This document shows positions 1 through 18,596 of a stretch of DNA of 18,596 bases, one piece after another; within the stretch, counting starts at the first letter, position 1; each line of letters opens with the position of its first letter. The DNA is taken from IMG/VR virus record IMGVR_UViG_2703718820_000014. One strand, 5' to 3'. Source of the stretch: a virus. Taxonomy: Duplodnaviria > Heunggongvirae > Uroviricota > Caudoviricetes. The position numbers were made by a program, and so were the translations under genes. The notes under the pieces were generated by a model, which was given only the letters and a program-made list of their open reading frames with translations, was not told the DNA's origin and did no database searches.

Positions 1-378
1 GGCACCGCCCGGTGTCACCGTACTGCGACGCGCCAGCTGCTTAATACGCGGGTCCGGACGGTCATATGTCTCCGGCAGCGGAAGGCCTTCACCATACGAC
101 ATGCCGTTTGACTGCCCTGCCAGAACCACAACAAAGTAATACTCCGGGTCGCTGGTGGCGCTGATTACTGTGCCTTCTCCATCCGACGGCTTCACCACCA
201 CAGGTGTGCTCACATCACCTTCTGCGACAATCGCCTGAATAAGTGCTGAGCCATCATCCGTATACGAAGAAAACGGCCCGCCGTATGGCTGCCATCCTTC
301 ACGAATTTTTTGAGCAAGCGCATCCGCAAGGTCTGACGGCGACGCCGCCCTGACCACGTCATAGTGTTTAAATGCCAT
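1..378 (-). CDS. Sialate O-acetylesterase NanS-p-like (DUF1737 N-terminus plus SGNH/DUF303 esterase), 5' portion only; CDS continues past window start
   Basis: Hand translation of the - strand from ATG at 378 gives MAFKHYDVVRAASPSDLADALAQKIREGWQPYGGPF...FVVVLAGQSNGMSYGEG with no stop down to position 1. AGGAGG lies 5 nt upstream of the ATG. The GQSN motif is typical of the 9-O-acetylesterase family encoded downstream of Q in Stx-type phages. Confidence 0.6.
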   Translation of the reverse strand, partial: MAFKHYDVVRAASPSDLADALAQKIREGWQPYGGPFSSYTDDGSALIQAIVAEGDVSTPVVVKPSDGEGTVISATSDPEYYFVVVLAGQSNGMSYGEGLPLPETYDRPDPRIKQLARRSTVTPGGA

Positions 379-575
379 GAATCCTCCTGGCCGGGATAAT
401 GTTGTGAGTCAGATAAGGGGCGGGCTGAAGTCCGGAAGTTACAGGACAATGACAGAAGGAAGACTACAGCCCGCAATACGAAAAAGGCCGCGCAGTTGCG
501 CAGAGTGATTACTGTCGGGTATTATTCGCCAGCTGAAAAATTGATTACTTCACGTTTTGTTGTTTATTCCTTGCT

Positions 576-604
576 GCCCGCGTCTCCCGGCGCGGGCTTT
601 TTTT
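576..604 (+). terminator. Candidate rho-independent terminator (GC hairpin gcccgcg/cgcgggc followed by T7)
   Basis: Stem 576-582 pairs with 591-597, followed by seven T at 598-604. Confidence 0.4.
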
Positions 605-610
605 GCATGT

Positions 611-635
611 AAAAAGGCTCCTGCGATGAGGAGCC
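611..635 (-). terminator. Candidate rho-independent terminator on - strand (ggctcct/aggagcc hairpin, T5 on - strand)
   Basis: Perfect 7-bp stem 616-622 with 629-635 and a 6-nt loop; the A5 run at 611-615 is the T-run on the - strand. Lies downstream of the methyltransferase gene. Confidence 0.4.
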
Positions 636-892
636 TGGATATATGCCTAATCTCTGTATACAGCATGATGCCGGGTGCCTCCCGGTGAATTCTGCAATGA
701 CCAGACAGAATCCGCAACTTGCCTATACAATACGCAACCAAACATCTGTCATTATGCCCCTCCGCTCAGGGGGATTCACCATGCCTGTTCCTTTTAACAA
801 ACGCCCCGCAAAACAGACAACTGTCAACCGTCTGAATTGTGAGACATTTAAAATTTTCGGGGCGTAACTGATACCCGGTTAATTCTGCAATA

Positions 893-1951
893 TCATCCGT
901 TCTGACTGACTAAATCCTGAACTTCCCTGACAGTCTGCTCAAAACGTTCAGTCTCCAGCTCAACGCCAGTTGCACGACGTCCCAGCGCCATCGCTGCTTT
1001 GACTGTCGAACCCGACCCCATGAAGAAATCTGCAACCAGGTCACCCGGACGACTGCTCGCGCTGATTATCTGCTGCAGCATTTCTGCTGGTTTTTCGCAC
1101 GGATGTTTCCCGGGATAGTACTGCACCGGTTTATGCGTCCACACATCGGTGTACGGCACCTGCGCCGTCACGCCAAAATACCGCCGCAGATACTTATATT
1201 CACTCTGCAGTTCCGCATACTGCCGGTTCAGTTCACTGTATGTGCTGACCAGTTGGTGATGTGGCTTTTCCAGTTCTCCGCGCTGATGCTTCTCTTCTGC
1301 CACCCGGGCAAACAGCGCCTGTAATTTCAGATAATCGCTTTCGTCCGGTAGCTGCCACTGGCTGGCACTGAACCAGTGCGACACCATGTTTTTCTTTCCT
1401 GTGGCATCAGCAATCTGTTTTGCCGTTATCCCCAGGGCAGCACGTGCATCACGAAAGTAAGAAATCAGCGGGGCCATCACATGCTGTTTCAGTGCCCTGC
1501 CCTTCGCCTCATACCCGGCATCTTTCGGGCGATACGGCCCCTGATAATGTTCCGCGAACAGAATGCGCTCTGTGGCGGGGAAATACGCCCGCAGGCTTTC
1601 CTTGTTGCACCCGTTCCAGCGTCCGGACGGCTTCGCCCAGATAATATGGTTCAGCACACTGAAGCGTTCACGCATCATGATTTCAATGTCAGATGCCAGG
1701 CGATGGCCACAGAACAGGTAAAGACTTCCGGCAGGTTTCAGCACCCGCCAGAACTGCGCAAGACACTGGTCCAGCCACTTCAGGTAATCATCGTCGCCCT
1801 TCCACTGGTTATCCCAACCCTCAGGCTTCACTTTAAAGTACGGCGGGTCCGTGACTATCAGGTCAACAGAATTTTCGGGTAACGACCGGATAAATTCCAG
1901 GCAGTCGGCGTTGATTAACTCACAACTGGATATTTTTACAGTGTTAAGCAT
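893..1951 (-). CDS. DNA methyltransferase, N6-adenine/N4-cytosine type (PF01555-like, beta class), orphan
   Basis: 352-aa ORF with ATG at 1951. DPPY motif (motif IV) near the N-terminus in VTDPPYF and an AdoMet motif I-like FFMGSGST near the C-terminus. No adjacent restriction endonuclease ORF. Confidence 0.85.
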   Translation of the reverse strand: MLNTVKISSCELINADCLEFIRSLPENSVDLIVTDPPYFKVKPEGWDNQWKGDDDYLKWLDQCLAQFWRVLKPAGSLYLFCGHRLASDIEIMMRERFSVLNHIIWAKPSGRWNGCNKESLRAYFPATERILFAEHYQGPYRPKDAGYEAKGRALKQHVMAPLISYFRDARAALGITAKQIADATGKKNMVSHWFSASQWQLPDESDYLKLQALFARVAEEKHQRGELEKPHHQLVSTYSELNRQYAELQSEYKYLRRYFGVTAQVPYTDVWTHKPVQYYPGKHPCEKPAEMLQQIISASSRPGDLVADFFMGSGSTVKAAMALGRRATGVELETERFEQTVREVQDLVSQNG

Positions 1952-2090
1952 GGATCATTAAGCCTGTCTCTGATAGGCTCATTCTGCTTTTGCGCAAAGC
2001 AGTGGGCCTGAGGTTTGCTTGTGATCCAGACGCATGAGCAGATGGCTGGTGAGTGCCCCTAACACCCACCAGCCGCCCATTTACCACAAA

Positions 2091-2113
2091 TAAAAAAGCC
2101 TTCATGACTGAAG
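2091..2113 (-). terminator. Weak candidate terminator overlapping the stop codon of the small upstream gene
   Basis: 5-bp stem cttca/tgaag at 2100-2104 and 2109-2113; the A6 run at 2092-2097 is a T-run on the - strand. Confidence 0.3.
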
Positions 2114-2299
2114 ACGTCTGTAACAACCGAACTGATAGTCTGCCAGACCCGCCATAACAAGCTGGGTCAGTATTAACTGACAGCGTTCGCGTGAAAGGTA
2201 CGTATTCTGTGCAATCTCCCCGACTGTCGCCGGTTCGGTGACGCTTAATTCATTAAACACCACTCTGGCGGTTTCTGTCATATCCTGCTGTTTCAGCAT
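2102..2299 (-). CDS. Small hypothetical protein (about 65 aa), possible winged-helix fold
   Basis: ATG at 2299 is preceded by GGGGA about 9 nt upstream. The longer GTG-start version beginning at 2422 abuts the T-run of the terminator and has no SD, so it is disfavoured. Confidence 0.4.
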   Translation of the reverse strand: MLKQQDMTETARVVFNELSVTEPATVGEIAQNTYLSRERCQLILTQLVMAGLADYQFGCYRRLQS

Positions 2300-2422
2300 G
2301 TCTTTTCCCCTTTTCCGGTTAACGTGACACACCAATAACTCTTGTCGAAAAAGCCAGCAAGCTGAAAGAACGGTATTAATAACCACCAGCGAATTTATTG
2401 CGCTGCTGTATATTACGGACAC

Positions 2423-2443
2423 AAAAAAACCACCTTCCGGTGG
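2423..2443 (-). terminator. tR'-like intrinsic terminator downstream of the Q-like gene
   Basis: Hairpin ccacc-ttcc-ggtgg at 2430-2443 followed on the - strand by T7 (A7 at 2423-2429 on + strand). About 75 bp downstream of the Q-like stop, as expected for the short pR' transcript of lambdoid phages. Confidence 0.5.
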
Positions 2444-2515
2444 CTTCCTTGTGCGAAAAAACTTGCGTTTCGCCTCGCGATACAGCCTTGCGAAGCTTAT
2501 ACGGATTGAAGCAGT

Positions 2516-3088
2516 TTATTGATCAGTTTGCAACATTTTTTTCTCTGTAACAAAAGCCATACGCATGGGGGCATGTAACATAAATTCAGATATCCCCAAC
2601 CACTGATCAATTCGGCGTCTGCACGTAACCAACGTCCACTCAGGATGATCTGCATTTAACCTTTCGGCCATTTTCAGTTTGCTCATTCCTCGTCCTTCGT
2701 ACCTTTGCCGGAGAATATTGATTAGCCCGGGATATTCCCCAAGCACCTCACTGATAACGCGATCAATAATCAACGCCTCTGTGTCTGTACAATGTGACAA
2801 CCAGCTCTTCTGCTTCCCTCTGGTCATATCCCGAAAAAATGCCTCAAGTTCCGGTTTATCCAGCCCGGATTTCTTCATTCTGCGTAAAACTTCATTAACT
2901 GCTGTTTTCGTCAGCTTTTTCGAAACCAGTAACCGGTTAAACATATTTCCGGATTTACCCCCACCGATATACGACCACCGCCCCCACATCCGTAATTTCC
3001 CCTGGATCCAGACTGCTTCCAGCGTGTTCAGGCGTAAATGTTCGCCGCTTTTGCCTGTAATTTCCGGATATATCATATTTACGCTCAC
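2516..3088 (-). CDS. Putative late-gene antiterminator Q-like protein
   Basis: 190-aa ORF directly downstream of rusA with a GTGA start/stop overlap (alternative ATG at 3076), followed by a terminator hairpin. Assignment rests on position; there is no similarity to lambda Q itself, so the family is uncertain. Confidence 0.5.
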   Translation of the reverse strand: MSVNMIYPEITGKSGEHLRLNTLEAVWIQGKLRMWGRWSYIGGGKSGNMFNRLLVSKKLTKTAVNEVLRRMKKSGLDKPELEAFFRDMTRGKQKSWLSHCTDTEALIIDRVISEVLGEYPGLINILRQRYEGRGMSKLKMAERLNADHPEWTLVTCRRRIDQWLGISEFMLHAPMRMAFVTEKKMLQTDQ

Positions 3089-3450
3089 TCACTCTCAATT
3101 TTGTAAATCTTCACACCCAGCCGACCACCAAGAACAAGCTGACCACGTACAATATTGATTTCATCAAACTGCTCGTCATCAATGAGCACTCCCGCATGCG
3201 TCAGCGCATCCAGCGGTGCTTTCAGAATGTTGTCCAGGTCACGACGACGCTTATCCGGTGGCTCTGCAATAATTTTTATTGCCAGCCGTCCGGACAGGCT
3301 TAATTTCAGCCGCTGCTGGCGAACAATAAGCGCCACTGCCCGGCGATAGCGCTTTCCCTCCTCCGATATAAAATATGTGCTGCCACGGCGTCGCCAGTAA
3401 GTGTTCACCGTCGGCGGGTAAGGCAAAACAAATTCTATGCGCTCGGTCAT
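3085..3450 (-). CDS. rusA: Holliday junction resolvase RusA
   Basis: 121-aa ORF; the motif DKRRRDLDNILKAPLDALTHAGVLIDD matches the RusA catalytic region as recalled. ATG at 3450 immediately follows the upstream stop. Confidence 0.9.
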   Translation of the reverse strand: MTERIEFVLPYPPTVNTYWRRRGSTYFISEEGKRYRRAVALIVRQQRLKLSLSGRLAIKIIAEPPDKRRRDLDNILKAPLDALTHAGVLIDDEQFDEINIVRGQLVLGGRLGVKIYKIESE

Positions 3451-4509
3451 TTATGCTTTCCACTTCAGAACACCCGAATTTCTCGCGTGCATTAAAAAAC
3501 GAATCAGCAACAACAGCTGACTGCCGTGTTTCTCTTCAAAATCTTTTACCCCGGCGTGTAGTTCGTTATGGCATTTACGGCATAACGGAATAACAAACAA
3601 ATCGTCAGCCTTTGTTCCCATACCTCCCAGTCCATGACCAATGATGTGATGCGGATCATCTGCCTGATTGCCACACGTCATGCATTTCTGCGTTTTTACC
3701 CAGCGCGTGTATACAGGCATCTCTTCCCGTTGTGGTTTCTGGCGCTGGAGGTACTGAGCCGGAGACTCCGGATCAACGGCGATGCTTACTAACGTCTTTT
3801 CCTGGGGGGGATTTTGTTGCTGGTGGACGTGAAGTGGCAGCGCAATATTTTTTGTGCGCTGCTTCAGTATGCTGGTGGCGGCCTGCTCTCCCGGTATGAT
3901 GTCGCTCTCACGGTATACGGAGCGGATTTTTTCCGCTGGTAATCCCAGCGAACGACGCACTACTGCCTCAGGTAGTGCATCCACCACCTGATTGCAGACC
4001 GCCCACCAGGATAATTCGGCCAGCGATAACTCCCTCTCCTGCGTACTGCTTATTGCGTGACGGATGACGTCAATCATCCAGGCAACCAGATTCTGCTGAG
4101 CAAGTTGATCGAGTGATTCTGATGTCTGGTCGCGCAGCTGGTTGTCACAGTGCCAGCACAACACCATCGCGCCGGTACCGTAACGGTGAATGACGGTTTC
4201 GCTGTGATGATAATCACCGTGTGGCCACTGGCAGGATTTCACGTGACGTAATAACCAGTCAGACAGTGCACCTGCACCACCTGCTGCACGAATAACCCGC
4301 TCATCGCTGAAAAATGGCAGTAATGTTTTATCCTCTGCCAGCGGCTGGCGAACGGCAGGAACGACTCCGGACGGCAGACCGCGCATGTTTTTCGGTTCCG
4401 GTTCCACCAATATTCTGCCGTTATGGAATGCTGACATTGATTCACGGCCCGGCTTAAGGAGCACCATCCCGAGTTCCGGTACCAGAACAGGTCGAAGTAA
4501 TACCCGCAC
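3451..4509 (-). CDS. DUF968-family protein (HNH-like Cys/His motif)
   Basis: 352-aa ORF with C-terminal CMTCGN...HHIIGHG...CRKCHNELHAG cysteine/histidine cluster. GTG start at 4509 is preceded by GGAGGT overlapping the upstream stop. Confidence 0.75.
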   Translation of the reverse strand: MRVLLRPVLVPELGMVLLKPGRESMSAFHNGRILVEPEPKNMRGLPSGVVPAVRQPLAEDKTLLPFFSDERVIRAAGGAGALSDWLLRHVKSCQWPHGDYHHSETVIHRYGTGAMVLCWHCDNQLRDQTSESLDQLAQQNLVAWMIDVIRHAISSTQERELSLAELSWWAVCNQVVDALPEAVVRRSLGLPAEKIRSVYRESDIIPGEQAATSILKQRTKNIALPLHVHQQQNPPQEKTLVSIAVDPESPAQYLQRQKPQREEMPVYTRWVKTQKCMTCGNQADDPHHIIGHGLGGMGTKADDLFVIPLCRKCHNELHAGVKDFEEKHGSQLLLLIRFLMHARNSGVLKWKA

Positions 4510-4510
4510 G

Positions 4511-4789
4511 TTACCTCCAGATGCGCTGCTGGAATGTGCGGGACGGACGCGGTGGGCGTTCGGAATAAGGGAGCCTGACGGAGATTATCCAGTGACGACG
4601 ATCGAAGCTGAGATCTTTCTGAAACTCGTAACCACGTCTGCGGTAGCACTGGATCAGCCATTCGGCCTGTTCTTCAGTGCATGGGTCATGCTGGAACCAG
4701 TCAGATTTGAATGCATGAGAACGCCGCCCGTGCCTGCTGGCAGGGGCGGCAGAGTTATCCGAATTGTGTAATTTGGTATCTTGCGCCAT
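4511..4789 (-). CDS. Hypothetical protein (start uncertain: ATG 4789 or TTG 4843)
   Basis: ORF in the same operon orientation ending 2 nt before the DUF968 start. No recognised motif. Confidence 0.4.
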   Translation of the reverse strand: MAQDTKLHNSDNSAAPASRHGRRSHAFKSDWFQHDPCTEEQAEWLIQCYRRRGYEFQKDLSFDRRHWIISVRLPYSERPPRPSRTFQQRIWR

Positions 4790-4861
4790 CGGTTGTCTCT
4801 GCTGGCGCAGCAGGTGCCAGTTGTTCAGGCTGGCGTGCGGCAATATTGTCTCTGATTTCTG

Positions 4862-4889
4862 TTGTCGTCAACAGGCAGCGTGCTATCAT
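4862..4889 (+). promoter_or_regulatory. Candidate sigma70 promoter for the parDE-like module
   Basis: TTGTCG at 4862-4867, 16-nt spacer, TATCAT at 4884-4889, about 35 nt upstream of the ParD-like ATG. Confidence 0.35.
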
Positions 4890-4924
4890 CGAATAGTGTT
4901 CTATCCTACTCCGTGAGGTTTACC

Positions 4925-5182
4925 ATGCGTACAACCCAACAATTCAGCATTACATTAACTAACGAGATGGCTGACATGGTGCGCGCCCGTGTGGCTTCCG
5001 GTGCCTATGCTTCAGAAAGCGAGGTCATTCGTGAAGGGCTTCGCGCACTGAATGAGCGCGATAAAGCAATCGAAGCGTGGTTAACGCATTCAGCCGCCCC
5101 CTCTCTTGATTCTATCCGCGAAAACCCAAACAACGGACGCTCCATTTCACAGGTTCGCGCCGCGATTCGATCCGGGAAGTAA
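4925..5182 (+). CDS. parD: ParD-like antitoxin (ribbon-helix-helix, COG3609-type)
   Basis: 85 aa from ATG 4925 with GAGGT upstream. The sequence ITLTNEMADMVRARVASGAYASESEVIREGLRAL is typical of ParD antitoxins; it is followed 5 nt later by a ParE-like ORF. Confidence 0.8.
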   Translation: MRTTQQFSITLTNEMADMVRARVASGAYASESEVIREGLRALNERDKAIEAWLTHSAAPSLDSIRENPNNGRSISQVRAAIRSGK

Positions 5183-5187
5183 TCTGC

Positions 5188-5487
5188 ATGACATATGAAG
5201 TCATCATTACTCCTGAGGCCGAACAACAAATAATCAACCTGCACAGATATATAACGGAGAAAGCAGGGAACGTCATTGCTGACAATTATGCCAATGCGCT
5301 TCTTGATTATCTTGATGGGTTTTCTACATTCCCGCATCGGGGCAATAAACGCGATGATATTCGCCAGGGGATGCGGGTAACTCATTTCCGCCACAGAACG
5401 ATTATTGCTTTTGCCGTTGATGGCAGAAAAGTCTTTATTGTCGGTATCTATCATGGTGGGCAAAGTTATGAAACCGATTTCTTATAA
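5188..5487 (+). CDS. parE: ParE/RelE-family toxin
   Basis: 99-aa ORF tightly linked downstream of the ParD-like gene, with the size and gene order of a type II ParDE pair. Confidence 0.8.
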   Translation: MTYEVIITPEAEQQIINLHRYITEKAGNVIADNYANALLDYLDGFSTFPHRGNKRDDIRQGMRVTHFRHRTIIAFAVDGRKVFIVGIYHGGQSYETDFL

Positions 5488-5568
5488 ACTTTTACCCACA
5501 TCATTCCGGTGTTAGAATAAACCGTCCGCCCCTCTCTTACTGCGGATTCGTAGGCTATATAAATCAAA

Positions 5569-5602
5569 GATCCCGGCTCATGTTTGTGGCGGGATCTTTT
5601 TT
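5569..5602. terminator. Terminator hairpin between the convergent parE and DUF551 operons (strong on + strand, weaker on - strand)
   Basis: Stem gatcccggc / gcgggatc (5569-5596) followed by T6 at 5597-5602; the - strand version is followed by TTTGATTT. Confidence 0.55.
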
Positions 5603-5609
5603 CGGCGAT

Positions 5610-5693
5610 TTATCCCCAGCGGCAAATCGAATACACCACCAGCGCCACCGCCATTGCAATACCAACATTTGAGAAGGCCTCAGGCCAGCTCAT
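5610..5693 (-). CDS. Candidate 27-aa hydrophobic peptide (MSWPEAFSNVGIAMAVALVVYSICRWG)
   Basis: ATG at 5693 overlaps the DUF551 stop as ATGA; AAGGAGGTG lies 7 nt upstream. Too short to appear in the ORF track. Confidence 0.3.
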   Translation of the reverse strand: MSWPEAFSNVGIAMAVALVVYSICRWG

Positions 5694-6043
5694 TGGCGCA
5701 CCTCCTTCGGCGGTTCTGGTAGCGGCATCCAGTGTGTGGCTTCACACACGATAGGCGCACCGAAACACTGCGCATACTGGAAGTCACCCGTATTATCCAG
5801 GTTAAAACCTGTAAACTGTTCACCCGTGCTGGACACAAACAGTAGTACATCAACACCAACTGGCGGCATTCGCTCACTACAGCTTATCCAACCATCCGGA
5901 GTTACCGGAGAATTGCCAGCCTTGCGCATGGCAATCTCCATGATTTCAACCATATCCCCTGGTGGAATTTTACAATGCTGACCAGTATGCTTCTGCTGCC
6001 TGGCATATTCGAGGATGTGCTCCAGCTTGATACGATTAATCAT
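5690..6043 (-). CDS. DUF551-family phage protein
   Basis: 117 aa ending in the characteristic ATHWMPLPEPP motif. ATG at 6043 overlaps the upstream stop (ATGA) with GGGAGA upstream. Confidence 0.8.
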   Translation of the reverse strand: MINRIKLEHILEYARQQKHTGQHCKIPPGDMVEIMEIAMRKAGNSPVTPDGWISCSERMPPVGVDVLLFVSSTGEQFTGFNLDNTGDFQYAQCFGAPIVCEATHWMPLPEPPKEVRQ

Positions 6044-6393
6044 GATTTATCTCCCTGAAGCATGGCTTCGCGGCAGTCGTTCCAGCCTTCAGCATAATCA
6101 CTATATGCAAGAGGCCAACCGTTTCTGTATTCACGCGGCAACTTACTAGGCACTGGCGGGGCGGCGTAAAGCTGGTGCGTTCCATCAGGCAGCGAGTGAC
6201 CAACATACTCACCGAACCCGTCAACACACATGCCCCCATCTTCAATAATACATGAAGCTACAGGCTTCGCTTCCAGCGATGCCAGCGCGATAAGCGCCAG
6301 CTCACGAATTTCACCGCCGTCTATATCGTCAATGTCATCGCGGCCAGAAATGTTAGCCAGCCATTGCAGTCGCTCTTTGGTAATAGTGGTCAT
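6040..6393 (-). CDS. Hypothetical phage protein
   Basis: 117-aa ORF with ATG at 6393 preceded by GAAGGAGAG; it sits between coupled neighbours in the same operon. Confidence 0.65.
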   Translation of the reverse strand: MTTITKERLQWLANISGRDDIDDIDGGEIRELALIALASLEAKPVASCIIEDGGMCVDGFGEYVGHSLPDGTHQLYAAPPVPSKLPREYRNGWPLAYSDYAEGWNDCREAMLQGDKS

Positions 6394-6394
6394 C

Positions 6395-6739
6395 TCACTC
6401 TCCTTCTATGCGAATACCAGCAGCAGTCAGTGCGGCATTGACCTCATCAGCGTAGTAGTACGTTAATCCACTTGATGATTTAGCCAGCTTGAATGGTTCT
6501 GGTAACTTCACTATGCGGGACTCCTGCTCGTCGATACGCTGTTTTGCTTCCTCCAGTTCATCCAGCAAATCAGCGATAATATCCACTTCACGATGACGGA
6601 TTTCACGCTTAAACGCAGCCAAAGCTGCATCACAATCCTGCTCAGCGTTTGGACTGTCTGGTTTCTCCTGATACCACGCCAGCATCGACCGATAGTTTTG
6701 TGCTGCCTCACGCAATGCCTGATAGTCAATCTTGCTCAC
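6395..6739 (-). CDS. Ead/Ea22-like protein (short paralog)
   Basis: GTG start at 6739 preceded by AGGAGG with a 6-nt spacer. The N-terminus MSKIDYQALREAAQ and a coiled-coil segment resemble the neighbouring paralog. Confidence 0.6.
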   Translation of the reverse strand: MSKIDYQALREAAQNYRSMLAWYQEKPDSPNAEQDCDAALAAFKREIRHREVDIIADLLDELEEAKQRIDEQESRIVKLPEPFKLAKSSSGLTYYYADEVNAALTAAGIRIEGE

Positions 6740-7051
6740 TGGTTGCCTCCTGCTTGAATCTGCGCACGGAAAGAATCGGGCATTTTGTAATCCCGCCCTC
6801 TTTCTCCCATCGGAGGAACGGGAATCGATATGCTTCAAAATTAAGCCCCGCAGAGCGATCGCTTTGGAAGCATTTCTTACCTACCACCCAAACGTTTTCG
6901 AATCGACGCTCAATACGAACTGCCGTCCTCCATCCGAATGGCGCGCCTGCATTAACGGCTGCATTTTTTGTCGGAAAAGTTGGCACGGATGACACAATTT
7001 CATCAACACGCACGCTTAGGTGGCAATCGTCGACATAACTAATTGAAGCTC

Positions 7052-7702
7052 TCATGACTGAACTCCTTTGCGAAGCTGGGCAGCAAAGTCAACTAACCAC
7101 TCAGTCATTTCAACCTTCCCTATCAGGTCTGAACCAGGGTGCATACAGCAATCACTCTGCGCCGCTTTGAAATCCTTATACTCATATTCTTGGGCCACCA
7201 GATTTTTTGCAGCTTCTATAGCAGCATCCACCCCCAGCGCCCGCACTTCAGACAGGAAAGCATCGGTGGCTGGCATATTTCCTGTTGCCTTCATGGCCTC
7301 CAAAATAACCAGAACGCCATCTCTCCCAACCTCCTCGCAGATAACCTCGGTGTTGTCGCCAACAACATCGCAGAATGCCTGAACTGCTTTACGAGCAAGT
7401 GCATTCTCCGCCGCCAGCGCCACAAGATTAGCTTCCAGCTCTGCAATACGTTTGCTTTGGGCTTCCCGTTCATCCAGCAGTGCCTGTACTACTTCAGGGT
7501 TGAAAGCTGCAATAAATTCTGCGTTGTTCTCTGCATTTTTCTGGTCATCAAAGCCAGGCCATTTGATAATGTCTCCGCAACGTTCATCCCCCGGCGTATG
7601 CACCGCATATGTATCAGTGCCCGGCGAAATGAATGCGACCCATTCGCCCTGGGTTGCCAGTTTTGCTATCTCACGTAGCGTCTGATAATTAATTTTTCTC
7701 AC
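7052..7702 (-). CDS. Ead/Ea22-like protein (long paralog)
   Basis: GTG start at 7702 within the same 18-bp RBS-start block as the short paralog. N-terminus MRKINYQTLREIAK and coiled-coil FNPEVVQALLDEREAQSKRIAELEANL. Confidence 0.6.
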   Translation of the reverse strand: MRKINYQTLREIAKLATQGEWVAFISPGTDTYAVHTPGDERCGDIIKWPGFDDQKNAENNAEFIAAFNPEVVQALLDEREAQSKRIAELEANLVALAAENALARKAVQAFCDVVGDNTEVICEEVGRDGVLVILEAMKATGNMPATDAFLSEVRALGVDAAIEAAKNLVAQEYEYKDFKAAQSDCCMHPGSDLIGKVEMTEWLVDFAAQLRKGVQS

Positions 7703-7994
7703 TGGTTGCCTCCTGGAAAATAACCGCATGTCCCAGTTTCTCCGCCAGTGCCAGTTCTGCCTTAGCGCCTGCCGACCGCTGCCAGCCTTTCAGCATGTAA
7801 ATCGCATCCACGCAGCGTATCATCGCCATGCAAATATCCATGTAGTGTGGCTGTGTCAGTCCGTCCGGAAGTACTGCCGGGTTTAAAACGGTATGCCCTT
7901 CCCGTTTCAGTGCTTCTTCCGCCCTGTGAAACGCCTCACGGTTGAAATTTTCATATCCCGTCATCGGACCGGCGATATAAATTCTCACCCTCAC
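7689..7994 (-). CDS. DUF4406 / nucleoside 2-deoxyribosyltransferase-like protein
   Basis: 101 aa; the N-terminal [12 protein letters not shown] motif is typical of the DUF4406/NDT-like fold. GTG at 7994 overlaps the upstream stop (GTGA) with AGGAGGG upstream. Confidence 0.7.
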   Translation of the reverse strand: MRVRIYIAGPMTGYENFNREAFHRAEEALKREGHTVLNPAVLPDGLTQPHYMDICMAMIRCVDAIYMLKGWQRSAGAKAELALAEKLGHAVIFQEATSEKN

Positions 7995-8308
7995 GCCTGA
8001 ACCCTCCTGTCGAAATAAACGTAGTTATTCACTGCGCCCAACTTCATCCCAAACTTTTCGGCAATTTCCCGTCGGGGTACGCCACGCTGATGCAGTTGCC
8101 GCGCCAGCTCAATATCACGCTGTGAACATTTGGCTGACTGGTGATAATCACCCCGTAACATCATGCAGATACCCAGTTCCCGCGCTTTCGTCCTGACGGC
8201 AGCCCCACTACGGCCAATCAGACTGCCGATGCTTTCGACTGTCATCGTTCCCGCACACTGCCGGAGTATCATAATTTCCGCCCAGCGCCACTTCTTCCAG
8301 CCACTCAC
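7991..8308 (-). CDS. Putative HTH regulatory protein (tentatively GcrA-like)
   Basis: GTG at 8308 overlaps the upstream TGA stop. Two helix-turn-helix-like segments ([39 protein letters not shown] and [19 protein letters not shown]). Family assignment is tentative. Confidence 0.5.
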
Positions 8309-9066
8309 CGCAGCAGCTCTCTGGTGGCGGTAATATCCCGGAGAATATCCCTGTGTTTGTTCAGTTCCCGCAGCGCGGCACAGACTCGCTCCCACTTCTG
8401 AACATCACTTTTCGCCCTGCGCAGCGCCAGGTTTGCCCTGCACAGGGACAGAAAAATCAGCTCATCTGCTTGCGTTTCGGTAAACGATGGCAACGACTGC
8501 ACAATGTCCGCCACTGTTTCTGTTTTAATATCTTCCTGTGTTGCAGATTCCTGTACTGGTAACGCAACACCTGCTGGCTGAGGAAAGGCCTTACCATCAT
8601 TTTCCGTTACCGGCACGGCTTTCGGCTCTGCTGGTAAATTATCGCCCGGCATGCAGTAACGAAATTTACCGTTCTGATTTACGCGTGCCAGGCGTCCCGT
8701 TGCGGTTACCACCGCCAACGTGGAAGCAACCTTGCGAATGCTAACACCGAACTTATCCGCCAGTTCCTCACACGTTTTAGCCCCCTCCTGACCGATAAAC
8801 TCAATCATCATGTCTGCGGTAACTTTTTGTTCGACCTCCCCGGTCAGCACATCCGGTACTTCAGACTGTTCTGGCTGCTCTTCGGTTACCCCGGATTCAC
8901 CTTCGCCAGCCAGAAACCAGATGTGACCCGCTTTATCAACAACGCCATTTCTTTTGAGTTCCCACAGTTCGTTGAGAACCTCTTCACGACTGATATCAAG
9001 CCGCTCAGCCAGTCCAACAGAGCTGGCTTTTCCCATTGCTTTCAGTGCGTCAAAAACGGTTTCCAT
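8305..9066 (-). CDS. Hypothetical phage protein with N-terminal winged-helix-like domain and acidic central region
   Basis: 253-aa ORF with ATG at 9066 preceded by AGGAGG at 8-nt spacing. Confidence 0.7.
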
Positions 9067-9099
9067 TAAAATTTCCTCCTACAAAATCGCTTCTCAGAT

Positions 9100-9642
9100 T
9101 CAAATAAAACCAGCTGCCTTCCGGCGTTCGTATTCCTGTTTCAGCCATTCAATTGGCGTTGGCCCTTTCGGGTGTTTCGCCCCTTCCAGTTGTCGTCGCA
9201 CTGGCGGAACACTCATCCCGTTACCAACATGCTTTGCCCATTTCGTCAGTTGCCGTTCCGCAAGTCGTTTTAACTCACCCTGCGTCATCTGGCGCTCAAT
9301 CCCTCTGGTACGCATTTCGAGGCAGATGTGGTACAGCACAGGCTGTGGCCACGGGTATTTATCACTCCCGTCGTATCGCCAGGATTCATTGCGCCAGCGC
9401 CGGTACTCTTCCATCACGGCATCCACCGTAAGACCAAATGGATTTGCCCCACTCTCCGAAATCAGCGCAACAAACTCAGCCAGGTCCGGTGGCCACGTTT
9501 CACCCGCCCGGCAGCGGTCCATGCACTGACGACAGACCTGCCGGATTTGCTGTTCAGTCATCGCACCAATCTGGGCAATCCAGAGCTTCGAAGGTGCGGC
9601 CCCGTTCTTCTGAGTCCAGCGGTTCGAATACACCTCCCCCAT
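9100..9642 (-). CDS. Replication protein P-like (helicase loader); start uncertain (9762, 9642 or 9561)
   Basis: The C-terminal two thirds aligns by eye to lambda P (AEFVALISESGAN vs GQFVAWCREEASV; KYPWPQPVLYHICLEMRTRGIERQMTQGELKRLAERQL vs SYPWKSNAHYWLVTNLYQNMRANALTDAELRRKAADEL). The longest ORF overlaps the upstream gene by 208 nt. Confidence 0.7.
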   Translation of the reverse strand: MGEVYSNRWTQKNGAAPSKLWIAQIGAMTEQQIRQVCRQCMDRCRAGETWPPDLAEFVALISESGANPFGLTVDAVMEEYRRWRNESWRYDGSDKYPWPQPVLYHICLEMRTRGIERQMTQGELKRLAERQLTKWAKHVGNGMSVPPVRRQLEGAKHPKGPTPIEWLKQEYERRKAAGFI

Positions 9643-10564
9643 AAGCTCCCACAGCTTCCAGGCCGTTTCCGTTGCTGATAAATCCGTTGTCTCGTTCCCA
9701 CTGTTCGCGTGCTGCCCGGATTTCCTGAATTGCCCGTGATGCCGTGCCACCTGATGCTGCATGGCTTCCCCCCTTGCTGACTGGTTTTACCTGTGCCCTG
9801 ACGTGCTGCACGTGGCGGGCAAATTTCTGCTCCCACTGAACCTGTGTGAAAACCTTCCCCTCCGCCATCCAGTAATCCCGGAATGCGGCAAGCTCAGCAG
9901 GTGTAAATTCCGGCTCAGGCAGAGCCATACCCCACACTGCTGCCCGTTGTCGAAAATCCGGCGACGGCTGCCAGACAGTGGTCATCGAAAATTTCCCGAT
10001 CGGTTCGCTCAGGCCGTCCAGGTATTCAGGTTCGGCTGTCTGCAACGGCGCACCATGCGACTCACTGGTCGGAATACTCTCGCGTTCACGCACGTTATGT
10101 GTGGGGTTTAATTCTTTTAGATCTGTATCTTTATTAGTTGCTTTTGTGTTTGCGTCATGTTCAAACACAACACCAACATTTGTTTGAACACCTGTTAAAT
10201 CTCTCTCTTGTTTTGTTTGAACATATACTTCCTTTCTGCTTCTTCTGGCCTGAACAGATGCTTTTCCGGCGGCTGATTTTTTGGTCAATTTTTCCCTGAC
10301 TGATGCCAGATCTTCCTCAATCCGAAGATGCACCCATTCATCGCCGTTATCGCAAAAAAACTCCCGCAAGGATGGTTCCACATCAGCCCATCGCTCGTTA
10401 GTCAGACGGGAAATTTTTGCCAGCCTGTTTTTAGGTATTGGTTTCCCTGTTTGCCAGTAATTGAACATCAGCAACAAATACGCACCGTGCTCCTCTGCGG
10501 ACAAATGCATGGTGTCAGCCAGGTAATCAGCTATGTACAGTTGCATGTATGGTAATGCGGCCAT
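9554..10564 (-). CDS. Replication initiation protein, O-like (DUF1376/YdaU N-terminal domain with DnaT-like C-terminal domain)
   Basis: ATG at 10564 preceded by GAGG; N-terminus MAALPYMQLYIADYLADT is typical of DUF1376. The C-terminal region FTPAELAAFRDYWMAEGKVFTQVQWEQKF is DnaT-C-like. The track start at 10618 is a TTG. Confidence 0.75.
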   Translation of the reverse strand: MAALPYMQLYIADYLADTMHLSAEEHGAYLLLMFNYWQTGKPIPKNRLAKISRLTNERWADVEPSLREFFCDNGDEWVHLRIEEDLASVREKLTKKSAAGKASVQARRSRKEVYVQTKQERDLTGVQTNVGVVFEHDANTKATNKDTDLKELNPTHNVRERESIPTSESHGAPLQTAEPEYLDGLSEPIGKFSMTTVWQPSPDFRQRAAVWGMALPEPEFTPAELAAFRDYWMAEGKVFTQVQWEQKFARHVQHVRAQVKPVSKGGSHAASGGTASRAIQEIRAAREQWERDNGFISNGNGLEAVGAYGGGVFEPLDSEERGRTFEALDCPDWCDD

Positions 10565-10650
10565 AATTGCCTCATCTTGTGACGAACCATCCTCTGGTGA
10601 TATTCTGTGATTCCCCAATCAACAGAATCAGCAGGGGGCTGGCATAAATA

Positions 10651-11088
10651 TCAATGCACCACAACAGACTCGCCGGATGACCCGCCGTCGCTGAAATACG
10701 CTTTCCGGTAAACGGCCTGGACAGCATCATCATGTGCATCAATTGCCGTGCTCAACGCTTCCTGCGCCGCCAGTAATGCACGGCGCTCAACAGTGTCAAA
10801 AATACTGAGGTGATAACGCAGTTCACGCGGAAGAACAGTCAGGATAGCCGGAATTAGTGCCTGAATTTTTTCAACAGCATCAGGCGTATCCTTTTCAAGC
10901 CAGCGAAAAATATTTTGTATATTCAATCCAATACCCTCTGTCGTAGAGGTGTCATGCATTGGTGGATAAGTCATTTCAAGCTCAAAATATGCTGTCGCTA
11001 TATCATCAGCGATTTTTTTGCGCCCTACCCTCGGATAAAGCAGCCACGCATTCATCGCCATGCGGATGTGCTCATGCTTGATTTTCAT
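10651..11088 (-). CDS. YdaT-like protein (CII-position regulator)
   Basis: 145-aa ORF whose ATG overlaps the cro-like stop (ATGA). Placed by position and by resemblance to the Rac ydaS-ydaT arrangement. Confidence 0.65.
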   Translation of the reverse strand: MKIKHEHIRMAMNAWLLYPRVGRKKIADDIATAYFELEMTYPPMHDTSTTEGIGLNIQNIFRWLEKDTPDAVEKIQALIPAILTVLPRELRYHLSIFDTVERRALLAAQEALSTAIDAHDDAVQAVYRKAYFSDGGSSGESVVVH

Positions 11089-11345
11089 GAATCAACTCCC
11101 GCCGCTGCTTGTGCGTTAGCCTGATACTCAACAGGTAAACCATCGGTTGGATTAGGGTATTTATCAGGGCGCAATTCATGCGGAGTTACTCCCCAGTCAA
11201 GCGCCTCACATGCTGGTATAACCTCCTCCGCTGGCACTCGTTTTTTAAACCACCCACTTATGGTTTGCGGTGTTTTACCAAGACGACGCCCTAATTCTGA
11301 TTGGCTCATTATTGACAGGATTTTCACTTGAGTACTTTTTTGCAT
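11085..11345 (-). CDS. Cro-like HTH regulator (YdaS/DicC-type)
   Basis: 86 aa with an HTH (SQSELGRRLGKTPQTISGWF) and a YdaS-like LRPDKYP motif. ATG at 11345 with GGAGGG 5 nt upstream; divergent from the repressor gene. Confidence 0.75.
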   Translation of the reverse strand: MQKSTQVKILSIMSQSELGRRLGKTPQTISGWFKKRVPAEEVIPACEALDWGVTPHELRPDKYPNPTDGLPVEYQANAQAAAGVDS

Positions 11346-11374
11346 GTTTCCCTCCGAACTTTACGATGACACCG

Positions 11375-11420
11375 ATGATTACAAATTTAAATTTAAATTT
11401 CAACTTCTATTTGTAATGCC
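11375..11420. promoter_or_regulatory. Divergent promoter/operator region (OR-like)
   Basis: The operator-like motifs ATTACAAATTTAA (11378-11390) and inverted ATTTGTAA (11409-11416) recur at the early-left promoter. For the cro-like gene: TTGAAA, 16-nt spacer, TAATCA on the - strand. Confidence 0.45.
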
Positions 11421-11471
11421 ACTTATCAATTTTTTCTGTAGGATCGCGGAACTAGTTTACGAGGGGTGGTG

Positions 11472-11864
11472 ATGATCTTTGTAAAACGCCTTCAGCAGGT
11501 GTTGCAGGAATTGAATATAAACCAGTCAGAGCTGGGAAGACGTCTTGGTGTAAAACCCCAATCCGTGCAAGGTTGGTTGAAAGGCGTGATGCCAAGAATG
11601 GATAAACTGGAAAAATTAGCAGAGCTCTCACAACATCCCGTCCATTGGTTCTTTATGGAAGAAGAAACTCTCGGCGATAAAATGGCTGTATCCAGTAATG
11701 ACAACCAACCGCAACTTACAGAACAACAACGAAAAATCATATCGCTTTTAGATGAGTTACCTCAAAGCGACGCAGAGCAGATCATTCGTGATATGGAGCA
11801 AAAACGCGATTTCTATAAACGGAAACTTGAAGAGTTACTGCGGCAGAAAAACAAAACTGCCTGA
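11472..11864 (+). CDS. DicA/RacR-like prophage repressor (XRE HTH, no S24 peptidase domain)
   Basis: 130 aa from ATG 11472 with GAGGGG upstream. N-terminal HTH (NQSELGRRLGVKPQSVQGWLKG); C-terminal region resembles DicA as recalled (LLDELPQSDAEQ...EELLRQKNK). Confidence 0.8.
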   Translation: MIFVKRLQQVLQELNINQSELGRRLGVKPQSVQGWLKGVMPRMDKLEKLAELSQHPVHWFFMEEETLGDKMAVSSNDNQPQLTEQQRKIISLLDELPQSDAEQIIRDMEQKRDFYKRKLEELLRQKNKTA

Positions 11865-11894
11865 TGCATTCCTTTTCTGGAACGAGCATCAGGC
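11843..11894 (-). terminator. Candidate terminator hairpin between the convergent repressor and higA-like genes
   Basis: Perfect 9-bp arms gcctgatgc (11859-11867) and gcatcaggc (11886-11894) with a large loop; a T-rich tract follows on the - strand. Confidence 0.3.
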
Positions 11895-11910
11895 AAATGA
11901 CTAGCAGATT

Positions 11911-12270
11911 TTATAATCCAACCAGGCTTTCCAGGGGGATACCAAATTGATTATGAAGACGGCGAATCATTGGTAACGTAAGGCTTCTGGTACCATTCAA
12001 CACCTCATAAACCCGATTTTTTTTCCCAATTGCGGGTTCCAAATCTTTCACAGTCAGCCCCTGCTGTTCCATGCGAAATCTTATAGCTTCAATTGGGGAT
12101 GGTGGCTCAATGGGATAATGTTTTTTTTCATATTCCTCTATTAGCAAACACATCACCTCAAAAAAATCCCCCTCAGGCGTGTCAATTTCGGGCTCATTGT
12201 CGAACATGGGTTCAACAGCACGCAACGCGGCTTCATAATCTTGCTCTGTACGAATAGGTTTGATGTTCAT
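11911..12270 (-). CDS. higA: HigA-like antitoxin (HTH)
   Basis: 119 aa; motifs IKPIRTEQDYEAAL and GLTVKDLEPAIGKKNRVYEVLNGTRSLTLPMIRRL are typical of HigA. It begins 2 nt after the HigB-like stop. Confidence 0.75.
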   Translation of the reverse strand: MNIKPIRTEQDYEAALRAVEPMFDNEPEIDTPEGDFFEVMCLLIEEYEKKHYPIEPPSPIEAIRFRMEQQGLTVKDLEPAIGKKNRVYEVLNGTRSLTLPMIRRLHNQFGIPLESLVGL

Positions 12271-12272
12271 GC

Positions 12273-12575
12273 TTACTCCAGTTCGATGGTATCAGCATCA
12301 ATAGCATCGTATTCCTTGTGGTTTCCGATGAATTTAACAAATACCCATCCTCGCTGATACGCAATTGCAACAATTAAACGGTAATGATTACCTTTTATGT
12401 TGAATACCACGCGCCGGTTTTTCAATATACTGGCCGTTCGGTATTGTGCCTTAATGTCTGCTGGGCTTTTCCAGTCAGCTTTTGCCGCCTCATCCACCCA
12501 TGCCCTTAGCGGTTGTTCTGCATCAGGATTCTCCGCCCAAAAATCCCTGAGTGTTTTAACTGAGATAATCTTCAT
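12273..12575 (-). CDS. higB: HigB-like toxin (RelE/ParE superfamily)
   Basis: 100 aa from ATG 12575; VFNIKGNHYRLIVAIAY...FIGNHKEYD matches the HigB pattern. Toxin-first gene order as in higBA. Confidence 0.7.
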   Translation of the reverse strand: MKIISVKTLRDFWAENPDAEQPLRAWVDEAAKADWKSPADIKAQYRTASILKNRRVVFNIKGNHYRLIVAIAYQRGWVFVKFIGNHKEYDAIDADTIELE

Positions 12576-12581
12576 AACTGT

Positions 12582-12610
12582 ATAGTAGTCCCATTTTGGG
12601 ACTGATGCAA
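12582..12610 (-). promoter_or_regulatory. Candidate higBA-like promoter with embedded palindromic operator
   Basis: On the - strand: TTGCAT (12610-12605), 17-nt spacer containing the perfect palindrome GTCCCAAAATGGGAC (12588-12602), then TACTAT (12587-12582), ending 6 nt before the ATG. Confidence 0.4.
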
Positions 12611-12620
12611 CAGCTCGCAA

Positions 12621-12675
12621 TTACAAATTTAATAATAAACATGTTGACCAGTTAAATTTTAATTTGTAAATTGTA
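12621..12675 (+). promoter_or_regulatory. Candidate early-left (dicB-operon type) promoter with operator motifs
   Basis: TTGACC (12644-12649), 17-nt spacer, TAAATT (12667-12672), flanked by ATTACAAATTTAA (12620-12632) and ATTTGTAA (12662-12669), the same motifs as in the cro/repressor intergenic region. Confidence 0.4.
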
Positions 12676-12849
12676 TCCATAAACCCACCCCGCCCCACAG
12701 AACGCAGGGCAATACTTCGAGTTACCCGGCAGTGGTCAGGGGTTAAGTAGCCAGCCTGAGGCGTATGAACATGACGGCGGGGATTACGTTTAACTATGCA
12801 GCAGGTTTTTTGTTCCGCTACCCCGGCGTTAAGGGGAAATGAGGTCAAC

Positions 12850-13002
12850 ATGGATACGCTCAATCTTGGCAACAACGAATCTCTGGTATGCGGTGTGTTC
12901 CCTAACCAGGACGGCACGTTTACCGCGATGACGTATACCAAAAGTAAAAAGTTTAAAACCGAAGCTGGCGCGCGTCGCTGGTTAGCCAGAAACACTAACT
13001 GA
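12850..13002 (+). CDS. ydfA: YdfA-like small protein (50 aa)
   Basis: ATG at 12850 preceded by GAGGT. MDTLNLGNNESLVCGVFPNQDGTFTAMTYTKSKKFKTEAGARRWL matches the recalled Qin YdfA sequence. Confidence 0.6.
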   Translation: MDTLNLGNNESLVCGVFPNQDGTFTAMTYTKSKKFKTEAGARRWLARNTN

Positions 13003-13269
13003 TTAGCACCAGTAAAAACAGGTTGCCACTGGTTAATTTACCCTGAAAAGTCAGGGCACAACAGAAAGCACACGGCGAAGGCGTCTTTTCCTTAGAAGGC
13101 TTGTCGTTAGATTTCTTCGACCGTGTGCTTCCGGTTGTGGCAATCCGCGAAATGGCGCGGCGGTAAATATGGCTGGGGGTTTTTATTTCTTTTCCCCTCA
13201 TTGAGGACACCGGGTTGTCAGGTTGACCATATGCCTGAGTGACAACCCCGCCACAACATCTCCATGTTT

Positions 13270-13329
13270 CAATGGCAGTGGTACCTTTGGCGGCATCAGT
13301 TTATTAGCTTTCTGATGTCCGCCCTTTTT
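13270..13329 (+). ncRNA. dicF: DicF-like small RNA (cell-division inhibitory sRNA of dicB operons); ends approximate
   Basis: Stem ggcggcatcag (13289-13299) pairs with ctgatg-t-ccgcc (13312-13323), followed by T5 (13325-13329). The hairpin and its 3' flank closely resemble the recalled E. coli dicF locus; the 5' part is diverged. Confidence 0.55.
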
Positions 13330-13520
13330 AAAGTGAATTTTGTGATGCGGTGAATGCGGCTAAGCGCACGCGGAACAGTTAAAACCGTAAAGTGGTCTTT
13401 TACGGGGCGTAACGGGCATACTTCTGTATTCCGGCGTTAATTGTTAACTGGTTAACGTCACCTGGAGGCACCAGGCACTGCATCGACAAAGTTCACTTCG
13501 GTGATGAAAGGTAAGAGAAA

Positions 13521-14375
13521 ATGTTGAATGTAGCTATTGAAAACCAGAACGGGTGGAATTATAGTGCACCTGCACCTCATAAAACGGGTGCCGGGCGTGG
13601 AAACCCGATGATGATCAACGCGCATAACCGCGCTCAGGCGGTTTTTTTATGCGTCAAGCACAGCCACATTCAAATTATGGTGGGGCGTGCAGGGCAGCTG
13701 CAAGGCTGGCCGGCTCCGTTGGTCACCGGTATTTCCACCCCTGTACGTCTCACCACCTTTATGGTCGTGGAAAACCTCGGTGGTGAGTTATTTAAACTGA
13801 TCAACGAGGCTGCCATCATGGCTACTACCCTTACCCTTTCTCACCCTGACGTAACCATCGAAAATGGTCGCGCAGTCACCACGTCTGTTGCAGTTGCAGA
13901 GTTCTTCCACAAACTGCATAAAAACGTCATTCAAAAAATTGAAGCTCTGGAATGTTCCGACGAATTCACTGAGCTTAATTTTCAGCCCAGCGAATACACC
14001 GACACAACCGGGCGCAAACTCCCTATGTACCAAATCACCAAAAACGGCTTCGTTTTCCTGGTGATGGGCTTCACCGGCAAAAAAGCCGCTGCATTTAAAG
14101 AAGCCTACATCGCTGAGTTCGATCGCATGGAGAAAGAACTGCGCCAGAATAACGCCCCGTCTCCCGACAAAATGATTCACGGGGACGGACGTACCCTGGT
14201 TATCCGTCTCGACGAACACGGCAATATCAAATTCACTGAAACCGTTCCGGACGGCGCAATGGTCTGCACCCTGGATACCTTCCAGTTTTATCTGGAGAAA
14301 CAAGGCTGGACTCTTGTAAACCGGAGCGCAATTAAAAATATGACTGTGGAGCAATTACTAAAAATTCATTGTTGA
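13521..14375 (+). CDS. Rha-family phage regulatory protein (Rha domain starts near Met at 13818; 99 upstream codons are open in frame)
   Basis: The region MATTLTLSHPDVTIENGRAVTTSVAVAEFFHKLHKNVIQKIEAL...FVFLVMGFTGKKAAAFKEAYIAEFDRME is typical of the Rha N-terminal domain. ATG 13521 has a modest SD; ATG 13818 has GAGG 8 nt upstream. Confidence 0.7.
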   Translation: MLNVAIENQNGWNYSAPAPHKTGAGRGNPMMINAHNRAQAVFLCVKHSHIQIMVGRAGQLQGWPAPLVTGISTPVRLTTFMVVENLGGELFKLINEAAIMATTLTLSHPDVTIENGRAVTTSVAVAEFFHKLHKNVIQKIEALECSDEFTELNFQPSEYTDTTGRKLPMYQITKNGFVFLVMGFTGKKAAAFKEAYIAEFDRMEKELRQNNAPSPDKMIHGDGRTLVIRLDEHGNIKFTETVPDGAMVCTLDTFQFYLEKQGWTLVNRSAIKNMTVEQLLKIHC

Positions 14376-14385
14376 GGACGCGATA

Positions 14386-14574
14386 ATGGAAACGTTATTA
14401 CCAAACGTTAATACGTCTGAAGGGTGTTTTGATATTGGTGTTCTGCTCAGTAACCGGGAGTTTACTGAAGATGCCATTAAGATGAGAAAATATGAGCCTT
14501 ATCTTCTCAATGATAATTCCATACTCTCCAGAATTGCCCTTCTTAAACTTGGTATTTTCGGAGGGCAGCAGTGA
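14386..14574 (+). CDS. dicB: DicB-like cell division inhibitor
   Basis: 62 aa; the N-terminus METLLPNVNTSEGCFDIGV...FTEDAI matches the recalled Qin DicB sequence. ATG lies 10 nt after the Rha stop. Confidence 0.7.
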   Translation: METLLPNVNTSEGCFDIGVLLSNREFTEDAIKMRKYEPYLLNDNSILSRIALLKLGIFGGQQ

Positions 14575-14759
14575 CTTCTGCATTTGCACTGGTGATGACG
14601 GTTTTTCTTATAACGGGTGAGCCACAGAATGTGATTACCGGAATTTATGCCAGTAAAGAATCATGCCTCCGTGCAAGAGACGAGCAAAAAATTTCTGGCG
14701 AATGCCTCCCGTTAAAAAAAGTATCGCTGTACCTGAATAACGAAATACCGGCTGGATAA
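14571..14759 (+). CDS. ydfD: YdfD-like small membrane (lysis-type) protein
   Basis: GTG at 14571 overlaps the dicB-like stop (GTGA) with GGAGGG upstream. Hydrophobic N-terminal segment MTSAFALVMTVFLITG and a C-terminal NNEIPAG resembling recalled YdfD. Confidence 0.55.
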   Translation: MTSAFALVMTVFLITGEPQNVITGIYASKESCLRARDEQKISGECLPLKKVSLYLNNEIPAG

Positions 14760-14851
14760 TCCACCAGCCATATTAACGCCATACCCGTTGATTAAGCATG
14801 CCAGCAATGGCAGGGGTTCGTACAACCTTAAAATAGTTATGAGGTTTATCC

Positions 14852-17290
14852 ATGAGCACTGATAAAGAAGAATTTTCGCTATATTGCGAAGCAAAAAATG
14901 ACAAGGTCAGAAAACGCCTTGGGATTAAAGGAGGTTTTTACTGGACTACAGCAAAAAAATTATCTGTTGCCATCTCACGGTGCGTTGTTGCAATGGACGA
15001 GGCAGGCTACGACGCTGATGATTTCAAAAAACCTGTCCGCGTCCATTTCCCCGTTGTGAATGACCTTCCACCGGAAGGCGTGTTTGATACCGAATTCTGC
15101 AACCGCTATGAAAAAGGCGGGGAAGATGGCATCACAATGATATTTATAGCGCCTTCCCCCTCAGTTCAGGACAAACCAGCCAGCACTGACAATACCAACG
15201 TCAATGGCGAAGACATGGCTGAGATTGAGGATAATATGCTCCTGCCGATTTCCGGTCAGGAACTGCCCATTCGCTGGCTTGCGCAACATGGCAGCGAAAA
15301 ACCGGTAACGCACGTTTCACGGGAAGAACTTCAGGCATTACATATCGCACGAGCTGAAGAACTGCCGGCTGTTACTGCCCTGGCTATTTCCCACAACACA
15401 AAGCTGCTCGACCCGCTGGAGATTCGCGACCTTCACAAACTGGTACGCGACACAGACAAAGTTTTCCCTAATCCCGTTAATTCCAGTCTGGGGTTAATGA
15501 CTGCTTTTTTCGAAGCATACCTGGACGCTGACTATACCGATCGAGGTCTGCTGACAAAAGAGTGGATGAAAGGAAATCGTGTTTCTCGCATCACCCGCAC
15601 GGCTTCCGGTGCAAATGCCGGTGGCGGAAATAAAACCGATCGTAATCCTGACTTAGTACACACCCTCGATACTCTGGATGTGGAGGCTGCAGCAGCCACA
15701 CTTCCGATGGATTTTAATATTTATGAAATACCCGTGAGCGTTTATCTTCGCGCAAAAGAAATCGTCCTGAAAAAAGAAAGTCCGTTCAGGGAATGGTCCG
15801 CAGCACTTCGCGCAACCCCTGGTATCCTGGACTATTCCCGCGCAGCTATTTTTGCACTTATCCGGAGCGCCCACCCTGAGTTTTATCACTACCCGGGACG
15901 CCTTCAGGGGTATATCAATGCCAACCTGACAGAAACTGATCACGAGAATCCCACAGCTGAAACGCTCATGGCTGCCCGGCATACACCGGAAAAAGATATC
16001 CTGGAAGAAATTAACGGCGGACTGGCTGCTGAGTGCAAAACAGAAGAAGAAAAAAATGATGAAGAAAACCCGCAACCATCTGGCGCAATGGCAGATGAAC
16101 AGGCAACGGCTGAAACAATGGCAGCGGATACAGTTGAACATCATCAGGACCCGCAGCCGCTGGATGACAAGTCACAGGTAAAAGTTACTGCTGAAGAAGT
16201 AAATAAAATTATGGAGGCAGCAGACATCAGTCGACCAGATGCCGACAAATTGCTTGCCGCTTCTCGTGGTGAGTTTGTTGAAGGGATTAGCGACCCGAAT
16301 GATTCGAAATGGGTTAAGGGGATTGAAACCTGCGATTCTGTGAACCAGAACCAGCAAGAAACGGAACAGAACGGTCAGAAAGCGGAACAAAACAGCCCAA
16401 ATGCGTTACAAAACGAGCCAGAAACGAAACAACCTGAACCAGTAGTGCAACAGGAAGAGGAAAAAGTTTGTACCGCATGCAATCAGACTGGTGGTGGTAA
16501 CTGCCCTGATTGTGGCGCAGTGATGGGGGACGCAACCTACCAGGAGACATTCAACGAAGAAAGCCAGGATGAAGCCCGGGAAAAAGATCCGGAGGAAATG
16601 GAAAGTGCCGGACTCCCGAACAAGGAGTGCACCGAAGGCGATCAACATGCCAATGGCAATAATGAAACAGGCGAGACAGCAAATCCCTTAATTAAGGTGA
16701 ACGGTCATCGTGAAATCACATCCACCAGCAGGTTGTGGCACCATCTGATGATTGACCTTGAAACAATGGGCAAAAATCCTGACGCACCAATAGCCTCAAT
16801 AGGCGCTGTATTTTTCGATCCACAAACCGGAGAGCAGGGGCCTGAATTCAGCAAAATAATTGATATGGGTACATGTGGCGGCACTGTAGACATAAGCACC
16901 ATCGAATGGTGGCTTCAACGCTCTGGCGAAGCCCGTGCCGCCATTTTAGCTGATCGAATACCGCTTGATGATGCGCTTTTACAATTACGGGAATTTATAG
17001 ACGAAAACTCCGGTGAGTTTTTTGTTCAGGTCTGGGGAAATGGAGCCAACTTCGACAACGTGATTTTACGCCGTTCATATGAACGGCAGGAGATCCCCTG
17101 CCCGTGGCGTTACACCAATGATCGTGATGTAAGAACGATTGTTGCCCTGGGGCTGGTGATGGATTTCGATGCTCGAAGTGTCATCACATTTGAGGGTGAA
17201 CGCCATAATGCCCTGCACGATGCGCGTTACCAGGCAAAATACGTTTCAGCTATCTGGCAAAAACTGTTCCCGAATCAGGCTGATTTTTAA
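14852..17290 (+). CDS. RecE-N-terminal-like protein with C-terminal DnaQ-like (DEDDh) 3'-5' exonuclease domain
   Basis: 812-aa ORF with GAGGT upstream of ATG 14852. The N-terminal 600 aa contains blocks recalled from Rac RecE ([94 protein letters not shown]). The C-terminal domain has exo motifs [13 protein letters not shown] and HNALHDARY. Confidence 0.85.
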
Positions 17291-17356
17291 TGTTCAACCC
17301 ATATCGCCGCCCACAAGCTATAGTGGCGGCGGTCATGCTGTAAGGCACGTGACCAC

Positions 17357-17608
17357 ATGTACGAATTAACTCTATCGCCAGCAGAAATTCAAGAGATCAC
17401 GAGATACGAACGGTATACAAAACAGCAACAACAGTTAAGGTTGCACGGTATCCCATTTGTACCCGGTCCTAAAAACGAACCAATAGTTCTTCGCAGTGAT
17501 GTCCCGCGCGGACTGACTGCGATACCGAAAGTATCTGAACTGGTTTCTGCTGACCCCGATTTTGAGGCGCTGAACAATGGGAAGACCAAGAAAAAACAAA
17601 AAAGATAA
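17357..17608 (+). CDS. DUF4224-like small protein, putative excisionase / recombination directionality factor
   Basis: 83-aa ORF immediately upstream of, and overlapping by 32 nt, the integrase gene on the same strand; basic C-terminus. Confidence 0.55.
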   Translation: MYELTLSPAEIQEITRYERYTKQQQQLRLHGIPFVPGPKNEPIVLRSDVPRGLTAIPKVSELVSADPDFEALNNGKTKKKQKR

Positions 17609-18596
17609 TGCACTACCGCCACGTGTTAGATCGAATGGTTACAGTTACGTATGGAAACCCGAAGGAAGCACAAAAACTATAGGGCTAGGAAGAGTGCGGG
17701 AAACCAGCATAGCTAAAGTCTGGCAGAATTATGAACTGGAAAAAGCAAAACGCCACAACATAATGACCGTCGCTAAATTATGGCACATGTTTATGGATTC
17801 CCCCGCATTTACAGAACTGGCCCCCAGAACCCAAAAAGATTATCGGCAACATCAGAGGGCGTTACTGGCAGTCTTCGGAAAAGTACTGGCTGATAATGTA
17901 AAAATTGAGCAGGTAAGAATTTTCATGGATAAACGGGGGATTGAGAGCAAGACCCAGGCAAACCATGAACTGGCAAGTCTCAGTCGTGTATACGGGTGGG
18001 GATATGAGCGTGGATATGTGAAGAATAACCCATGCAAAGGAGTCAGGAAATTTACGCTTAAAGCCCGCACTGTTTACATCACAGATGAACAGTATGCGGC
18101 GATATATGCGGAAGCAATACCACAGTTACGCATTGCAATGGAGATATCCTATCTTTGTGCGGCAAGACTCGGTGATGTGCTCGAGCTGAAATGGCAGGAT
18201 ATTATGGATAAAGGAATCTACATTGAGCAAAACAAGACCGGCACCAAACAAATCAAGGAATGGTCTCCACGATTACGAACCGCGATCCAGTTAGCCAGAA
18301 ATGTATCTTCAGGCACATGTGAATATGTGATCAACACAACCAAGGGCGGGAAGGTCATAGCTAAAACGCTAAACAACTGGTGGAACCAGGCTAAACACGC
18401 AGCCGAGAAAAAATCCGGCGTCCCGTTTGGGTGCAATTTCCATGACATAAAAGCCAAAGGAATATCAGATTACGAAGGAAGCAGTCGCGACAAACAGATT
18501 TTCAGTGGACATAAAACAGAAAATCAGGTGTTGATTTATGATCGTAAAACAAAAATCACGCCGACACTGGATTTGCCACTTGTGGTCAGCAAGTAG
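17577..18596 (+). CDS. int: Tyrosine site-specific integrase (lambda Int family)
   Basis: 339 aa. N-terminus MGRPRKNKKDNALPPRVRSNGYSYVWKP and core LELKWQDIMDKGIYIEQNKTGTKQIKEW parallel lambda Int (MGRRRSHERRDLPPNLYIRNNGYY; CEMKWSDIVDGYLYVEQSKTGVKIAIP). Stop codon at 18594-18596. Confidence 0.9.
   Translation: MGRPRKNKKDNALPPRVRSNGYSYVWKPEGSTKTIGLGRVRETSIAKVWQNYELEKAKRHNIMTVAKLWHMFMDSPAFTELAPRTQKDYRQHQRALLAVFGKVLADNVKIEQVRIFMDKRGIESKTQANHELASLSRVYGWGYERGYVKNNPCKGVRKFTLKARTVYITDEQYAAIYAEAIPQLRIAMEISYLCAARLGDVLELKWQDIMDKGIYIEQNKTGTKQIKEWSPRLRTAIQLARNVSSGTCEYVINTTKGGKVIAKTLNNWWNQAKHAAEKKSGVPFGCNFHDIKAKGISDYEGSSRDKQIFSGHKTENQVLIYDRKTKITPTLDLPLVVSK

Follow-up and report, generated by a model that had tools for sequence, protein, structure and literature searches.

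The methyltransferase gene in the late region of the DNA stretch studied here (18,596 nucleotides; hereafter the window) is, judged by its sequence, an orthologue of M.EcoGII, and it is preceded by a conserved and covarying structured RNA leader that appears to be the new part of this locus. We put the chances at roughly three in four that the locus is best explained as a lambdoid late-operon gene that is gated by the antiterminator Q, serves anti-restriction, and is controlled through its leader. The enzyme itself is not new; it is of an already known kind, one more example of a methyltransferase that has been studied in depth and is in commercial use. A leader that is conserved, covarying and exclusive to the M.EcoGII family provides a concrete handle on the restraint of such harmful enzymes by phages, a subject on which the literature that we searched gives no account beyond the silence of the prophage gene.

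With this region the late operon of a lambdoid prophage begins (Table 1). The gene order, with Q, a terminator, a small ORF, a spacer of approximately 150 nt, the methyltransferase and then the lysis genes, is common to mEp460, SfV, Hafnia yong2 and Providencia 117lys, and this stretch is present in roughly 8% of the complete genomes of E. coli. The nanS-p-like gene at the edge of the window is annotated in its RefSeq neighbor as DUF6645 or SASA esterase. Downstream of the methyltransferase module, the STnc100 sRNA possesses its own terminator (636→615, followed by a U-tract); the anti-sRNAs AgvB and AsxR were not found in the interval 380-900.

Table 1. Features of the late-operon segment, with positions in the window.
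Feature	Position	Strand	Basis
nanS-p-like esterase, N-terminus; runs off the window	1..378	-	PF08410 DUF1737, E 3.6e-12
STnc100-family prophage sRNA	605..813	-	Rfam RF02076, 168 bits vs gathering 47, full model length 1-206
Empty cargo junction, ~80 nt	814..892	-	Stx2-phage homology stops at ~880
Orphan beta-class N6-adenine DNA methyltransferase, 352 aa	893..1951 (1951→893)	-	PF01555; M.EcoGII alignment; PADLOC
Folded 5' leader RNA of the methyltransferase gene, conserved, ~135 nt	1952..2089	-	alignments A3, A4; pair counts; covariance model
Leader helix P5	1983-1975/1965-1957	-	
Leader helix P4	2002-1996/1990-1984	-	
Leader helix P3	2042-2033/2023-2014	-	
Leader helix P2	2074-2063/2055-2044	-	
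Leader helix P1	2079-2075/2007-2003	-	
Terminator-like hairpin over the winged-helix stop codon (GUCUUCAGUCAUGAAGGC, then UUUUUUAUUU)	2088..2115	-	terminator scan
65-aa stand-alone winged-helix protein	2102..2299 (2299→2102)	-	phrog_331 (unknown function), E 1e-37; AlphaFold2; Foldseek
Promoter-like element upstream of the winged-helix ORF	2332..2360	-	TTGCTG (2360-2355), 17-nt variable spacer, TATTGG (2337-2332), then conserved TGTRTGTCA
Intrinsic terminator (GCCACCGGAAGGTGG, then U7), presumed tR', ~70-95 nt after the Q stop	2423..2450	-	sequence reading
Q, late-gene antiterminator, 190 aa	2516..3088	-	PF06576 DUF1133, 345 bits; PF06530 Phage_antitermQ, 33.5 bits; phrog_753 anti-termination protein Q-like

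The methyltransferase matches PF01555 (N6_N4_Mtase) with 150.5 bits (cut-off 26.7; E 9e-44), and the PADLOC model MTase_II with an E-value of 1.5e-163. Its motif order, with DPPY at residues 35-38 followed by FFMGSGST at residues 309-316, is that of the beta-class. No restriction-type nuclease was detected among its neighbors or in the 14 window ORFs that we scanned (ten of the larger ones included), and the adjacent cognate endonuclease by which Type II restriction-modification systems are recognized is missing, the neighbors being Q, the 65-aa winged-helix gene, STnc100 and nanS-p. An earlier, sequence-only reading of this DNA had described an orphan beta-class enzyme with motif IV (DPPY) ahead of motif I (FFMGSGST) and no restriction partner, a description that these data bear out.

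The uninterrupted ORF aligns end to end with M.EcoGII, a non-specific adenine methyltransferase that E. coli prophages encode and that modifies A in any context (PMC5778455). [quoted passage not shown] At the nucleotide level the gene is 96.6% identical to that of phage 1720a-02, which has been named as a close relative of M.EcoGII (PMC5778455). The window enzyme and that of phiP27 share 89% identity, and non-specific activity was shown experimentally for an enzyme that is 67% identical to that of phiP27 (PMC7556043). Moreover, the window protein keeps all the columns, DPPY and FxGxG included, in which five enzymes that are 63-82% identical to it do not vary. The question which sequence the enzyme targets, for which a REBASE comparison had been suggested, is answered by its orthology with M.EcoGII: the predicted target is any adenine, and no sequence motif is expected.

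With M.EcoGII and M.EcoGI from E. coli O104:H4 C227-11 (Murray et al., 2018; PMC5778455), the window enzyme shares DPPY, the central helical target-recognition domain and FxGxG, the location on a prophage, the lack of a restriction partner, and phage 1720a-02 as a close relative. It differs from M.EcoGII in its length (352 vs 349 aa), in its C-terminal tail (…DLVSQNG) and by about 15 substitutions, and neither an upstream leader RNA nor the 65-aa neighbor is described in the M.EcoGII publication (PMC5778455). T2/T4 Dam, P1 Dam and the alpha-class M.HaeV group of relaxed specificity are likewise encoded by phages without a restriction enzyme and have been proposed to protect their own DNA against host restriction. 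However, these are alpha-class enzymes or recognize GATC-type or other short motifs in other gene contexts, whereas the M.EcoGII family is beta-class and fully non-specific.

The leader that precedes this gene is better conserved in our alignment than either of the flanking proteins. Its last helix is followed by GAUCC and then by the AUG (1951-1949), and it stops 5 nt before the start codon. Two hairpins ahead of the methyltransferase had been noticed before; they are real (2044-2074, with 12-nt arms at 2044-2055/2063-2074 that are 92% complementary, and 1984-2002, with 7-nt arms at 1984-1990/1996-2002 that are 100% complementary), and the conservation and covariation of both among relatives set them apart from chance occurrences. 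They are, however, not stand-alone elements but P2 and P4 of a single leader. The 201-nt stretch 2130→1930 folds with a z-score of -4.86 relative to shuffles.

A search of viral contigs with the methyltransferase protein yielded only relatives that are 95-99% identical and thus useless for an analysis of covariation; the diversity was supplied by a genome-per-species collection. In the un-fitted leader alignment, 82.4% of the cells are paired, in comparison with 32-42% in slid controls, and 20 pairs have changed on both sides. None of 500 shuffles of this alignment matched its covariation score, its percentage of paired cells or its count of double changes, a significance that is overstated as the sequences are related by descent; 11 of the 500 equaled its count of further pair types. 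When the alignment is fitted with the covariance model, 85.6% of the cells are paired and double changes are found in 26 of 41 pairs, with GGCUGG/CCAGCC replaced by GACAGU/GCUGUC, and UGGGC/GCCCA by UGAGC/GCUCA or UGGGG/CCCCA. The window leader scores 123.7 bits with this model (R1). RNAalifold recovered only P1 and P2 unaided. On a plain MAFFT alignment it gave P1, seven of the 12 P2 pairs and three isolated P3/P4 pairs; register shifts hampered this run, so that we turned to a structure drawn by hand, which was then checked by pair counts and with the covariance model. Helices P3 to P5 rest on this hand drawing, and the interior of P3 is non-canonical in most sequences.

No core resembling a Shine-Dalgarno sequence is found at -16 to -4 in 38 of 64 leader sequences; in the others it is weak and lies within the 3' arm of P5. 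GATC occurs 1-4 nt upstream of the start codon in 57 of the 64 leaders. Two further candidate elements did not hold up. The frame opened by an invariant AUG in P1 ranges from 3 to 42 codons, is open in only seven sequences and is frequently disturbed by single-base indels, which speaks against a leader peptide; a pseudoknot between the P2 loop (UUGGU) and a junction (ACCAA), proposed by eye, is at odds with a loop that varies while the junction remains constant.

We found the leader in Enterobacterales, Vibrio, Gilliamella, N15 and VHML. Among the IMG/VR instances, a methyltransferase gene follows directly in 119 of 121, at 51-53 nt after P1, and the remaining two lie at contig ends. In HK022 the leader model has a weak match between Q and the holin gene, and both HK022 and lambda appear from such matches to carry weak relics of the leader, that of lambda upstream of the holin gene. 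The leader is present in at least 23 loci that lack the winged-helix gene, and its position is constant relative to the start codon and not to any upstream gene. These observations also bear on the idea that the 135-nt stretch functions as DNA, be it as a promoter, as a recombination junction between modules, or as a target of the winged-helix protein or of some other regulator. Long invariant runs (AAUGGGCGGCUGG, GGCCCA and GAUCUAUG) would suit the binding of a protein, a winged-helix protein predicted to bind DNA is encoded alongside, and module boundaries are often conserved in mosaic phages. Yet the helices stay paired through changes on both sides, and the abundant G-U pairs, with more than 100 such cells in the fitted alignment, would become A-C on the opposite strand, which places the structure on the sense strand of the mRNA. 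Together with its occurrence without the winged-helix gene and its fixed spacing to the start codon, this renders a function at the DNA level very improbable.

An RNA leader that would act in translation is the reading that we prefer. At the gathering threshold, Rfam contains no match to 1952-2089, and permissive filters gave chance-level hits only (the best being P26 with 17 bits, E 0.6); we found no description of a conserved methyltransferase leader in Rfam or in the literature searched. With its multiple helices, invariant junction nucleotides and covarying stems directly before the start codon of a phage gene, it resembles riboswitches, protein-binding 5' leaders and the put RNA of HK022. 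It differs from these known leaders by the lack of an Rfam match, and a homology to the put antitermination RNA can be dismissed, as our model has no match in the put regions of HK022. We propose, tentatively and with chances that we hold to fall somewhat short of even, that the leader represents an undescribed class of cis-regulatory RNA that is dedicated to M.EcoGII-family genes and gates their translation. It might be a riboswitch for a metabolite such as SAM or SAH, or else an operator, bound either by the winged-helix protein or, in autorepression, by the RNA-binding methyltransferase. In many Stx phages this RNA would stand upstream of stx2 in one and the same late transcription unit, and it would have left its relic in lambda.

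In the Vibrio relatives L149-L151 and L163, an ORF for a zinc-ribbon protein resembling Com of phage Mu (PF10122, 24.6 bits, cut-off 22.9) stands between the leader and the methyltransferase, and this arrangement ties the leader family to a known translational control of a harmful DNA-modification gene. As in the com-mom operon of Mu, such a gene would be restrained post-transcriptionally late in the lytic program. In contrast to com-mom, there is no Com ORF in the window (such ORFs occur only in these Vibrio relatives), Mom is not a methyltransferase, and the window leader lies upstream of the first ORF and bears no resemblance to the short hairpin at which mom translation is initiated.

Two terminators separate Q from the leader in the window. 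The hairpin after Q, which the terminator scan flagged on the plus strand, has counterparts in relatives that keep a hairpin and a U-tract at this position; in SfV, terminators are annotated both there and 3' of the methyltransferase, and N15 has an annotated promoter and terminator directly upstream of the leader. The late promoter pR' would lie between 2451 and 2515. No sigma-70-like site passed a consensus scan of the minus strand from 2300 to 2515, and inspection by hand gave weak candidates only (TTGCAA-N17-TTCAAT at 2532-2504). Since the homology to Stx2 phages with a different Q begins only at about position 2397, the segment 2398-2515 travels with Q. By loose scan criteria, a hairpin with a U-rich tail lies at most 62 nt upstream of the leader in 48 of 66 loci, and in about 40 of the 66 this hairpin is short and GC-rich, its U-rich tract preceding the leader by 4-14 nt (mostly 5-9). 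The U-tract of this second terminator is imperfect in many relatives, and the element is absent from the Providencia/Proteus group. Consequently, double termination is not universal, and we discarded the notion that the leader is defined by following a terminator.

The small ORF between the two terminators starts at an ATG that is backed by the N-terminus conserved among homologues (MLKQ.DMT) and by an AAGGGG Shine-Dalgarno sequence; the maximal ORF of 106 aa from a GTG at 2422 is not the conserved protein. Neither NCBIfam nor PADLOC returned a match, and Pfam gave only TrmB at a weak E-value of 0.0024, below the cut-off. The AlphaFold2 model (pLDDT 78) has the topology H-H-H-beta-beta, and its best Foldseek matches are winged-helix domains of MarR, IclR and Rrf2 proteins with TM-scores of 0.7-0.78. 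The earlier suggestion of a small winged-helix-like gene is thereby supported, and the protein probably acts as a regulator. In 43 loci (39 of 80 genome loci and four phage loci) its gene immediately precedes that of the methyltransferase, and analogous winged-helix-like ORFs are found upstream in Vibrio loci. Upstream of the ORF, the promoter-like element retains its spacing across 17 diverse aligned loci while the spacer sequence varies; it matches the sigma-70 consensus weakly, at three of six positions in each hexamer, and was missed by our consensus scan, but may act as a promoter. The winged-helix gene could be an optional accessory cassette that comprises the ORF together with a promoter-like element and a terminator. 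A moron would bring its own promoter and terminator and vary in presence among collinear phages; the terminator-like hairpin is seen here and the gene is present in some loci and missing from others, while the promoter-like element is a weak consensus match.

This arrangement might instead be viewed as a controller and enzyme pair, comparable to the C proteins of restriction-modification systems, in which transcription from the element at 2360-2332 would provide a Q-independent switch or delay. A small protein of predicted DNA-binding type is indeed encoded just upstream of a modification gene in these 43 loci and, by analogy, in Vibrio, and the sequence TTGCTG-N17-TATYKG is kept across phages with different Q families. 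We nevertheless consider such a pair unlikely. C proteins act through an Xre-type HTH on C-boxes and time the expression of a restriction enzyme, whereas the window protein has a winged-helix fold like that of MarR and IclR, without a restriction gene or a PADLOC match, and its gene is optional in the family. In many loci (e.g., L090 and N15) the leader and the methyltransferase follow directly after Q and its terminator, without the winged-helix gene; where the small ORF is present, a terminator-like hairpin usually separates it from the methyltransferase, and the promoter-like element matches the sigma-70 consensus poorly.

Control by Q and by the leader, our preferred explanation, lends itself to a regulatory model that takes up what is known of M.EcoGII. 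Its gene is unexpressed in the lysogen, its constitutive expression is harmful and renders clones unstable, and the enzyme blocked all 12 restriction enzymes tested (12/12) and also modifies RNA and DNA:RNA hybrids (PMC5778455). Non-specific activity, silence in the lysogen and harm upon constitutive expression are properties that we carry over from the literature on orthologues and would thus expect of the window enzyme. In the lysogen, late-promoter transcripts would halt at the terminator just after Q (2450-2423), and any read-through would halt again at the 2115-2088 hairpin, so that the harmful enzyme would not be made. Upon induction, Q-modified RNA polymerase would pass both terminators, transcribe the winged-helix ORF, the 135-nt leader and the methyltransferase, and continue into STnc100, nanS-p and the lysis genes. 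The enzyme would then methylate adenines of the replicating phage DNA in any context, thereby shielding the progeny DNA from most adenine-sensitive restriction systems in the next host. Ahead of an AUG that has no proper Shine-Dalgarno sequence, the five-helix leader would serve as a cis-acting limiter or timer of methyltransferase translation, through the binding of a protein or a small ligand or through autogenous repression.

An epigenetic role, which the sequence-only reading had offered besides anti-restriction, is contradicted as far as the lysogen is concerned for the orthologue M.EcoGII, which is silent there. The proposal of an anti-restriction moron expressed with the late genes survives in part: the gene is an orphan adenine methyltransferase in the late region, and anti-restriction upon induction has been proposed in the literature for the 95% identical M.EcoGII, but it is not a recent cargo. 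The gene and its leader form an old and widespread part of the late-operon leader region of lambdoid, N15-like and VHML-like phages, and in 933W-type phages the gene has been lost or reduced to a relic of 50 aa (PMC10462455).

This pattern of loss also weighs on the idea that the methyltransferase serves phage development or host takeover rather than anti-restriction, with bulk methylation of adenines in DNA and RNA leading to a shutdown of host expression, the timing of packaging, or the regulation of late genes. Methylation by the Dam enzyme of phage P1 regulates the cleavage of pac. M.EcoGII is harmful to the cell and modifies DNA:RNA hybrids as well as RNA (PMC5778455); in mEp460, SfV and N15 the late genes begin with the methyltransferase, and the lysis cassette comes next; and the GATC so often found before the start codon would fit a regulatory use of methylation. 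However, the gene is lost or a relic in many viable phages, apparently including lambda and HK022 besides those of the 933W type, and in the nearest complete E. coli genome it is annotated as frameshifted, so that some prophages can do without its function. This makes an essential part in development unlikely, and we regard this explanation as a whole as decidedly so. The same frameshift and relics might suggest that the window carries a decaying, non-functional passenger of a defective prophage. This we find scarcely credible for a full-length ORF that keeps every invariant column, DPPY and FxGxG among them, that is 95% identical to an enzyme of proven activity, and whose leader is intact by its score.

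The map of the variable region downstream of Q is altered by these findings. The module had been placed in the Q-to-nanS slot that holds the toxin genes of Stx phages. However, Stx2a, Stx2b, Stx2c and Stx2d phages possess the same 65-aa gene and methyltransferase between Q and their tRNA-stx2 cassette, and the latter, with tRNAs and stx2AB, is inserted between the methyltransferase and STnc100; in LC567838 the order is methyltransferase, three tRNAs, stx2AB, STnc100 and nanS. The variable cargo slot of this "moron" region hence starts 3' of the methyltransferase and not 3' of Q; its counterpart in the window is the empty gap at 814-892. [quoted passage not shown] With the leader and the methyltransferase located between this promoter and stx2 in many Stx2 phages, pausing, processing or termination in this segment could alter the output of toxin. 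In other E. coli, the junction after the methyltransferase holds tRNAs alone or a TerB-family gene.

The region between the 65-aa ORF and the methyltransferase gene folds much more stably than its shuffles (z = -4.86), and in a six-phage alignment this spacer is more conserved than either of the flanking proteins; across the compared phages, the small proteins are 44-97% and the enzymes 63-82% identical. Here lies an RNA of about 135 nt, which we refer to as the leader. A methyltransferase-profile scan with one genome per species provided 80 loci, ranging from Escherichia to Shewanella, and a profile of the spacer detected the leader, keeping its register to the methyltransferase start, in almost all of the Enterobacterales and Morganellaceae; four Vibrio loci have it in a diverged form. 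Neither an Rfam family match nor a description in the literature searched was found for it.

Features of the methyltransferase module, its neighbors in order of transcription, and leader-related elements elsewhere
Feature	Coordinates	Strand	Remarks
DUF968/HNH protein	4509→3451	minus
RusA	3450→3085	minus
Q-type antiterminator	3088→2516	minus	DUF1133 345 bits; Phage_antitermQ 33.5 bits
Intrinsic terminator after Q	2450-2423	minus	GCCACCGGAAGGTGG then U7
65-aa ORF	2299→2102	minus
Second terminator-like hairpin	2115-2088	minus	overlaps stop of 65-aa ORF
P1		minus	UGGGC/GCCCA; encloses P2 and P3
P2	2044-2055/2063-2074	minus	large hairpin
P3		minus	between P2 and 3' arm of P1
P4	1984-1990/1996-2002	minus	second hairpin
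P5		minus	after P4; 3' arm ends 5 nt before AUG
352-aa N6_N4_Mtase	1951→893	minus	150.5 bits
STnc100 sRNA	813→605	minus	168 bits
DUF1737/nanS-p-type esterase, N-terminus	378→1	minus
Leader, N15			46 bits, leader model
Leader, VHML			39 bits, leader model
Leader, Gilliamella locus			32 bits, leader model
Leader match, lambda	45017-45152 (L291 1518-1653)		between Q and holin gene; 21.8 bits, E 3e-4; weak
Leader match, HK022	L290 37098-37210		between Q and holin gene; 19.2 bits; weak
Com-like ORF, Vibrio	L149 about 2328-2438; L150 about 2340-2465		also in L151 and L163

We drew a five-helix structure (P1-P5) for the leader by hand. The two hairpins that a sequence-only reading had placed in front of the methyltransferase gene are both present as inverted repeats (12 nt, 92%, and 7 nt, 100%) and correspond to P2 and P4. 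In a plain MAFFT alignment of 64 sequences, 82.4% of the cells are paired, against 32-42% in slid controls; double-sided changes affect 20 of the 41 pairs (slid 9-13), and the covariation score is 0.136 (slid ≤0.092). The corresponding values for a covariance-model alignment of 65 sequences, which is biased towards the structure as it was fitted to it, are 85.6%, 26 of 41, and 0.184 (slid ≤0.081). In either alignment, none of 500 shuffles was as high in score, pairing and double changes as the real data; since the leader sequences share descent, this control overstates significance, and a fairer comparison is that with the slid controls. Compensatory changes convert P2 from GGCUGG/CCAGCC to GACAGU/GCUGUC in Proteus and P1 to UGAGC/GCUCA in Mixta and UGGGG/CCCCA in Gilliamella; the third pair of P3 is C-G, U-A or A-U. 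As more than 100 cells are G-U, we assign the structure to the mRNA strand. RNAalifold, when unaided, recovers P1 and P2 only, and P3-P5 are consequently less secure.

A degenerate pattern of P1, P2 and their junction has 121 instances in IMG/VR; the methyltransferase starts 51-53 nt after P1 in 119 of these, the two exceptions being at the ends of contigs. The leader model, a covariance model built on the leader, detects it in other phages and loci as well (see the table), and finds none in phiO18P, though the enzyme is present there between holin and endolysin. The weak matches in lambda and HK022 have kept P2, P3, GGUCAC and CUAUCA and have lost P1; they look like the remains of a methyltransferase module that has since disappeared, even from lambda. 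Trabulsiella odontotermitis carries a second, partial leader copy (5' half; L093 1526-1584; nhmmer E 4e-5) about 800 nt upstream of the full one.

The methyltransferase start codon is without a usable Shine-Dalgarno (SD) sequence: no SD-like trinucleotide occurs at -16 to -4 in 38 of the 64 leader sequences, and the remaining ones possess a weak AAGG or AGG inside the 3' arm of P5. Of the 64 aligned leaders, 57 have a GATC (Dam site) 1-4 nt ahead of the AUG (window 1952-1956); it might work at the DNA level, through Dam or SeqA, or belong to the ribosome-binding region. The Vibrio loci differ in that an ORF of 36-42 aa with a CxxC…CxxC pattern, and not the methyltransferase, comes right after the leader; the methyltransferase lies beyond this ORF and is preceded by a strong GGAGG SD. 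This zinc-ribbon ORF matches Com of phage Mu (best 24.6 bits, cut-off 22.9), the textbook case of a translational activator, acting on the harmful mom gene. This resemblance ties the leader family independently to translational control. On these grounds we favor a leader that would serve as a translational gate for the methyltransferase, a candidate site to which a protein (perhaps the winged-helix protein, or the enzyme, which binds RNA) or a small ligand would bind.

The enzyme itself is already known. It had been described from its sequence as a beta-class methyltransferase without a restriction partner; indeed, DPPY (residues 35-38) precedes FFMGSGST (residues 309-316), and no ORF among those scanned in the window looks like a restriction enzyme. 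The accompanying proposal on its function was correct in outline and is already established for the orthologue M.EcoGII. The two proteins share 332 of 349 residues in an alignment with two single-residue gaps, part of the mismatches being reading errors in the stored supplement of PMC11551740 from which the reference sequence was taken. M.EcoGII methylates adenine whatever the context, in DNA and also in RNA, and this methylation blocked all twelve restriction enzymes tested; its gene is prophage-borne and unexpressed in the lysogen, constitutive expression yields slow-growing, unstable clones, and phage 1720a-02 was named as carrier of a very similar gene (PMC5778455). DNA identity between the window and 1720a-02 is 96.6% across both genes, and the 65-aa proteins are 100% identical. 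The phiP27 enzyme is 89% identical to that of the window and 67% identical to p25 of Serratia phage OS31, for which relaxed, context-free m6A formation was found by experiment (PMC7556043). From orthology, the predicted target is "any A". The parts that merit follow-up are the leader RNA and, less so, the winged-helix cassette. Among complete genomes, the window is matched most closely (97.1% over 3.1 kb) by E. coli FHI_NMBU_10 (NZ_CP046539; L002 3894-4942), whose methyltransferase is a frameshifted pseudogene per RefSeq; leader and small ORF are retained there.

The sequence-only reading had put the methyltransferase into the slot in which Stx phages carry their toxin genes, a placement that does not hold, as Stx2 phages possess both. 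The order in the Stx2a phage LC567838 is Q, 65-aa ORF, methyltransferase, three tRNAs, stx2A, stx2B, STnc100 and nanS; this frame is common to Stx2b, Stx2c and Stx2d prophages and to non-toxigenic ones with tRNAs or a TerB gene in the stx2 place. Homology of the window to those phages extends from about 880 to about 2397 only; these limits coincide with the methyltransferase, the region upstream of it and the small ORF, with Q and the stretch directly after it excluded. The variable slot is therefore the one from the methyltransferase stop (893) to STnc100 (813), and the methyltransferase is not an alternative to the toxin. The 80 nt at 814-892 are an empty tRNA/stx insertion site, and no tRNA gene was found in the window. 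Of 5426 complete E. coli genomes, 431 contain at least 80% of window 1-3100. In a 2023 survey, some Stx2a phages had 352-aa methylases downstream of Q, and the rest 50-aa relics (PMC10462455). The succession of Q, terminator, small ORF, spacer of about 150 nt, methyltransferase and lysis genes recurs in mEp460, SfV, Hafnia phage yong2 and Providencia phage 117lys, the terminator being annotated in SfV and a conserved hairpin with U-tract in the other three; N15 has an annotated promoter and terminator, and the true start of gene 52 follows after 136 nt.

The STnc100-family sRNA is full-length, with its own terminator. A strong plus-strand terminator at 576-597 (GCCCGCGUCUCCCGGCGCGGGC then U7) faces it, which suggests a convergent small transcript, by analogy with prophage anti-sRNA pairs (Tree et al., 2014; PMC4104026); no match to AgvB or AsxR was found near STnc100.

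The winged-helix-like character ascribed to the 65-aa protein is borne out by its predicted structure (pLDDT 78), in which three helices are combined with a beta hairpin and which superposes on the winged-helix domains of MarR, IclR and Rrf2 (TM 0.7-0.78). Its gene is present in 43 loci; elsewhere, the leader is directly preceded by Q and terminator, or by unrelated genes, and the Vibrio loci contain a winged-helix-like ORF that is longer and has a comparable …EQLxxAG… helix. Upstream of the gene, a conserved TTGCTG-N17-TAT(T/C)(G/T)G element, with a variable spacer and with hexamers that match the sigma-70 consensus poorly, is followed by TGTRTGTCA (window 2360-2332). Together with the terminator-like hairpin downstream of the ORF, this element gives the gene the look of a self-contained cassette with a putative promoter. 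In many database entries the ORF starts at an upstream GTG and is 94-106 aa long (window 2102-2422, minus strand), some with the label lipoprotein; the conserved protein begins at ATG 2299.

Elsewhere, the window covers the early half of a lambdoid prophage, including a ParDE pair, Ead/Ea22, replication genes, YdaT, Rha/Ash, a RecE-like exonuclease and an integrase. The genes of the ParD-like antitoxin (106 aa) and the ParE toxin (99 aa) lie at 4862-5487 (plus), against the orientation of the phage genes around them. Rfam matches to isrK (13572-13648, plus; 65.7 bits) and C4 antisense RNA (13673-13760, plus; 73.5 bits) are placed at the 5' end of, and within, an Ash/Rha-domain ORF (13521-14375), an arrangement that belongs to RNA control of the immunity or anti-repressor type in prophages.

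What the first reader, a model, noticed from the sequence alone, without database searches (positions are those of the whole stretch)
4862..5602. ParD/ParE-like toxin-antitoxin pair inserted antisense within the nin-like operon
The pair lies on the + strand between convergent - strand blocks, with its own candidate promoter (4862-4889) and a strong terminator hairpin (5569-5602). The relBE pair of the Qin prophage occupies an analogous position next to a DUF968 gene, as I recall, which would suggest a recurrent insertion slot with exchangeable TA cargo.
Basis: partly seen in the sequence, partly recalled or inferred. Interest (0 to 1): 0.5.

Follow-up and report, generated by a model that had tools for sequence, protein, structure and literature searches.

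The report
Prophage ParD/ParE toxin-antitoxin cassette
This is a real but ordinary ParD/ParE-type toxin-antitoxin gene pair with its own promoter and terminator, sitting backwards in a lambdoid E. coli prophage at a spot that usually holds a different toxin-antitoxin gene (hokD).

Summary
parD (4925-5182, 85 aa) and parE (5188-5487, 99 aa) lie on the + strand. A sigma-70-like promoter sits at 4862-4889 and a strong hairpin plus U-tract at 5566-5602. The pair is antisense to a - strand operon running from replication genes through DUF551, orf92, DUF968 and RusA to a Q-like gene.

Both proteins pass curated thresholds (ParD_antitoxin, TIGR02606, ParE_toxin). Profile and fold searches hit only ParE toxins first; RelE-type RNases score clearly lower. 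Both genes are intact and under purifying selection (dN/dS 0.04-0.19).

RefSeq and PHROGs already annotate the pair, which occurs in 328 of 5426 complete E. coli genomes. I found no experimental paper on it.

The "exchangeable slot" idea is largely right. The same slot holds hokD (type I toxin) in about 2253 genomes and an unknown 93-aa gene in 4. Qin holds rem-hokD-relE-relB there, but in the sense orientation and two genes from DUF968.

The same module (4842-5693) also occurs in phage ArgO145, next to isrK/C4/anti-repressor. Some Stx2a phages keep only parD.

Most likely function, inferred: an autoregulated addiction or stabilisation module with a gyrase-poisoning toxin. Interest is low to moderate.

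The parts
4862..4889 (+). Candidate sigma-70 promoter of parDE: -35 TTGTCG (4862-4867), 16-nt spacer, extended -10 TGcTATCAT (4881-4889)
   Evidence: Consensus scan gives 9/12 plus TG. The site is identical in ArgO145 and in the Stx2a-phage copies. The -10 block is conserved in Salmonella and Enterobacter homologues. Not mapped experimentally.
4883..4907 (+). Candidate ParD operator: half-sites CTATC (4883-4887), GAATAG (4891-4896) and CTATCC (4902-4907), overlapping the -10 and the predicted start site
   Evidence: The block GTGCTAT..GAATAGTGTTC(T/A)ATCC is conserved upstream of parD in the window, L089 and L092, although their further upstream DNA is unrelated. R751 has a different 7-bp-arm palindrome at the same place. 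Inference only.
4925..5182 (+). parD antitoxin gene, 85 aa, with an N-terminal ribbon-helix-helix domain
   Evidence: PF03693 32.1 bits (cut-off 21) and TIGR02606 53.8 bits (cut-off 46.2). Best PDB sequence hit is Caulobacter ParD1, 3kxe_C. phrog_6494 'antitoxin'. RefSeq WP_001260977.1. dN/dS 0.04-0.16.
5188..5487 (+). parE toxin gene, 99 aa
   Evidence: PF05016 40.9 bits (cut-off 23). The family profile hits only ParE chains 6x0a, 5ceg, 7ycs and 8c24. AF2 model pLDDT 82.8; its top 23 Foldseek hits are ParE toxins. phrog_5232 'toxin'. RefSeq WP_000220600.1. dN/dS 0.08-0.19.
5566..5602 (+). Intrinsic terminator hairpin (stem 5566-5575/5590-5599) followed by a U-run. It also folds on the - strand.
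   Evidence: + strand: -21.5 kcal/mol, z -3.0. - strand: -17.9 kcal/mol, z -3.3, but with a poorer U-tract.
5610..5693 (-). Unannotated 27-aa hydrophobic ORF (MSWPEAFSNVGIAMAVALVVYSICRWG). Its ATG overlaps the stop of the upstream DUF551 gene (ATGA). It forms the right edge of the portable module.
   Evidence: Nearly all copies found in the related loci, in every kind of context, keep a 27-codon frame with several amino-acid variants; two of 76 blast hits did not yield the frame. Homology breakpoints fall at 5609/5610 and 5693. No PHROG or PADLOC match.
4842..4871 (-). Leftward promoter-like site (TTGACG 4871-4866, 18 nt, AATATT 4847-4842). It shares the palindrome TGTTGTCGTCAACA (4860-4873) with the parDE -35.
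   Evidence: Scan gives 9/12. The homologous site in ArgO145 is 10/12, and its -10 ends 7 nt before the 5' end of an Rfam isrK match. Function in the window is untested.
4511..4789 (-). orf92, the first gene of the left flank (phrog_1212, unknown function), followed by DUF968 (3451-4509)
   Evidence: Annotated 279-nt hypothetical gene in L001 and L003. PHROG hit. DUF968 PF06147 at 215 bits.
5690..6043 (-). DUF551 gene, the variable right flank of the slot
   Evidence: PF04448 58.8 bits. Present to the right of the cassette in only about a third of the viral loci.

Best explanation
The region is a self-contained type II toxin-antitoxin moron of the ParD/ParE family, carried by a lambdoid E. coli prophage.

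**Shown**
- The operon is bicistronic: parD (ribbon-helix-helix antitoxin, 85 aa) then parE (ParE-fold toxin, 99 aa).
- It has a sigma-70-like promoter and an intrinsic terminator.
- It lies antisense to the early-right (nin-like) operon, between a DUF551 gene plus a 27-aa ORF on one side and orf92-DUF968-RusA-Q on the other.
- Both genes are intact and under purifying selection.
- The cassette is one of several alternative cargoes of this slot.
- The cassette also occurs as a portable module (4842-5693) elsewhere in phage genomes.

**Inferred from what is known of ParDE systems (RK2, Caulobacter, Vibrio, P. aeruginosa, M. tuberculosis)**
- ParD dimers bind an operator over the -10 and start site, candidate CTATC/GAATAG repeats at 4883-4907, and autorepress the operon.
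- The ParD C-terminal half wraps and neutralises ParE.
- ParD is protease-labile.
- When its synthesis stops, free ParE poisons DNA gyrase, causing DNA breaks, SOS and growth arrest. Synthesis would stop on loss of the prophage, on transcription shut-off, or possibly when induced rightward transcription collides with the antisense operon.

The most probable biological role is stabilisation (addiction) of the prophage. Because the pair has its own promoter, it would be expressed in the lysogen independently of the phage repressor.
For: **Family assignment**
- ParD and ParE pass the curated cut-offs.
- A profile of 16 homologues hits only ParE chains in the PDB.
- The AF2 model (pLDDT 82.8) matches P. 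aeruginosa, Mesorhizobium, M. tuberculosis, V. cholerae, Caulobacter and O157 ParE toxins at TM 0.64-0.74, ahead of all RelE-type RNases.
- ParD's best PDB relatives are ParD antitoxins.

**Gene order, spacing and signals**
- Shine-Dalgarno sites, promoter and terminator are as described.

**Selection and distribution**
- Both genes are intact in almost all of about 80 related loci, with dN/dS 0.04-0.19.
- Presence/absence and cargo replacement occur at identical flanks.
- The ParD-ParE pairing is kept in unrelated contexts: a Salmonella prophage TA island, an Enterobacter island, and plasmid R751 kluAB at 47% identity.

**Precedent**
- Prophage ParE systems that stabilise or regulate their prophage are published: ParESO/CopASO (PMC8706911) and PfiT/PfiA (PMC7264888).
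- PHROGs files both genes under 'moron'.
Against: - No experiment on this pair was found, so toxicity, neutralisation, target and role are all inferred.
- Identity to any solved ParE is only 12-24%.
- From my own knowledge, some ParE toxins (for example O157 ParE2) were not shown to inhibit gyrase in vitro, so the target is not guaranteed.
- The promoter match alone is no better than chance.
- The candidate operator rests on a three-lineage footprint only.
Confidence: 0.75

Rival explanations
1. The pair acts mainly as an abortive-infection or anti-phage defence module of the lysogen. An infecting phage shuts off host transcription, ParD decays, and ParE stops the cell before the invader completes its cycle.
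For: - It is a prophage moron with its own promoter.
- The slot's usual occupant is hokD, and the prophage carries a second TA pair, HigB/HigA.
- A Salmonella homologue sits in a cluster with VapBC, Fic and Hok.
- From general knowledge, TA systems are often defence systems.
Against: - Neither protein matches any PADLOC model.
- I found no paper showing defence by a ParDE pair.
- This role does not exclude stabilisation.
Confidence: 0.15
2. The toxin is a RelE-like ribosome-dependent mRNA endonuclease rather than a gyrase poison. The pair would then be functionally a RelBE-type system, like the one in Qin.
For: - RefSeq names the toxin only 'RelE/ParE family'.
- From my own knowledge, Pfam PF05016 also contains RelE-like sequences.
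- The folds are related: RelE, YoeB and YafQ appear lower in the fold list.
Against: - hhalign against E. coli RelE gives probability 0.5%.
- No RelE, YoeB, HigB or YafQ chain appears in the profile search of PDB sequences even at E <= 10.
- Their TM-scores (0.37-0.59) are well below those of ParE toxins (0.64-0.74).
- The partner is a ParD-type RHH antitoxin, not RelB.
Confidence: 0.05
3. The main selected function is regulatory. ParD (or the ParD-ParE complex), bound at the shared divergent promoter region, also controls leftward transcription. That would be orf92-DUF968-RusA-Q here, and isrK-C4-anti-repressor in ArgO145 and Stx2a phages. The state of the TA pair would then be tied to prophage induction.
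For: - The palindrome TGTTGTCGTCAACA carries the -35 of both promoter-like sites.
- In ArgO145 the leftward site is 10/12, and its -10 ends 7 nt before the isrK 5' end.
- About 45 Stx2a phages keep an intact parD (86% aa identity) next to isrK/C4/ant although parE is gone. Of the two most divergent parD alleles (dN/dS 0.04 and 0.16), the 0.16 one is probably this copy.
- PfiA and PfiT modulate Pf4 production (PMC7264888).
Against: - The conserved footprint in distant homologues lies over the parDE -10 and start site, not over the palindrome.
- A related prophage with another cargo and no parD keeps the palindrome and the leftward site.
- There is no binding or expression data.
Confidence: 0.1
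4. The + strand ORFs are incidental, and the real gene is the 152-aa - strand ORF (5005-5463), co-oriented with the operon. Alternatively, the TA pair is a decaying remnant.
For: - A stop-free antisense stretch of about 150-158 codons is present in the window and also in the Salmonella and Enterobacter homologues.
Against: - The antisense ORF has no Pfam match.
- Synonymous-codon shuffles of parD and parE give an equally long antisense stretch in 19%, 31%, 9% and 4% of trials.
- The antisense 'proteins' diverge strongly, whereas the sense frames show dN/dS of 0.04-0.19 and intact genes.
Confidence: 0.02

Closest known systems
ParD/ParE type II toxin-antitoxin systems (RK2 parDE; Caulobacter ParDE1, 3KXE; Mesorhizobium ParDE, 5CEG/6X0A; P. 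aeruginosa ParDE, 6XRW; M. tuberculosis ParDE1, 8C24)
   Same: - Antitoxin-first bicistronic operon.
- RHH ParD matching PF03693 and TIGR02606.
- ParE fold.
- Protein sizes of 85 and 99 aa.
   Different: - Only 12-24% identity to solved ParE toxins.
- Located in a lambdoid prophage nin-like region rather than on a plasmid or in the core chromosome.
- Target and toxicity are untested.
KluA/KluB of IncP-1beta plasmids (R751 and relatives)
   Same: The closest plasmid relatives found. The toxin is 46.9% identical over 97% of its length. The antitoxin is of the ParD family and the gene order is the same.
   Different: - Plasmid-borne, with overlapping genes.
- A different palindrome sits at the promoter.
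- As far as I know, also not characterised functionally.
Prophage-borne ParE systems: ParESO/CopASO of Shewanella CP4So and PfiT/PfiA of Pseudomonas Pf4
   Same: A ParE-superfamily toxin encoded by a prophage as accessory cargo. PfiT is among the top fold matches (9w3a). The published roles are prophage maintenance or control of phage production (PMC8706911, PMC7264888, PMC13048266).
   Different: - Different phage types (P4-like, filamentous).
- Different antitoxin in CP4So (CopA-type).
- Low sequence identity (about 16% to PfiT).
relBE-hokD region of the Qin cryptic prophage of E. coli K-12
   Same: The same region of a lambdoid prophage, upstream of the DUF968 gene ydfU and the Q-like ydfT. 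The left flank is homologous to window 4203-4806 at 81%. TA cargo was acquired by insertion (PMC6379469).
   Different: - relBE is co-oriented with the operon.
- It lies two genes (rem, hokD) away from ydfU.
- The toxin is an mRNA interferase, unrelated at sequence level to this ParE.
- The junctions differ.
PaaR-PaaA-ParE three-component systems of E. coli O157:H7 prophages
   Same: A ParE-fold toxin on an EHEC prophage. ParE2 (5CW7/5CZF) is a fold match at TM about 0.70-0.72.
   Different: - No third regulator gene is present here.
- The antitoxin is a ParD RHH protein rather than PaaA.
- 18-19% identity.

Membership tests
ParE toxin (ParE branch of the RelE/ParE superfamily) | Sequence match to the ParE family model above the curated threshold | tested here: met
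   PF05016 scores 40.9 bits against a cut-off of 23, covering model positions 1-89 of 89. There is no NCBIfam equivalog hit.
ParE toxin (ParE branch of the RelE/ParE superfamily) | Closer to experimentally defined ParE toxins than to RelE-type RNases in sequence profile and fold | tested here: met
   The profile search hits only ParE chains. The top 23 Foldseek hits are ParE toxins at TM 0.64-0.74, against 0.37-0.59 for RelE, YoeB, YafQ and HigB. hhalign against RelE gives 0.5%.
ParE toxin (ParE branch of the RelE/ParE superfamily) | Toxicity through poisoning of DNA gyrase | not testable with these tools
   Needs expression and gyrase assays.
ParE toxin (ParE branch of the RelE/ParE superfamily) | Absence of the RelE catalytic residues | tested here: inconclusive
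   No reliable alignment to RelE could be obtained, so residue-level comparison is not meaningful.
ParD antitoxin | N-terminal ribbon-helix-helix domain matching the ParD models | tested here: met
   PF03693 scores 32.1 bits (cut-off 21) and TIGR02606 scores 53.8 bits (cut-off 46.2), over residues 6-51. The best PDB hits are ParD1 3kxe and ParD 7ycv, 7b22 and 8c24.
ParD antitoxin | Encoded immediately upstream of its toxin in one operon, with the pairing kept across contexts | tested here: met
   The gap is 5 nt. The pairing is kept in the Salmonella, Enterobacter and R751 contexts.
ParD antitoxin | Binds and neutralises ParE, and autorepresses the promoter | not testable with these tools
   Only a candidate operator was found, by phylogenetic footprint.
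RelB/RelE system | RelE-type toxin and RelB-type antitoxin | tested here: not met
   There is no significant similarity to K-12 RelE. The antitoxin matches ParD and RHH models, and no RelB model appears at E <= 1.
Phage moron (an autonomous accessory transcription unit inserted between phage genes) | Own promoter and terminator, present or absent among otherwise related phages, at gene boundaries | tested here: met
   Promoter-like site and terminator. Identical flanks hold hokD, another cargo or parDE. Breakpoints fall at 4834-4842 or 4872 on the left and 5609/5610 or 5693 on the right. Promoter activity itself is not tested.
PaaR-PaaA-ParE three-component system | Third gene encoding a regulator, and a PaaA-type antitoxin | tested here: not met
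   Only two genes lie between promoter and terminator. The antitoxin is of the ParD family.
Catalogued anti-phage defence systems (PADLOC-DB 2.0) | Match to a defence-system protein model | tested here: not met
   0 families for ParD, ParE, the 27-aa ORF and orf92.

The most novel reading that the evidence does not exclude
The parDE unit is a portable divergent-promoter module. Its RHH antitoxin would repress its own operon and would also gate the back-to-back leftward promoter. That promoter would be P(isrK), driving isrK, C4 and the anti-repressor, in ArgO145 and Stx2a phages. In the window it would drive orf92-DUF968-RusA-Q. Loss of ParD under stress would then feed directly into prophage induction, and in Stx phages into toxin output. 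This would explain why some Stx2a phages keep an intact, purifying-selected parD after losing parE.
Probability: 0.1. Interest if true: 0.6.

Novelty: new member of a known kind. Interest (0 to 1): 0.28.

Why it matters
The pair itself is a routine, already annotated ParDE module, so on its own it adds little.

The modest value lies in the context. One defined slot of lambdoid E. coli prophages, upstream of orf92 and DUF968, behaves as a toxin-antitoxin exchange point. It holds hokD in about 42% of complete genomes, parDE in 6%, hokD plus relBE in Qin, and occasionally other cargo.

The same parDE module also sits beside the isrK/C4/anti-repressor switch of Stx-converting phages, sometimes as an orphan antitoxin. 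If ParE activation (gyrase poisoning, then SOS) or ParD regulation feeds into induction of Shiga-toxin prophages, it would bear on Stx release. That link is untested.

Tried and rejected
- **Antisense ORF.** I tested the 152-aa - strand ORF (5005-5463) as a possible real gene. It has no Pfam match. Its openness is explained by the ParD and ParE amino-acid sequences: synonymous shuffles give P = 0.19, 0.31, 0.09 and 0.04. Rejected as a shadow ORF.
- **RNA families.** An Rfam scan of window 4400-6100 at E <= 1 found nothing.
- **tRNA-like motifs.** Motifs left of the ArgO145 copy are not tRNAs. They are isrK and C4 RNAs.
- **Defence models.** PADLOC gave no hits.
- **Literature.** Searches for this pair, by accession numbers, ParDE with Stx or prophage, and ArgO145, found no characterisation. 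Several apparent 'ParE' hits were word-start artefacts such as 'parental' and 'Pardessus'.
- **Repeats.** Repeat search in 4780-4960 found no strong inverted repeat apart from 4782-4809, inside orf92's start region. The operator candidates were found only by comparing homologues.
- **The -35 palindrome as ParD operator.** I considered this and downgraded it. The Salmonella homologue does not conserve it, and a related prophage without parD keeps it.
Full report
**1. What is in the sequence**

The + strand between 4862 and 5602 carries two adjacent ORFs.
- parD starts at ATG 4925 and stops at 5182 (85 aa). A GAGG lies 6 nt upstream of the ATG.
- parE runs 5188-5487 (99 aa) and starts 5 nt after the parD stop.
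- The ORF list shows a 106-aa version of parD from TTG 4862. That is only the upstream extension of the same frame.

The promoter scan returns TTGTCG-16-TATCAT, preceded by TG, at exactly 4862-4889. With 9 of 12 matches it is no rarer than chance: 3 sites were found against 1.6 +/- 1.3 in shuffles. Its credibility comes from its position 36 nt before the start codon and from its conservation (see section 5).

The hairpin AAAGAUCCCG...CGGGAUCUUU (5566-5599) runs into a U-tract. It folds at -21.5 kcal/mol, z = -3.0. It also folds on the opposite strand (-17.9 kcal/mol, z = -3.3), but with a poor U-tract.

**2. Surroundings**

The closest complete genomes annotate the flanks, all on the - strand. 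In order of - strand transcription they are:
- replication genes (DUF1376 and P-like);
- DUF1627, DUF4406, ead/Ea22-like and DUF551 genes;
- the slot;
- a 279-nt hypothetical gene (orf92, window 4511-4789), DUF968 (3451-4509), RusA and a Q-like or DUF1133 antiterminator;
- a DNA methyltransferase.

Pfam confirms DUF968 and DUF551 in the window. The pair thus lies antisense inside the region equivalent to lambda nin.

It is divergent from orf92 and convergent with a small unannotated 27-aa ORF (5610-5693, - strand). That ORF's ATG overlaps the DUF551 stop. "Between convergent - strand blocks" is therefore loosely worded, but the essence (antisense inside one operon) is right.

**3. Classification**

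*Antitoxin*
- ParD passes Pfam ParD_antitoxin (32.1 bits, cut-off 21) and TIGR02606 (53.8 bits, cut-off 46.2).
- Its best solved relatives are ParD antitoxins, such as Caulobacter ParD1 3kxe.

*Toxin*
- The toxin passes Pfam ParE_toxin (40.9 bits, cut-off 23) over the whole model.
- To my knowledge that Pfam family also takes in RelE-like proteins, and RefSeq says only "RelE/ParE family". I therefore tested ParE against RelE separately.
- A profile of 16 homologues (alignment A2) finds only ParE chains in the PDB sequence set, even at E <= 10 (6x0a, 5ceg, 7ycs, 8c24).
- An AlphaFold model (pLDDT 82.8) has as its 23 best Foldseek hits only ParE-family toxins, with TM 0.64-0.74. They come from P. 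aeruginosa, Mesorhizobium, M. tuberculosis, V. cholerae and Caulobacter, plus PrpT, PfiT and O157 ParE2.
- YoeB, RelE, YafQ and HigB follow with TM 0.37-0.59.
- hhalign against K-12 RelE gives 0.5% probability.
- hhalign against RK2 ParE gives E = 1.2e-4 over 88 columns.

PHROGs holds both proteins as "antitoxin" and "toxin" in the moron category. No PADLOC defence model matches.

**4. Is it functional, and how common is it?**

- The 761-bp unit occurs in 371 of 5426 complete E. coli genomes. It is near full length in 328, always chromosomal.
- All 328 also carry the orf92 flank.
- Among 80 IMG/VR loci, 76 have it in the same slot next to orf92, and where the contig reaches that far, next to DUF968 as well.
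- Both genes are intact in nearly all loci.
- Against the most divergent alleles, dN/dS is 0.04-0.16 for parD and 0.08-0.19 for parE. Both are under purifying selection.
- The long antisense ORF (5005-5463) has no family match. Synonymous-codon shuffling reproduces an equally long open antisense stretch in 4-31% of trials. It is a shadow ORF.
- More distant homologues (62-72% identity) keep the ParD-ParE pairing in other settings:
  - a Salmonella prophage cluster VapB-VapC / ParD-ParE / Fic / Hok;
  - an Enterobacter island with an integrase and IS elements;
  - the kluA-kluB genes of IncP-1beta plasmids such as R751, 46.9% identical.

**5. Cassette borders and the slot**

*Breakpoints*
- The best whole-window relative (NZ_CP046539) shares the flanks up to 4872 and from 5610 onwards. 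In between it carries a different + strand gene with its own hairpin: 93 aa, no Pfam match.
- hokD-carrying prophages share the left flank to 4834-4839 and the right flank from 5609 or 5674.
- Phage ArgO145 shares 4842-5693 (96.7%) in a completely different place: the early-left region between an anti-repressor and HNH/ea22 genes.

The portable module is therefore 4842-5693. It comprises the divergent promoter region, parD, parE, the terminator and the 27-aa ORF. The strictly exchangeable cargo is about 4873-5609.

*Slot census*
- A chimeric flank query showed that the same slot holds parDE or hokD.
- Counting with junction-spanning queries gives:
  - hokD in the slot in 2253 of 5426 genomes;
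  - parDE in 328;
  - the 93-aa cargo in 4.

*Qin (K-12)*
- The order is ydfT(Q)-ydfU(DUF968)-rem-hokD-relE-relB, all on one strand.
- The left flank is homologous to window 4203-4806.
- A published analysis describes relBE there as a plasmid-derived insertion that truncated the ancestral hokD reading frame (PMC6379469).

The default cargo is a type I system, hokD. And relBE in Qin is sense-oriented and two genes away from DUF968.

**6. Promoter region in detail**

- The palindrome TGTTGTCGTCAACA (4860-4873) carries two -35 elements. One is the parDE promoter's TTGTCG. The other, on the other strand, is TTGACG, followed after 18 nt by AATATT (4847-4842).
- In ArgO145 the homologous leftward site is TTGACG-18-TATATT (10/12). 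Its -10 ends 7 nt before the 5' end of a full-length Rfam isrK match.
- That isrK match scores 53 bits against a gathering score of 50. It is followed by a C4 antisense RNA (70 bits) and the anti-repressor gene.
- The isrK promoter is known to drive isrK-orf45-anrP in Gifsy-1 (PMC4825925).
- So the module carries a back-to-back promoter pair. In the window the leftward member points at orf92-DUF968-RusA-Q, but it is weaker and untested.
- Comparing upstream regions of distant homologues shows a conserved block over the -10 and start site: GTGCTAT..GAATAGTGTTC(T/A)ATCC. It has CTATC/GAATAG/CTATCC half-sites at 4883-4907.
- The palindrome is not conserved in the Salmonella copy. I therefore take the CTATC/GAATAG array, not the palindrome, as the more likely ParD operator. 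This is inference only.

**7. Orphan antitoxin**

About 45 Stx2a-converting phage records match only window 4854-5201, at 87.7%.
- In one of them (L004) parD is intact and 86% identical in protein.
- Homology stops 14 nt into parE.
- A lipoprotein-like ORF and an HTH gene follow.
- Of the two most divergent parD alleles, one has dN 0.073 and dS 0.469 (ratio 0.16) and is probably this copy. I did not confirm the allele assignment.
- Either way parD there looks maintained, which hints at an antitoxin-only function such as cross-neutralisation or regulation.

**8. Mechanism**

*Shown:* the gene pair, the family, the fold, the transcription signals by consensus, selection, and mobility.

*Inferred from characterised ParDE systems:*
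- ParD dimers autorepress at the operator.
- The ParD C-terminal half neutralises ParE.
- ParD is labile.
- Free ParE poisons gyrase and triggers SOS and growth arrest.

The pair has its own promoter and opposes the repressed rightward operon. It should therefore be expressed in lysogens. Its most likely role is prophage stabilisation, as published for ParESO/CopASO in CP4So (PMC8706911). Control of phage production, as for PfiT/PfiA (PMC7264888), and abortive infection are the alternatives. After induction, rightward transcription would run antisense through parDE and could lower ParD supply. This is speculation.

**9. Verdict**

This is a correct call of an ordinary, already annotated but experimentally uncharacterised ParDE module, so it counts as a new member of a known kind. 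The slot polymorphism and the link to isrK/anti-repressor and orphan ParD are the only mildly interesting extensions. Interest is about 0.28.

Noticed in passing
window 5610-5693 (- strand): An unannotated 27-aa hydrophobic ORF (MSWPEAFSNVGIAMAVALVVYSICRWG). Its ATG overlaps the DUF551 stop (ATGA). Nearly all copies found in the related loci keep a 27-codon frame with several amino-acid variants; two of 76 blast hits did not yield the frame. It has no PHROG or PADLOC match and marks the right edge of the portable module.
   Followed up: partly
window 11911-12575 (- strand): A second toxin-antitoxin pair in the same prophage, beside the immunity region. The HigB toxin matches PF09907 at 113.7 bits, followed by an HTH_3 (HigA-like) protein. 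It is annotated as HigB family in the closest genome.
   Followed up: partly
L004 2572-2829 (Stx2a phage LC727840) and about 45 similar phage records: An orphan parD, 86% identical in protein, with parE replaced 14 nt into the gene. A lipoprotein-like 93-aa ORF and an HTH gene follow. The antitoxin is intact and appears maintained.
   Followed up: partly
L002 (phage ArgO145) 4059-4241 (- strand): isrK sRNA (53 bits) and C4 antisense RNA (70 bits) lie directly left of the parDE module, followed by an anti-repressor gene. A 10/12 leftward promoter inside the shared module ends 7 nt before the isrK 5' end. The window keeps a 9/12 version at 4871-4842 but has no isrK.
   Followed up: partly
L003 5459-5740 (+ strand), same slot in NZ_CP046539: An alternative cargo of the slot: a 93-aa protein with no Pfam match, its own hairpin terminator, and the same left junction right after the -35 palindrome. 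It is found with these flanks in only 4 of 5426 genomes.
   Followed up: partly
L006, L007, L008 (hokD prophages) and L005 (Qin): hokD (type I toxin), in the sense orientation, is the usual occupant of the slot (2253 of 5426 genomes). A hairpin plus T-run on the - strand lies just upstream of orf92 in L007, so rightward transcripts must read through a terminator in those prophages too.
   Followed up: partly
L089 4013-6526 (Salmonella prophage): A cluster of accessory toxin-type genes: VapB-VapC(PIN), ParD-ParE (72% identical toxin), a Fic-domain gene and a Hok/Gef gene. It sits between DUF1391/KilR/exonuclease VIII and DUF1627 genes.
   Followed up: no
window 5491-5518 (+ strand): Another 9/12 promoter-like site (TTTACC-16-TAGAAT, with TG) lies just after the parE stop and before the terminator. 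It is also present in ArgO145. No ORF follows it before the hairpin, so it is probably chance.
   Followed up: no

Follow-up and report, generated by a model that had tools for sequence, protein, structure and literature searches.

The locus raises the question of whether a short sequence that recurs on both sides of a prophage repressor gene is the operator of that repressor, and whether it sets an immunity specificity of its own. The window, meaning the whole 18.6-kb stretch of DNA that was analysed, is a lambdoid prophage of the Qin/CP-933P type from E. coli; its genes are ordered ydaT-like, ydaS/cro-like (minus strand), a 130-aa DicA-like repressor (plus), higBA (minus), a PL-like promoter (plus), and ydfA...dicB. 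The repressor gene and the YdaS/Cro-like gene are divergent and separated by 126 bp. The genes nearest the repeats are:

11085 to 11345, minus strand: Cro-like gene of the YdaS family, 86 aa (Pfam YdaS_toxin and HTH_3; matches the Xylella prophage Cro 3bd1)
11472 to 11864, plus strand: repressor gene, 130 aa, encoding a short HTH_3 protein of the DicA/Gifsy type (Pfam: HTH_3 only)
11911 to 12610, minus strand: higBA cassette, between the repressor gene and OL (Pfam HigB_toxin and HTH_3)

The 130-aa repressor is a distant relative of genes annotated dicA (tblastn: 26% identity, 98% of the query aligned, E=2e-5) and is 32% identical to the Gifsy repressors; the phage collection holds no repressor more than 40% identical to it, and a literature search returned no description of this allele. 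Pfam detects no peptidase S24 domain in the protein. In the AlphaFold2 model a five-helix HTH is followed by a disordered linker of 16 residues and a long C-terminal helix; the nearest folds are those of 434 Cro (31% identity, N-domain), P22 c2, the 434 repressor and SinR, and the likeness to solved structures goes no further than a generic HTH domain. A Shine-Dalgarno sequence, GAGG, is conserved in the repressor mRNA 5-7 nt ahead of the ATG. The HTH of the Cro-like protein is 58% identical to that of the repressor over 26 aa; judged by its sequence, the YdaS protein is probably a second reader of the repressor's sites.

The preliminary description had reported a 13-mer shared by the cro-side and early-left promoters together with an inverted 8-mer, and a sequence search of both strands finds every copy exactly where it was placed. 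The 13-mer ATTACAAATTTAA is exact at 11378-11390 and 12620-12632, with no further copy in the window; the 8-mer ATTTGTAA has exact copies at 11409-11416 and 12662-12669 and, counting both strands, occurs only twice more, in the two 13-mers read from the opposite strand. The first 13-mer does overlap the -10 of the cro-side promoter (11375-11380), and the second does sit just upstream of the early-left -35, with the promoter 11 bp downstream. Dinucleotide shuffles of the whole window gave at least four matches in 2/200 trials for each pattern; a stricter control confined the shuffles to the two intergenic stretches (63% and 71% A+T), where a shared word of at least 13 bases arose in 6 of 5000 and the 8-mer in both orientations in both regions in 2 of 5000.

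The proposal that these words are OR and OL operators is supported by the computational tests, but the units are about 19 bp rather than 8-13 bp, and a third OR site had been missed. Each unit consists of TTACAAA, five bases and a weak A/T-rich half; the repeated motifs are the strong halves of five such operator-like sites, three at OR, in the gap between the divergent genes, and two at OL:

11379 to 11397, plus strand: OR1, TTACAAA-TTTAA-ATTTAAA, strong half TTACAAAT at 11379-11386
11398 to 11416, minus strand: OR2, TTACAAA-TAGAA-GTTGAAA, strong half at 11409-11416
11423 to 11441, minus strand: OR3, CTACAGA-AAAAA-TTGATAA, strong half TCTGTAG at 11435-11441
12621 to 12639, plus strand: distal OL site, TTACAAA-TTTAA-TAATAAA, strong half starting 23 bp upstream of the PL -35
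12651 to 12669, minus strand: proximal OL site, TTACAAA-TTAAA-ATTTAAC, extending over the PL spacer onto the upstream edge of the -10

The second halves are weakly symmetric, with 4-5 of 7 bases matching the strong half, and the sites are A/T-rich; site boundaries and stoichiometry are therefore uncertain. Two other units, a 14-bp ATTA-N6-TAAT palindrome and a strictly symmetric 18-mer, both failed a by-eye check across the sites and the variants in L002, L004 and L007.

The sites lie on three predicted promoters:

11375 to 11403, minus strand: PR-like promoter of the ydaS/cro-like operon, -35 TTGAAA at 11403-11398, 17-bp spacer, TG-extended -10 AATCAT at 11380-11375
11439 to 11444, plus strand: -10 TAGGAT of a putative PRM-like promoter, with a poor -35 at about 11416-11421 beside OR2
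12644 to 12672, plus strand: PL-like (dicBp-like) promoter from a consensus scan, TTGACC at 12644-12649, 17 bp, TAAATT at 12667-12672

OR1 covers the PR spacer and the upstream edge of the PR -10, the weak half of OR2 coincides with the PR -35 (TTGAAA), and the two sites together form a 40-bp near-palindrome; OR2 also borders on the putative promoter of the repressor gene at its weak -35 region, and the strong half of OR3 overlaps the -10 of that promoter. PR was predicted by consensus scan, and all relatives keep its -35 CAA/TTG and its TGnAAT. The PRM-like hexamer, TAGAAT or TAGTAT in relatives, is T-A...T invariant in 10 loci and marks a putative promoter for the repressor gene. At the early-left end the OL sites flank the PL -35 and the PL -10 overlaps the inverted 8-mer; the proximal OL site is identical to OR1 at 17 of 18 bases (94%), and PR and PL are homologous promoters with sites at equivalent places. 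By gene order ydfA (DUF1391), Rha and dicB lie behind the predicted PL, and RNAalifold found no supported RNA structure in the conserved PL leader.

A motif search in related prophages took in relatives from five other genera that share the recognition helix. No intergenic bases are better conserved in them than the strong halves, at 86-98% across genera compared with 59-68% for the intergenic bases nearby (OR1 94% in 10 loci, OR2 86%, OR3 91%, proximal OL 98% in 8 loci). Invariant columns are concentrated there as well, with 16/24 columns in the OR strong halves against 6/77 in the rest of OR (p=2e-8) and 11/16 against 11/57 at PL (p=4e-4). They include the C of TTACAAA (11382 and 12624) and the G of TTTGTAA (11413 and 12666). 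A site matrix built solely from the Salmonella, Sodalis, Serratia, Arsenophonus and metagenome relatives, with E. coli left out, ranks the five sites 1-5 among about 37,000 window positions at 16.5-26.9 bits, the next position scoring 12.2; OR1 leads (26.9 bits), followed by proximal OL (22.0), distal OL (19.3), OR3 (18.0) and OR2 (16.5). OR3 has a degenerate left arm in the window (TTATCAA); the relatives L019 (TTACAGAAAATTTCTGTAG), L021 and L015 have a compact palindrome there, and in the Serratia, Sodalis and metagenome loci the palindrome is perfect with arms about 12 bp apart. The distal OL site is conserved in L007, L018, L020 and L021, and no recognisable OL was found within 3 kb downstream in the Salmonella relatives L011 and L013. 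Some of the conservation at OR1 and at the proximal OL site falls on the TG-extended -10 and spacer and could be promoter constraint.

The motifs also follow the repressor allele, a condition that had been set for the proposed operators and their candidate immunity specificity: they hold across relatives and are replaced in heteroimmune prophages, in support of that specificity. The recognition helix VKPQSVQGWL is invariant in 20 repressor homologs, down to 47% overall identity, and the motif is present in every locus with the same recognition helix where PL was recovered; it is absent from the heteroimmune prophages L005 and L006, from Rac and from the PaaR-type locus. At least one heteroimmune locus on the same backbone, L005, has its own, different word shared between OR and OL. 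Protein-DNA covariation was sought, but in the homologs down to 47% identity the recognition helix is always identical; as all relatives share one helix, no compensatory protein-DNA change is observable, and allele specificity here means the contrast with unrelated repressors. Among 5426 complete E. coli genomes, the repressor, higBA and the OL-specific DNA are each found in 148. A composite OL pattern matched 61 times in 185,579 species genomes, of which 58 are chance matches in AT-rich taxa; the other three, in Arsenophonus, all lie directly beside a repressor homolog.

Of the other explanations, a chance recurrence of A/T-rich words is rejected. The 63-71% A+T of both regions and the 58 chance matches of the composite pattern in unrelated AT-rich genomes lend it some plausibility, but the local-composition shuffles and the presence of the motif at the same positions across genera speak against it. 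The second copy pair does lie in the intergenic region directly upstream of higB, where HigA or HigBA might bind to autoregulate the cassette; this reading is essentially refuted, since the motif also stands at OR, far from higBA, the pair is found at PL in five loci without higBA, and the higBA promoter contains a palindrome of another kind:

12587 to 12603: higBA palindrome AGTCCCA-TTT-TGGGACT, within a weak TTGCAT/TACTAT promoter

Plasmid higBA homologs retain AGTCCC...GGGAC palindromes without TTACAAAT, and higBA is absent with OL kept in Sodalis, Arsenophonus, Phlomobacter and metagenome loci (the Serratia OL arrangement is a variant); the two-way test, in which the motif without higBA and higBA without the motif both occur, thus excludes HigA as the binder. 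On its sequence, higBA is predicted to have its own control region outside the operator system. The PL and higBA promoters stand back to back with the distal OL site between them, which places this site about 45-65 bp ahead of the predicted higB start, apparently a leaderless one. An effect of the repressor on higBA can therefore be envisaged; it is rather doubtful, and would tie higBA expression to the lysogenic state.

A further explanation holds that the repressor does not recognise TTACAAAT and that two homologous promoters share the sequence only by descent and by constraint on spacer, extended -10 and UP-like A/T tracts. PR and PL do align from -35 through -10, OR1 and proximal OL overlap the TG and -10 elements, and the distal OL arm occupies a UP-element position (about -58 to -51). 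However, the OR2 strong half, the distal OL site and OR3 fall outside the PR/PL core and still keep invariant C/G in an A/T background, the arms occur in both orientations, and heteroimmune prophages swap precisely these blocks while retaining the hexamers (both PL hexamers keep their place in L005, L006 and all relatives); this explanation is considered very improbable. Somewhat less remote, though still unlikely, is that the same proteins act with another geometry, in which the units are not five 19-bp dimer sites but inverted TTACAAAT arms, separated by 32 bp at OR and by 43 bp at OL (roughly three and four turns of the helix); each such pair would be clamped by one tetramer bridging the -35 region through flexible linkers. 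The strong conservation of the TTACAAAT arms alone with weak partner halves, the TTRYAA core spacings of 32 and 43 bp read from the sequence, the 16-residue disordered linker and long C-terminal helix of the model, and the reported octameric state of the analogous PaaR2 (PMC8630535) are consistent with such a clamp; OR3 as a compact palindrome in Serratia, Sodalis and the metagenome is instead the normal dimer geometry of a 434/P22-type HTH, and the inverted distal OL arm of Serratia, nearer the -35, fits a fixed pairwise clamp poorly.

The preferred reading, to which a probability of roughly 0.8 is assigned, is that the repressor binds the motifs as operators of the switch between lysis and lysogeny in this prophage; promoter activity, protein-site pairing, OR2 activation and any OR-OL looping are parts that we infer. 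The 130-aa repressor would bind 19-bp sites of the form TTACA(A/G)A-N5-weak half through its 434/P22-type HTH, with the C-terminal helical region serving oligomerisation and the linker giving flexibility. Repressor at OR1 and OR2 would occlude the cro/ydaS promoter at its -10 and -35; at both OL sites it would bracket the PL -35 and cover the -10, keeping ydfA...dicB off. The centre of OR2 lies some 44 bp ahead of the predicted start, and repressor bound there probably aids its own weak promoter, much as lambda CI does from OR2 and DicA from Oc. Occupation of OR3, by repressor or first by Cro, would shut off the repressor promoter, and the Cro-like YdaS protein probably reads the same sites in a different order of preference. 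As the repressor has no self-cleavage domain, induction is expected to be mediated by an antirepressor.

One more site appears to belong to this switch:

11078 to 11095, no strand assigned: YdaT (CII-equivalent) operator TTGATTTTCATGAATCAA, at the ydaS stop and ydaT start

Pfam PF15943 and PF06254 identify the YdaS-family Cro followed by YdaT, and 11078 to 11095 is the sole match to TTGATTN6AATCAA with zero mismatches in the window; the footprinted OM site of CP-933P has this motif at the ydaS/ydaT junction, matching the site in the window and its location (PMC9986795). By this likeness the YdaT operator is the predicted establishment arm of the repressor/Cro switch.

The same design has experimental precedent in Qin (PMC3441716, PMC10448788) and CP-933P (PMC8630535). 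Qin of E. coli K-12 (DicA/DicC/dicBp) has the same order of a cro-like gene, a short non-cleavable HTH repressor, an early-left promoter and ydfA...dicB; its operators are predicted at the repressor-cro intergenic region and at dicBp, and DicA at Oc, overlapping the dicC -10, acts as a repressor of dicC and an activator of dicA (PMC3441716, PMC10448788). Here, in contrast, higBA separates the repressor gene from OL, ydaT follows a cro-like gene that belongs to the YdaS family, and OL has two sites rather than three. The Qin Oc is TTGTTAGTCATAACTAACAA, which is not seen in OR or OL, whereas the half-site here is TTACA(A/G)A; the immunity specificity therefore differs from that of Qin. In CP-933P of O157:H7 (PaaR2/YdaS/YdaT, with OR, OL and PRE) a YdaS-type Cro and a YdaT CII-equivalent are likewise present, a repeated motif is common to OR and to a PL-like promoter beyond the toxin-antitoxin module, and in some operators one half is conserved while the other is degenerate (PMC8630535). 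The CP-933P half-site consensus, GTTTAGTAA, differs from that here, and the repressor shows no detectable similarity to the PaaR-type repressor, for which the paaR-like gene of a paaR-relB/paaA2-parE type locus (L022) served as proxy. The paaA2-parE2 module is co-transcribed with the CP-933P repressor and the repressor mRNA is leaderless, whereas here higBA is on the opposite strand with its own promoter and the repressor has a Shine-Dalgarno sequence.

As in lambda and 434, three sites lie between the divergent repressor and cro genes, over the PR -10, PR -35 and PRM -10, the motif recurs at PL, and the recognition helices of repressor and Cro are similar. The 434 half-site is ACAA, to which the ACA(A/G) core here bears a tentative resemblance. 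The locus differs from lambda in having no S24 self-cleavage domain, a C-terminal helical hairpin, asymmetric operators, and two OL sites flanking the -35 instead of OL1-3. The Gifsy-1 and Gifsy-2 repressors (GfoR/GfhR) are also short HTH proteins of similar length under antirepressor control; Gifsy-type repressors are non-cleavable, hence antirepressor induction is expected (PMC10448788).

The locus is thus most likely an ordinary, previously undescribed example of a well-known phage switch; as the design principle is textbook, its value lies in annotation and a site set, with no new mechanism. TTACA(A/G)A-N5-weak half, with three OR and two OL sites, is the probable operator code of an uncharacterised immunity type, and, together with the earlier CP-933P, the locus makes two natural examples of a toxin-antitoxin cassette that separates a repressor gene from its OL. 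The operon under predicted control contains dicB, which is able to block host cell division. Many Shiga-toxin strains of O26, O103, O111 and O45 are among the 148 E. coli genomes that carry the immunity type, which is also found in Salmonella, Sodalis, Serratia and Arsenophonus prophages.

An E. coli prophage adjoining yccA matches the window at 100% identity. The genes follow the Qin arrangement (dicC, dicA, dicBp-ydfA...dicB), combined with a right arm of the YdaS/YdaT kind found in Rac and CP-933P; replication genes come first, before the ydaT-like gene, and ydfA is followed by a Rha-family gene, dicB, recE-like genes, xis and int. Qin is documented as having operators common to its repressor-cro region and early-left promoter; its DicA binds Oc, acting as a repressor of dicC and dicBp and an activator of dicA (PMC3441716, PMC10448788). 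In CP-933P, PaaR2 and YdaS footprint OR, PL with matching OL sites lies beyond the TA module, and some operator sites have one degenerate half (PMC8630535). The window locus appears to work likewise, with putative operators at the repressor-cro region (OR) and at the early-left promoter (OL).

Features of the switch region (promoters predicted by consensus scan)
10651-11088, minus strand, ydaT-like gene
11078-11095, YdaT operator-like inverted repeat TTGATTTTCATGAATCAA, perfect TTGATTN6AATCAA, spanning the ydaS stop and ydaT start
11085-11345, minus strand, ydaS/cro-like gene
11403-11398 and 11380-11375, minus strand, predicted PR, TTGAAA-17-AATCAT, TG upstream
11379-11397, plus strand, OR1, TTACAAA-TTTAA-ATTTAAA
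11398-11416, reverse strand, OR2, TTACAAA-TAGAA-GTTGAAA
11423-11441, OR3, TTATCAA-TTTTT-TCTGTAG, left arm degenerate
11472-11864, plus strand, HTH_3 repressor gene, 130 aa
11911-12270, minus strand, higA
12273-12575, minus strand, higB
12573-12610, minus strand, higBA control region, weak promoter TTGCAT (12610-12605) and TACTAT (12587-12582)
12587-12603, higBA palindrome AGTCCCA-TTT-TGGGACT, filling the 17-bp spacer of that promoter
12621-12639, plus strand, distal OL site, TTACAAA-TTTAA-TAATAAA
12644-12649 and 12667-12672, plus strand, predicted PL, TTGACC-17-TAAATT
12651-12669, reverse strand, proximal OL site, TTACAAA-TTAAA-ATTTAAC
12850-13002, plus strand, DUF1391/ydfA

The preliminary description proposed OR/OL operators of a DicA-like repressor from a repeat and its inverted partner, and both are exact: the 13-mer ATTACAAATTTAA occurs at 11378-11390 and 12620-12632 and nowhere else in the whole window, and the 8-mer ATTTGTAA at 11409-11416 and 12662-12669, its remaining copies in the window being solely the reverse strands of both 13-mers. 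A composition artefact is ruled out as their source by local shuffles of only the two A/T-rich intergenic stretches (dinucleotides preserved, 5000 trials); a shared word of at least 13 bases arose in 6/5000, and an 8-mer in both orientations in both regions in 2/5000. These 8-13-mers are the well-conserved (strong) halves of longer units; the four copies first described stand, with the units extended beyond 8-13 bp and a third OR site, OR3, which had been missed, spotted through relatives. OR1 and the proximal OL site agree at 17/18 bases, and OR1 abuts OR2 to give a 40-bp near-palindrome. In Serratia (TTACAGAAAATTTCTGTAG), Sodalis and one metagenome contig OR3 takes the form of a compact palindrome; in the window its strong arm overlaps a conserved hexamer, TAGGAT/TAGAAT/TAGTAT (11439-11444), which is the best candidate for the -10 of the putative repressor promoter.

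The scanned promoters agree in coordinates with the motifs' proposed positions at the cro-side -10 and upstream of the early-left -35. PR and PL, each read in its own direction, are homologous from -35 through -10. In both, one site covers the spacer and -10 and a second, inverted one stands upstream, at a distance from the -35 of 13 nt (PR) or 23 nt (PL). The PR spacer also holds (AAATTT)3 at 11383-11400, a perfect 18-bp palindrome that constitutes the weak half of OR1; relatives (TTAAATTTTAAAT, TTAAAATTTAAAT) keep the A/T tract and not its exact sequence.

The repressor allele is found in 148/5426 complete E. coli genomes, as is the OL-specific DNA left of ~12682 (148 genomes) and near-identical chromosomal higBA (also 148); right of ~12682 lies a PL leader common to thousands of heteroimmune prophages (same backbone, other repressor type), and the sites therefore fall inside the allele-specific module. 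In variants of 96-97% identity the flanking bases change and TACAAATTTAAT is retained at both loci. Homologs of 47-89% identity, whose loci were fetched following a protein search, come from E. coli, Salmonella, Sodalis, Serratia, Arsenophonus, Phlomobacter and metagenomes, and every one recovered carries the same recognition helix, VKPQSVQGWL. Their OR regions are alignable despite diverged flanks, and the motif is conserved across these related prophages: conservation is 86-94% in OR strong halves and 59% in unassigned columns, with invariant columns at 16/24 against 6/77 elsewhere (p=2e-8), and 88-98% in PL strong halves against 68% (p=4e-4). A weight matrix derived solely from non-E. coli sites places the five window sites at ranks 1-5 over both strands of the 18.6-kb window (26.9, 22.0, 19.3, 18.0 and 16.5 bits; next 12.2), a supportive, not fully independent result, as the training sites were picked by homology to the window's sites.

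The motifs also follow repressor type, being kept with the same recognition helix and not found in heteroimmune loci. The latter, such as the LexA-family CI prophages L005 (E. coli O157:H7 NE92) and L006, keep the PL -35/-10 positions with flanking blocks replaced; the motif YTRCARAT is absent from OR and PL of L005, L006, Rac and a PaaR-type locus. L005, which carries a LexA-family CI fragment and Cro/CI, shares its own word, ATCAAAACAT/ATGTTTTGAT, between OR (1785-1794) and PL (2497-2506); the PL copy precedes the -35, in roughly the position that the distal OL site has in the window. The composite OL pattern has 61 matches in 185,579 species genomes; 58 are chance matches in unrelated AT-rich taxa without a repressor homolog, and the other three, in Arsenophonus, each lie directly beside one.

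The OL pair stands just upstream of higB, and HigA was considered as its binder; this is rejected, as the motif occurs without higBA and higBA without the motif. Sodalis, Arsenophonus, Phlomobacter, Serratia and metagenome loci lack higBA and keep the pair, inverted, on either side of a TTGAC -35 a short distance past the repressor gene. Plasmid-borne higBA homologs (73-80% nucleotide identity) have no TTACAAAT-type motif and keep 1-2 copies of another palindrome, AGTCCC-N5-GGGAC, which in the window is the one at 12587-12603. The TTACAAAT pair is thus assigned to the phage switch, and higBA is read as an inserted cassette with its own candidate operator. With the higBA -10 ending 6 nt ahead of the higB ATG (12575) and no Shine-Dalgarno present there, the mRNA of higB may be leaderless; in the plasmid homolog L023, ~20 additional nt include an AAGGA Shine-Dalgarno.

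The repressor lacks an S24 cleavage domain (Pfam: HTH_3 only); its identity to annotated DicA is 26%, and to Gifsy repressors 32%. Its N-terminal domain is confidently modelled as a five-helix HTH (pLDDT ~90) closest to 434 Cro (31% identity), P22 c2 and SinR; the 19-bp unit fits these proteins, whose dimers occupy sites of 14-20 bp. A disordered linker (66-81) and long C-terminal helix (100-129) in the model suggest that the repressor oligomerises, which could allow cooperative binding or OR-OL looping over 1.25 kb. The Cro-like HTH (SQSELGRRLGKTPQTISGWFKK) is 58% identical to that of the repressor (NQSELGRRLGVKPQSVQGWLKG), as expected if both proteins read the same sites. Anatomy, conservation and allele contrast together support and extend the OR/OL interpretation, with binding by the repressor predicted.

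The locus is predicted to be a different immunity type from Qin and CP-933P with the same kind of switch, based on its other operator sequence, a repressor that shows no similarity to the PaaR-type protein tested (a proxy, not PaaR2 itself), and a different TA cassette, higBA, in the opposite orientation to that of CP-933P. A literature search found no paper describing this repressor allele, and no repressor in the phage collection is >40% identical. The CP-933P operator OM of YdaT (the CII equivalent) has been footprinted, with TTGATTN6AATCAA at the ydaS/ydaT junction (PMC9986795); the same motif at the same location (11078-11095) indicates that the establishment arm is also present and implies, by analogy, a PRE-like promoter.

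Between the repressor gene and OL there seems to be an accessory-gene hotspot: where the window has higBA, L013 (Salmonella Javiana, 3454-3645) has a PaaA2-type antitoxin gene and L011 (S. diarizonae, 3506-4780) a PLD-family gene, and the repressors of these two loci are close homologs (71-72% identity). The untranslated PL leader (12682-12800; …GGCAATACTTCGAGTTACC…TTAAGTAGCCAGCCTGAGGCGTATGAACATGACGGC…), conserved across heteroimmune prophages, is shared by thousands of E. coli genomes (K-12 Rac has it downstream of racR) and recurs in Sodalis and Arsenophonus loci; RNAalifold gave no supported structure in it, and a role as a nut-like or Rho-related site is possible. The Rha-family ORF (13521-14375) of the early-left operon has Rfam matches at its 5' end and within it, to isrK (13572-13648, plus strand) and C4 antisense RNA (13673-13760, plus strand); these may form a P1/Gifsy-style RNA-controlled antirepressor module, relevant to inducing a non-cleavable repressor. 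The dicB annotation comes after the Rha gene (14386 onward); unlike in the Qin dicBF operon, no DicF sRNA was detected by Rfam scan of the whole window. A full-length Rfam match to the sRNA STnc100 (605-813, minus strand, 168 bits) lies near the Q/late-gene side of the prophage.

Follow-up and report, generated by a model that had tools for sequence, protein, structure and literature searches.

A higBA cassette between the repressor gene and PL

The window, i.e., the whole stretch of DNA analysed, is one strand of the 18,596-nt IMG/VR virus record IMGVR_UViG_2703718820_000014 (Caudoviricetes), and the source prophage is an E. coli lambdoid prophage. A cassette of ~0.7 kb, higBA, occupies the minus strand between the gene for a DicA-like repressor and PL/OL. 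The locus contains the following features.

11472..11864, plus strand: gene for the DicA-like phage repressor (cI analogue), matching HTH_3 and the DicA subfamily model; convergent with higBA
11846..11896, minus strand: intrinsic terminator of the higBA operon (inverted repeat I17), a hairpin at 11896-11857 followed by the U-rich tract UUUUGUUUUU
12270..11911, minus strand: higA antitoxin gene, 119 aa, with an N-terminal part preceding the C-terminal HTH_3 domain (residues 63-115) of the protein
12276..12279, minus strand: Shine-Dalgarno sequence GGAG for higA, read from the sequence, within the final higB codons and 5 nt ahead of the higA ATG
12575..12273, minus strand: higB toxin gene, 100 aa, with its ATG at 12575
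12621-28 (plus strand) and 12662-69 (minus strand): OL operator half-sites TTACAAAT flanking PL (context span, 12621..12672)
12644-49 and 12667-72, plus strand: PL, TTGACC and TAAATT separated by 17 nt, back-to-back with the higB promoter, P_higB

An earlier note on this DNA had placed the pair on the opposite strand between the repressor gene and the early-left promoter. This placement holds: 46 nt separate higA from the end of the repressor gene, and PL lies 33 bp beyond the -35 box of higB. The terminator hairpin has a predicted RNA folding energy of -26.1 kcal/mol (z = -3.6; 0 of 200 shuffled sequences were equally stable), and the terminator overlaps the 3' end of the convergent repressor gene, its final codons and stop codon included. 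With its own predicted conserved promoter (12582-12610), this terminator (11846-11896) and a strand opposite to that of both cI and PL, higBA is, judged by its sequence, a self-contained moron in the repressor-PL slot. The GC contents of higB (43.6%) and higA (43.1%) equal that of the repressor gene (42.9%) in a window of 49.2% GC, so composition gives no sign that the cassette is foreign to the immunity region.

The window has just four copies of the half-site TTACAAAT, two at PR and two at PL. The distal OL operator (12621-12632) is ~50 bp upstream of both predicted transcription starts, those of PL and P_higB. The Cro and CII analogues of the prophage were of the YdaS and YdaT types in profile searches. 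Homology to phages of other immunity types begins at ~12682, just beyond PL; none of the deposited phage genomes carried the cassette, and the ydfA region alone matched. Nucleotide homology to the copies in Leclercia, Citrobacter and Bartonella is limited to the segment from 12610/12603 to 11918.

The two genes encode a HigB/HigA pair

The toxin gene comes first, is separated from higA by 2 nt and shares with it a single terminator located after higA. The identification of the pair as toxin-first HigB/HigA held up in the profile searches, which assigned the first protein to a toxin-antitoxin family. It matched the entire Pfam profile PF09907 HigB_toxin, a RelE-fold family (positions 1-74 of 74; E = 4.8e-33; 113.7 bits, with a cut-off of 27), while the HTH_3 match of the antitoxin had an E value of 4e-6; neither protein had a match in NCBIfam. 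Both partners also matched E. coli K-12 HigBA, whose structure is solved: the toxin was 28% identical to K-12 HigB (5IFG/5YCL; E = 3e-7), and the antitoxin was 33% identical to K-12 HigA (5IFG_B; E = 3e-9) over 117 aa, with residues 6-112 aligned. RefSeq names the proteins HigB family toxin and HigA family antitoxin and has them in 148 of 5,426 complete E. coli genomes. The window pair is thus, at the level of sequence, an ordinary and already annotated HigB/HigA type II toxin-antitoxin. The gain for annotation is small because RefSeq already names the pair. Less usual is the arrangement of promoter and operator, conserved throughout the subfamily, which should leave the toxin message without a leader.

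Both genes are under purifying selection. The ratios of synonymous to non-synonymous codon changes were 9:0 (versus strain C5) and 9:3 for higB, and 9:2 and 16:3 for higA. The analysis covered 80 homologous genome loci from Gamma-, Beta- and Alphaproteobacteria, whose toxins are 60-87% identical; nearly all of these loci have a HigA-like gene after that of the toxin. A longer open reading frame from TTG 12620 (115 aa) was considered for the toxin and rejected, since 97 of the 120 listed homologues are 100 aa long and the additional codons are those of the promoter and operator. A generic promoter scan called no promoter for higA within higB.

Distribution and linkage of the cassette

In lambda, rexAB is accessory cargo in the cI-to-OL/PL slot and is expressed in the lysogen. 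The rexA and rexB genes differ from higBA in lying on the same strand as cI, with which they are co-transcribed; they do not form a RelE/HTH-type toxin-antitoxin pair and show no sequence similarity to higBA. The claim that higBA, too, is cargo in this slot is borne out by the syntenic phages Tritos and mEp460, in which the slot is empty: the ydfA/dicB/exonuclease arm is common to both, and only ~200 bp, with no toxin-antitoxin pair, separate cI from the ydfA-like gene. An empty slot was found only in such syntenic phages of other immunity types. The repressor allele of the window and higBA co-occur in 148 of 148 E. coli genomes, and none of the same-repressor prophages in these 148 genomes had an empty site. 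Recent descent of these prophages from a common ancestor could by itself account for this complete linkage.

Elsewhere, the cassette occupies varied positions. Other Enterobacteriaceae have it between ybaB and recR, and in other phages it adjoins terminase/portal, tail, integrase or antirepressor genes. No homologues of cI, cro, ydaT or ydfA were present in the 80 genome loci.

Comparison with known systems

The K-12 HigB/HigA pair (YgjN/YgjM; PDB 5IFG, 5YCL and 6KML) resembles the window pair in being a toxin-first operon with a PF09907 RelE-fold toxin of ~100 aa and an antitoxin whose C-terminal HTH_3 domain follows an N-terminal part. It differs in being chromosomal, between fadH and rlmG, whereas the window copy is in a prophage.

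A second relative is the defence system PD-lambda-2, whose component A is HigB-like and whose component B is HigA-like in its N-terminal third (Vassallo et al. 2022, PMC9519451). The main job of the window pair could be abortive infection, either as a reduced two-gene relative of PD-lambda-2 or as a classic toxin-antitoxin module: an infecting phage would deplete or inactivate HigA and free HigB, and the lysogen population would be protected. The PADLOC profile PD-Lambda-2_A (PDLC03979) matches the toxin with an E value of 1.1e-40 over positions 1-96 of 97, and PD-Lambda-2_B matches the antitoxin with an E value of 1.7e-42. PD-lambda-2 itself protects E. coli from lambda-vir via abortive infection (PMC9519451). 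The genomic context points the same way, in that many unrelated phages carry the cassette at varied sites, as is often so for defence morons, and the cassette sits in the physical slot of lambda rexAB.

However, the match of the antitoxin spans only positions 1-119 of the 402-position PD-Lambda-2_B profile and lacks the C-terminal ImmA/IrrE-type peptidase domain of component B. No coding sequence continuing higA was found downstream of it in the window, the second gene in the 80 relatives codes for 118-134 aa without an HExxH extension, and the best 120 HigA homologues included no long, peptidase-fused relatives. The window also lacks the third gene, the P4-antitoxin-like PD-lambda-2C, and has the terminator and the repressor gene directly after higA. 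In PD-lambda-2, by contrast, defence required PD-lambda-2C, and the toxicity resided in component B, with A rescuing (PMC9519451). The two-gene cassette is also found in core chromosomal operons, and we regard anti-phage defence as an unlikely main function.

The paaR2-paaA2-parE2 locus of the cryptic prophage CP-933P offers a parallel in genomic position (PMC8630535). There, a type II toxin-antitoxin lies downstream of a lambdoid cI analogue, the Cro and CII analogues are likewise of the YdaS and YdaT types, and the message of the repressor gene paaR2 is leaderless; the locus has been proposed to lock the CP-933P immunity region against loss (PMC8630535). The toxin, however, is a ParE, and the genes are co-transcribed with the repressor from PRM under repressor control, whereas higBA runs opposite to the repressor gene and has a predicted promoter, operator and terminator of its own.

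Salmonella SehA/SehB also combines a HigB-like toxin encoded first with an antitoxin that represses the operon (PMC12817084). SehA, a PF09907-like toxin compared here by description, belongs to the same broad HigB group and shares 40% identity with K-12 HigB. It reportedly has no RNase activity and, instead of cleaving mRNA, inhibits RNase III (PMC12817084). This precedent means that membership in the HigB family does not guarantee ribosome-dependent mRNA cleavage (PMC12817084). The window toxin, itself only 28% identical to K-12 HigB, might similarly bind RNase III, block rRNA maturation and slow growth, with HigA still acting as antidote and repressor. Yet it matches the whole of PF09907 and retains the motifs FN(I/V)xGN, R66 and HKEYD of K-12 HigB, a proven mRNase, and we consider a SehA-like activity very doubtful.

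The promoter contains a predicted HigA operator

The region upstream of higB is organized as follows.

12605..12610, minus strand: -35 box of P_higB, TTGCAT, read from the sequence, with TTGC conserved in the family
12604-12588, minus strand: spacer of P_higB, 17 nt
12588..12602: predicted HigA operator GTCCCA-AAA-TGGGAC, an inverted repeat filling the spacer between the -35 and -10 boxes
12582..12587, minus strand: -10 box of P_higB, TACTAT, ending 6 nt before the ATG
12581-12576, minus strand: ACAGTT, between the -10 box and the higB ATG

The earlier note had described a promoter (TTGCAT, 17 nt, TACTAT) ending 6 nt before the toxin ATG and enclosing a perfect 15-bp palindrome. The promoter elements agree with ours. 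Its hexamers are weak, matching the consensus at 3 of 6 and 4 of 6 positions (7 of 12 in total), and the generic promoter scan did not call P_higB. The inverted repeat is present at 12588-12602, but it is not a perfect 15-bp palindrome: the reverse complement of GTCCCAAAATGGGAC is GTCCCATTTTGGGAC, i.e., perfect 6-bp arms, GTCCCA and TGGGAC, flank a non-symmetric AAA in a 6+3+6 arrangement.

All 80 genome loci carry the motif TCCC-N5-GGGA upstream of the toxin gene, and in 74 of them it ends 12-13 nt before the start codon. The layout of TTGC, (G/A)TCCC-N5-GGGAC and TAnnnT is kept in 80 of 80, with TTGC, NTCCC-N5-GGGAN and TAnnnT in a fixed register. Among 77 aligned loci, the letters of the -35 element were conserved in 63 (T), 64 (T), 56 (G) and 44 (C) cases, and the fixed letters of the TAnnnT directly after the palindrome in 72 (T), 74 (A) and 76 (T). 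The operator arms are retained in diverged E. coli copies as well. Within the 18.6-kb window, TCCC-N5-GGGA occurs exactly once, and there is no second exact HigA operator site that would hint at control of phage genes by HigA; matches with one mismatch numbered 12, about twice the 5.8 expected by chance, and look unrelated.

K-12 HigA and the HigBA complex are reported, in PMC11980606 (which cites PMC2814082 and Yang 2016), to bind palindromes in their own promoter. In the K-12 operon, a 6-3-6 repeat, TTGCCA-ATC-TGGCAA, adjoins the -10 box on its upstream side, and the form common to both repeats is TnCCA-N3-TGGnA, although the arms themselves differ (TTGCCA versus GTCCCA in the window). Two loci with CTCCC/GGGAG arms have GRVSE or ARVAE in place of the HigA motif NRVYE, and the co-variation of the helix-turn-helix with the operator arms rests on these two loci and K-12. 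Pseudomonas CrlTA was considered as a member of the same family and rejected because its palindrome is different.

The toxin message is predicted to be leaderless

We determined the distance from the -10 box to the start codon in 135 non-redundant genome and viral loci. It was 5-8 nt in 104 of them and 23-40 nt in 15, and no locus had a distance of 12-22 nt. A Shine-Dalgarno sequence was present 5-8 nt before the ATG in 14 of the 15 loci with the longer gap. The window copy belongs to the short class: only ACAGTT separates its -10 box from the ATG, and the 12 nt before the ATG have no Shine-Dalgarno sequence and no room for one. In K-12, by comparison, this distance is 31 nt and includes a second imperfect repeat. 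Most loci start with ATG, and GTG is used by 5 of the 80 listed genome loci.

Leaderless genes are rare in E. coli (PMC8630535), and their usual mark is a -10-like signal in place of the Shine-Dalgarno sequence (PMC4603805). The A of the higB ATG (12575) should be the transcription start, making the toxin cistron leaderless. Taken together, the conservation across the family, the bimodal distances and the co-variation of the helix-turn-helix with the operator arms strongly support a HigA operator within the promoter spacer and a leaderless toxin cistron, the reading that had been proposed from the window. In the literature searched, we found no description of this operator or of a leaderless higB.

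The inverted repeat could alternatively act as an RNA hairpin in the 5' untranslated region of a conventionally translated higB, given that its arms could make a 6-bp stem, that the P_higB hexamers are weak and that the AT-rich OL region upstream offers several weak promoter-like hexamers from which transcription might start, but we give this reading hardly any credence: the TCCC/GGGA arms never change in ~130 loci and the core shows no compensatory pair changes, whereas the centre is free to vary, a pattern that fits recognition by a protein and not an RNA stem; the flanking TTGC and TAnnnT are kept at promoter spacing; the loci are unrelated upstream of the -35 box; and the 12 nt before the ATG cannot accommodate a Shine-Dalgarno sequence, which the loci with a longer gap do have.

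A probable portable, autoregulated addiction cassette

We think it probable that higBA is a portable type II toxin-antitoxin cassette of ~700 bp and of the K-12 HigBA kind, carried as a moron in the repressor-PL slot and working as follows. A sigma-70 promoter (TTGCAT, 17 nt, TACTAT) would place the transcription start on the A of the higB ATG or no more than 1 nt from it, so that the toxin cistron would be leaderless and poorly translated. The higA cistron, 2 nt downstream, would be translated from its normal GGAG ribosome-binding site and, as a result, the antitoxin would be in excess despite the toxin-first order. A HigA dimer would bind GTCCCA-N3-TGGGAC via the C-terminal helix-turn-helix and, because the operator fills the spacer between the -35 and -10 boxes, would exclude RNA polymerase, leading to negative autoregulation. 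HigB would be a RelE-fold toxin, most likely, by homology, an endonuclease that cleaves mRNA in a ribosome-dependent manner, and the N-terminal part of HigA would neutralise it.

The chief role of the pair in the lysogen would be to lock the immunity cassette and the prophage in place by addiction. Loss of the cassette or a shut-off of host gene expression would free HigB, and abortive infection may be a by-product. We infer this stabilising role from linkage only, with the CP-933P locus as its precedent (PMC8630535).

A more ambitious version of the addiction cassette, which we hold to be quite improbable, treats the arrangement as a selected design rule of this HigBA subfamily in which leaderless translation keeps the toxin below the antitoxin. 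At this locus, the cassette would also have been trimmed to a single operator and set back-to-back with PL, near the distal OL operator, and the phage repressor and HigA would jointly set the supply of toxin, coupling the lock to the lysogenic state and killing cells that replace or lose the immunity cassette.

In more than 100 loci of this proteobacterial toxin-antitoxin subfamily, the layout of promoter, operator and start codon predicts a leaderless toxin message. This amounts to a testable design rule, for which the leadered variants with a Shine-Dalgarno sequence are natural controls, and a leaderless toxin would be a simple, testable answer to how toxin-first operons achieve an excess of antitoxin. 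The cassette is fixed in one prophage immunity type in non-O157 Shiga-toxin-type E. coli (O26:H11, O103:H2, O111, O45 and O121). If addictive or defensive, it would affect prophage retention and superinfection in these pathogens, where it is also a traceable marker.

Organization of the immunity region

The window is a lambdoid prophage, an identical copy of which adjoins yccA in E. coli strain 48. Its immunity region and early-left arm are arranged as follows.

11088-10651, minus strand: YdaT-type CII analogue
11345-11085, minus strand: YdaS-type Cro analogue
11379-86 and 11409-16: inverted pair of TTACAAAT at PR, inner spacing 22 bp
11472-11864, plus strand: DicA-like repressor
11911-12575, minus strand: higA, then higB
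12621-28 and 12662-69: inverted pair of TTACAAAT at PL, inner spacing 33 bp
12644-12672, plus strand: PL (TTGACC, 17 nt, TAAATT)
From 12850, plus strand: ydfA, Rha, dicB, exonuclease and integrase genes

YdaS and YdaT proteins are Cro and CII analogues (PMC8630535). The 18.6 kb contain exactly four copies of the 8-mer TTACAAAT, against 0.79 expected by chance, and its inner spacing at PL exceeds that at PR by one helical turn. We read the two pairs as the predicted operators of the phage repressor. The gene order and the TTACAAAT pairs at PR and PL thus bear out an earlier note on this DNA, which had placed a toxin-antitoxin pair on the opposite strand between the repressor and the early-left promoter: the pair fills the physical slot from the repressor gene to OL/PL and runs against both. 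The -35 boxes of PL and of P_higB, the cassette promoter, stand back to back, with the OL-distal TTACAAAT site between them.

Identity of the two genes

Features of the cassette, all on the minus strand, are listed below; the open reading frames and the -35 box were read from the sequence.

12610-12605: -35 box TTGCAT
12604-12588: 17-nt spacer, CA followed by GTCCCAAAATGGGAC
12602-12588: inverted repeat GTCCCAAAATGGGAC, 6-bp arms GTCCCA/TGGGAC flanking AAA
12587-12582: -10 box TACTAT, followed by ACAGTT and the ATG at 12575
12575 (ATG) to 12273: higB, 100 codons
12279-12276: GGAG, the higA Shine-Dalgarno sequence, 5 nt ahead of its ATG
12270-11911: higA, 119 codons, starting 2 nt after higB
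11896-11857: terminator hairpin, with a U-rich tract, 3' of higA

The same note had proposed a toxin-first HigB/HigA pair, and profile searches agreed. HigB covers the whole of the Pfam HigB_toxin profile (PF09907, E=4.8e-33) and matches the E. coli K-12 HigB structures 5IFG and 5YCL (E=3e-7, 28% identity). HigA carries a C-terminal HTH_3 domain, and its residues 6-112 align to K-12 HigA of the same crystal structures (E=3e-9, 33% identity). K-12 HigB has been proven to act as a translation-dependent mRNA interferase, which HigA neutralizes (PMC2814082); a report on SehA cautions that not all HigB-like toxins are mRNases (PMC12817084). RefSeq names the toxin "type II toxin-antitoxin system HigB family toxin" and its partner "helix-turn-helix domain-containing protein" or, in a few genomes, "HigA family antitoxin", and PHROGs holds both families, that of the toxin without a label. 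The cassette is an already annotated member of a family that is known, as is its type of location. Relative to two diverged E. coli copies, synonymous and nonsynonymous codon changes numbered, respectively, 9 and 0, and 9 and 3 in higB, and 9 and 2, and 16 and 3 in higA; this predominance of synonymous changes shows that both genes are under purifying selection.

PADLOC matched the toxin to PD-Lambda-2_A (E=1e-40) and the antitoxin to the first 119 of the 402 positions of PD-Lambda-2_B (E=1.7e-42). PD-lambda-2 has been experimentally validated as an abortive infection system against lambda-vir; component B, which includes a peptidase domain, is its toxic partner, and defence depends on a third gene (PMC9519451). 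Since the peptidase domain and the third gene are both missing here, the locus is not a PD-lambda-2 system.

A conserved, predicted operator within the promoter

Only 7 of the 12 hexamer positions of P_higB agree with the sigma-70 consensus, and a generic promoter scan of the window did not call this promoter. The note's interpretation is correct save on one point: it had described the spacer element as a perfect 15-bp palindrome, but the centre, AAA, is not self-complementary and the arms are perfect over 6 bp only. NTCCC-N5-GGGAN was found upstream of the toxin gene at all 80 homologous genome loci, which span Enterobacterales, Pseudomonas, many Betaproteobacteria and Bartonella and encode toxins of 60-87% identity. 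Alignment of 77 copies shows no variation in TCCC or GGGA, whereas the three positions at the centre are free. On one side lies TTGC at -35 spacing (T63, T64, G56, C44), and directly beyond the other lies TAnnnT (T72, A74, T76). Diverged E. coli copies keep the arms, TAnnAT and the 6-nt gap to the ATG, with nearby bases changed. Arms that never vary, show no compensatory changes and stand between conserved promoter hexamers are more in keeping with a DNA site bound by protein than with an RNA stem.

K-12 higBA has the same 6-3-6 geometry, TTGCCA-ATC-TGGCAA, right before its -10 box, and the K-12 HigBA complex, like HigA by itself, reportedly binds palindromes in its own promoter (PMC11980606). 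Within the family, the antitoxin's helix-turn-helix motif NRVYE is conserved. It is replaced by GRVSE and ARVAE at two loci (L011 and L048), both of which have CTCCC/GGGAG arms, and K-12 HigA has SMVSR at this place; these few cases are suggestive of co-variation between HigA and its predicted operator.

The window contains one exact copy of the motif. At 7 of the 80 genome loci, a second copy lies upstream of the first; in L002 the two are about 30 bp apart. In the window, phage OL DNA takes the place of this second copy. Downstream, the hairpin 3' of higA has a folding energy of -26.1 kcal/mol (z=-3.6), and its region overlaps the end of the convergent plus-strand gene.

Start codon position and the toxin message

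With standard sigma-70 geometry, a -10 box at 12587-12582 places +1 at 12575, the A of the higB ATG. For 135 nonredundant genome and viral loci, we measured how far the start codon lies from the end of TAnnnT.

Distance from TAnnnT to the toxin start codon
5-8 nt: 104 loci
9 nt: 1 locus
11 nt: 4 loci
12-22 nt: 0 loci
23-40 nt: 15 loci
No TAnnnT called: 11 loci

A Shine-Dalgarno-like motif lies 5-8 nt ahead of the ATG in 14 of the 15 long-gap loci. Among them is a 90%-identical variant from viral contigs of IMG/VR, where 24 nt containing AAGGA come after TACTAT. Because the promoter keeps its place relative to the operator, with the toxin gene starting either at +1 or behind a proper ribosome-binding site, there is strong indirect evidence that the short-gap form is leaderless. 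The recognized hallmark of leaderless genes is a -10 signal where the Shine-Dalgarno sequence would otherwise stand (PMC4603805); E. coli has few such genes (PMC8630535). As higA has its own GGAG, the layout would keep toxin synthesis below antitoxin synthesis despite the toxin-first gene order. The conserved layout predicting a leaderless toxin message is the sole part of this analysis likely to be of specialist interest.

Variants of the cassette at L120-L126 (IMG/VR) and L134-L148 combine a 23-27-nt leader and Shine-Dalgarno sequence with the same operator and -10 box and so provide existing controls for the leaderless form. In the 90%-identical variant, a second palindrome is retained at a distal position.

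Distribution and possible role

Judged by its distribution, the cassette behaves as a classic moron, with two qualifications. The closest copies outside E. coli (Leclercia, Citrobacter and Bartonella) resemble the window at the nucleotide level only from 12610 or 12603 to 11918, that is, from the promoter through the end of higA, and the phage neighbour genes of the window were found at none of the 80 genome loci. In some other Enterobacteriaceae (L088-L092), the pair is inserted into a core operon, with ybaB on one side and recR on the other, inside the conserved dnaX-ybaB-recR-htpG-adk cluster. Another E. coli element carries the pair among RdgC, methyltransferase and Rha genes. In IMG/VR phages, it lies between terminase and portal genes and also adjoins tail sheath, tail tip, baseplate hub, integrase and antirepressor genes. 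Phages Tritos and mEp460 have the ydfA-dicB-exonuclease arm in common with the window, but cI and the ydfA-like gene are about 200 bp apart in them, as opposed to 985 bp in the window.

The first qualification is that the repressor allele and the cassette occur in exactly the same 148 complete E. coli genomes, at 149 places each, O26:H11 11368 and O103:H2 12009 included; the cassette is therefore fixed within this immunity type. The second is base composition: at 43-44% GC, the cassette does not differ from the repressor gene. Given the fixed tie to one immunity type and the paaA2-parE2 precedent (PMC8630535), we favour a role as an addiction lock on the immunity cassette and the prophage, with abortive infection as the main rival.

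Other features of the window

The 284-aa open reading frame at 13521-14375 (plus strand), a Rha family regulator in RefSeq, matches Pfam Ash and Phage_pRha. Within it, Rfam matches at gathering threshold were isrK (13572-13648) and C4 antisense RNA (13673-13760). The region looks like an antirepressor module of the P1/P7 c4-icd-ant or Gifsy isrK-anrP type in the PL operon, and the annotated start of the Rha coding sequence is probably too far upstream. Between ydfA and this frame, about 500 nt (13003-13520) are without an annotated gene; this stretch contains a 19-nt inverted repeat, 89% complementary (13057-75 and 13121-39), as well as a minus-strand terminator-like site (13405-13385). Tritos and mEp460 have small open reading frames in its place, and Tritos has DicF as well. 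The RecE-like exonuclease frame (14852-17290, plus strand, 812 aa) is intact; at the matching position in strain 48, RefSeq lists a partial RecE pseudogene and a separate exonuclease coding sequence. Near the late-gene end, 605-813 on the minus strand is a full-length match to the gammaproteobacterial sRNA STnc100 (168 bits, E=1.6e-38).

Follow-up and report, generated by a model that had tools for sequence, protein, structure and literature searches.

The stretch at 13003-13520 (+ strand) raises the question of what a long tract without genes, rich in inverted repeats, is doing in the early-left operon of a lambdoid prophage that has no gene for an N-like antiterminator. The window, i.e. the whole stretch of 18,596 nucleotides that was analysed, corresponds to the immunity and early part of a Qin/dic-type lambdoid prophage. 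An earlier note on this DNA had described the tract as a structured leader, which may hold either RNA processing sites for DicF maturation or a cis-acting, put-like antitermination RNA. The results of the current study suggest that 13003-13520 is probably the dicF cassette, a non-coding part of the early-left (dicB) operon of this prophage, and that the cassette would act as a hub of RNA processing.

Genomic setting of the stretch

Nearly end to end, 13003-13520 is homologous to the ydfC-dicF-dicB spacer of E. coli K-12 prophage Qin and of phage Tritos. Positions 13038-13500 could be aligned with these two and 26 other loci, with a mean column identity of 89% (29-sequence alignment), and the best E. 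coli match over 12600-14400 showed 94.6% identity. The order of the genes is the same in the relatives, namely DUF1391 (ydfA), Rha, dicB, DUF1482 and a recE-like gene. A consensus scan detected a dicBp-like early-left promoter at 12644-12672 (+ strand, TTGACC-17-TAAATT), in a position that fits the layout of the K-12 dic operon. The last CDS before the flagged stretch is a ydfA-like DUF1391 gene at 12850-13002 (+ strand; Pfam PF07151, E = 3.9e-29), which agrees with the RefSeq annotation of the relative L001. Both ydfB and ydfC, which are present in Qin, Tritos and the relative L002, are missing from the window, and the spacer therefore directly abuts the ydfA stop codon. The tract is not the leader that had been proposed but an intercistronic spacer with the DicF gene inside it (13276-13324).

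The description of the stretch as ORF-free was borne out, as no ORF combining an ATG, a Shine-Dalgarno sequence and a frame conserved across the 29 homologues was detected. Mechanical ORFs of 21-71 aa occur on both strands; the homologues differ by indels of 1, 4 and 5 nt, and the ORF ends shift accordingly. It is extremely improbable that one of these, either the GTG ORF at 13123-13242 on the + strand or the ORF at 12995-13210 on the minus strand, is a hidden small protein gene. Both ORFs do exist, the GTG ORF begins at the same alignment column in most homologues, and the minus-strand ORF is annotated as hypothetical in some relatives (85 aa in L002, RefSeq). However, neither has an ATG or a Shine-Dalgarno sequence, their frames and ends are moved by the indels, the conserved portion overlaps base-paired RNA, and the K-12 annotation has no gene at this site.

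Inverted repeats and RNA folding

All of the inverted repeats reported previously exist, although the CCCTGA/TCAGGG hairpin lies 3 nt away from where it had been placed, at 13041-13056 (+ strand, arms 13041-13046/13051-13056). This hairpin, found by repeat search, is not conserved: K-12-type relatives have CCCTGA..TCAGAC, a third variant lacks it, and it does not appear in the RNAalifold consensus. The remaining repeats were recovered at the positions given before, i.e. GGGTTGTCA/TGACAACCC at 13212-13220/13240-13248, CCGTAAA/TTTACGG at 13385-13391/13399-13405, and the tandem GTTAAC hexamers at 13443-13448 and 13451-13456. The hexamers form part of the P4 stem and of a pseudoknot strand of an RNA domain described below, and the CCGTAAA hairpin (13385-13405), which K-12 lacks, is a variable insert of the same domain. 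The two longest repeats, absent from the earlier note, are 13057-13075/13121-13139, with arms of 19 nt, and 13331-13343/13486-13498, which belongs to a duplex of 22-23 bp.

RNA folding and a comparison of homologous prophages had been proposed as checks. The minimum free energy (MFE) of 13003-13330 had a z score of -4.69 and that of 13326-13505 a z score of -5.39, and in neither case did any dinucleotide shuffle fold as well. Sequence and structure are both conserved across the homologous prophages, as seen in the 29-sequence alignment and its RNAalifold consensus.

DicF and its probable processing stems

A divergent DicF sRNA with its intrinsic terminator occupies 13276-13329 (+ strand), comprising the Rfam match (13276-13324) and a stem at 13289-13299/13312-13323 followed by T5. 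The match to the DicF model (RF00039) scored 36.4 bits, which is under the gathering threshold (GA) of 48, and covered all 52 model positions (E = 6.7e-6 in a 1.5-kb search and 8.3e-5 in the whole window). It is the sole DicF-like match in the window. The sequence can be aligned throughout with dicF as annotated in K-12 and Tritos, and lies in the syntenic position between ydfA(BC) and dicB; its Rho-independent terminator is present in the MFE fold as well as in the consensus of the alignment. In both the 5' region and the loop, the sequence is unlike canonical DicF. The full variant was found in 16 of 5426 complete E. coli genomes, where it is unannotated; this rare variant escapes Rfam-based annotation. 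In a crude test, the duplexfold energy of pairing with ftsZ was indistinguishable from that of shuffles, for K-12 DicF and the window variant alike. The earlier note, while naming DicF, did not place it within the stretch.

In K-12, three DicF species have been described: a 190-nt RNA with its 5' end made by RNase III, a 53-nt RNA made by RNase E and termination, and a 72-nt RNA with its 3' end made by RNase III from the full-length RNA. A full-length ydfABC-dicFB RNA was not seen by Ragunathan et al. (2023), and read-through may therefore be rare.

The long stem at 13057-13139 (+ strand, arms 13057-13075/13121-13139, 19 nt, 89% complementary) is a probable RNase III site for the 5' end of the 190-nt precursor. 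Its conserved core, 13064-13078/13117-13132, contains 15 consensus pairs, one of which shows a compensatory A-U/G-C change. The 5' extension of the precursor (13134-13257, + strand) contains a long-range helix, GUUGUGGC/GCCACAAC (13134-13141/13250-13257), which encloses two hairpins, at 13145-13160 and at 13212-13248 (the latter being the GGGTTGTCA/TGACAACCC repeat), and which is maintained through U-A/U-G and G-C/G-U changes in the 29 homologues (RNAalifold). Because the dic-type alignment of 29 sequences varies little, with only 2 compensatory pairs, the upstream stems are supported mainly by conservation and by wobble-compatible changes. Downstream of DicF, an extended P1 duplex lies at 13330-13498 (+ strand, 13330-13352/13476-13498, 22-23 bp with one bulge), and is a probable RNase III site for the 3' end of the 72-nt DicF.

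The sizes of the K-12 species agree with these assignments. Counting 190 nt upstream from the 3' end of K-12 DicF leads to the 3' arm of the long stem (window equivalent 13121-13139), and counting 72 nt from its 5' end leads to the 5' strand of the duplex just past the DicF U-run (window equivalent 13330-13352); carried over from K-12 by length arithmetic, these cut positions are precise to a few nucleotides. By analogy, both long stems would be the sites of the RNase III cuts published for K-12. The suggestion that DicF maturation sites lie here is therefore supported by homology, with the stems 13057-13139 and 13330-13498 mapping onto the K-12 RNase III cut positions. The DicF cassette is already known prophage biology, which largely explains what had been flagged.

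The neighbouring IsrK/orf45/C4/Rha module

The 3' boundary of the stretch had been set at the Rha start, 13521. This is the start of a mechanical 284-aa ORF that is annotated in RefSeq relatives, but it is probably not the real start, as 13537-13817 is occupied by an immI-like module (+ strand), identified from Rfam matches, the ORF list and a promoter scan. The module consists of a promoter-like site at 13537-13565 (consensus scan), the predicted start of which coincides with IsrK; IsrK itself (13572-13648, 65.7 bits), whose terminator is at 13626-13648; an orf45 homologue of 45 aa at 13649-13786; and a C4-like RNA at 13673-13760 (73.5 bits). The isrK-orf45-anrP layout is known from Gifsy-1 (PMC4825925). 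The pRha domain (Pfam) begins at residue 120 of the long ORF, which is 21 residues past an ATG at 13818, and the Rha/AnrP-like CDS probably starts at this ATG. The 284-aa Rha ORF would then engulf the IsrK/C4 RNA module, probably as an instance of a recurrent annotation error, and the structured, largely non-coding tract probably spans 13003 to about 13817. An Stx2a phage has the IsrK/C4/Rha module but lacks both the DicF cassette and the RNA domain, indicating that the DicF cassette and IsrK/C4/Rha are separate mosaic modules.

A pseudoknotted RNA domain downstream of DicF

Enclosed by the extended P1 duplex is a pseudoknotted RNA domain of 139 nt with four helices (13345-13483, + strand, termed type B), recognized by a partial match to Rfam STnc100, by the covariance model R2 and by covariation. 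It is closed by P1 (13345-13352/13476-13483), which is followed by a junction, AAU, and by P2 (13356-13371, 5 bp with a bulged A). A strand at 13376-13382 (CAGTTAA) then pairs with 13444-13450 (TTAACTG), forming the pseudoknot, and the variable hairpin (13385-13405, CCGTAAA/TTTACGG) separates it from P4 (13433-13441/13451-13459). P6 (13461-13475) adjoins the 3' strand of P1. Besides these helices, in the order P1, P2, P4 and P6, the window copy contains the GGUGAAU of the family. An exact match to the invariant motif CACCNGGAGGCACCNGGCAC was found at 13459-13478, where none would be expected by chance; this motif matches at least 120 viral contigs.

The same plan emerged from 99 unique family instances among the matches listed. 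It comprises a P1 of 8 bp, AAU, a P2 of 5 bp with a bulged A, a strand pairing with the P4 loop, a variable insert, a P4 of 8-9 bp, one nucleotide and P6. In the family, P6 is CCNGG AGGCA CCN'GG and is continuous with the 3' strand of P1, and the pseudoknot joins the P4 loop to a strand 3-5 nt past P2, as it does in the window copy. Model R2, which was built without dic-type or window sequences, matched the window copy at full length with 62.9 bits (E ~3e-15) and the K-12 spacer with 66.4 bits.

Covariation analysis, another of the checks proposed earlier, supported these helices. Among 98 distinct sequences, 93.5% of the cells in the domain helices were paired, compared to 39-45% in slid controls, and compensatory changes occurred in 19 of 26 pairs, with the reservation that the CM-derived alignment is fitted to the model structure and its pair counts lean towards the model. 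The covariation score was 0.514, compared to 0.162 in shuffles, and none of 500 shuffles scored as high. A MAFFT alignment of the family lost the P4 register, and a dedicated parse with CM-based realignment was used instead. In a parse that was optimised together with P4, 65% of 51 distinct strand/loop combinations had a pseudoknot of 7 bp or more; the proportion was 2.3% when loops were shuffled and 5.5% when partners were mismatched. The pseudoknot helix occurred in 35 distinct versions. A full-text literature search with the invariant motif, whose reach did not extend to the older papers on dicF and put-like RNAs, returned no paper. We are not aware of any report of a discrete RNA from the dicF-dicB spacer.

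Relation of the domain to STnc100 and PasD

The domain belongs to a widespread family of Enterobacterales prophage RNAs. In a relaxed search, 13345-13483 matched Rfam STnc100 (RF02076) with 29.1 bits (GA 47), over positions 30-148 of 206 only. A second copy, of type A, lies on the minus strand at 663-784, within a full STnc100 gene (605-813) that scored 168 bits with Rfam and 90.6 bits with the covariance model. A promoter-like -35 (828-823) and a terminator (636-615), both on the minus strand, belong to this gene, which lies downstream of a Q-like gene at 2516-3088 (minus strand). The covariance model and a motif search both showed that the window has exactly two copies of the domain.

STnc100 and PasD are described in the literature as abundant Hfq-associated prophage sRNAs. 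Free-standing members of the family constitute the 5' body of these two sRNAs, and Rfam names them STnc100. They mostly have CCCCC/GGGGG in P2 and a P1 of 8-12 bp, are often found between Q and the lysis genes, immediately after promoter-like sequences, and sometimes form tandem arrays. An intrinsic terminator follows 72 of 84 free-standing copies counted as distinct contexts, at a median distance of 27 nt. A pairing of P2 with the terminator, by which P2 would act as anti-terminator as in the Rfam STnc100 consensus, was considered and rejected; it is absent from the window copy and from the copies in L104. The leaders in which the free-standing relatives sit must terminate in lysogens.

Copies with GCGGC/GCCGC in P2 sit inside early-left operons. 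When embedded in an mRNA, the domain has a P1 of 21-30 bp, in contrast to the shorter P1 of free-standing copies, and in the dic-type copies a DicF-type terminator lies immediately upstream of this extended P1. Relatives of the L039 type have a P1 duplex of 21-23 bp and of unrelated sequence; in L039 itself, P1 is 22 bp long and the domain lies between two ORFs. In an evolutionarily distant Pantoea prophage, the order of PL-like promoter, small ORF, DicF-like terminator and domain is repeated. Members of the family were found in genomes of Pantoea, Rahnella, Enterobacter, Leclercia, Buttiauxella and Scandinavium; a motif scan of genome contigs, run with an over-tight gap of 40-70 nt, gave 12 loci, a number that reflects taxonomic breadth and not abundance. 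The family co-occurs with two unrelated Q families. In the window, the spacer copy directly follows the DicF terminator, and the next terminator is that of IsrK at 13626-13648.

Possible functions of the domain

The observation that no N-like gene follows the early-left promoter agrees with the present data, the first gene there being the DUF1391/ydfA homologue. No boxA-like sequence was found in 12680-13520. A lambda-type N/nut system was rejected on the grounds that both an N-like gene and a boxA are absent, and that a boxB-like sequence, CCCUGAAAAGUCAGGG, is not conserved in relatives.

It is very unlikely that the domain (13345-13483) stands in for N as a put-like, protein-independent processive antiterminator, which would bind RNA polymerase and carry it through the IsrK terminator (13626-13648) and later ones. 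Such a role would suit a phage with neither an N-like gene nor a nut site; the 20-nt motif, being invariant, points to a conserved host machine as the binding partner, and family members are located at the start of operons that need to pass terminators, either late leaders that follow Q or early-left operons that follow cI-like genes. Several copies per phage are possible, and the association with two unrelated Q families also points in this direction. However, the HK022 locus with putL and putR (L004) gave no match to either R1 or R2, the two covariance models, at E<=1. The put RNA of HK022 is about 70 nt long, has two stems and binds the zinc-binding domain of the RNA polymerase beta' subunit, whereas the present family has four helices and a pseudoknot in 100-140 nt. 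The DicF terminator precedes the domain rather than following it, and the domain is about 650 nt from the promoter-like site at 12644-12672. Terminators follow most of the free-standing copies closely, and the accumulation of family RNAs as terminated sRNAs contradicts constitutive antitermination; moreover, late leaders have Q already. The put-like antiterminator suggested earlier is thus not upheld, given the lack of a model match at HK022 put, the position of the domain after the DicF terminator and the termination of its relatives.

Two further readings of the domain concern signals of other kinds. As a cis-acting sensor, either a riboswitch-like aptamer or a site bound by a host or phage protein, the domain would respond to a signal by adjusting termination in late leaders and, in early-left operons, the translation or stability of the cistron that follows. 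This reading is unlikely, although it is consistent with the aptamer-like complexity of the domain (a four-way junction, a pseudoknot, an invariant GGUGAAU and an invariant 20-mer), with the terminator within about 27 nt of type A copies, with the K-12 dicB Shine-Dalgarno sequence a few nucleotides past the extended P1, and with the presence of the domain in two operons of one phage. Against it, the domain and the terminator downstream showed no conserved alternative pairing, no ligand or partner has been described, and the tandem arrays with promoter-like sequences of their own resemble sRNA genes. A tRNA-like structure, by which RNase P or another tRNA-processing enzyme would set the ends of the neighbouring sRNAs, is highly improbable. 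The parallel proposed here is with the C4 RNA of P1 and the CI RNA of P4; C4 RNA is processed by RNase P, and a C4-like RNA adjoins the spacer. The helix order is cloverleaf-like, and on the 3' strand P6 (5 bp) continues directly into P1 (7-8 bp), giving a stack of 12-13 bp that resembles an acceptor and T arm. However, ARAGORN detected no tRNA-like gene, the P6 loop has 5 nt instead of 7, the P4 loop is taken by the pseudoknot, and some copies have their predicted transcription start at P1 itself, so that there is no 5' leader to trim; in addition, the published cuts beside DicF were ascribed to RNase III and to RNase E. Such a tRNA-like processing signal is a weaker possibility than a sensor or factor-binding role, which would better account for the invariant nucleotides.

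A broader proposal is that temperate Enterobacterales phages have, in this domain of 100-140 nt, a structured regulatory RNA of a new class, which would be an aptamer-like module and bind either a small ligand or a conserved factor of the host. This is rather doubtful, but binding of this kind would explain the invariant CACCNGGAGGCACCNGGCAC hairpin and GGUGAAU. If it were correct, the two types would be paralogous, with type B in the early-left operon after a DicF-like terminator and type A in the late leader before tR', and the processing, termination or sRNA output of both operons would be tied to host physiology. The K-12 dicF-dicB spacer, which has been under study since 1990, would then hold an unrecognised functional RNA.

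Proposed processing of the dicF-dicB spacer

The preferred reading is that of a DicF cassette in which RNA processing separates the sRNA from the downstream mRNA. Most transcripts from the dicB promoter would stop at the DicF terminator. Cleavage by RNase III within the stem 13057-13139 would yield the long precursor, and cleavage by RNase E the mature DicF; both enzymes have been shown by others to act in K-12, and by analogy they presumably act in this prophage as well. Transcripts that read through would form the 22-23 bp duplex 13330-13352/13476-13498, and its cleavage by RNase III would separate DicF from the downstream mRNA, which in the window is isrK-orf45-rha-dicB. As both strands of the duplex are predicted RNase III substrates, the same cut should also free the enclosed 139-nt domain as a discrete folded RNA, a prediction made from the geometry of the duplex.

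Processing alone does not explain the domain, because so elaborate and invariant a structure exceeds the needs of a simple RNase III site. Our best guess is that it may serve as a stable protein- or factor-binding module, or as a folding module, for the neighbouring Hfq sRNAs.

Most of the stretch is known biology in a new variant, and what merits follow-up is the domain common to the dicF-dicB spacer and STnc100/PasD. The probable RNase III duplex past DicF encloses a covarying domain that is homologous to the body of these two sRNAs. This links a K-12 model locus that is 35 years old and genetically easy to a family present in prophages of EHEC, EPEC, Salmonella, Pantoea, Rahnella and Enterobacter. 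Since the K-12 locus carries the domain and its genetics are easy, the function of the family is directly testable there.

Comparison with known systems

Stems cleaved by RNase III are known to excise structured RNAs, as in the pre-rRNA stems around 16S and 23S, and RNase III sites are also present in phage T7 and the lambda N-leader. The spacer resembles these in that the flanks of a folded RNA within a polycistronic transcript form a long duplex. It differs from the pre-rRNA stems in that the enclosed RNA is only about 140 nt, and its excision is a prediction.

The putL and putR sites of HK022 are alike in setting only, being cis RNA elements in the early transcripts of a lambdoid phage without N. 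There is no similarity in sequence or by model. The domain is 139 nt long, with four helices and a pseudoknot, and lies downstream of the nearest terminator and upstream only of that of IsrK. The isrK-orf45-anrP region of Gifsy-1 and the c4 region of P1 immI are matched at 13537-14375 by IsrK, C4, a 45-aa ORF and Rha/antirepressor in the published order; this module lies outside the flagged stretch and is independent of it in the mosaic.

STnc100 and PasD share the core fold and the invariant motifs (P1, P2, P4, pseudoknot and P6) with the spacer copy. Unlike these sRNAs, the spacer copy has no promoter, seed region or terminator of its own, its P2 is GCGGC/GCCGC and not CCCCC/GGGGG, and its P1 of 22-23 bp is embedded in an mRNA after DicF.

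The closest likeness is to the ydfC-dicF-dicB spacer of K-12 Qin, with about 80% identity to the window copy over 13038-13500. The order of long stem, precursor hairpins, DicF with its terminator, and long duplex around the domain is the same, and in both the operon lies behind a DicA-type repressor. Compared to Qin, the window is without ydfB and ydfC and has an isrK-orf45-C4-rha module inserted ahead of dicB, its DicF is a rare variant that differs in the 5' region and loop (36.4 bits), and its domain has an additional hairpin at 13385-13405.

Open reading frames bordering the DicF cassette

Qin-like relatives have the genes ydfB and ydfC between ydfA and the spacer; the window lacks both (12996-13040, compared with 3410-3786 in L002 and 3327-3703 in L003), and its conserved non-coding block begins almost directly 3' of the ydfA stop. 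An ORF on the minus strand covers the DicF precursor region (12995-13210 in the window, 3790-4047 on the minus strand in L002), and in some genomes RefSeq lists it as a hypothetical protein. Its frame was not conserved among homologues, indicating that this ORF is probably spurious.

The 284-aa 'Rha' ORF (13521-14375, plus strand) is annotated in RefSeq relatives, and it spans IsrK, the IsrK terminator and the C4-like RNA. Residues 14-108 matched the Pfam family Phage_ASH (PF10554; E 2.5e-15), a family that may itself derive from translated RNA. At ~80% identity, the Stx2a phage locus L139 keeps this frame open too, from position 1236. The true start of the Rha gene is probably the ATG at 13818.

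The DicF variant and neighboring genes

The DicF copy of the window (13276-13329) is a rare variant: of 5426 complete E. coli genomes, 16 carry the full sequence, and in none of these was it annotated. Both the 5' region and the loop are altered relative to canonical DicF, and the targets of the variant may therefore differ from the canonical set. Further upstream, the stretch separating the dicB promoter from the repressor gene (11466-11864) encodes a HigB-like toxin and HTH antitoxin pair (11911-12620, minus strand), judging by how the near-identical relative L001 is annotated.

Free-standing copies of the domain

Near the start of the window, a complete STnc100 sRNA gene was detected on the minus strand (605-813; 168 bits), with a TTGACA -35 element (828-823), a type A domain, i.e. 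a free-standing copy of the pseudoknotted fold (663-784), and an intrinsic terminator (636-615). It lies downstream of a DNA methylase gene (893-1951) and a Q-like gene (DUF1133 plus antitermQ; 2516-3088), and has the appearance of the prophage's late-promoter leader RNA. In L104, a tandem array of three to four units (4300-5520), each ordered as promoter-like sequence, type A domain, ~25-nt spacer and intrinsic terminator, is flanked by a Q-like ORF and the lysis genes; isrI matched at 5220-5316.

DicF cassettes and a similar gene order in other loci

In two related viral contigs, L055 and L071, the DicF cassette has RalA, the RalR antitoxin sRNA, at a distance of ~5 kb (9891-10069 and 11327-11505, respectively, both minus strand), suggesting that some dic-type cassettes occur in a Rac-like context. 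In the Pantoea brenneri prophage locus L137 (4622-5234, minus strand), a type B (early-left) domain is located 3' of a DicF-like terminator hairpin (4878-4840), preceded in turn by a gene for a cI-like repressor, a PL-like promoter that carries operator-like repeats, and a small ORF. This order is identical to that of the E. coli dic operon, although the flanking sequences are unrelated.

Follow-up and report, generated by a model that had tools for sequence, protein, structure and literature searches.

Genes and RNAs around the spacer

The window analysed here is the whole stretch of 18,596 nucleotides (IMG/VR record IMGVR_UViG_2703718820_000014; Caudoviricetes). Its gene order, comprising divergent HTH repressors, DUF1391 (ydfA), a small RNA locus, dicB, DUF1482 (ydfD), an exonuclease and an integrase, matches that of the K-12 prophage Qin. 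The window comes from a lambdoid prophage of E. coli, which in the matching genome, E. coli strain 48, adjoins yccA. The RNA under study lies within a 520-bp non-coding spacer between the DUF1391 gene and a Rha-family ORF, and an insert of IsrK, C4 and rha stands between it and dicB (Table 1). The absence of a convincing protein-coding ORF from this 520-bp stretch, as described previously, was borne out: no plus-strand ORF of at least 40 aa was present in 13003–13520, and RefSeq annotates nothing in the spacer of a genome that is 100% identical over 13000–13530. STnc100, C4 and isrK are the only Rfam families that reach their gathering thresholds in the window.

Table 1 Features of the small RNA locus and its surroundings (positions in the window)
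Feature	Position	Strand	Evidence
STnc100, full copy, late region	605–813	−	Rfam 168 bits
Sigma-70-like promoter candidate TTGACC-17-TAAATT, 5′ of the ydfA-like gene	12644–12672	+	Consensus scan only
ydfA/ydaF-like DUF1391 gene, 51 aa, first of the early-left (dicB-type) operon	12850–13002	+	Pfam DUF1391 E 3.9e-29; RefSeq
Long stem-loop, predicted RNase III substrate	13050–13145	+	MFE −39.9 kcal/mol, z −5.3, 0/200 shuffles as good
Predicted mature sRNA, 56 nt	13274–13329	+	Fold and sub-threshold Rfam DicF match
5′ tail GGCAGTGGTACCTTT, free, 15 nt	13274–13288	+	
Stem 5′ arm GGCGGCATCAG	13289–13299	+	
Loop TTTATTAGCTTT, 12 nt	13300–13311	+	
Stem 3′ arm CTGATG-T-CCGCC, T13318 bulged	13312–13323	+	
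U5/T5 run	13325–13329	+	
Conserved leader 3′ of the terminator, homologous to the K-12 dicF-dicB and kilS-kilR spacers	13330–13520	+	Alignments
STnc100-like stretch in the leader	13345–13483	+	Sub-threshold Rfam, 29.1 bits
Annotated Rha-family ORF	13521–14375	+	Pfam Phage_pRha aa 120–205, Phage_ASH aa 14–108; RefSeq
Promoter-like site 5′ of IsrK, TTGAAA-17-TATAGT, 10/12 matches	13537–13565	+	Consensus scan
IsrK-family RNA	13572–13648	+	Rfam isrK 65.7 bits, gathering score 50
C4-type antisense (immunity) RNA	13673–13760	+	Rfam C4 73.5 bits, gathering score 45
dicB, cell-division inhibitor	14386–14574	+	Pfam DicB E 1.4e-36; RefSeq
DUF1482/ydfD-like gene, 3′ of dicB	14571–14759	+	Pfam DUF1482 E 6.6e-16; RefSeq

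The promoter candidate ahead of the operon sits between the divergent HTH repressor genes and ydfA, and is a possible counterpart of dicBp. It is a weak candidate, because such sites are no more numerous in the region than in shuffled sequences. The interval from the repressor genes to the ydfA-like gene also contains a HigB/HigA-type toxin-antitoxin pair (11911–12575, minus strand). The same slot holds a RelB/RelE pair in strain 2015C-3121 and no such pair in strain A8; its content differs among strains, and it is therefore a variable cargo slot beside the immunity region.

Two further observations concern the annotated genes. The Rha-family ORF begins 50 nt ahead of IsrK and then runs through C4, and its Rha domain match covers only aa 120–205. 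The Phage_ASH match coincides exactly with these two RNAs, and IsrK is immediately preceded by a good sigma-70-like promoter. The start of the ORF is probably over-extended, and the Phage_ASH match may here be a translation of RNA genes. In strain 48 (L001 1666–1917), three tRNA genes (Arg, Arg, Ile/Met) lie beside a DNA-methyltransferase gene; the matching place in the window is free of tRNA genes and has the full STnc100 copy. Coordinates in the window and in strain 48 are offset by 1065, then by 1001 and then by 998, with a 3-nt difference within rha. The window prophage is therefore related but not identical to that of strain 48.

Structure of the RNA and its relation to DicF and KilS

The plus strand at 13274–13329 reads GGCAGTGGTACCTTT-GGCGGCATCAG-TTTATTAGCTTT-CTGATGTCCGCC-C-TTTTT and forms a hairpin (MFE −17.6 kcal/mol) with 11 bp and a single bulged U in the stem, whose GGCGG...CCGCC base and following U5 run form the 3′ end. 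The T-run occurs 3′ of the hairpin on the plus strand only, which makes the hairpin a terminator of transcription running rightward. A 5′ end near 13274 is predicted from alignment to the mapped 5′ end of K-12 DicF, after a conserved TCAAT. The preliminary description gave accurate coordinates and an accurate account of this hairpin and T5 locus, as re-reading of the sequence confirmed.

The fold alone is unremarkable compared with shuffled sequences (z only −2.26; 6 of 200 shuffles fold equally well), and no Rfam match reaches the gathering threshold, as would be expected of a chance hairpin unrelated to dicF. The RNA exceeds chance because of homology, not because of fold strength. The spacer at 13003–13525 aligns end to end with the ydfC-dicF-dicB spacer of K-12, with both flanks near-identical in long stretches; together with the gene order and the Rfam E-value of 2.5e-6, this refutes an accidental hairpin, to which we assign next to no credence.

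Several features tie the window RNA to DicF (Rfam RF00039; b1574 in the K-12 Qin prophage). Both occupy the same site in a repressor-controlled early-left operon, after DUF1391/ydfA and before dicB, with homologous flanks on both sides. The GGCGG...CCGCC terminator stem and U5 run are found in both, and so are the TCAAT that precedes the mapped DicF 5′ end and, further upstream, the hairpin predicted to be cut by RNase III. The 3′ flank was said to resemble that of K-12 dicF, and the 62 nt quoted there carry two mismatches to K-12. The evidence thus supports the window RNA as a homologue of the dicF locus in both position and sequence. It is separated from dicB by the IsrK-C4-rha module, which K-12 DicF is not.

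The dicF core itself is among the most diverged parts of the alignment between the two spacers. The membership cut-off of the Rfam DicF model is a gathering score of 48 bits; the model aligns over its full length to 13276–13324 with 36.4 bits (E 2.5e-6 in a 561-nt search, 13000–13560). The Rfam search proposed earlier as a check therefore returned a full-length but sub-threshold match and nothing at the gathering threshold. The same model gives 61.1 bits for an allele whose 3′ half is canonical, 39.1 bits for KilS, 38.8 bits for the G-type allele described below and 36.4 bits for the window allele.

Divergence ahead of the stem was noted in the preliminary description, and the 5′ tail does differ (GGCAGUGGUACC in the window, UUUCUGGUGACG in K-12); the K-12 5′ sequence given there, TTCTGGTGACG, is correct according to the alignment. 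The divergence is not confined to that part, however. The loop and inner 3′ arm are replaced as well (UUUAUUAGCUUUCUGAUGU in the window, UUUUACUCCGUGACUGCUCUG in K-12), and this replacement can also be written as TTTATTAGCTTTCTGATGT for TTTTACTCCGTGACTGCTCTG. The hairpin stem of the window is more fully paired than that of DicF, and less of the 3′ half is therefore exposed, which counts against a base-pairing sRNA. The description as a DicF-like sRNA with a diverged 5′ (seed) region thus holds for the homology of the locus (flanks, gene order, terminator scaffold and sub-threshold Rfam match) and fails at the gathering score. With a score close to that of KilS, the RNA is more aptly regarded as an allele class of its own within a DicF/KilS family.

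The second named member of this family is KilS (b4833), located between ydaF (DUF1391) and kilR in the Rac prophage of K-12 and annotated as 98 nt (L204 6406–6503, minus strand; NC_000913.3 1418405–1418502). KilS was validated by northern blot and Hfq RIL-seq, with yncL as RIL-seq partner (Bar et al. 2021, PMC8175672), and a promoter of its own was reported as possible (PMC8175672). Judged by the same flanks, the lower stem and its DicF score of 39.1 bits, KilS is a positional and sequence homologue of DicF and represents the GU-rich-tail allele of the family. No paper in the literature searched named KilS and DicF together; a 1994 paper on dicF-related prophage sequences lay outside that search.

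KilS resembles the window allele in its site within a sister prophage, in a DicF score that is likewise sub-threshold, and in an identical lower stem and 3′ flank (GGCGGCATCAG...CTGATGTCCGCCCTTTTTAAAGTGAATTTTGTGATGCGGTGAATGCGGCTAAGCGCAC). It differs in its GU-rich tail CAUUGCUGUGUGUAGUCC and in a loop that is different from, and longer than, that of the window allele, so that only the lower stem and flanks are common to the two. KilS also lacks a segment of approximately 130 nt (about 13150–13270) that stands between the upstream hairpin region and the RNA in Qin and in the window.

The leader on the 3′ side of every DicF-like allele (L053, L005, L013, L003, L023, L007 and L204) gives a sub-threshold STnc100 match of 28–36 bits. 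These stretches and the full STnc100 copy of the window have the motif GGTGAAT...TCACCNGGAGGCACCNGGCA in common, and by sequence STnc100 appears to be homologous to the leader of division-inhibitor genes.

Predicted processing and target pairing

In K-12, DicF is cut from a polycistronic dicBp transcript, with RNase III yielding a 190-nt form and RNase E a 53-nt form (PMC10448788). The long stem-loop upstream of the window RNA has a K-12 homologue (L002 2160–2262; −38 kcal/mol, z −3.5), and by arithmetic the 3′ arm of the K-12 hairpin contains the point 190 nt 5′ of the DicF terminator, which fits the published RNase III species. Differences between the window and K-12 in this hairpin keep the pairing, as judged by eye (GCACACGG/CCGTGTGC vs GCGCATGG/CCGTGCGC), and the TCAAT context of the mapped DicF 5′ end is kept. 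The consensus scan found no sigma-70-like promoter directly upstream of the RNA, the nearest candidates being those at 12644–12672 and 13537–13565; this fits processing from an operon transcript.

By analogy with K-12 DicF, the spacer would be transcribed from a repressor-controlled promoter 5′ of ydfA. Cleavage of the long hairpin by RNase III would leave a precursor of approximately 200 nt, in which RNase E would create a 5′ end near 13274 by cleaving behind the conserved TCAAT. A fraction of the transcripts would stop at the GC-rich hairpin and U5 (13289–13329), which would supply an Hfq-type 3′ end; the remaining transcripts would read on into IsrK-C4-rha-dicB, the hairpin acting as a partial terminator. 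The product would be a 56-nt sRNA, probably Hfq-associated, made upon derepression of the early-left operon. Its accessible segments would be the 5′ tail GGCAGUGGUACCUUU and the loop UUUAUUAGCUUU. Neither is related to the parts of DicF that bind ftsZ, pykA, manX and xylR, and the RNA is therefore predicted to have other target mRNAs and to leave ftsZ unrepressed. We consider it reasonably probable, with ample room for doubt, that the window RNA is such a rare DicF/KilS allele, i.e., an early-left operon sRNA that is processed, ends at a terminator and has new seeds and different targets.

In the unprocessed transcript (13240–13283, plus strand), part of the 5′ tail (13273–13282) is predicted to pair with an upstream CCCCGCCAC (13246–13253). 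Such pairing would hide the seed until 5′ processing; K-12 has, by eye, no obvious equivalent of it.

The main rival to the sRNA reading, and a serious one, is that the hairpin is only a terminator or attenuator with an RNA-processing site, that the tail and loop drift neutrally, and that any released fragment has no function in trans. The hairpin would then set how much early-left transcription reaches IsrK-C4-rha-dicB (or kil). The behaviour of the same hairpin in K-12 favours this rival: it ends part of the operon transcripts, giving a 1146-nt species, and some transcripts read through, a 1608-nt species being found as well (PMC10448788). Against it, two alleles at the exact site, DicF and KilS, are experimentally supported base-pairing sRNAs with proven Hfq association, which we count in favour of the sRNA reading, and the putative signals for release of a small RNA (the predicted RNase III hairpin and the TCAAT context) are kept in the window. 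Further points on both sides come from the target searches and allele survey below; taken together, we regard a terminator without trans function as rather unlikely, yet with a real chance of being correct.

Target pairing was evaluated with ViennaRNA duplex energies in 24-nt windows plus opening (accessibility) energies; full-length duplexes were implausible, with very large loops, and the 24-nt windows were used instead. In mutational work, the 3′ region of DicF was shown to pair with ftsZ, and the 5′ end with xylR only (PMC5069750). The manX mRNA pairs with the 3′ end, with a footprint at G150–C167 (PMC5861419), and the DicF23 mutation, which impairs ftsZ pairing, also abolishes pykA regulation. 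With K-12 DicF, the scan recovered all four published sites: ftsZ (DicF nt 31–52 with mRNA −28 to −7 at the ribosome-binding site; hybrid −21.9, total −6.4), xylR (DicF nt 4–15 with mRNA +11 to +21; −11.4), pykA (DicF nt 25–43 with the ribosome-binding site) and manX (DicF nt 35–54 with mRNA 149–168, including the footprinted G150–C167).

The window allele had no favourable site in ftsZ from −120 to +60 (total 0 or worse; 150 of 150 shuffled tails were at least equal). Pairing with xylR is gone, with only −0.9 kcal/mol compared with −11.4 for DicF, and the pykA ribosome-binding site pairing and the manX G150–C167 site are absent from the scan. The value for pykA, −6.4, is at chance level (16 of 150 shuffles as good). 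A site at manX +3 to +13 reached −8.7 kcal/mol, with 7 of 150 shuffled tails as good; across four targets this is not significant, and manX was rejected as a target of the new tail. The target prediction against ftsZ, xylR and pykA that had been put forward previously as a check was thereby carried out, with no ftsZ or xylR pairing and pykA at the level of chance. It had also been suggested that the changed seed could alter ftsZ targeting. The 5′ change alone would not bear on ftsZ, because ftsZ pairs with the 3′ region of DicF; the predicted pairing with ftsZ and xylR is nevertheless lost, and both DicF seeds are gone because the 3′ region is replaced as well as the 5′ tail.

The window allele is thus predicted from these energies not to repress ftsZ, and it is not DicF either by the Rfam threshold or by target complementarity. 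The same locus, the same operon as dicB and the sub-threshold Rfam match could be read as signs of a functional DicF orthologue that still inhibits cell division through a different ftsZ pairing. That reading is improbable in view of the unfavourable ftsZ energies, the replacement of the segment corresponding to DicF nt 31–52 and the failed gathering score.

A search of the window itself (18.6 kb, both strands, the RNA's own antisense excepted) gave best values of −21.0 for the tail and −17.2 for the loop, within the shuffled range (shuffled-query means −20.1 and −18.1, respectively). These values speak against an action in cis or on the own prophage, e.g., by pairing with the rha, dicB or kil leader or with the IsrK or C4 RNAs, and so does the occurrence of the same allele before two different downstream modules. 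Such an action would suit the position of the RNA in the leader of toxic genes and its neighbours IsrK and C4, which are RNAs of prophage immunity or antirepressor control; we hold it to be quite unlikely all the same. Among 18 translation-start regions of the dcw interval from mraZ to secA, only rsmH +25 to +36 appeared, and this site is unconvincing, having three G-U pairs and lying outside the five-codon window. That the four DicF targets, the window and the dcw start regions yielded no target is in keeping with a terminator that has no trans function.

Allele diversity at the dicF/kilS site

Alleles were surveyed by scanning IMG/VR with the conserved 3′ flank, and by searching a species-representative genome set. 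In the genome set, the 18-nt flank gave mostly chance matches in unrelated phyla, and real matches occurred only in Escherichia and Shigella. Approximately 36 distinct alleles were found at the same position (120 IMG/VR contigs and the Escherichia/Shigella genomes). The outer stem GGCGG/CCGCC is present in all 21 aligned allele types, with one compensatory change from C-G to U-A. RNAalifold on the allele alignment gave only this 5-bp outer stem, the loop lengths being different, and per-allele folds were used; by these, all alleles form a terminator hairpin (−15.8 to −23.8 kcal/mol) with a U-run behind it. The window RNA has the site, flanks and terminator scaffold that characterise the proposed DicF/KilS superfamily, and it differs from other members in the variable tail and loop.

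Column entropy over 41 alleles peaks at the tail (13255–13284; 1.2–1.4 bits) and at the loop (13300–13314; 1.15 bits), with approximately 0.65 bits over the adjacent upstream 45 nt. It is near 0 over 13330–13389 and 13435–13494, the former range being biased by the search anchor at 13330–13347. The 5′ tail and the hairpin interior each occur in several types, which are mostly linked. Recombinants are present: a canonical tail occurs with another interior, the ftsZ-binding canonical interior occurs with a KilS-like tail, and one hairpin interior is common to four tail types. Conservation of the scaffold alone (outer stem and U-run), with the tail and loop varying freely, is what a mere terminator would show; the reassortment of tail and interior modules as if they were usable units argues against it, although recombination alone could also have this effect.

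The locus as a whole is present in 4641 of 5426 complete E. coli genomes. Canonical DicF occurs in 3975 of them (6701 copies) and the G type in about 108. The KilS type (1432 genomes, 81-nt query) and the window allele (5 genomes, four copies identical and one with three changes) were counted in separate searches. Four complete genomes carry the window allele unchanged over 81 nt, and 2 IMG/VR contigs carry it unchanged over approximately 105 nt; in the fifth copy, from strain A8, all three changes lie in the 5′ tail. It precedes IsrK-C4-rha-dicB in the window and three genomes, and stands directly before kil in two others. Its copies have a near-identical block of approximately 350 nt in common; that they are identical is thus a sign of common descent and no evidence of purifying selection acting on the RNA. 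The phage GenBank collection contained no copy of the window allele, only two partial matches of 85%.

The nearest sequence relative is the G-type allele (L053 and 10 other IMG/VR contigs). It has GGTACCTTTGGCGGCATCAGTTT and CTGATGTCCGCCC in common with the window allele, and STnc100-like, IsrK and C4 elements lie downstream of it too. The two differ in the tail (GATT in the G type, CAATGGCAGT in the window allele) and in the loop (TTTCATTGCTGG vs TTTATTAGCTTT), and the stem of the window allele is two pairs shorter. The window RNA is a rare, unannotated, re-seeded member of the DicF/KilS prophage sRNA gene family.

DicF is the textbook case of a prophage sRNA acting on host physiology, including cell division, sugar use and EHEC virulence. 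As a rule it is handled as one sequence, and a DicF study of 2016 based its conservation analysis on copies that were more than 99% identical. One scaffold with different seeds implies that "dicF" counts by Rfam or BLAST overlook relatives of distinct function, and that ftsZ repression does not follow from a DicF-like call based on position. We suggest, with more reserve than conviction, that the site is a hypervariable modular seed cassette, in which a fixed scaffold carries swappable tails and loops directed at lineage-specific mRNAs of the host or of rival phages. The window allele would be a third functional class in this cassette, beside DicF and KilS, one that has lost ftsZ control, kept its linkage to DicB/Kil and gained a new target. 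If the alleles are active, they amount to a naturally occurring set of seed exchanges on a common scaffold, from which one could learn how sRNAs acquired by horizontal transfer come to have new targets. Little is to be gained in practice from the window allele, at 5 of 5426 genomes, until its target is known; the occurrence of many seeds on one scaffold is the broader and more interesting point.

A minor observation concerns annotation. The six exact dicF/kilS matches listed (H33–H38, three per query) have no annotation beneath them, and dicF and kilS are therefore unlabelled in at least some RefSeq E. coli genomes.

Follow-up and report, generated by a model that had tools for sequence, protein, structure and literature searches.

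The window, by which we mean the whole 18,596-nucleotide stretch of DNA analysed, contains on its plus strand an open reading frame (ORF) of 284 aa at 13521-14375, beginning with ATG and present in the open reading frame list exactly as the preliminary description gave it. The nearest in-frame stop 5′ of ATG 13521 is a TAA at 13512, and the frame is open from 13515 to 14372. An SD-like AAAGG (13507-11) precedes the ATG with a spacing of 9 nt, and this Shine-Dalgarno (SD) sequence is weak. The ORF ends at TGA 14373-75, in backbone sequence, where its stop overlaps the SD of dicB. PGAP annotates the identical CDS in E. coli, and the NCBI entry for the identical protein is named Rha family transcriptional regulator. 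The features of the locus, all on the plus strand, are as follows.

13276-13324, plus strand: diverged DicF-like element upstream of the cassette (RF00039, 36.4 bits, below the gathering score of 48)
13496-14368, plus strand: 873-bp cassette of leader and Rha gene, missing from the BL21 Qin-type dicF-dicB spacer
13521-14375, plus strand: ORF of 284 aa, in which codons 1-99 are the 'Ash' leader and codons 100-284 a Rha-family protein
13537-13565, plus strand: predicted sigma-70 promoter within the ORF, TTGAAA-17 nt-TATAGT, with a predicted transcription start near 13572
13572-13648, plus strand: IsrK / P4 seqA-like sRNA (Rfam RF01394, 65.7 bits against a gathering score of 50)
13597-13603, plus strand: target box a1, GTGGAAA, in the IsrK-like sRNA
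13612-13620, plus strand: target box b1, TGATCAACG, in the IsrK-like sRNA
13626-13643, plus strand: stem of the predicted intrinsic terminator of the IsrK-like sRNA, with a U7 run (terminator scan)
13673-13760, plus strand: C4 (P1) / CI (P4)-like antisense RNA (Rfam RF01695, 73.5 bits against a gathering score of 45)
13677-13679, plus strand: invariant ATG in the C4 5′ stem, in frame with Rha
13717-13725, plus strand: specificity segment b′, CGUUGGUCA, in the loop of C4 hairpin 2
13732-13738, plus strand: specificity segment a′, UUUCCAC, in the C4-like RNA
13767-13773, plus strand: second target box a2, GTGGAAA, read from the sequence
13798-13806, plus strand: second target box b2, TGATCAACG, read from the sequence
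13818-14375, plus strand: Rha-family (Bro-network) regulator of 185 aa, from an SD-preceded ATG at 13818
14386-14574, plus strand: dicB, directly 3′ of the cassette (Pfam DicB, 124.4 bits, 62/62 residues)

The leader and the Rha gene together form an insertion. When window positions 13000-14900 were compared by blastn with the BL21 locus (L134), the left alignment ended at 13495 and the right one resumed at 14361, and there is an imperfect 8-bp repeat at the cassette's boundaries (AAAGTTCA at 13488-13495, AAAATTCA at 14361-14368), of which AAAATTCA is single-copy at the BL21 junction. The preliminary description had placed the gene between dicF-like and dicB-like genes and had remarked that this was not the arrangement of Qin; both statements are borne out, the first by the flanking matches (DicB, 124 bits; DicF, 36.4 bits against 48) and the second by the 873 bp inserted at 13496-14368 relative to the Qin prophage of BL21. 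The DicF-like element aligns to the BL21 dicF region, with a score below the Rfam gathering score. Further upstream, at 11466-11864, the window encodes a DicA-like repressor. A search for a dicB-derived duplication flanking the insert (13200-13575 against 14341-14800) found only 7-9-nt matches and the 8-bp junction repeat. In EC16, PGAP calls a "partial DicB" upstream of the cassette. The cassette is common, with 291 of 5,426 complete E. coli genomes carrying it.

The Met at 13818 is residue 100 of the ORF, and the Rha domain lies in the second half of the ORF, as had been proposed (Phage_pRha, residues 120-205, encoded by 13878-14135). Matches to the Rha profiles are well above threshold (Pfam PF09669, 107.1 bits against 29.9; TIGR02681, 114.5 bits against 45.95). 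PHROGs 995, 518, 373, 63, and 2379 also match; 373, 63, and 2379 are anti-repressor families, and it is the C-terminal part that fits antirepressor PHROGs. On the basis of these labels, and of its place behind a C4 switch, the Rha protein is presumed to be an antirepressor. Codon periodicity begins with the Rha part at 13818, and 9 of 11 diverged loci retain the sequence GAGGCTGCCAT(C/T)ATGGCTAC. Met100 is the likely regulated start.

The leader upstream of Met100 consists mainly of RNA elements, which the preliminary description had not seen. The promoter at 13537-13565 matches at 10 of 12 positions and was the sole promoter-like site in a scan of 13150-14450; the T, A, A, and T of its -10 element are (nearly) invariant in alignment A1, and by its sequence it is constitutive-looking. 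The sRNA start predicted from it is reached after only 17 codons of the ORF. The sRNA that follows has the attributes of the IsrK family, namely a score above the gathering score, a promoter of its own, and a Rho-independent terminator (stem plus U7), and there is also a weak Rfam match to c4-a1b1 (RF03163) at 13559-13611. The C4 match covers the full model length (1-87). TTATGGTGG is invariant around ATG 13677 in the aligned relatives; initiation there would give a 232-aa product, although this ATG lacks an obvious SD. The second target set (a2 plus b2) spans 13767-13809 including the SD of ATG 13818, with b2 sharing one base with this SD (GAGG, 13806-13809). Segment b′ can form 9 bp with b1 and 9 bp, including one G-U, with b2, and a′ can form 7 bp each with a1 and a2. 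The terminator and the C4 fold are both retained in the minimum free energy fold of the read-through leader (z = -3.6). Sequence and comparison together show a promoter, an IsrK/seqA-like sRNA with a1/b1, a terminator, a C4/CI-like RNA, and an a2/b2 copy, all within the bases that are also read as the leader.

The antisense fold is supported by covariation. Among 29 relatives, all 783 of 783 pair cells in the 27 pairs of the C4 fold are standard (some columns being fixed by the retrieval pattern), 8 pairs exhibit compensatory changes, and none of 500 shuffles reaches the covariation score. The window's RNA thus has the long closing stem and two hairpins of a C4 RNA, and its a′/b′ segments are complementary to a1/b1 upstream and to a2/b2 downstream, where b2 lies at the ribosome binding site. 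In the window, the predicted duplex of the C4 probe with a1b1 has an energy of -24.2 kcal/mol and that with a2b2 -27.0 kcal/mol. Across the 29 relatives, cognate C4:a1b1 pairs average -27.6 kcal/mol compared to -17.1 for non-cognate pairs, and for C4:a2b2 the means across relatives are -33.4 and -20.8, a cognate loop-target duplex being more stable by ∼10-12 kcal/mol; the cognate partner was best or tied in 25/29 and 22/29 cases, respectively. When the leader is read as protein, its conserved 'residues' are the RNA stems, while its variable 'residues' sit on the a1/b1, b′/a′, and a2/b2 boxes and co-vary three ways.

The reading frame through these elements is nonetheless free of stops far beyond the window itself. 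In 29 non-redundant representatives (<97% identity, median 68%), picked by a GAGG...ATGGC motif at +140/+143, a choice that may favour the open-frame class, the leader frame has 0 stops compared to 17.4 ± 3.1 expected from column shuffles (minimum 9 in 500), and the other two frames have 59 and 104 stops where 57.1 and 104.6 are expected. Stops are avoided in both halves of the extension (0 against 5.4 and 0 against 12.0). At 11 diverged loci the leader frame is open and the remaining two frames contain 1-6 stops. A search with a DNA pattern blind to reading frame gave 102 unique modules, and in 87 of these the leader frame is stop-free, the other frames averaging 2.2 and 3.7 stops. Approximately 88 of the 102 continue in frame into the cargo gene, and ∼13 have a short ORF only. 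Every indel inside the module in the 29 relatives is 3 nt. An in-frame ATG 156-186 nt 5′ of the C4 ATG recurs across unrelated upstream contexts, sometimes behind GGGAGGTG and sometimes overlapping the preceding stop as ATGA. These sequence comparisons confirm the extension and indicate that selection keeps its frame open, in agreement with the earlier judgement that 99 open codons were unlikely by chance. A frame kept open implies ribosome transit, although the ∼13 of 102 modules with a short ORF indicate that such transit is not universally required.

These data bear directly on the best-surviving alternative, namely that the leader is never translated, that Rha starts only at ATG 13818, and that the 284-aa call is a longest-ORF artefact, with Phage_ASH being a spurious family built on a translated conserved RNA locus. 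The 'coding' region does contain a promoter, an intrinsic terminator, and two Rfam RNAs; it lacks codon periodicity and has a pN/pS of 0.91; the SD and ATG at 13818 are conserved and are the predicted target of C4; and P1 and Gifsy-1 manage without an open frame. Against it, stops are avoided in the leader frame alone, indels within the module are 3 nt only, ATGs in frame recur upstream, as do ATGA overlaps with the gene before, and the eta/kil products of P4, which are read in the equivalent frame, are reported as translated (PMC10111431). We thus regard this alternative as unlikely. The preliminary description had named, as a finding that would count against it, homologs that start uniformly at the internal Met with the frame broken upstream; the comparisons gave the opposite, the frame being kept in diverged loci. 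The best 120 protein homologs, moreover, are 275-287 aa long, each with both Pfam domains. A search with the 99-aa leader alone as query returned mostly partial "ash family protein" fragments, which added little depth. Because the homologs are full-length and the diverged loci keep the frame, the suggestion of a 'long translated leader' was partly right and comes close to the truth.

The companion suggestion of a novel N-terminal domain is not supported: the region already has a Pfam family (Phage_ASH, PF10554; residues 14-108, 57.3 bits against a gathering score of 26), coincides exactly with the Rfam isrK and C4 RNAs and with a promoter and a terminator, and shows no selection at the amino-acid level. 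One could still argue that residues 1-99 form a folded Ash domain with its own function, for example a regulatory or DNA-binding domain fused to Rha, and that the RNA overlap is secondary; the Pfam match is clear, the Ash+Rha/Ant architecture is widespread and in frame, and the region is included in PHROG profiles. However, Phage_ASH does not behave as a protein domain by pN/pS or codon periodicity. Entropy by codon position is flat in the leader (0.658/0.663/0.641) as compared to the Rha part (0.858/0.692/1.293), and pN/pS is 0.91 in the leader against 0.54 in the Rha part, with leader values of 0.82 and 0.97 in the off frames. Conservation that follows RNA stems and variation that follows antisense specificity boxes likewise argue against a protein domain. 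An AlphaFold2 model of the 284-aa ORF from a 26-row alignment was poor as a whole (mean pLDDT 37.5), with residues 1-110 at 21-33 and even the Rha domain at no more than 42-55, and in the Stx-phage literature the Ash domain is without an assigned function (PMC8951638). Such a domain is therefore very improbable. Because codon periodicity is absent and pN/pS is 0.91, the frame does not appear to be kept for its amino-acid sequence; the leader would thus not be a new protein domain but a frame held open in which the amino-acid sequence is not what is selected. Finally, chance openness of the frame in a single sequence, for which 99 open codons at ∼55% GC would have a prior of roughly 1% per frame (a rough estimate), can be dismissed as next to impossible given the 11 diverged loci, the 102 modules, the shuffles of the 29 representatives, and relatives that keep the frame open down to 53% nucleotide identity.

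We conclude that the 99-codon extension is probably the leader of a mobile antirepressor cassette, and that this leader carries, in the same frame as Rha, all parts of an RNA immunity switch like those of P1 immI, P4 CI, and Gifsy-1 IsrK. Its operation can be proposed by analogy with P1, P4, and Gifsy-1, from which the transcripts, processing, repression, and antitermination steps are inferred. In a repressed prophage, the internal promoter would give mostly the 77-nt sRNA, and read-through transcripts would be processed, in the C4 class by RNase P, to a C4-like RNA of ∼80 nt (about 13680-13757). Pairing of C4 with a2/b2 would block the SD of ATG 13818, leaving the RNA untranslated and termination-prone and Rha off; the IsrK-like RNA, which carries the same boxes, might compete for C4. 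When transcription comes instead from the upstream dicA-controlled operon, ribosomes would initiate at ATG 13521, which is 5′ of the internal promoter and is preceded by an SD-like AAAGG of its own, and would cross the promoter, sRNA, terminator, C4, and targets, suppressing both termination and C4 pairing. Transit through the leader would yield an N-terminally extended Rha, and transcription would proceed into dicB. With ribosomes having to cross the RNA module, an open frame would be required, while the amino-acid sequence could change along with the RNA. Such a locus is predicted to make three nested products in one frame, of 284, 232, and 185 aa.

A more general proposal may hold for the family, and we advance it tentatively, leaning slightly against it as it stands in full. 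Most members would keep a promoter, an sRNA, a terminator, an antisense RNA, and both target sites within one ORF purely so that ribosomes can cross them, the peptide itself being unconstrained, and the Pfam 'Ash domain' would be the protein shadow of an RNA family. The result would be an antirepressor cassette that is both portable and specificity-coded, that could enter an operon, as here between dicF and dicB, or form tandem stacks without causing polarity, and that supplies three nested in-frame cargo isoforms. P4 eta hints at an ORF kept open for ribosome crossing; an explicit statement or quantification of this idea was not found in the searchable literature.

If the extension is, as its sequence indicates, the known P1/P4/Gifsy-1-type RNA switch in frame with an antirepressor-type gene, then an RNA switch, rather than a protein domain, occupies the first third of the ORF, and the same rereading applies to ∼1,800 database relatives named "Rha family regulator" or "ash family protein". 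It would also explain why Ash lacks a function in the Stx-phage literature, its sequence tracking antisense-RNA specificity and not protein function. The a′/b′ boxes would set immunity or cross-talk specificity among co-resident prophages, which bears on prophage induction in pathogenic E. coli. Because the underlying biology is already established in P1, P4, N15, and Gifsy-1, the gain is one of annotation and context rather than of a new mechanism.

Among the known systems, P4 has the same kind of leader as the window. Its immunity region consists of PLE, seqA, the CI RNA, and seqC within the nested eta/kil genes, followed by epsilon, and its isrK-like (seqA) and C4 (CI) Rfam elements occur in the order seen here. 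In both, one frame is open across promoter, IsrK, C4, and targets (8821-8168 in P4, through promoter, seqA, CI, and seqC), with the promoter inside the ORF and nested in-frame starts, and the two translations are colinear (MV.QAGQ..GWP), the frame containing the C4 5′-stem ATG. In P4, termination is reported to be prevented when eta is translated from a late promoter lying upstream (Forti 1999, via the summary in PMC10111431). The frame of P4 ends at the start of epsilon, its derepression gene, whereas that of the window runs into the Rha cargo; the spacer between sRNA and C4 is ∼107 nt in P4 and 24 nt here; the cargo is epsilon in P4 and, in this lambdoid/Qin-like prophage, Rha; and the mechanism is known from experiment in P4 but inferred in the window.

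The window's promoter corresponds to PisrK of Gifsy-1, P1c4/P51b of P1, and PLE of P4, and that of Gifsy-1 (TTGACA-17-TATATT) agrees in position and distance. Gifsy-1 also has an IsrK family match, a terminator, a downstream C4-like RNA (STnc1160), and then an antirepressor-type gene, and the first AUG of its orf45 is the window's invariant ATG 13677, in the same frame (PMC4825925, Table 1C). Expression of anrP requires orf45 translation (PMC4825925, Hershko-Shalev et al. 2016). In Gifsy-1, however, the frame is closed 3 nt 5′ of the orf45 ATG and the b′ loop has 4 nt fewer; orf45 terminates at an AUGA over the anrP start, giving translational coupling, whereas in the window no stop intervenes between ATG 13677 and Rha and the arrangement is a fusion. 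The Gifsy-1 element lies downstream of antQ rather than in a dicB operon. AnrP was considered as a homolog of the Rha part and rejected; the match is weak and C-terminal only (E = 0.006), so the cargo proteins come from different families. By analogy, the locus would work like isrK-orf45-anrP of Gifsy-1 in a different arrangement. Because Gifsy-1 IsrK is an activator that acts through leader remodelling and not a simple C4 decoy, the exact roles proposed for the window's two RNAs are tentative.

The immI region of P1 (P1/P7, c4-icd-ant1/ant2) is annotated in the P1 record with the window's order of promoter, a1, b1, C4, a2, b2, and start codon; its b2 ends ∼10 nt before the regulated ATG, as here, and its antirepressor products Ant1/Ant2 are nested in frame, like the window's starts. 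Unlike in the window, the P1 leader that holds C4 goes untranslated, and stops at locus positions 353 and 425 close the corresponding frame inside c4. Coupling in P1 runs through icd, an ORF of its own, and C1 controls the promoter. The P1 and Gifsy-1 switches thus function although no open frame spans the module. A related architecture is found in lambdoid, Stx, and P22-like phages, where mEp460 gp41, ST64B Sb41, cdtI orf44, and SfV orf37 share with the window the Ash-Rha architecture and the embedded isrK/C4 matches, but these ORFs start ∼360 nt further upstream with an ATGA overlap with the preceding PR-operon gene, whereas in the window just 17 codons of the ORF precede the sRNA and the ORF belongs to the dicB operon.

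The reading frame of the Rha-family gene remains open for 99 codons upstream of the Rha start at Met100 (ATG 13818), as the preliminary description had claimed; the ORF begins at ATG 13521, and the nearest in-frame stop 5' of this codon is TAA 13512.

The ORF and its surroundings (window positions)
Minus strand: genes for a methylase, Q-like antiterminator, RusA, replication P/O-like proteins, YdaT and YdaS
11466-11864, plus strand: DicA-like HTH repressor
11911-12620, minus strand: HigBA pair (Pfam HigB_toxin, 113 bits; HTH_3)
13276-13324, plus strand: diverged DicF-like element, 36.4 bits (DicF gathering score, 48)
13496-14368: cassette (leader plus Rha gene), an 873-bp insertion relative to BL21 Qin, bounded by AAAGTTCA/AAAATTCA
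13521-14375, plus strand: Rha-family ORF (ORF list; ATG start, 284 aa)
Residues 14-108: Phage_ASH (PF10554; Pfam, 57 bits), unexpected
Residues 109-210: TIGR02681 (Rha) profile match
Residues 120-205: Phage_pRha domain (Pfam)

Comparison of start positions in homologs showed the long form to be common: it is the CDS annotated by PGAP, the 284-aa protein is present in NCBI as an identical sequence, the best 120 database hits are 275-287 aa long and each carry both Pfam domains, and diverged loci keep the frame.

The window is a lambdoid/Qin-like prophage. An inserted HigBA pair, in the opposite orientation, separates the DicA-like repressor gene from a DUF1391 ydfA-like gene, and the plus-strand operon runs DUF1391, DicF-like element, cassette, dicB, DUF1482 and RecE-like exonuclease. 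This is not the arrangement of Qin, as the preliminary description had noted, since the cassette separates the DicF-like element from dicB; it occurs in 291 of 5,426 complete E. coli genomes (coverage at least 80%), and the dicF-dicB spacer context is common in E. coli. The insert brings in ATG 13521 with an SD-like AAAGG, and the backbone supplies the stop codon of the ORF (TGA 14373-75). Because this TGA overlaps the dicB SD (tTGAGGA), 10 nt 5' of the dicB ATG at 14386, dicB translation could be coupled to termination on the long ORF. Alignment of the DicF-like element to the BL21 dicF region revealed many changes in the loop and the 5' portion; it may therefore act on a different range of targets than K-12 DicF. 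The STnc100 sRNA family (RF02076) has a full-length match at 605-813 (minus strand, 168 bits), downstream of the DNA methylase ORF (893-1951, minus strand) and the Q-like antiterminator (2516-3088, minus strand). A second STnc100-like match, partial and below threshold (29 bits), falls in the dicF-dicB spacer (13345-13483, plus strand); BL21 Qin has it conserved as well.

With gathering thresholds applied, Rfam placed two RNA families inside the extension, and a second, permissive scan added a weak match.

RNA-switch elements within the leader
13537-13565: sigma-70-like promoter TTGAAA-17-TATAGT, placed so that transcription would begin on the first base of isrK
13559-13611: "a1,b1 targets of C4" model, weak match (permissive scan only)
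13572-13648, plus strand: isrK (RF01394; 65.7 bits against a gathering score of 50)
13597-603 and 13612-20: first target boxes, a1 and b1, inside isrK
13626-13643: stem of the isrK intrinsic terminator, followed by U7
13673-13760, plus strand: C4 antisense RNA (RF01695; 73.5 bits against a gathering score of 45)
13717-25 and 13732-38: C4 specificity segments b' (CGUUGGUCA) and a' (UUUCCAC), read from the sequence
13767-73 and 13798-806: second target boxes, a2 and b2, just 5' of the Rha start

The promoter is the only sigma-70-like one within 13150-14450. The RNA elements and their complementarity are evident at the locus: b' is complementary to TGATCAACG and a' to GTGGAAA, each of which is present in two copies, and b2 overlaps the SD (GAGG, 13806-09) that lies 8 nt 5' of ATG 13818. 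We are almost certain that this module is an isrK/C4-type switch. The MFE structure of the read-through leader has GAUGAUG, which adjoins b1, base-paired to CAUCAU at the start codon of Rha (13608-13615/13812-13820), a possible additional long-range sequestration of that start.

In an alignment of 11 diverged loci the stems were conserved, while the a/b boxes were hypervariable and changed together at all three sites. Modules were also collected without regard to frame, by searching viral contigs with a degenerate DNA pattern for the C4 core; this yielded 102 unique modules, from which 29 representatives were taken (<97% identity; pairwise median 68%, minimum 53%). In these representatives all 783 cells of the Rfam C4 structure (100%) were paired, 8 C4 pairs had changes on both sides, and the covariation score was reached by 0 of 500 shuffles. 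Predicted duplexes with the C4 loop region averaged -27.6 kcal/mol (cognate) versus -17.1 (non-cognate) for a1b1 and -33.4 versus -20.8 for a2b2, the cognate target being best or tied in 25 and 22 of 29, respectively. Together, the pairing, covariation and cognate preference argue that the switch is real and specificity-coded.

The frame is open beyond chance. It was open at all 11 aligned loci, where the other frames had 1-6 stops, and 87 of the 102 modules had no stop in it over 245 nt (means of 2.2 and 3.7 in the other frames). In about 88 of 102 it extends a further 243-867 nt 3', reaching into the cargo gene; 13 have no more than a short ORF. Among the 29 representatives there were 0 stops against 17.4 ± 3.1 expected from column-shuffled controls (minimum 9), and the other two frames were as expected (59 versus 57.1; 104 versus 104.6). 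Avoidance held both upstream (0 versus 5.4) and downstream (0 versus 12.0) of the ATG in the C4 5' stem (13677 in the window), and every indel inside the module was exactly 3 nt. An in-frame ATG 156-186 nt 5' of the C4 ATG, which places it ahead of the internal promoter, turns up repeatedly in loci whose upstream contexts are unrelated, in some cases preceded by GGGAGGTG; in the lambdoid phages mEp460, ST64B, cdtI, SfV and Stx1, the ORF starts ~360 nt further upstream, with an ATGA overlap with the preceding gene. It is thus likely that selection keeps the frame open.

The extension had been read as either a novel N-terminal domain or a long translated leader. The region already belongs to Pfam Phage_ASH, and we rejected a protein domain on three grounds. 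Column entropy by codon position was flat in the module (0.658/0.663/0.641) as compared to the first 48 Rha codons (0.858/0.692/1.293). Module pN/pS was 0.91 in frame versus 0.82 and 0.97 off frame, whereas the Rha part gave 0.54 versus 1.01 and 1.09. Finally, the variable protein blocks (GRGNPMMIN/GIATPMFIM, GIST/GCSN and MVVENL/EIATS-), which switch together in the protein alignment, are what the a1/b1, b'/a' and a2/b2 boxes encode. The frame is therefore kept open, but the peptide is not conserved as such. The AF2 model was poor overall (mean pLDDT 37.5; residues 1-110 at 21-33). A translated leader, and not a novel domain, is partly supported.

Under the translated-leader reading, most transcripts from the internal promoter would end as the IsrK-like sRNA, a carrier of putative decoy copies of the boxes, and read-through transcripts would yield a C4-like RNA whose pairing with a2/b2 hides the SD of ATG 13818 and keeps Rha off. 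Transcripts arriving from the upstream operon would contain ATG 13521, and ribosomes starting there would cross the whole switch, overriding both terminator and C4 pairing, to give extended Rha and expression of dicB and beyond; the predicted isoforms are 284, 232 and 185 aa. Such transit would explain why the frame is open while the peptide is unconstrained. By analogy with known systems, a specific antitermination role of leader translation at this locus is plausible and perhaps probable.

Some loci carry several modules. In L034 (IMGVR_UViG_2671181028_000005, reverse complement 1384-3361), three leader-plus-short-Rha cassettes are in tandem with a 656-bp period; their ORFs (219-220 aa) are linked by 4-nt ATGA overlaps, and the units have near-identical cargo and different a'/b' boxes. 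Two modules, not necessarily tandem, occur in each of the compared loci L023, L024, L078, L083, L100 and L115, and the C-terminal 'KVHFGDER' of the protein designated P0076 runs on into a further cassette, at the left end of the latter.

In phage P4 (L012, NC_001609), Rfam C4 (8420-8507) and isrK-like (8615-8692) matches lie on the strand of the "cI" CDS, and the equivalent frame stays open between 8821 and 8168, spanning both RNAs and ending at the epsilon start; this is the nested eta/kil arrangement. According to the passages of PMC10111431 that cite Forti et al. 1999, a constitutive promoter is internal to eta, CI/seqA interactions terminate its transcripts, Kil is an in-frame truncated product, and full-length Eta is made solely from the upstream late promoter, coupled to the upstream gene, its translation preventing termination. 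Phage_ASH appears to be a protein shadow of the P4 CI RNA locus. The P4 RefSeq record still has a 137-aa CDS annotated over the CI RNA (8168-8584, minus strand; "cI gene product (AA 1-137)", transcriptional repressor); one P4-satellite survey took PF10554 as the epsilon marker, and in phage P88 PF10554 matches the RNA-module ORF, the annotated derepression protein matching PF25738 instead. The P1 record has the order of the window (promoter, a1, b1, c4, a2, b2, then icd and ant1/ant2), but stops interrupt the equivalent frame inside c4, and icd has an ORF of its own. In Gifsy-1, the isrK promoter drives isrK-orf45-anrP, anrP needs orf45 translation, and IsrK is followed downstream by STnc1160, a processed RNA (PMC4825925). 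The first AUG of orf45 is the invariant C4 5'-stem ATG, in the same frame; however, a closure 3 nt before the AUG bounds that frame, which terminates at an AUGA over anrP, and AnrP is not a Rha protein. Rha and Ash proteins have been noted in Stx phages, Ash without assigned function (PMC8951638), and adjacent c4 and isrK RNAs lie beside BRO/Rha genes in APSE (PMC7313666). The locus is a further member of the known RNA-controlled antirepressor modules, and it belongs to the P4-eta-like "open-through" class, the majority of sampled modules, rather than to that of P1 and Gifsy-1.

Follow-up and report, generated by a model that had tools for sequence, protein, structure and literature searches.

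A RecE-type scaffold joined to a DEDDh-family 3'-5' exonuclease in a prophage early-left operon

RecE and RecT are the workhorses of recombineering, and the N-terminal scaffold of RecE turns out to have been joined, more than once, to a nuclease whose polarity is opposite and which comes without an annealing partner. One such fusion is encoded at 14852..17290 on the plus strand of an 18,596-nt stretch of caudoviricete DNA (IMG/VR record IMGVR_UViG_2703718820_000014), which we call the window. We found nothing in the literature specific to a RecE-scaffold/DEDDh fusion. We wondered what such a protein is built from, whether a partner gene accompanies it and what it might do for the prophage that carries it.

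Three modules of the 812-aa protein

The gene, taken from the ORF list and matched by Pfam families PF06630 and PF16473, begins with an ATG that has a GAGG 9 nt upstream, and its 812-aa product has a conserved three-module architecture: a folded N-terminal scaffold (aa 1-390; 14852..16021), an acidic, mostly disordered middle region (aa 391-629; 16022..16738) and a DEDDh 3'-5' exonuclease domain (aa 630-805; 16739..17266), all on the plus strand. The initial annotation had taken the first 600 residues for a RecE-like scaffold, and our searches agree: PF06630 (Exonuc_VIII) matches aa 51-189 within the scaffold (nt 15002-15418, plus strand; E=1.2e-34), and BLASTP aligns aa 50-614 with residues 42-591 of K-12 Rac RecE at 56% identity. 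No alignment to Rac RecE was found by BLASTP past RecE residue 591, that is, past aa 614 of the protein. The NCBIfam RecE equivalog PRK09709 is likewise matched only over profile positions 1-602 of 877, with a score of 877.4 bits that falls below its curated equivalog cutoff of 1269.

AlphaFold predicts a confident fold for the N-terminal 390 aa, for which we found no structural relatives; in structure comparison, the predicted scaffold did not resemble Rad52, RecT or RecA-like annealing proteins in fold. The scaffold also occurs with other partners or with none: 46 of 80 scaffold-protein representatives have no nuclease attached, and phmmer matched the PD-(D/E)XK part of RecE (residues 592-866) in 20 other scaffold proteins. 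A review describes the function of the RecE N-terminal region as unknown (PMC11611040).

The middle region has pLDDT values mostly below 50, a D+E content of 22.5% and a net charge of -35. The acidic linker that had been noted at about 15990-16660 is present with nearly those bounds (aa 380-603; nt 15989-16660; D+E 24.6%, net charge -38) and is predicted by AlphaFold to be disordered; one block within aa 391-629 is common to Rac RecE and the Qin-type allele. Read from the sequence, the four cysteines first noticed at 16469..16513 (plus strand) form a CxxC-x7-CxxC candidate zinc knuckle (C540-x2-C543-x7-C551-x2-C554). This motif also occurs in Rac RecE (CNACGQTGGDNCPDC) and in only 8 of 80 long family representatives, and zinc binding is putative.

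The C-terminus had been read as DEDDh rather than as the PD-(D/E)XK nuclease of RecE, and here too the reading stands. PF16473 (Rv2179c-like) aligns with aa 630-802 over its full length (profile positions 1-177 of 177; E=9.6e-63; 211.5 bits against a gathering score of 27), and the three motifs of the DEDDh domain lie in order on the plus strand: Exo I with D635 and E637 (IDLET, aa 634-638; nt 16751-16765), Exo II with D735 (WGNGANFD, aa 728-735; nt 17033-17056) and Exo III with H785 and D790 (HNALHD, aa 785-790; nt 17204-17221). A PD-(D/E)XK C-terminus was ruled out, with no PF12684 match in Pfam and no RecE similarity past aa 614; a phmmer search with RecE 592-866 found nothing among the six-frame ORFs of the window and recovered its target in the K-12 Rac control.

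The catalytic pentad D635, E637, D735, H785 and D790 aligns with D7, E9, D119, H186 and D191 of T4 DexA and is intact. Of 14 complete fusion domains in the alignment, 13 keep all five residues, as do the stand-alone forms and DexA; P0138 instead shows K and A at two positions, and three truncated fusion rows show gaps. A PDB search with the domain profile gave T4 DexA (8KEL) as its sole match (E=6e-16) and did not retrieve Rv2179c at E<0.01, which places the domain closer to the DNA enzyme. The acidic DexA residue D169 is aligned with Asp771 by phmmer, although MAFFT places DexA differently and the profile alignment stops short of this position. In the full-length AlphaFold model the DEDDh part has low confidence (pLDDT 40-60), because few alignment rows carried the domain, and Foldseek returned nothing for it; an RNase H-like DEDD fold is predicted for it from sequence profiles rather than from structure comparison.

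Operon context, partner genes and Chi sites

Upstream of the exonuclease gene lie dicB (14386-14574) and ydfD/DUF1482 (14571-14759), both annotated after a 98%-identical locus (L001), and downstream lie xis (DUF4224; 17357-17608) and a tyrosine integrase gene (17577-18596), both from the ORF list and the L001 annotation; all four are on the plus strand. The order dicB-ydfD-exo-xis-int recurs in L001 and in five other loci, in every locus inspected.

The absence of a RecT/Bet/Erf-like gene before xis and int, proposed initially, was upheld at each scale. Between the exonuclease stop (17290) and the xis start there is a 66-nt gap with no gene. PHROG scans of 20 window ORFs returned no RecT, Bet, Erf, Rad52-like or Sak4 protein, and six-frame seed searches of the window that detected their positive controls found no annealing protein, SSB, Gam or Abc2, although a very divergent annealing protein could escape them. 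Across about a dozen enterobacterial genera, 26 of 26 fused loci had no gene for an annealing protein within 8 kb and no SSB gene nearby. Classical recE loci do show recT under the same match. Of the two features that would speak against the original picture, a PD-(D/E)XK C-terminus in HMM searches and an adjacent SSAP gene, neither was found.

In the interval between ydfD and the gene we found neither a convincing dedicated promoter nor a coding-strand terminator. We considered an autonomous moron with its own promoter and terminator and set it aside; only one weak promoter-like site (9/12) was found, and such sites were fewer than in shuffled sequences. A known anti-phage defence system was also discarded as an identification, since PADLOC-DB 2.0 gave only a weak match to a generic Cas-associated DEDDh model (E=2.6e-4, 19.7 bits).

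The window is rich in Chi, with eight sites against 0.71 expected, and their orientation is weakly biased, five of the eight lying on the strand that corresponds to the lambda top strand. Two of them, both on the minus strand, lie close to or inside the gene: one is in the intergenic space between ydfD and the exonuclease gene, 84 nt before the ATG (14761..14768), and the other in the T-S-T-S codons at the domain junction (16722..16729), after RecE homology ends at aa 614 and before the DEDDh domain begins at aa 630. The junction Chi was at the identical position in all seven alleles fetched (78-99% DNA identity). Lambdoid phages with no Rec module and many Chi sites are a described class (PMC12315714), and the window fits it.

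Spread and selection across alleles

The gene had at first seemed an oddity, a view that the genome counts overturn. The 5426 complete E. coli genomes include 3225 (59%) with its junction and DEDDh segment, at up to seven copies in a genome, as in EHEC strains, against 1730 (32%) with the classical RecE nuclease domain; the DEDDh fusion is the commoner form of RecE-like gene in E. coli. Of the two N-termini, the YdfE type was found in 3489 of these genomes, compared with 1280 for the window type. The window protein itself is widespread: an identical protein (P0001) is present in many E. coli assemblies, and another of about 100% identity (P0005) on 430 contigs. PGAP names the fused gene "exonuclease", and its domain annotation was already correct. 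The label 'exodeoxyribonuclease VIII' persists on the gene in JGI, in some NCBI entries and in ON470612.1.

In a tree of the scaffold core, DEDDh and PD-(D/E)XK types are interleaved, with at least nine switches between them. Every module is under purifying selection, with dN/dS of 0.12-0.24 across all three (0.14-0.17 in the DEDDh domain, 0.13-0.24 in the middle region) and dS of up to 0.95. What is new here, then, is the interleaving of nuclease types, the lack of an annealing protein in 26 of 26 loci, a scaffold fold without a relative and the Chi site at the junction.

Possible roles and comparison with known systems

What might a 3'-5' exonuclease do on a RecE scaffold? The reading we lean towards, and hold to be just on the probable side, is that of an early, prophage-borne DNA exonuclease with an accessory function in a phage that uses host recombination. 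It would have arisen by a cassette swap in which the PD-(D/E)XK nuclease of RecE and recT were replaced by a DEDDh domain of the DexA/Rv2179c family. After induction, the protein would be made from the early-left transcript; its DEDDh domain would trim free DNA 3' ends by two-metal catalysis, with D635, E637, D735 and D790 as probable metal ligands and H785 as the likely general base, while the folded scaffold and acidic linker may provide targeting or oligomerisation independent of nuclease polarity. Being rich in Chi and lacking an annealing protein, the phage would rely on RecBCD and RecA of the host in recombination-dependent growth, and its exonuclease would serve in accessory end processing, either trimming 3' tails and flaps or degrading host or competitor DNA, and would not be the resection enzyme that supplies a phage annealing protein. 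A pro-recombination accessory role is not obvious, since the usual effect of 3'-5' exonucleases on homologous recombination is to hinder it (PMC12315714), and an RNA substrate is possible given that the Pfam family takes its name from an exoribonuclease.

The initial annotation had suggested a function other than classical recombineering. That inference is only partly supported; the argument from 3'-5' polarity does not hold by itself, because stand-alone DEDDh members sit in recombination modules. These relatives are often found in the order Rad52-like/Erf or Sak4, SSB, exonuclease and Abc2, and such exonucleases have been described in canonical recombination modules of lambdoid phages (PMC12315714).

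The strongest competitor, which we nonetheless consider improbable, makes the gene a prophage defence gene acting in superinfection exclusion, its DEDDh domain digesting incoming phage DNA of the 5hmC type. T4 DexA, the only solved relative, and its E. coli homologue EcD are DNA 3'-5' exonucleases termed 'HREX' for their recognition of 5hmC, and EcD expressed from a plasmid is reported to cleave T4 DNA while sparing unmodified dsDNA, and to protect against T4 (PMC12153337). EcD starts MIDTET, and its Ala78 fits the spacing of stand-alone lambdoid exonucleases; an alanine at the DexA D90 position seems to be shared (A708 by MAFFT, with the profile alignment offset by one residue). Against this, DexA W152, reported as required for T4 DNA cleavage (PMC12153337), aligns with Thr755 by HMMER, in two independent alignments, and by MAFFT, where the column varies among fusions (W/Y/C/T/V/R/H). 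Published work describes the K-12 dicB operon as repressed in standard laboratory growth (10.1101/2023.04.14.536235), and the gene should be silent in the lysogen because it is last in the repressed early-left operon and has no convincing promoter of its own. The PADLOC match is generic, and exclusion would leave the 600-aa RecE scaffold without explanation.

A shade less probable again is a true recombination nuclease with an unrecognised partner, in which the scaffold or a host protein would supply annealing or synapsis and the fusion would be a self-contained recombinase module. Full-length RecE does better than its nuclease domain alone in linear-linear recombination (PMC11611040), T4 DexA has a part in intron-homing repair (PMC12153337), and the contrast between stand-alone homologues in SSAP-SSB-exo(-Abc2) modules and fused forms that are never seen with SSAP or SSB looks as though the scaffold had substituted for both. 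Yet 3'-5' polarity yields 5' overhangs, which are no substrate for strand invasion by an annealing protein or RecA; the predicted scaffold does not resemble the annealing proteins compared above, and more than half of its representatives, as counted above, have no nuclease at all.

We regard as very improbable a counter-defence exonuclease acting on RNA 3' ends, retron or other reverse-transcriptase DNA products, or linear oligonucleotide signals. The naming of PF16473 for the M. tuberculosis exoribonuclease Rv2179c is in its favour, and expression from the early operon would give the right timing, but the PDB profile search matched DexA, cyclic signals are not substrates because exonucleases need a free 3' end, and we found no supporting literature or gene-context evidence. 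The earlier proposal that the protein degrades nucleic acid signals finds no support, its solved relative DexA and EcD acting on DNA (PMC12153337). A decaying cryptic-prophage relic with no current function is hardly credible and already disfavoured: in K-12 the copy, ydfE, is an IS2-interrupted pseudogene, and the gene is annotated in two pieces in strain 48, the closest complete-genome relative, but selection is purifying, catalytic residues are conserved, full-length ORFs number in the thousands by genome and reach about a dozen genera, and the induced phage vB_EcoS-640R1 carries the fused gene.

Beyond the accessory exonuclease that we prefer, a bolder conjecture seems to us doubtful, if less so than the alternatives above. 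The RecE-type N-terminus may be a structurally new, nuclease-agnostic delivery platform that brings a 5'-3' PD-(D/E)XK nuclease, a 3'-5' DEDDh nuclease or none to one target, be it DNA ends, the replisome or RecBCD, with cassettes exchanged among prophages at the junction Chi hotspot. The DEDDh version would then be a second, RecT-independent way for lambdoid phages to handle ends, perhaps in cooperation with Chi-activated RecBCD or by shielding ends from it, and the scaffold would stand in for SSAP and SSB. The pair of fusions offers a direct handle on the role of the scaffold: whatever they have in common, be it localisation, partner binding or end tethering, cannot depend on nuclease chemistry or on RecT. 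Candidate roles of the gene, which most E. coli genomes carry, include prophage induction, recombination between co-resident lambdoid prophages and phage exclusion; should the role prove to be ordinary end trimming, the result would still be a useful correction of 'exodeoxyribonuclease VIII' labels.

Among known systems, Rac RecE has the PF06630 block in common with the window protein, along with the acidic region and the CxxC-x7-CxxC motif, and both genes sit a few genes ahead of xis and int in an early-left operon. They part at the C-terminus, where RecE has a PD-(D/E)XK 5'-3' nuclease (PF12684) followed by recT and the window protein has a DEDDh 3'-5' nuclease followed directly by xis. The lambdoid Rec module, which comprises an annealing protein with or without a nuclease, SSB and anti-RecBCD functions (PMC12315714), differs from the present locus in its contiguous SSAP gene.

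T4 DexA (8KEL) belongs to the same DEDDh subfamily and its five catalytic residues align; DexA and EcD each consist of one domain (about 190-227 aa), whereas the window protein has a 629-aa N-terminal extension, and DexA has extra loops as well as a tryptophan in place of Thr755. Rv2179c, a 3'-5' exoribonuclease of M. tuberculosis and founder of PF16473, belongs to the Pfam family that the window domain matches (E=9.6e-63) but is a stand-alone bacterial RNA exonuclease and is more distant than DexA by PDB profile search. The stand-alone DnaQ-type nucleases of lambdoid and P22-like Rec modules (epsilon34/g341c gene 29, mEp460 gp26; PMC12315714) are 53-58% identical to aa 630-812, are likewise encoded in the early-left operon and lack the scaffold, and their N-terminal start coincides exactly with the start of the fused domain. 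Qin YdfE, whose intact form has 823 aa, shares the operon, the middle region, the junction with its Chi site and the DEDDh domain, at about 80% aa identity in the latter. Over its first ~245 aa it has no similarity to the window protein and its RecE-type N-terminus, which rules out a common N-terminus and makes the truncated K-12 ydfE the remnant of a sister allele.

Architecture of the fused exonuclease

The reading frame proposed in the initial annotation was confirmed at 14852–17290 on the plus strand, where it encodes 812 residues from an ATG start with GAGG 9 nt upstream. The RecE-like N terminus proposed with it is borne out by a match to Pfam family PF06630 (enterobacterial exonuclease VIII; residues 51–189, E=1.2e-34) and by 56% identity to K-12 Rac RecE, residues 50–614 aligning to RecE 42–591; beyond residue 614, direct comparison found nothing alignable to Rac RecE, and this end of homology falls near the published start of the RecE nuclease domain (residues 564–866; review PMC11611040). 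The NCBIfam RecE equivalog scored 877 bits against a cutoff of 1269, matching only profile positions 1–602 of 877. The expected acidic linker and C4-type motif were both present: residues 380–603 are 24.6% Asp plus Glu, carry a net charge of -38 and are predicted to be disordered, and a CxxC-x7-CxxC motif lies at 16469–16513. At the C terminus, all three DEDDh motifs claimed for the protein were found, and profiles placed this region in the DEDDh family PF16473 (Rv2179c-like 3'-5' exoribonuclease domain; residues 630–802, entire 177-position profile covered, E=9.6e-63), not among PD-(D/E)XK nucleases. Residues D635, E637, D735, H785 and D790 align with D7, E9, D119, H186 and D191 of T4 DexA, a DEDDh DNA exonuclease; the predicted catalytic centre is intact and conserved.

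An AlphaFold2 model, built from an alignment of 76–86 rows, gave a confident fold for residues 1–390 (mean pLDDT 90.9) and mostly disorder for residues 391–630. Few alignment rows carry the DEDDh domain, which is why the full-length run modelled it poorly; its assignment therefore rests on sequence profiles. Foldseek found no convincing structural relative of the N-terminal model, either in the PDB with the full-length model (best E=0.6) or in BFVD (best E=0.45).

At the chromosomal site of K-12 Qin, other strains carry an intact 823-residue exonuclease (L009, a fetched fusion locus, 4370–6841), of whose first 255 residues the K-12 ydfE pseudogene (K-12 locus L011, 4579–5499) is the remnant, at 99% identity; IS2 cut ydfE, and the rest of the gene, including the DEDDh domain, was lost. 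Because this Qin-type protein matches the window protein only over residues ~440–812 of the latter, and its own first ~245 residues are unrelated, the window protein is a three-part mosaic of an N-terminal module (RecE- or YdfE-type), an acidic, Cys-motif middle and a nuclease cassette.

Cassette exchange on a single scaffold

Searching residues 1–614 against 1.84 billion cluster representatives yielded a scaffold family of 256 clusters at E<=0.001. Among its 80 representatives of at least 430 residues, 14 end in a DEDDh domain, 20–21 in a RecE-type PD-(D/E)XK domain and two are joined to RecT sequence; the remainder have no recognisable catalytic domain and probably correspond to what PMC12315714 calls 'RecE-2', proteins that lack a nuclease domain. 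The two RecT-joined proteins, P0124 (703 residues, with RecT residues 83–269 following scaffold residue 528) and P0254, probably arose by deletions that joined recE and recT as Rac-like prophages decayed. The family is most strongly conserved in two blocks, a glycine-rich loop, RT.SG.NAGGG..TDR (15593–15643, residues 248–264), and PGILDYSRA (15824–15859, residues 325–336); neither could be assigned to a known motif.

In a neighbour-joining tree built on scaffold residues 226–392, the best conserved block, DEDDh and PD-(D/E)XK types are interleaved, with evident sister pairs differing in cassette, and at least nine switches are required, a rough number given 167 columns and no bootstrap support. 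Precisely where the scaffold meets the DEDDh domain, each of the seven fusion alleles fetched carries a Chi octamer within T-S-T-S codons, although DNA identity among them is just 78–99% (window 16722–16729, minus strand; strain 48 locus L001 17520–17527; L002 7874–7881; L007–L010 6273–6280), and the window has a second just upstream of the gene (14761–14768, minus strand). The junction Chi could be a hotspot for cassette exchange by recombination, or a mere by-product of selection on the peptide.

The fused form is widespread: the junction plus DEDDh segment, counted at >=80% coverage, occurs in 3225 of 5426 complete E. coli genomes, at 6695 places and up to seven per genome. In the same set, the PD-(D/E)XK part of Rac recE occurs in 1730 genomes, always accompanied by recT among the matches listed; the window allele's RecE-type N terminus occurs in 1280 and the YdfE-type in 3489. 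Public collections list sequences identical to that of the window protein as 'exonuclease' or '3'-5' exoribonuclease' and annotate the two Pfam domains on them; being widespread and so annotated, the fused exonuclease is already catalogued. We found no functional study of the RecE-scaffold/DEDDh fusion in the literature.

Genetic company and prophage context

That no RecT/Bet/Erf-like gene separates the exonuclease from xis/int was upheld, as only 66 nt lie between its stop codon and xis. PHROG scans of 20 window ORFs gave replication, regulatory and unknown families and no RecT, Redbeta, Erf, Rad52-like or Sak4 family. Six-frame searches of the window and six related loci, seeded with RecT, lambda Bet, P22 Erf, the Rad52-like protein of Salmonella phage g341c, HK620 Sak4, two phage SSBs, Abc2, Gam and lambda Exo, gave no match; all positive controls in Rac and g341c were detected.

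Stand-alone DEDDh homologues (53–58% identical) begin, with a ten-residue stretch, exactly at the fused-domain start. In g341c such a gene lies between the SSB gene and abc2, directly after the Rad52-family annealing protein, and DnaQ-type nucleases are members of some lambdoid Rec modules, with sporadic copies near int (PMC12315714). Scanning one genome per species gave 79 loci. The fused form, in 26 (Escherichia, Klebsiella, Kluyvera, Pluralibacter, Citrobacter, Atlantibacter, Kosakonia, Dryocola, Buttiauxella, Enterobacter, Phytobacter and others), never had a detectable annealing protein within 8 kb and was immediately followed by xis and/or int in at least 18; the stand-alone form, in 52, showed the order SSAP-SSB-exonuclease in nine and an adjoining SSB gene in five more. 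Fused and free forms therefore keep different genetic company.

The window is the early region of an E. coli lambdoid prophage. Its closest complete genome, strain 48 (98% identity over 13200–18596), carries the element beside yccA. The exonuclease gene is the last of the early-left operon, downstream of dicB and ydfD and upstream of xis and int; this arrangement, preceded by ydfA/B/C, recurs in every locus inspected, each with its own integrase and attachment site, and two of these loci occupy the K-12 Qin position. In strain 48 (NZ_CP166879.1) the annotation splits the gene into a pseudogene fragment ('RecE family', 15791–16156) and a shorter 'exonuclease' (16505–18088), so that copy seems disrupted; the window copy is intact. 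A contig labelled as a Veillonella parvula MAG (JAGZPX010000007.1) carries the whole gene at 82% identity with dicB and ydfD upstream, and is almost certainly a wrongly binned E. coli prophage.

Rfam matches to isrK, an Hfq-binding sRNA (13572–13648, plus strand, 65.7 bits), and C4 antisense RNA (13673–13760, plus strand, 73.5 bits) both fall inside the ORF annotated as Rha/antirepressor (13521–14375), in its 5' portion; this gene therefore probably starts later, and it may be controlled by a switch of the P1/P7 C4-icd-ant or Gifsy isrK type. Genes at 12273–12620 and 11911–12270 (minus strand), annotated in a related genome as HigB-like toxin and HTH antitoxin, match PADLOC PD-Lambda-2_A (E=2e-40) and PD-Lambda-2_B (E=2e-42, first 119 of 402 positions) and may form a defence module resembling PD-Lambda-2, either partial or compact, beside the immunity region. 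The gammaproteobacterial sRNA STnc100 is matched over its full length (605–813, minus strand, 168 bits) downstream of a DNA methyltransferase gene (893–1951), and a 101-residue ORF in the early-right region (7689–7994, minus strand; PHROG 'nucleoside 2-deoxyribosyltransferase', DUF4406 in a related genome) is a predicted nucleotide-metabolism gene.

Proposed role and comparison with known systems

We propose that the protein would act as an early lytic DNA 3'-end exonuclease beside host recombination, rather than feeding a phage annealing protein; our confidence is high in the predicted enzymology and modest in the biological role. The window holds eight Chi sites in 18.6 kb (151, 3819 and 3871, plus strand; 2066, 2383, 5636, 14761 and 16722, minus strand) against 0.71 expected from dinucleotide shuffles, none of 200 of which reached eight; the orientation bias is weak (5:3), and neither Gam nor Abc2 was found in the window. 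This fits the lambdoid class without a Rec module, rich in Chi and dependent on host RecBCD (PMC12315714).

The best-placed alternative is exclusion of modified-DNA phages, carried over from 5hmC-recognising exonucleases (HREX): EcD, an E. coli DexA homologue, when plasmid-borne digests T4 DNA and protects cells (PMC12153337). EcD starts MIDTET according to its primers, and its residue numbering agrees with that of the stand-alone lambdoid nucleases. Two points speak against transferring this idea directly: the equivalent of DexA W152 is Thr755, variable among fusions, and the exonuclease gene should be silent in lysogens. The early operon is reported to be repressed in K-12 under standard growth (10.1101/2023.04.14.536235), and we found no convincing promoter belonging to the gene itself. 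A self-contained recombinase ranks slightly lower; so does an RNA or signal nuclease, as the Pfam name might suggest, the single solved match in a PDB search with ten fused and stand-alone domains as profile being DexA (8KEL, E=6e-16). A relic is the weakest reading, all three modules being under purifying selection (dN/dS 0.12–0.24, dS up to 0.95).

The window protein is best read as a DNA exonuclease built like RecE and predicted to work like a DexA-type enzyme. Unlike RecE, it has no PD-(D/E)XK domain, scores below the equivalog cutoff and lacks recT, and so falls outside RecE as defined; by the defining tests of PF16473 it belongs to that DEDDh family. The fusion does not amount to a novel type of system, because its architecture is already annotated and its cassette is known from Rec modules. 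What is new is that the scaffold has no convincing structural relative, that the fused form strictly lacks an annealing partner, that cassettes have been exchanged repeatedly on a single scaffold and that in E. coli fusions outnumber classical RecE.
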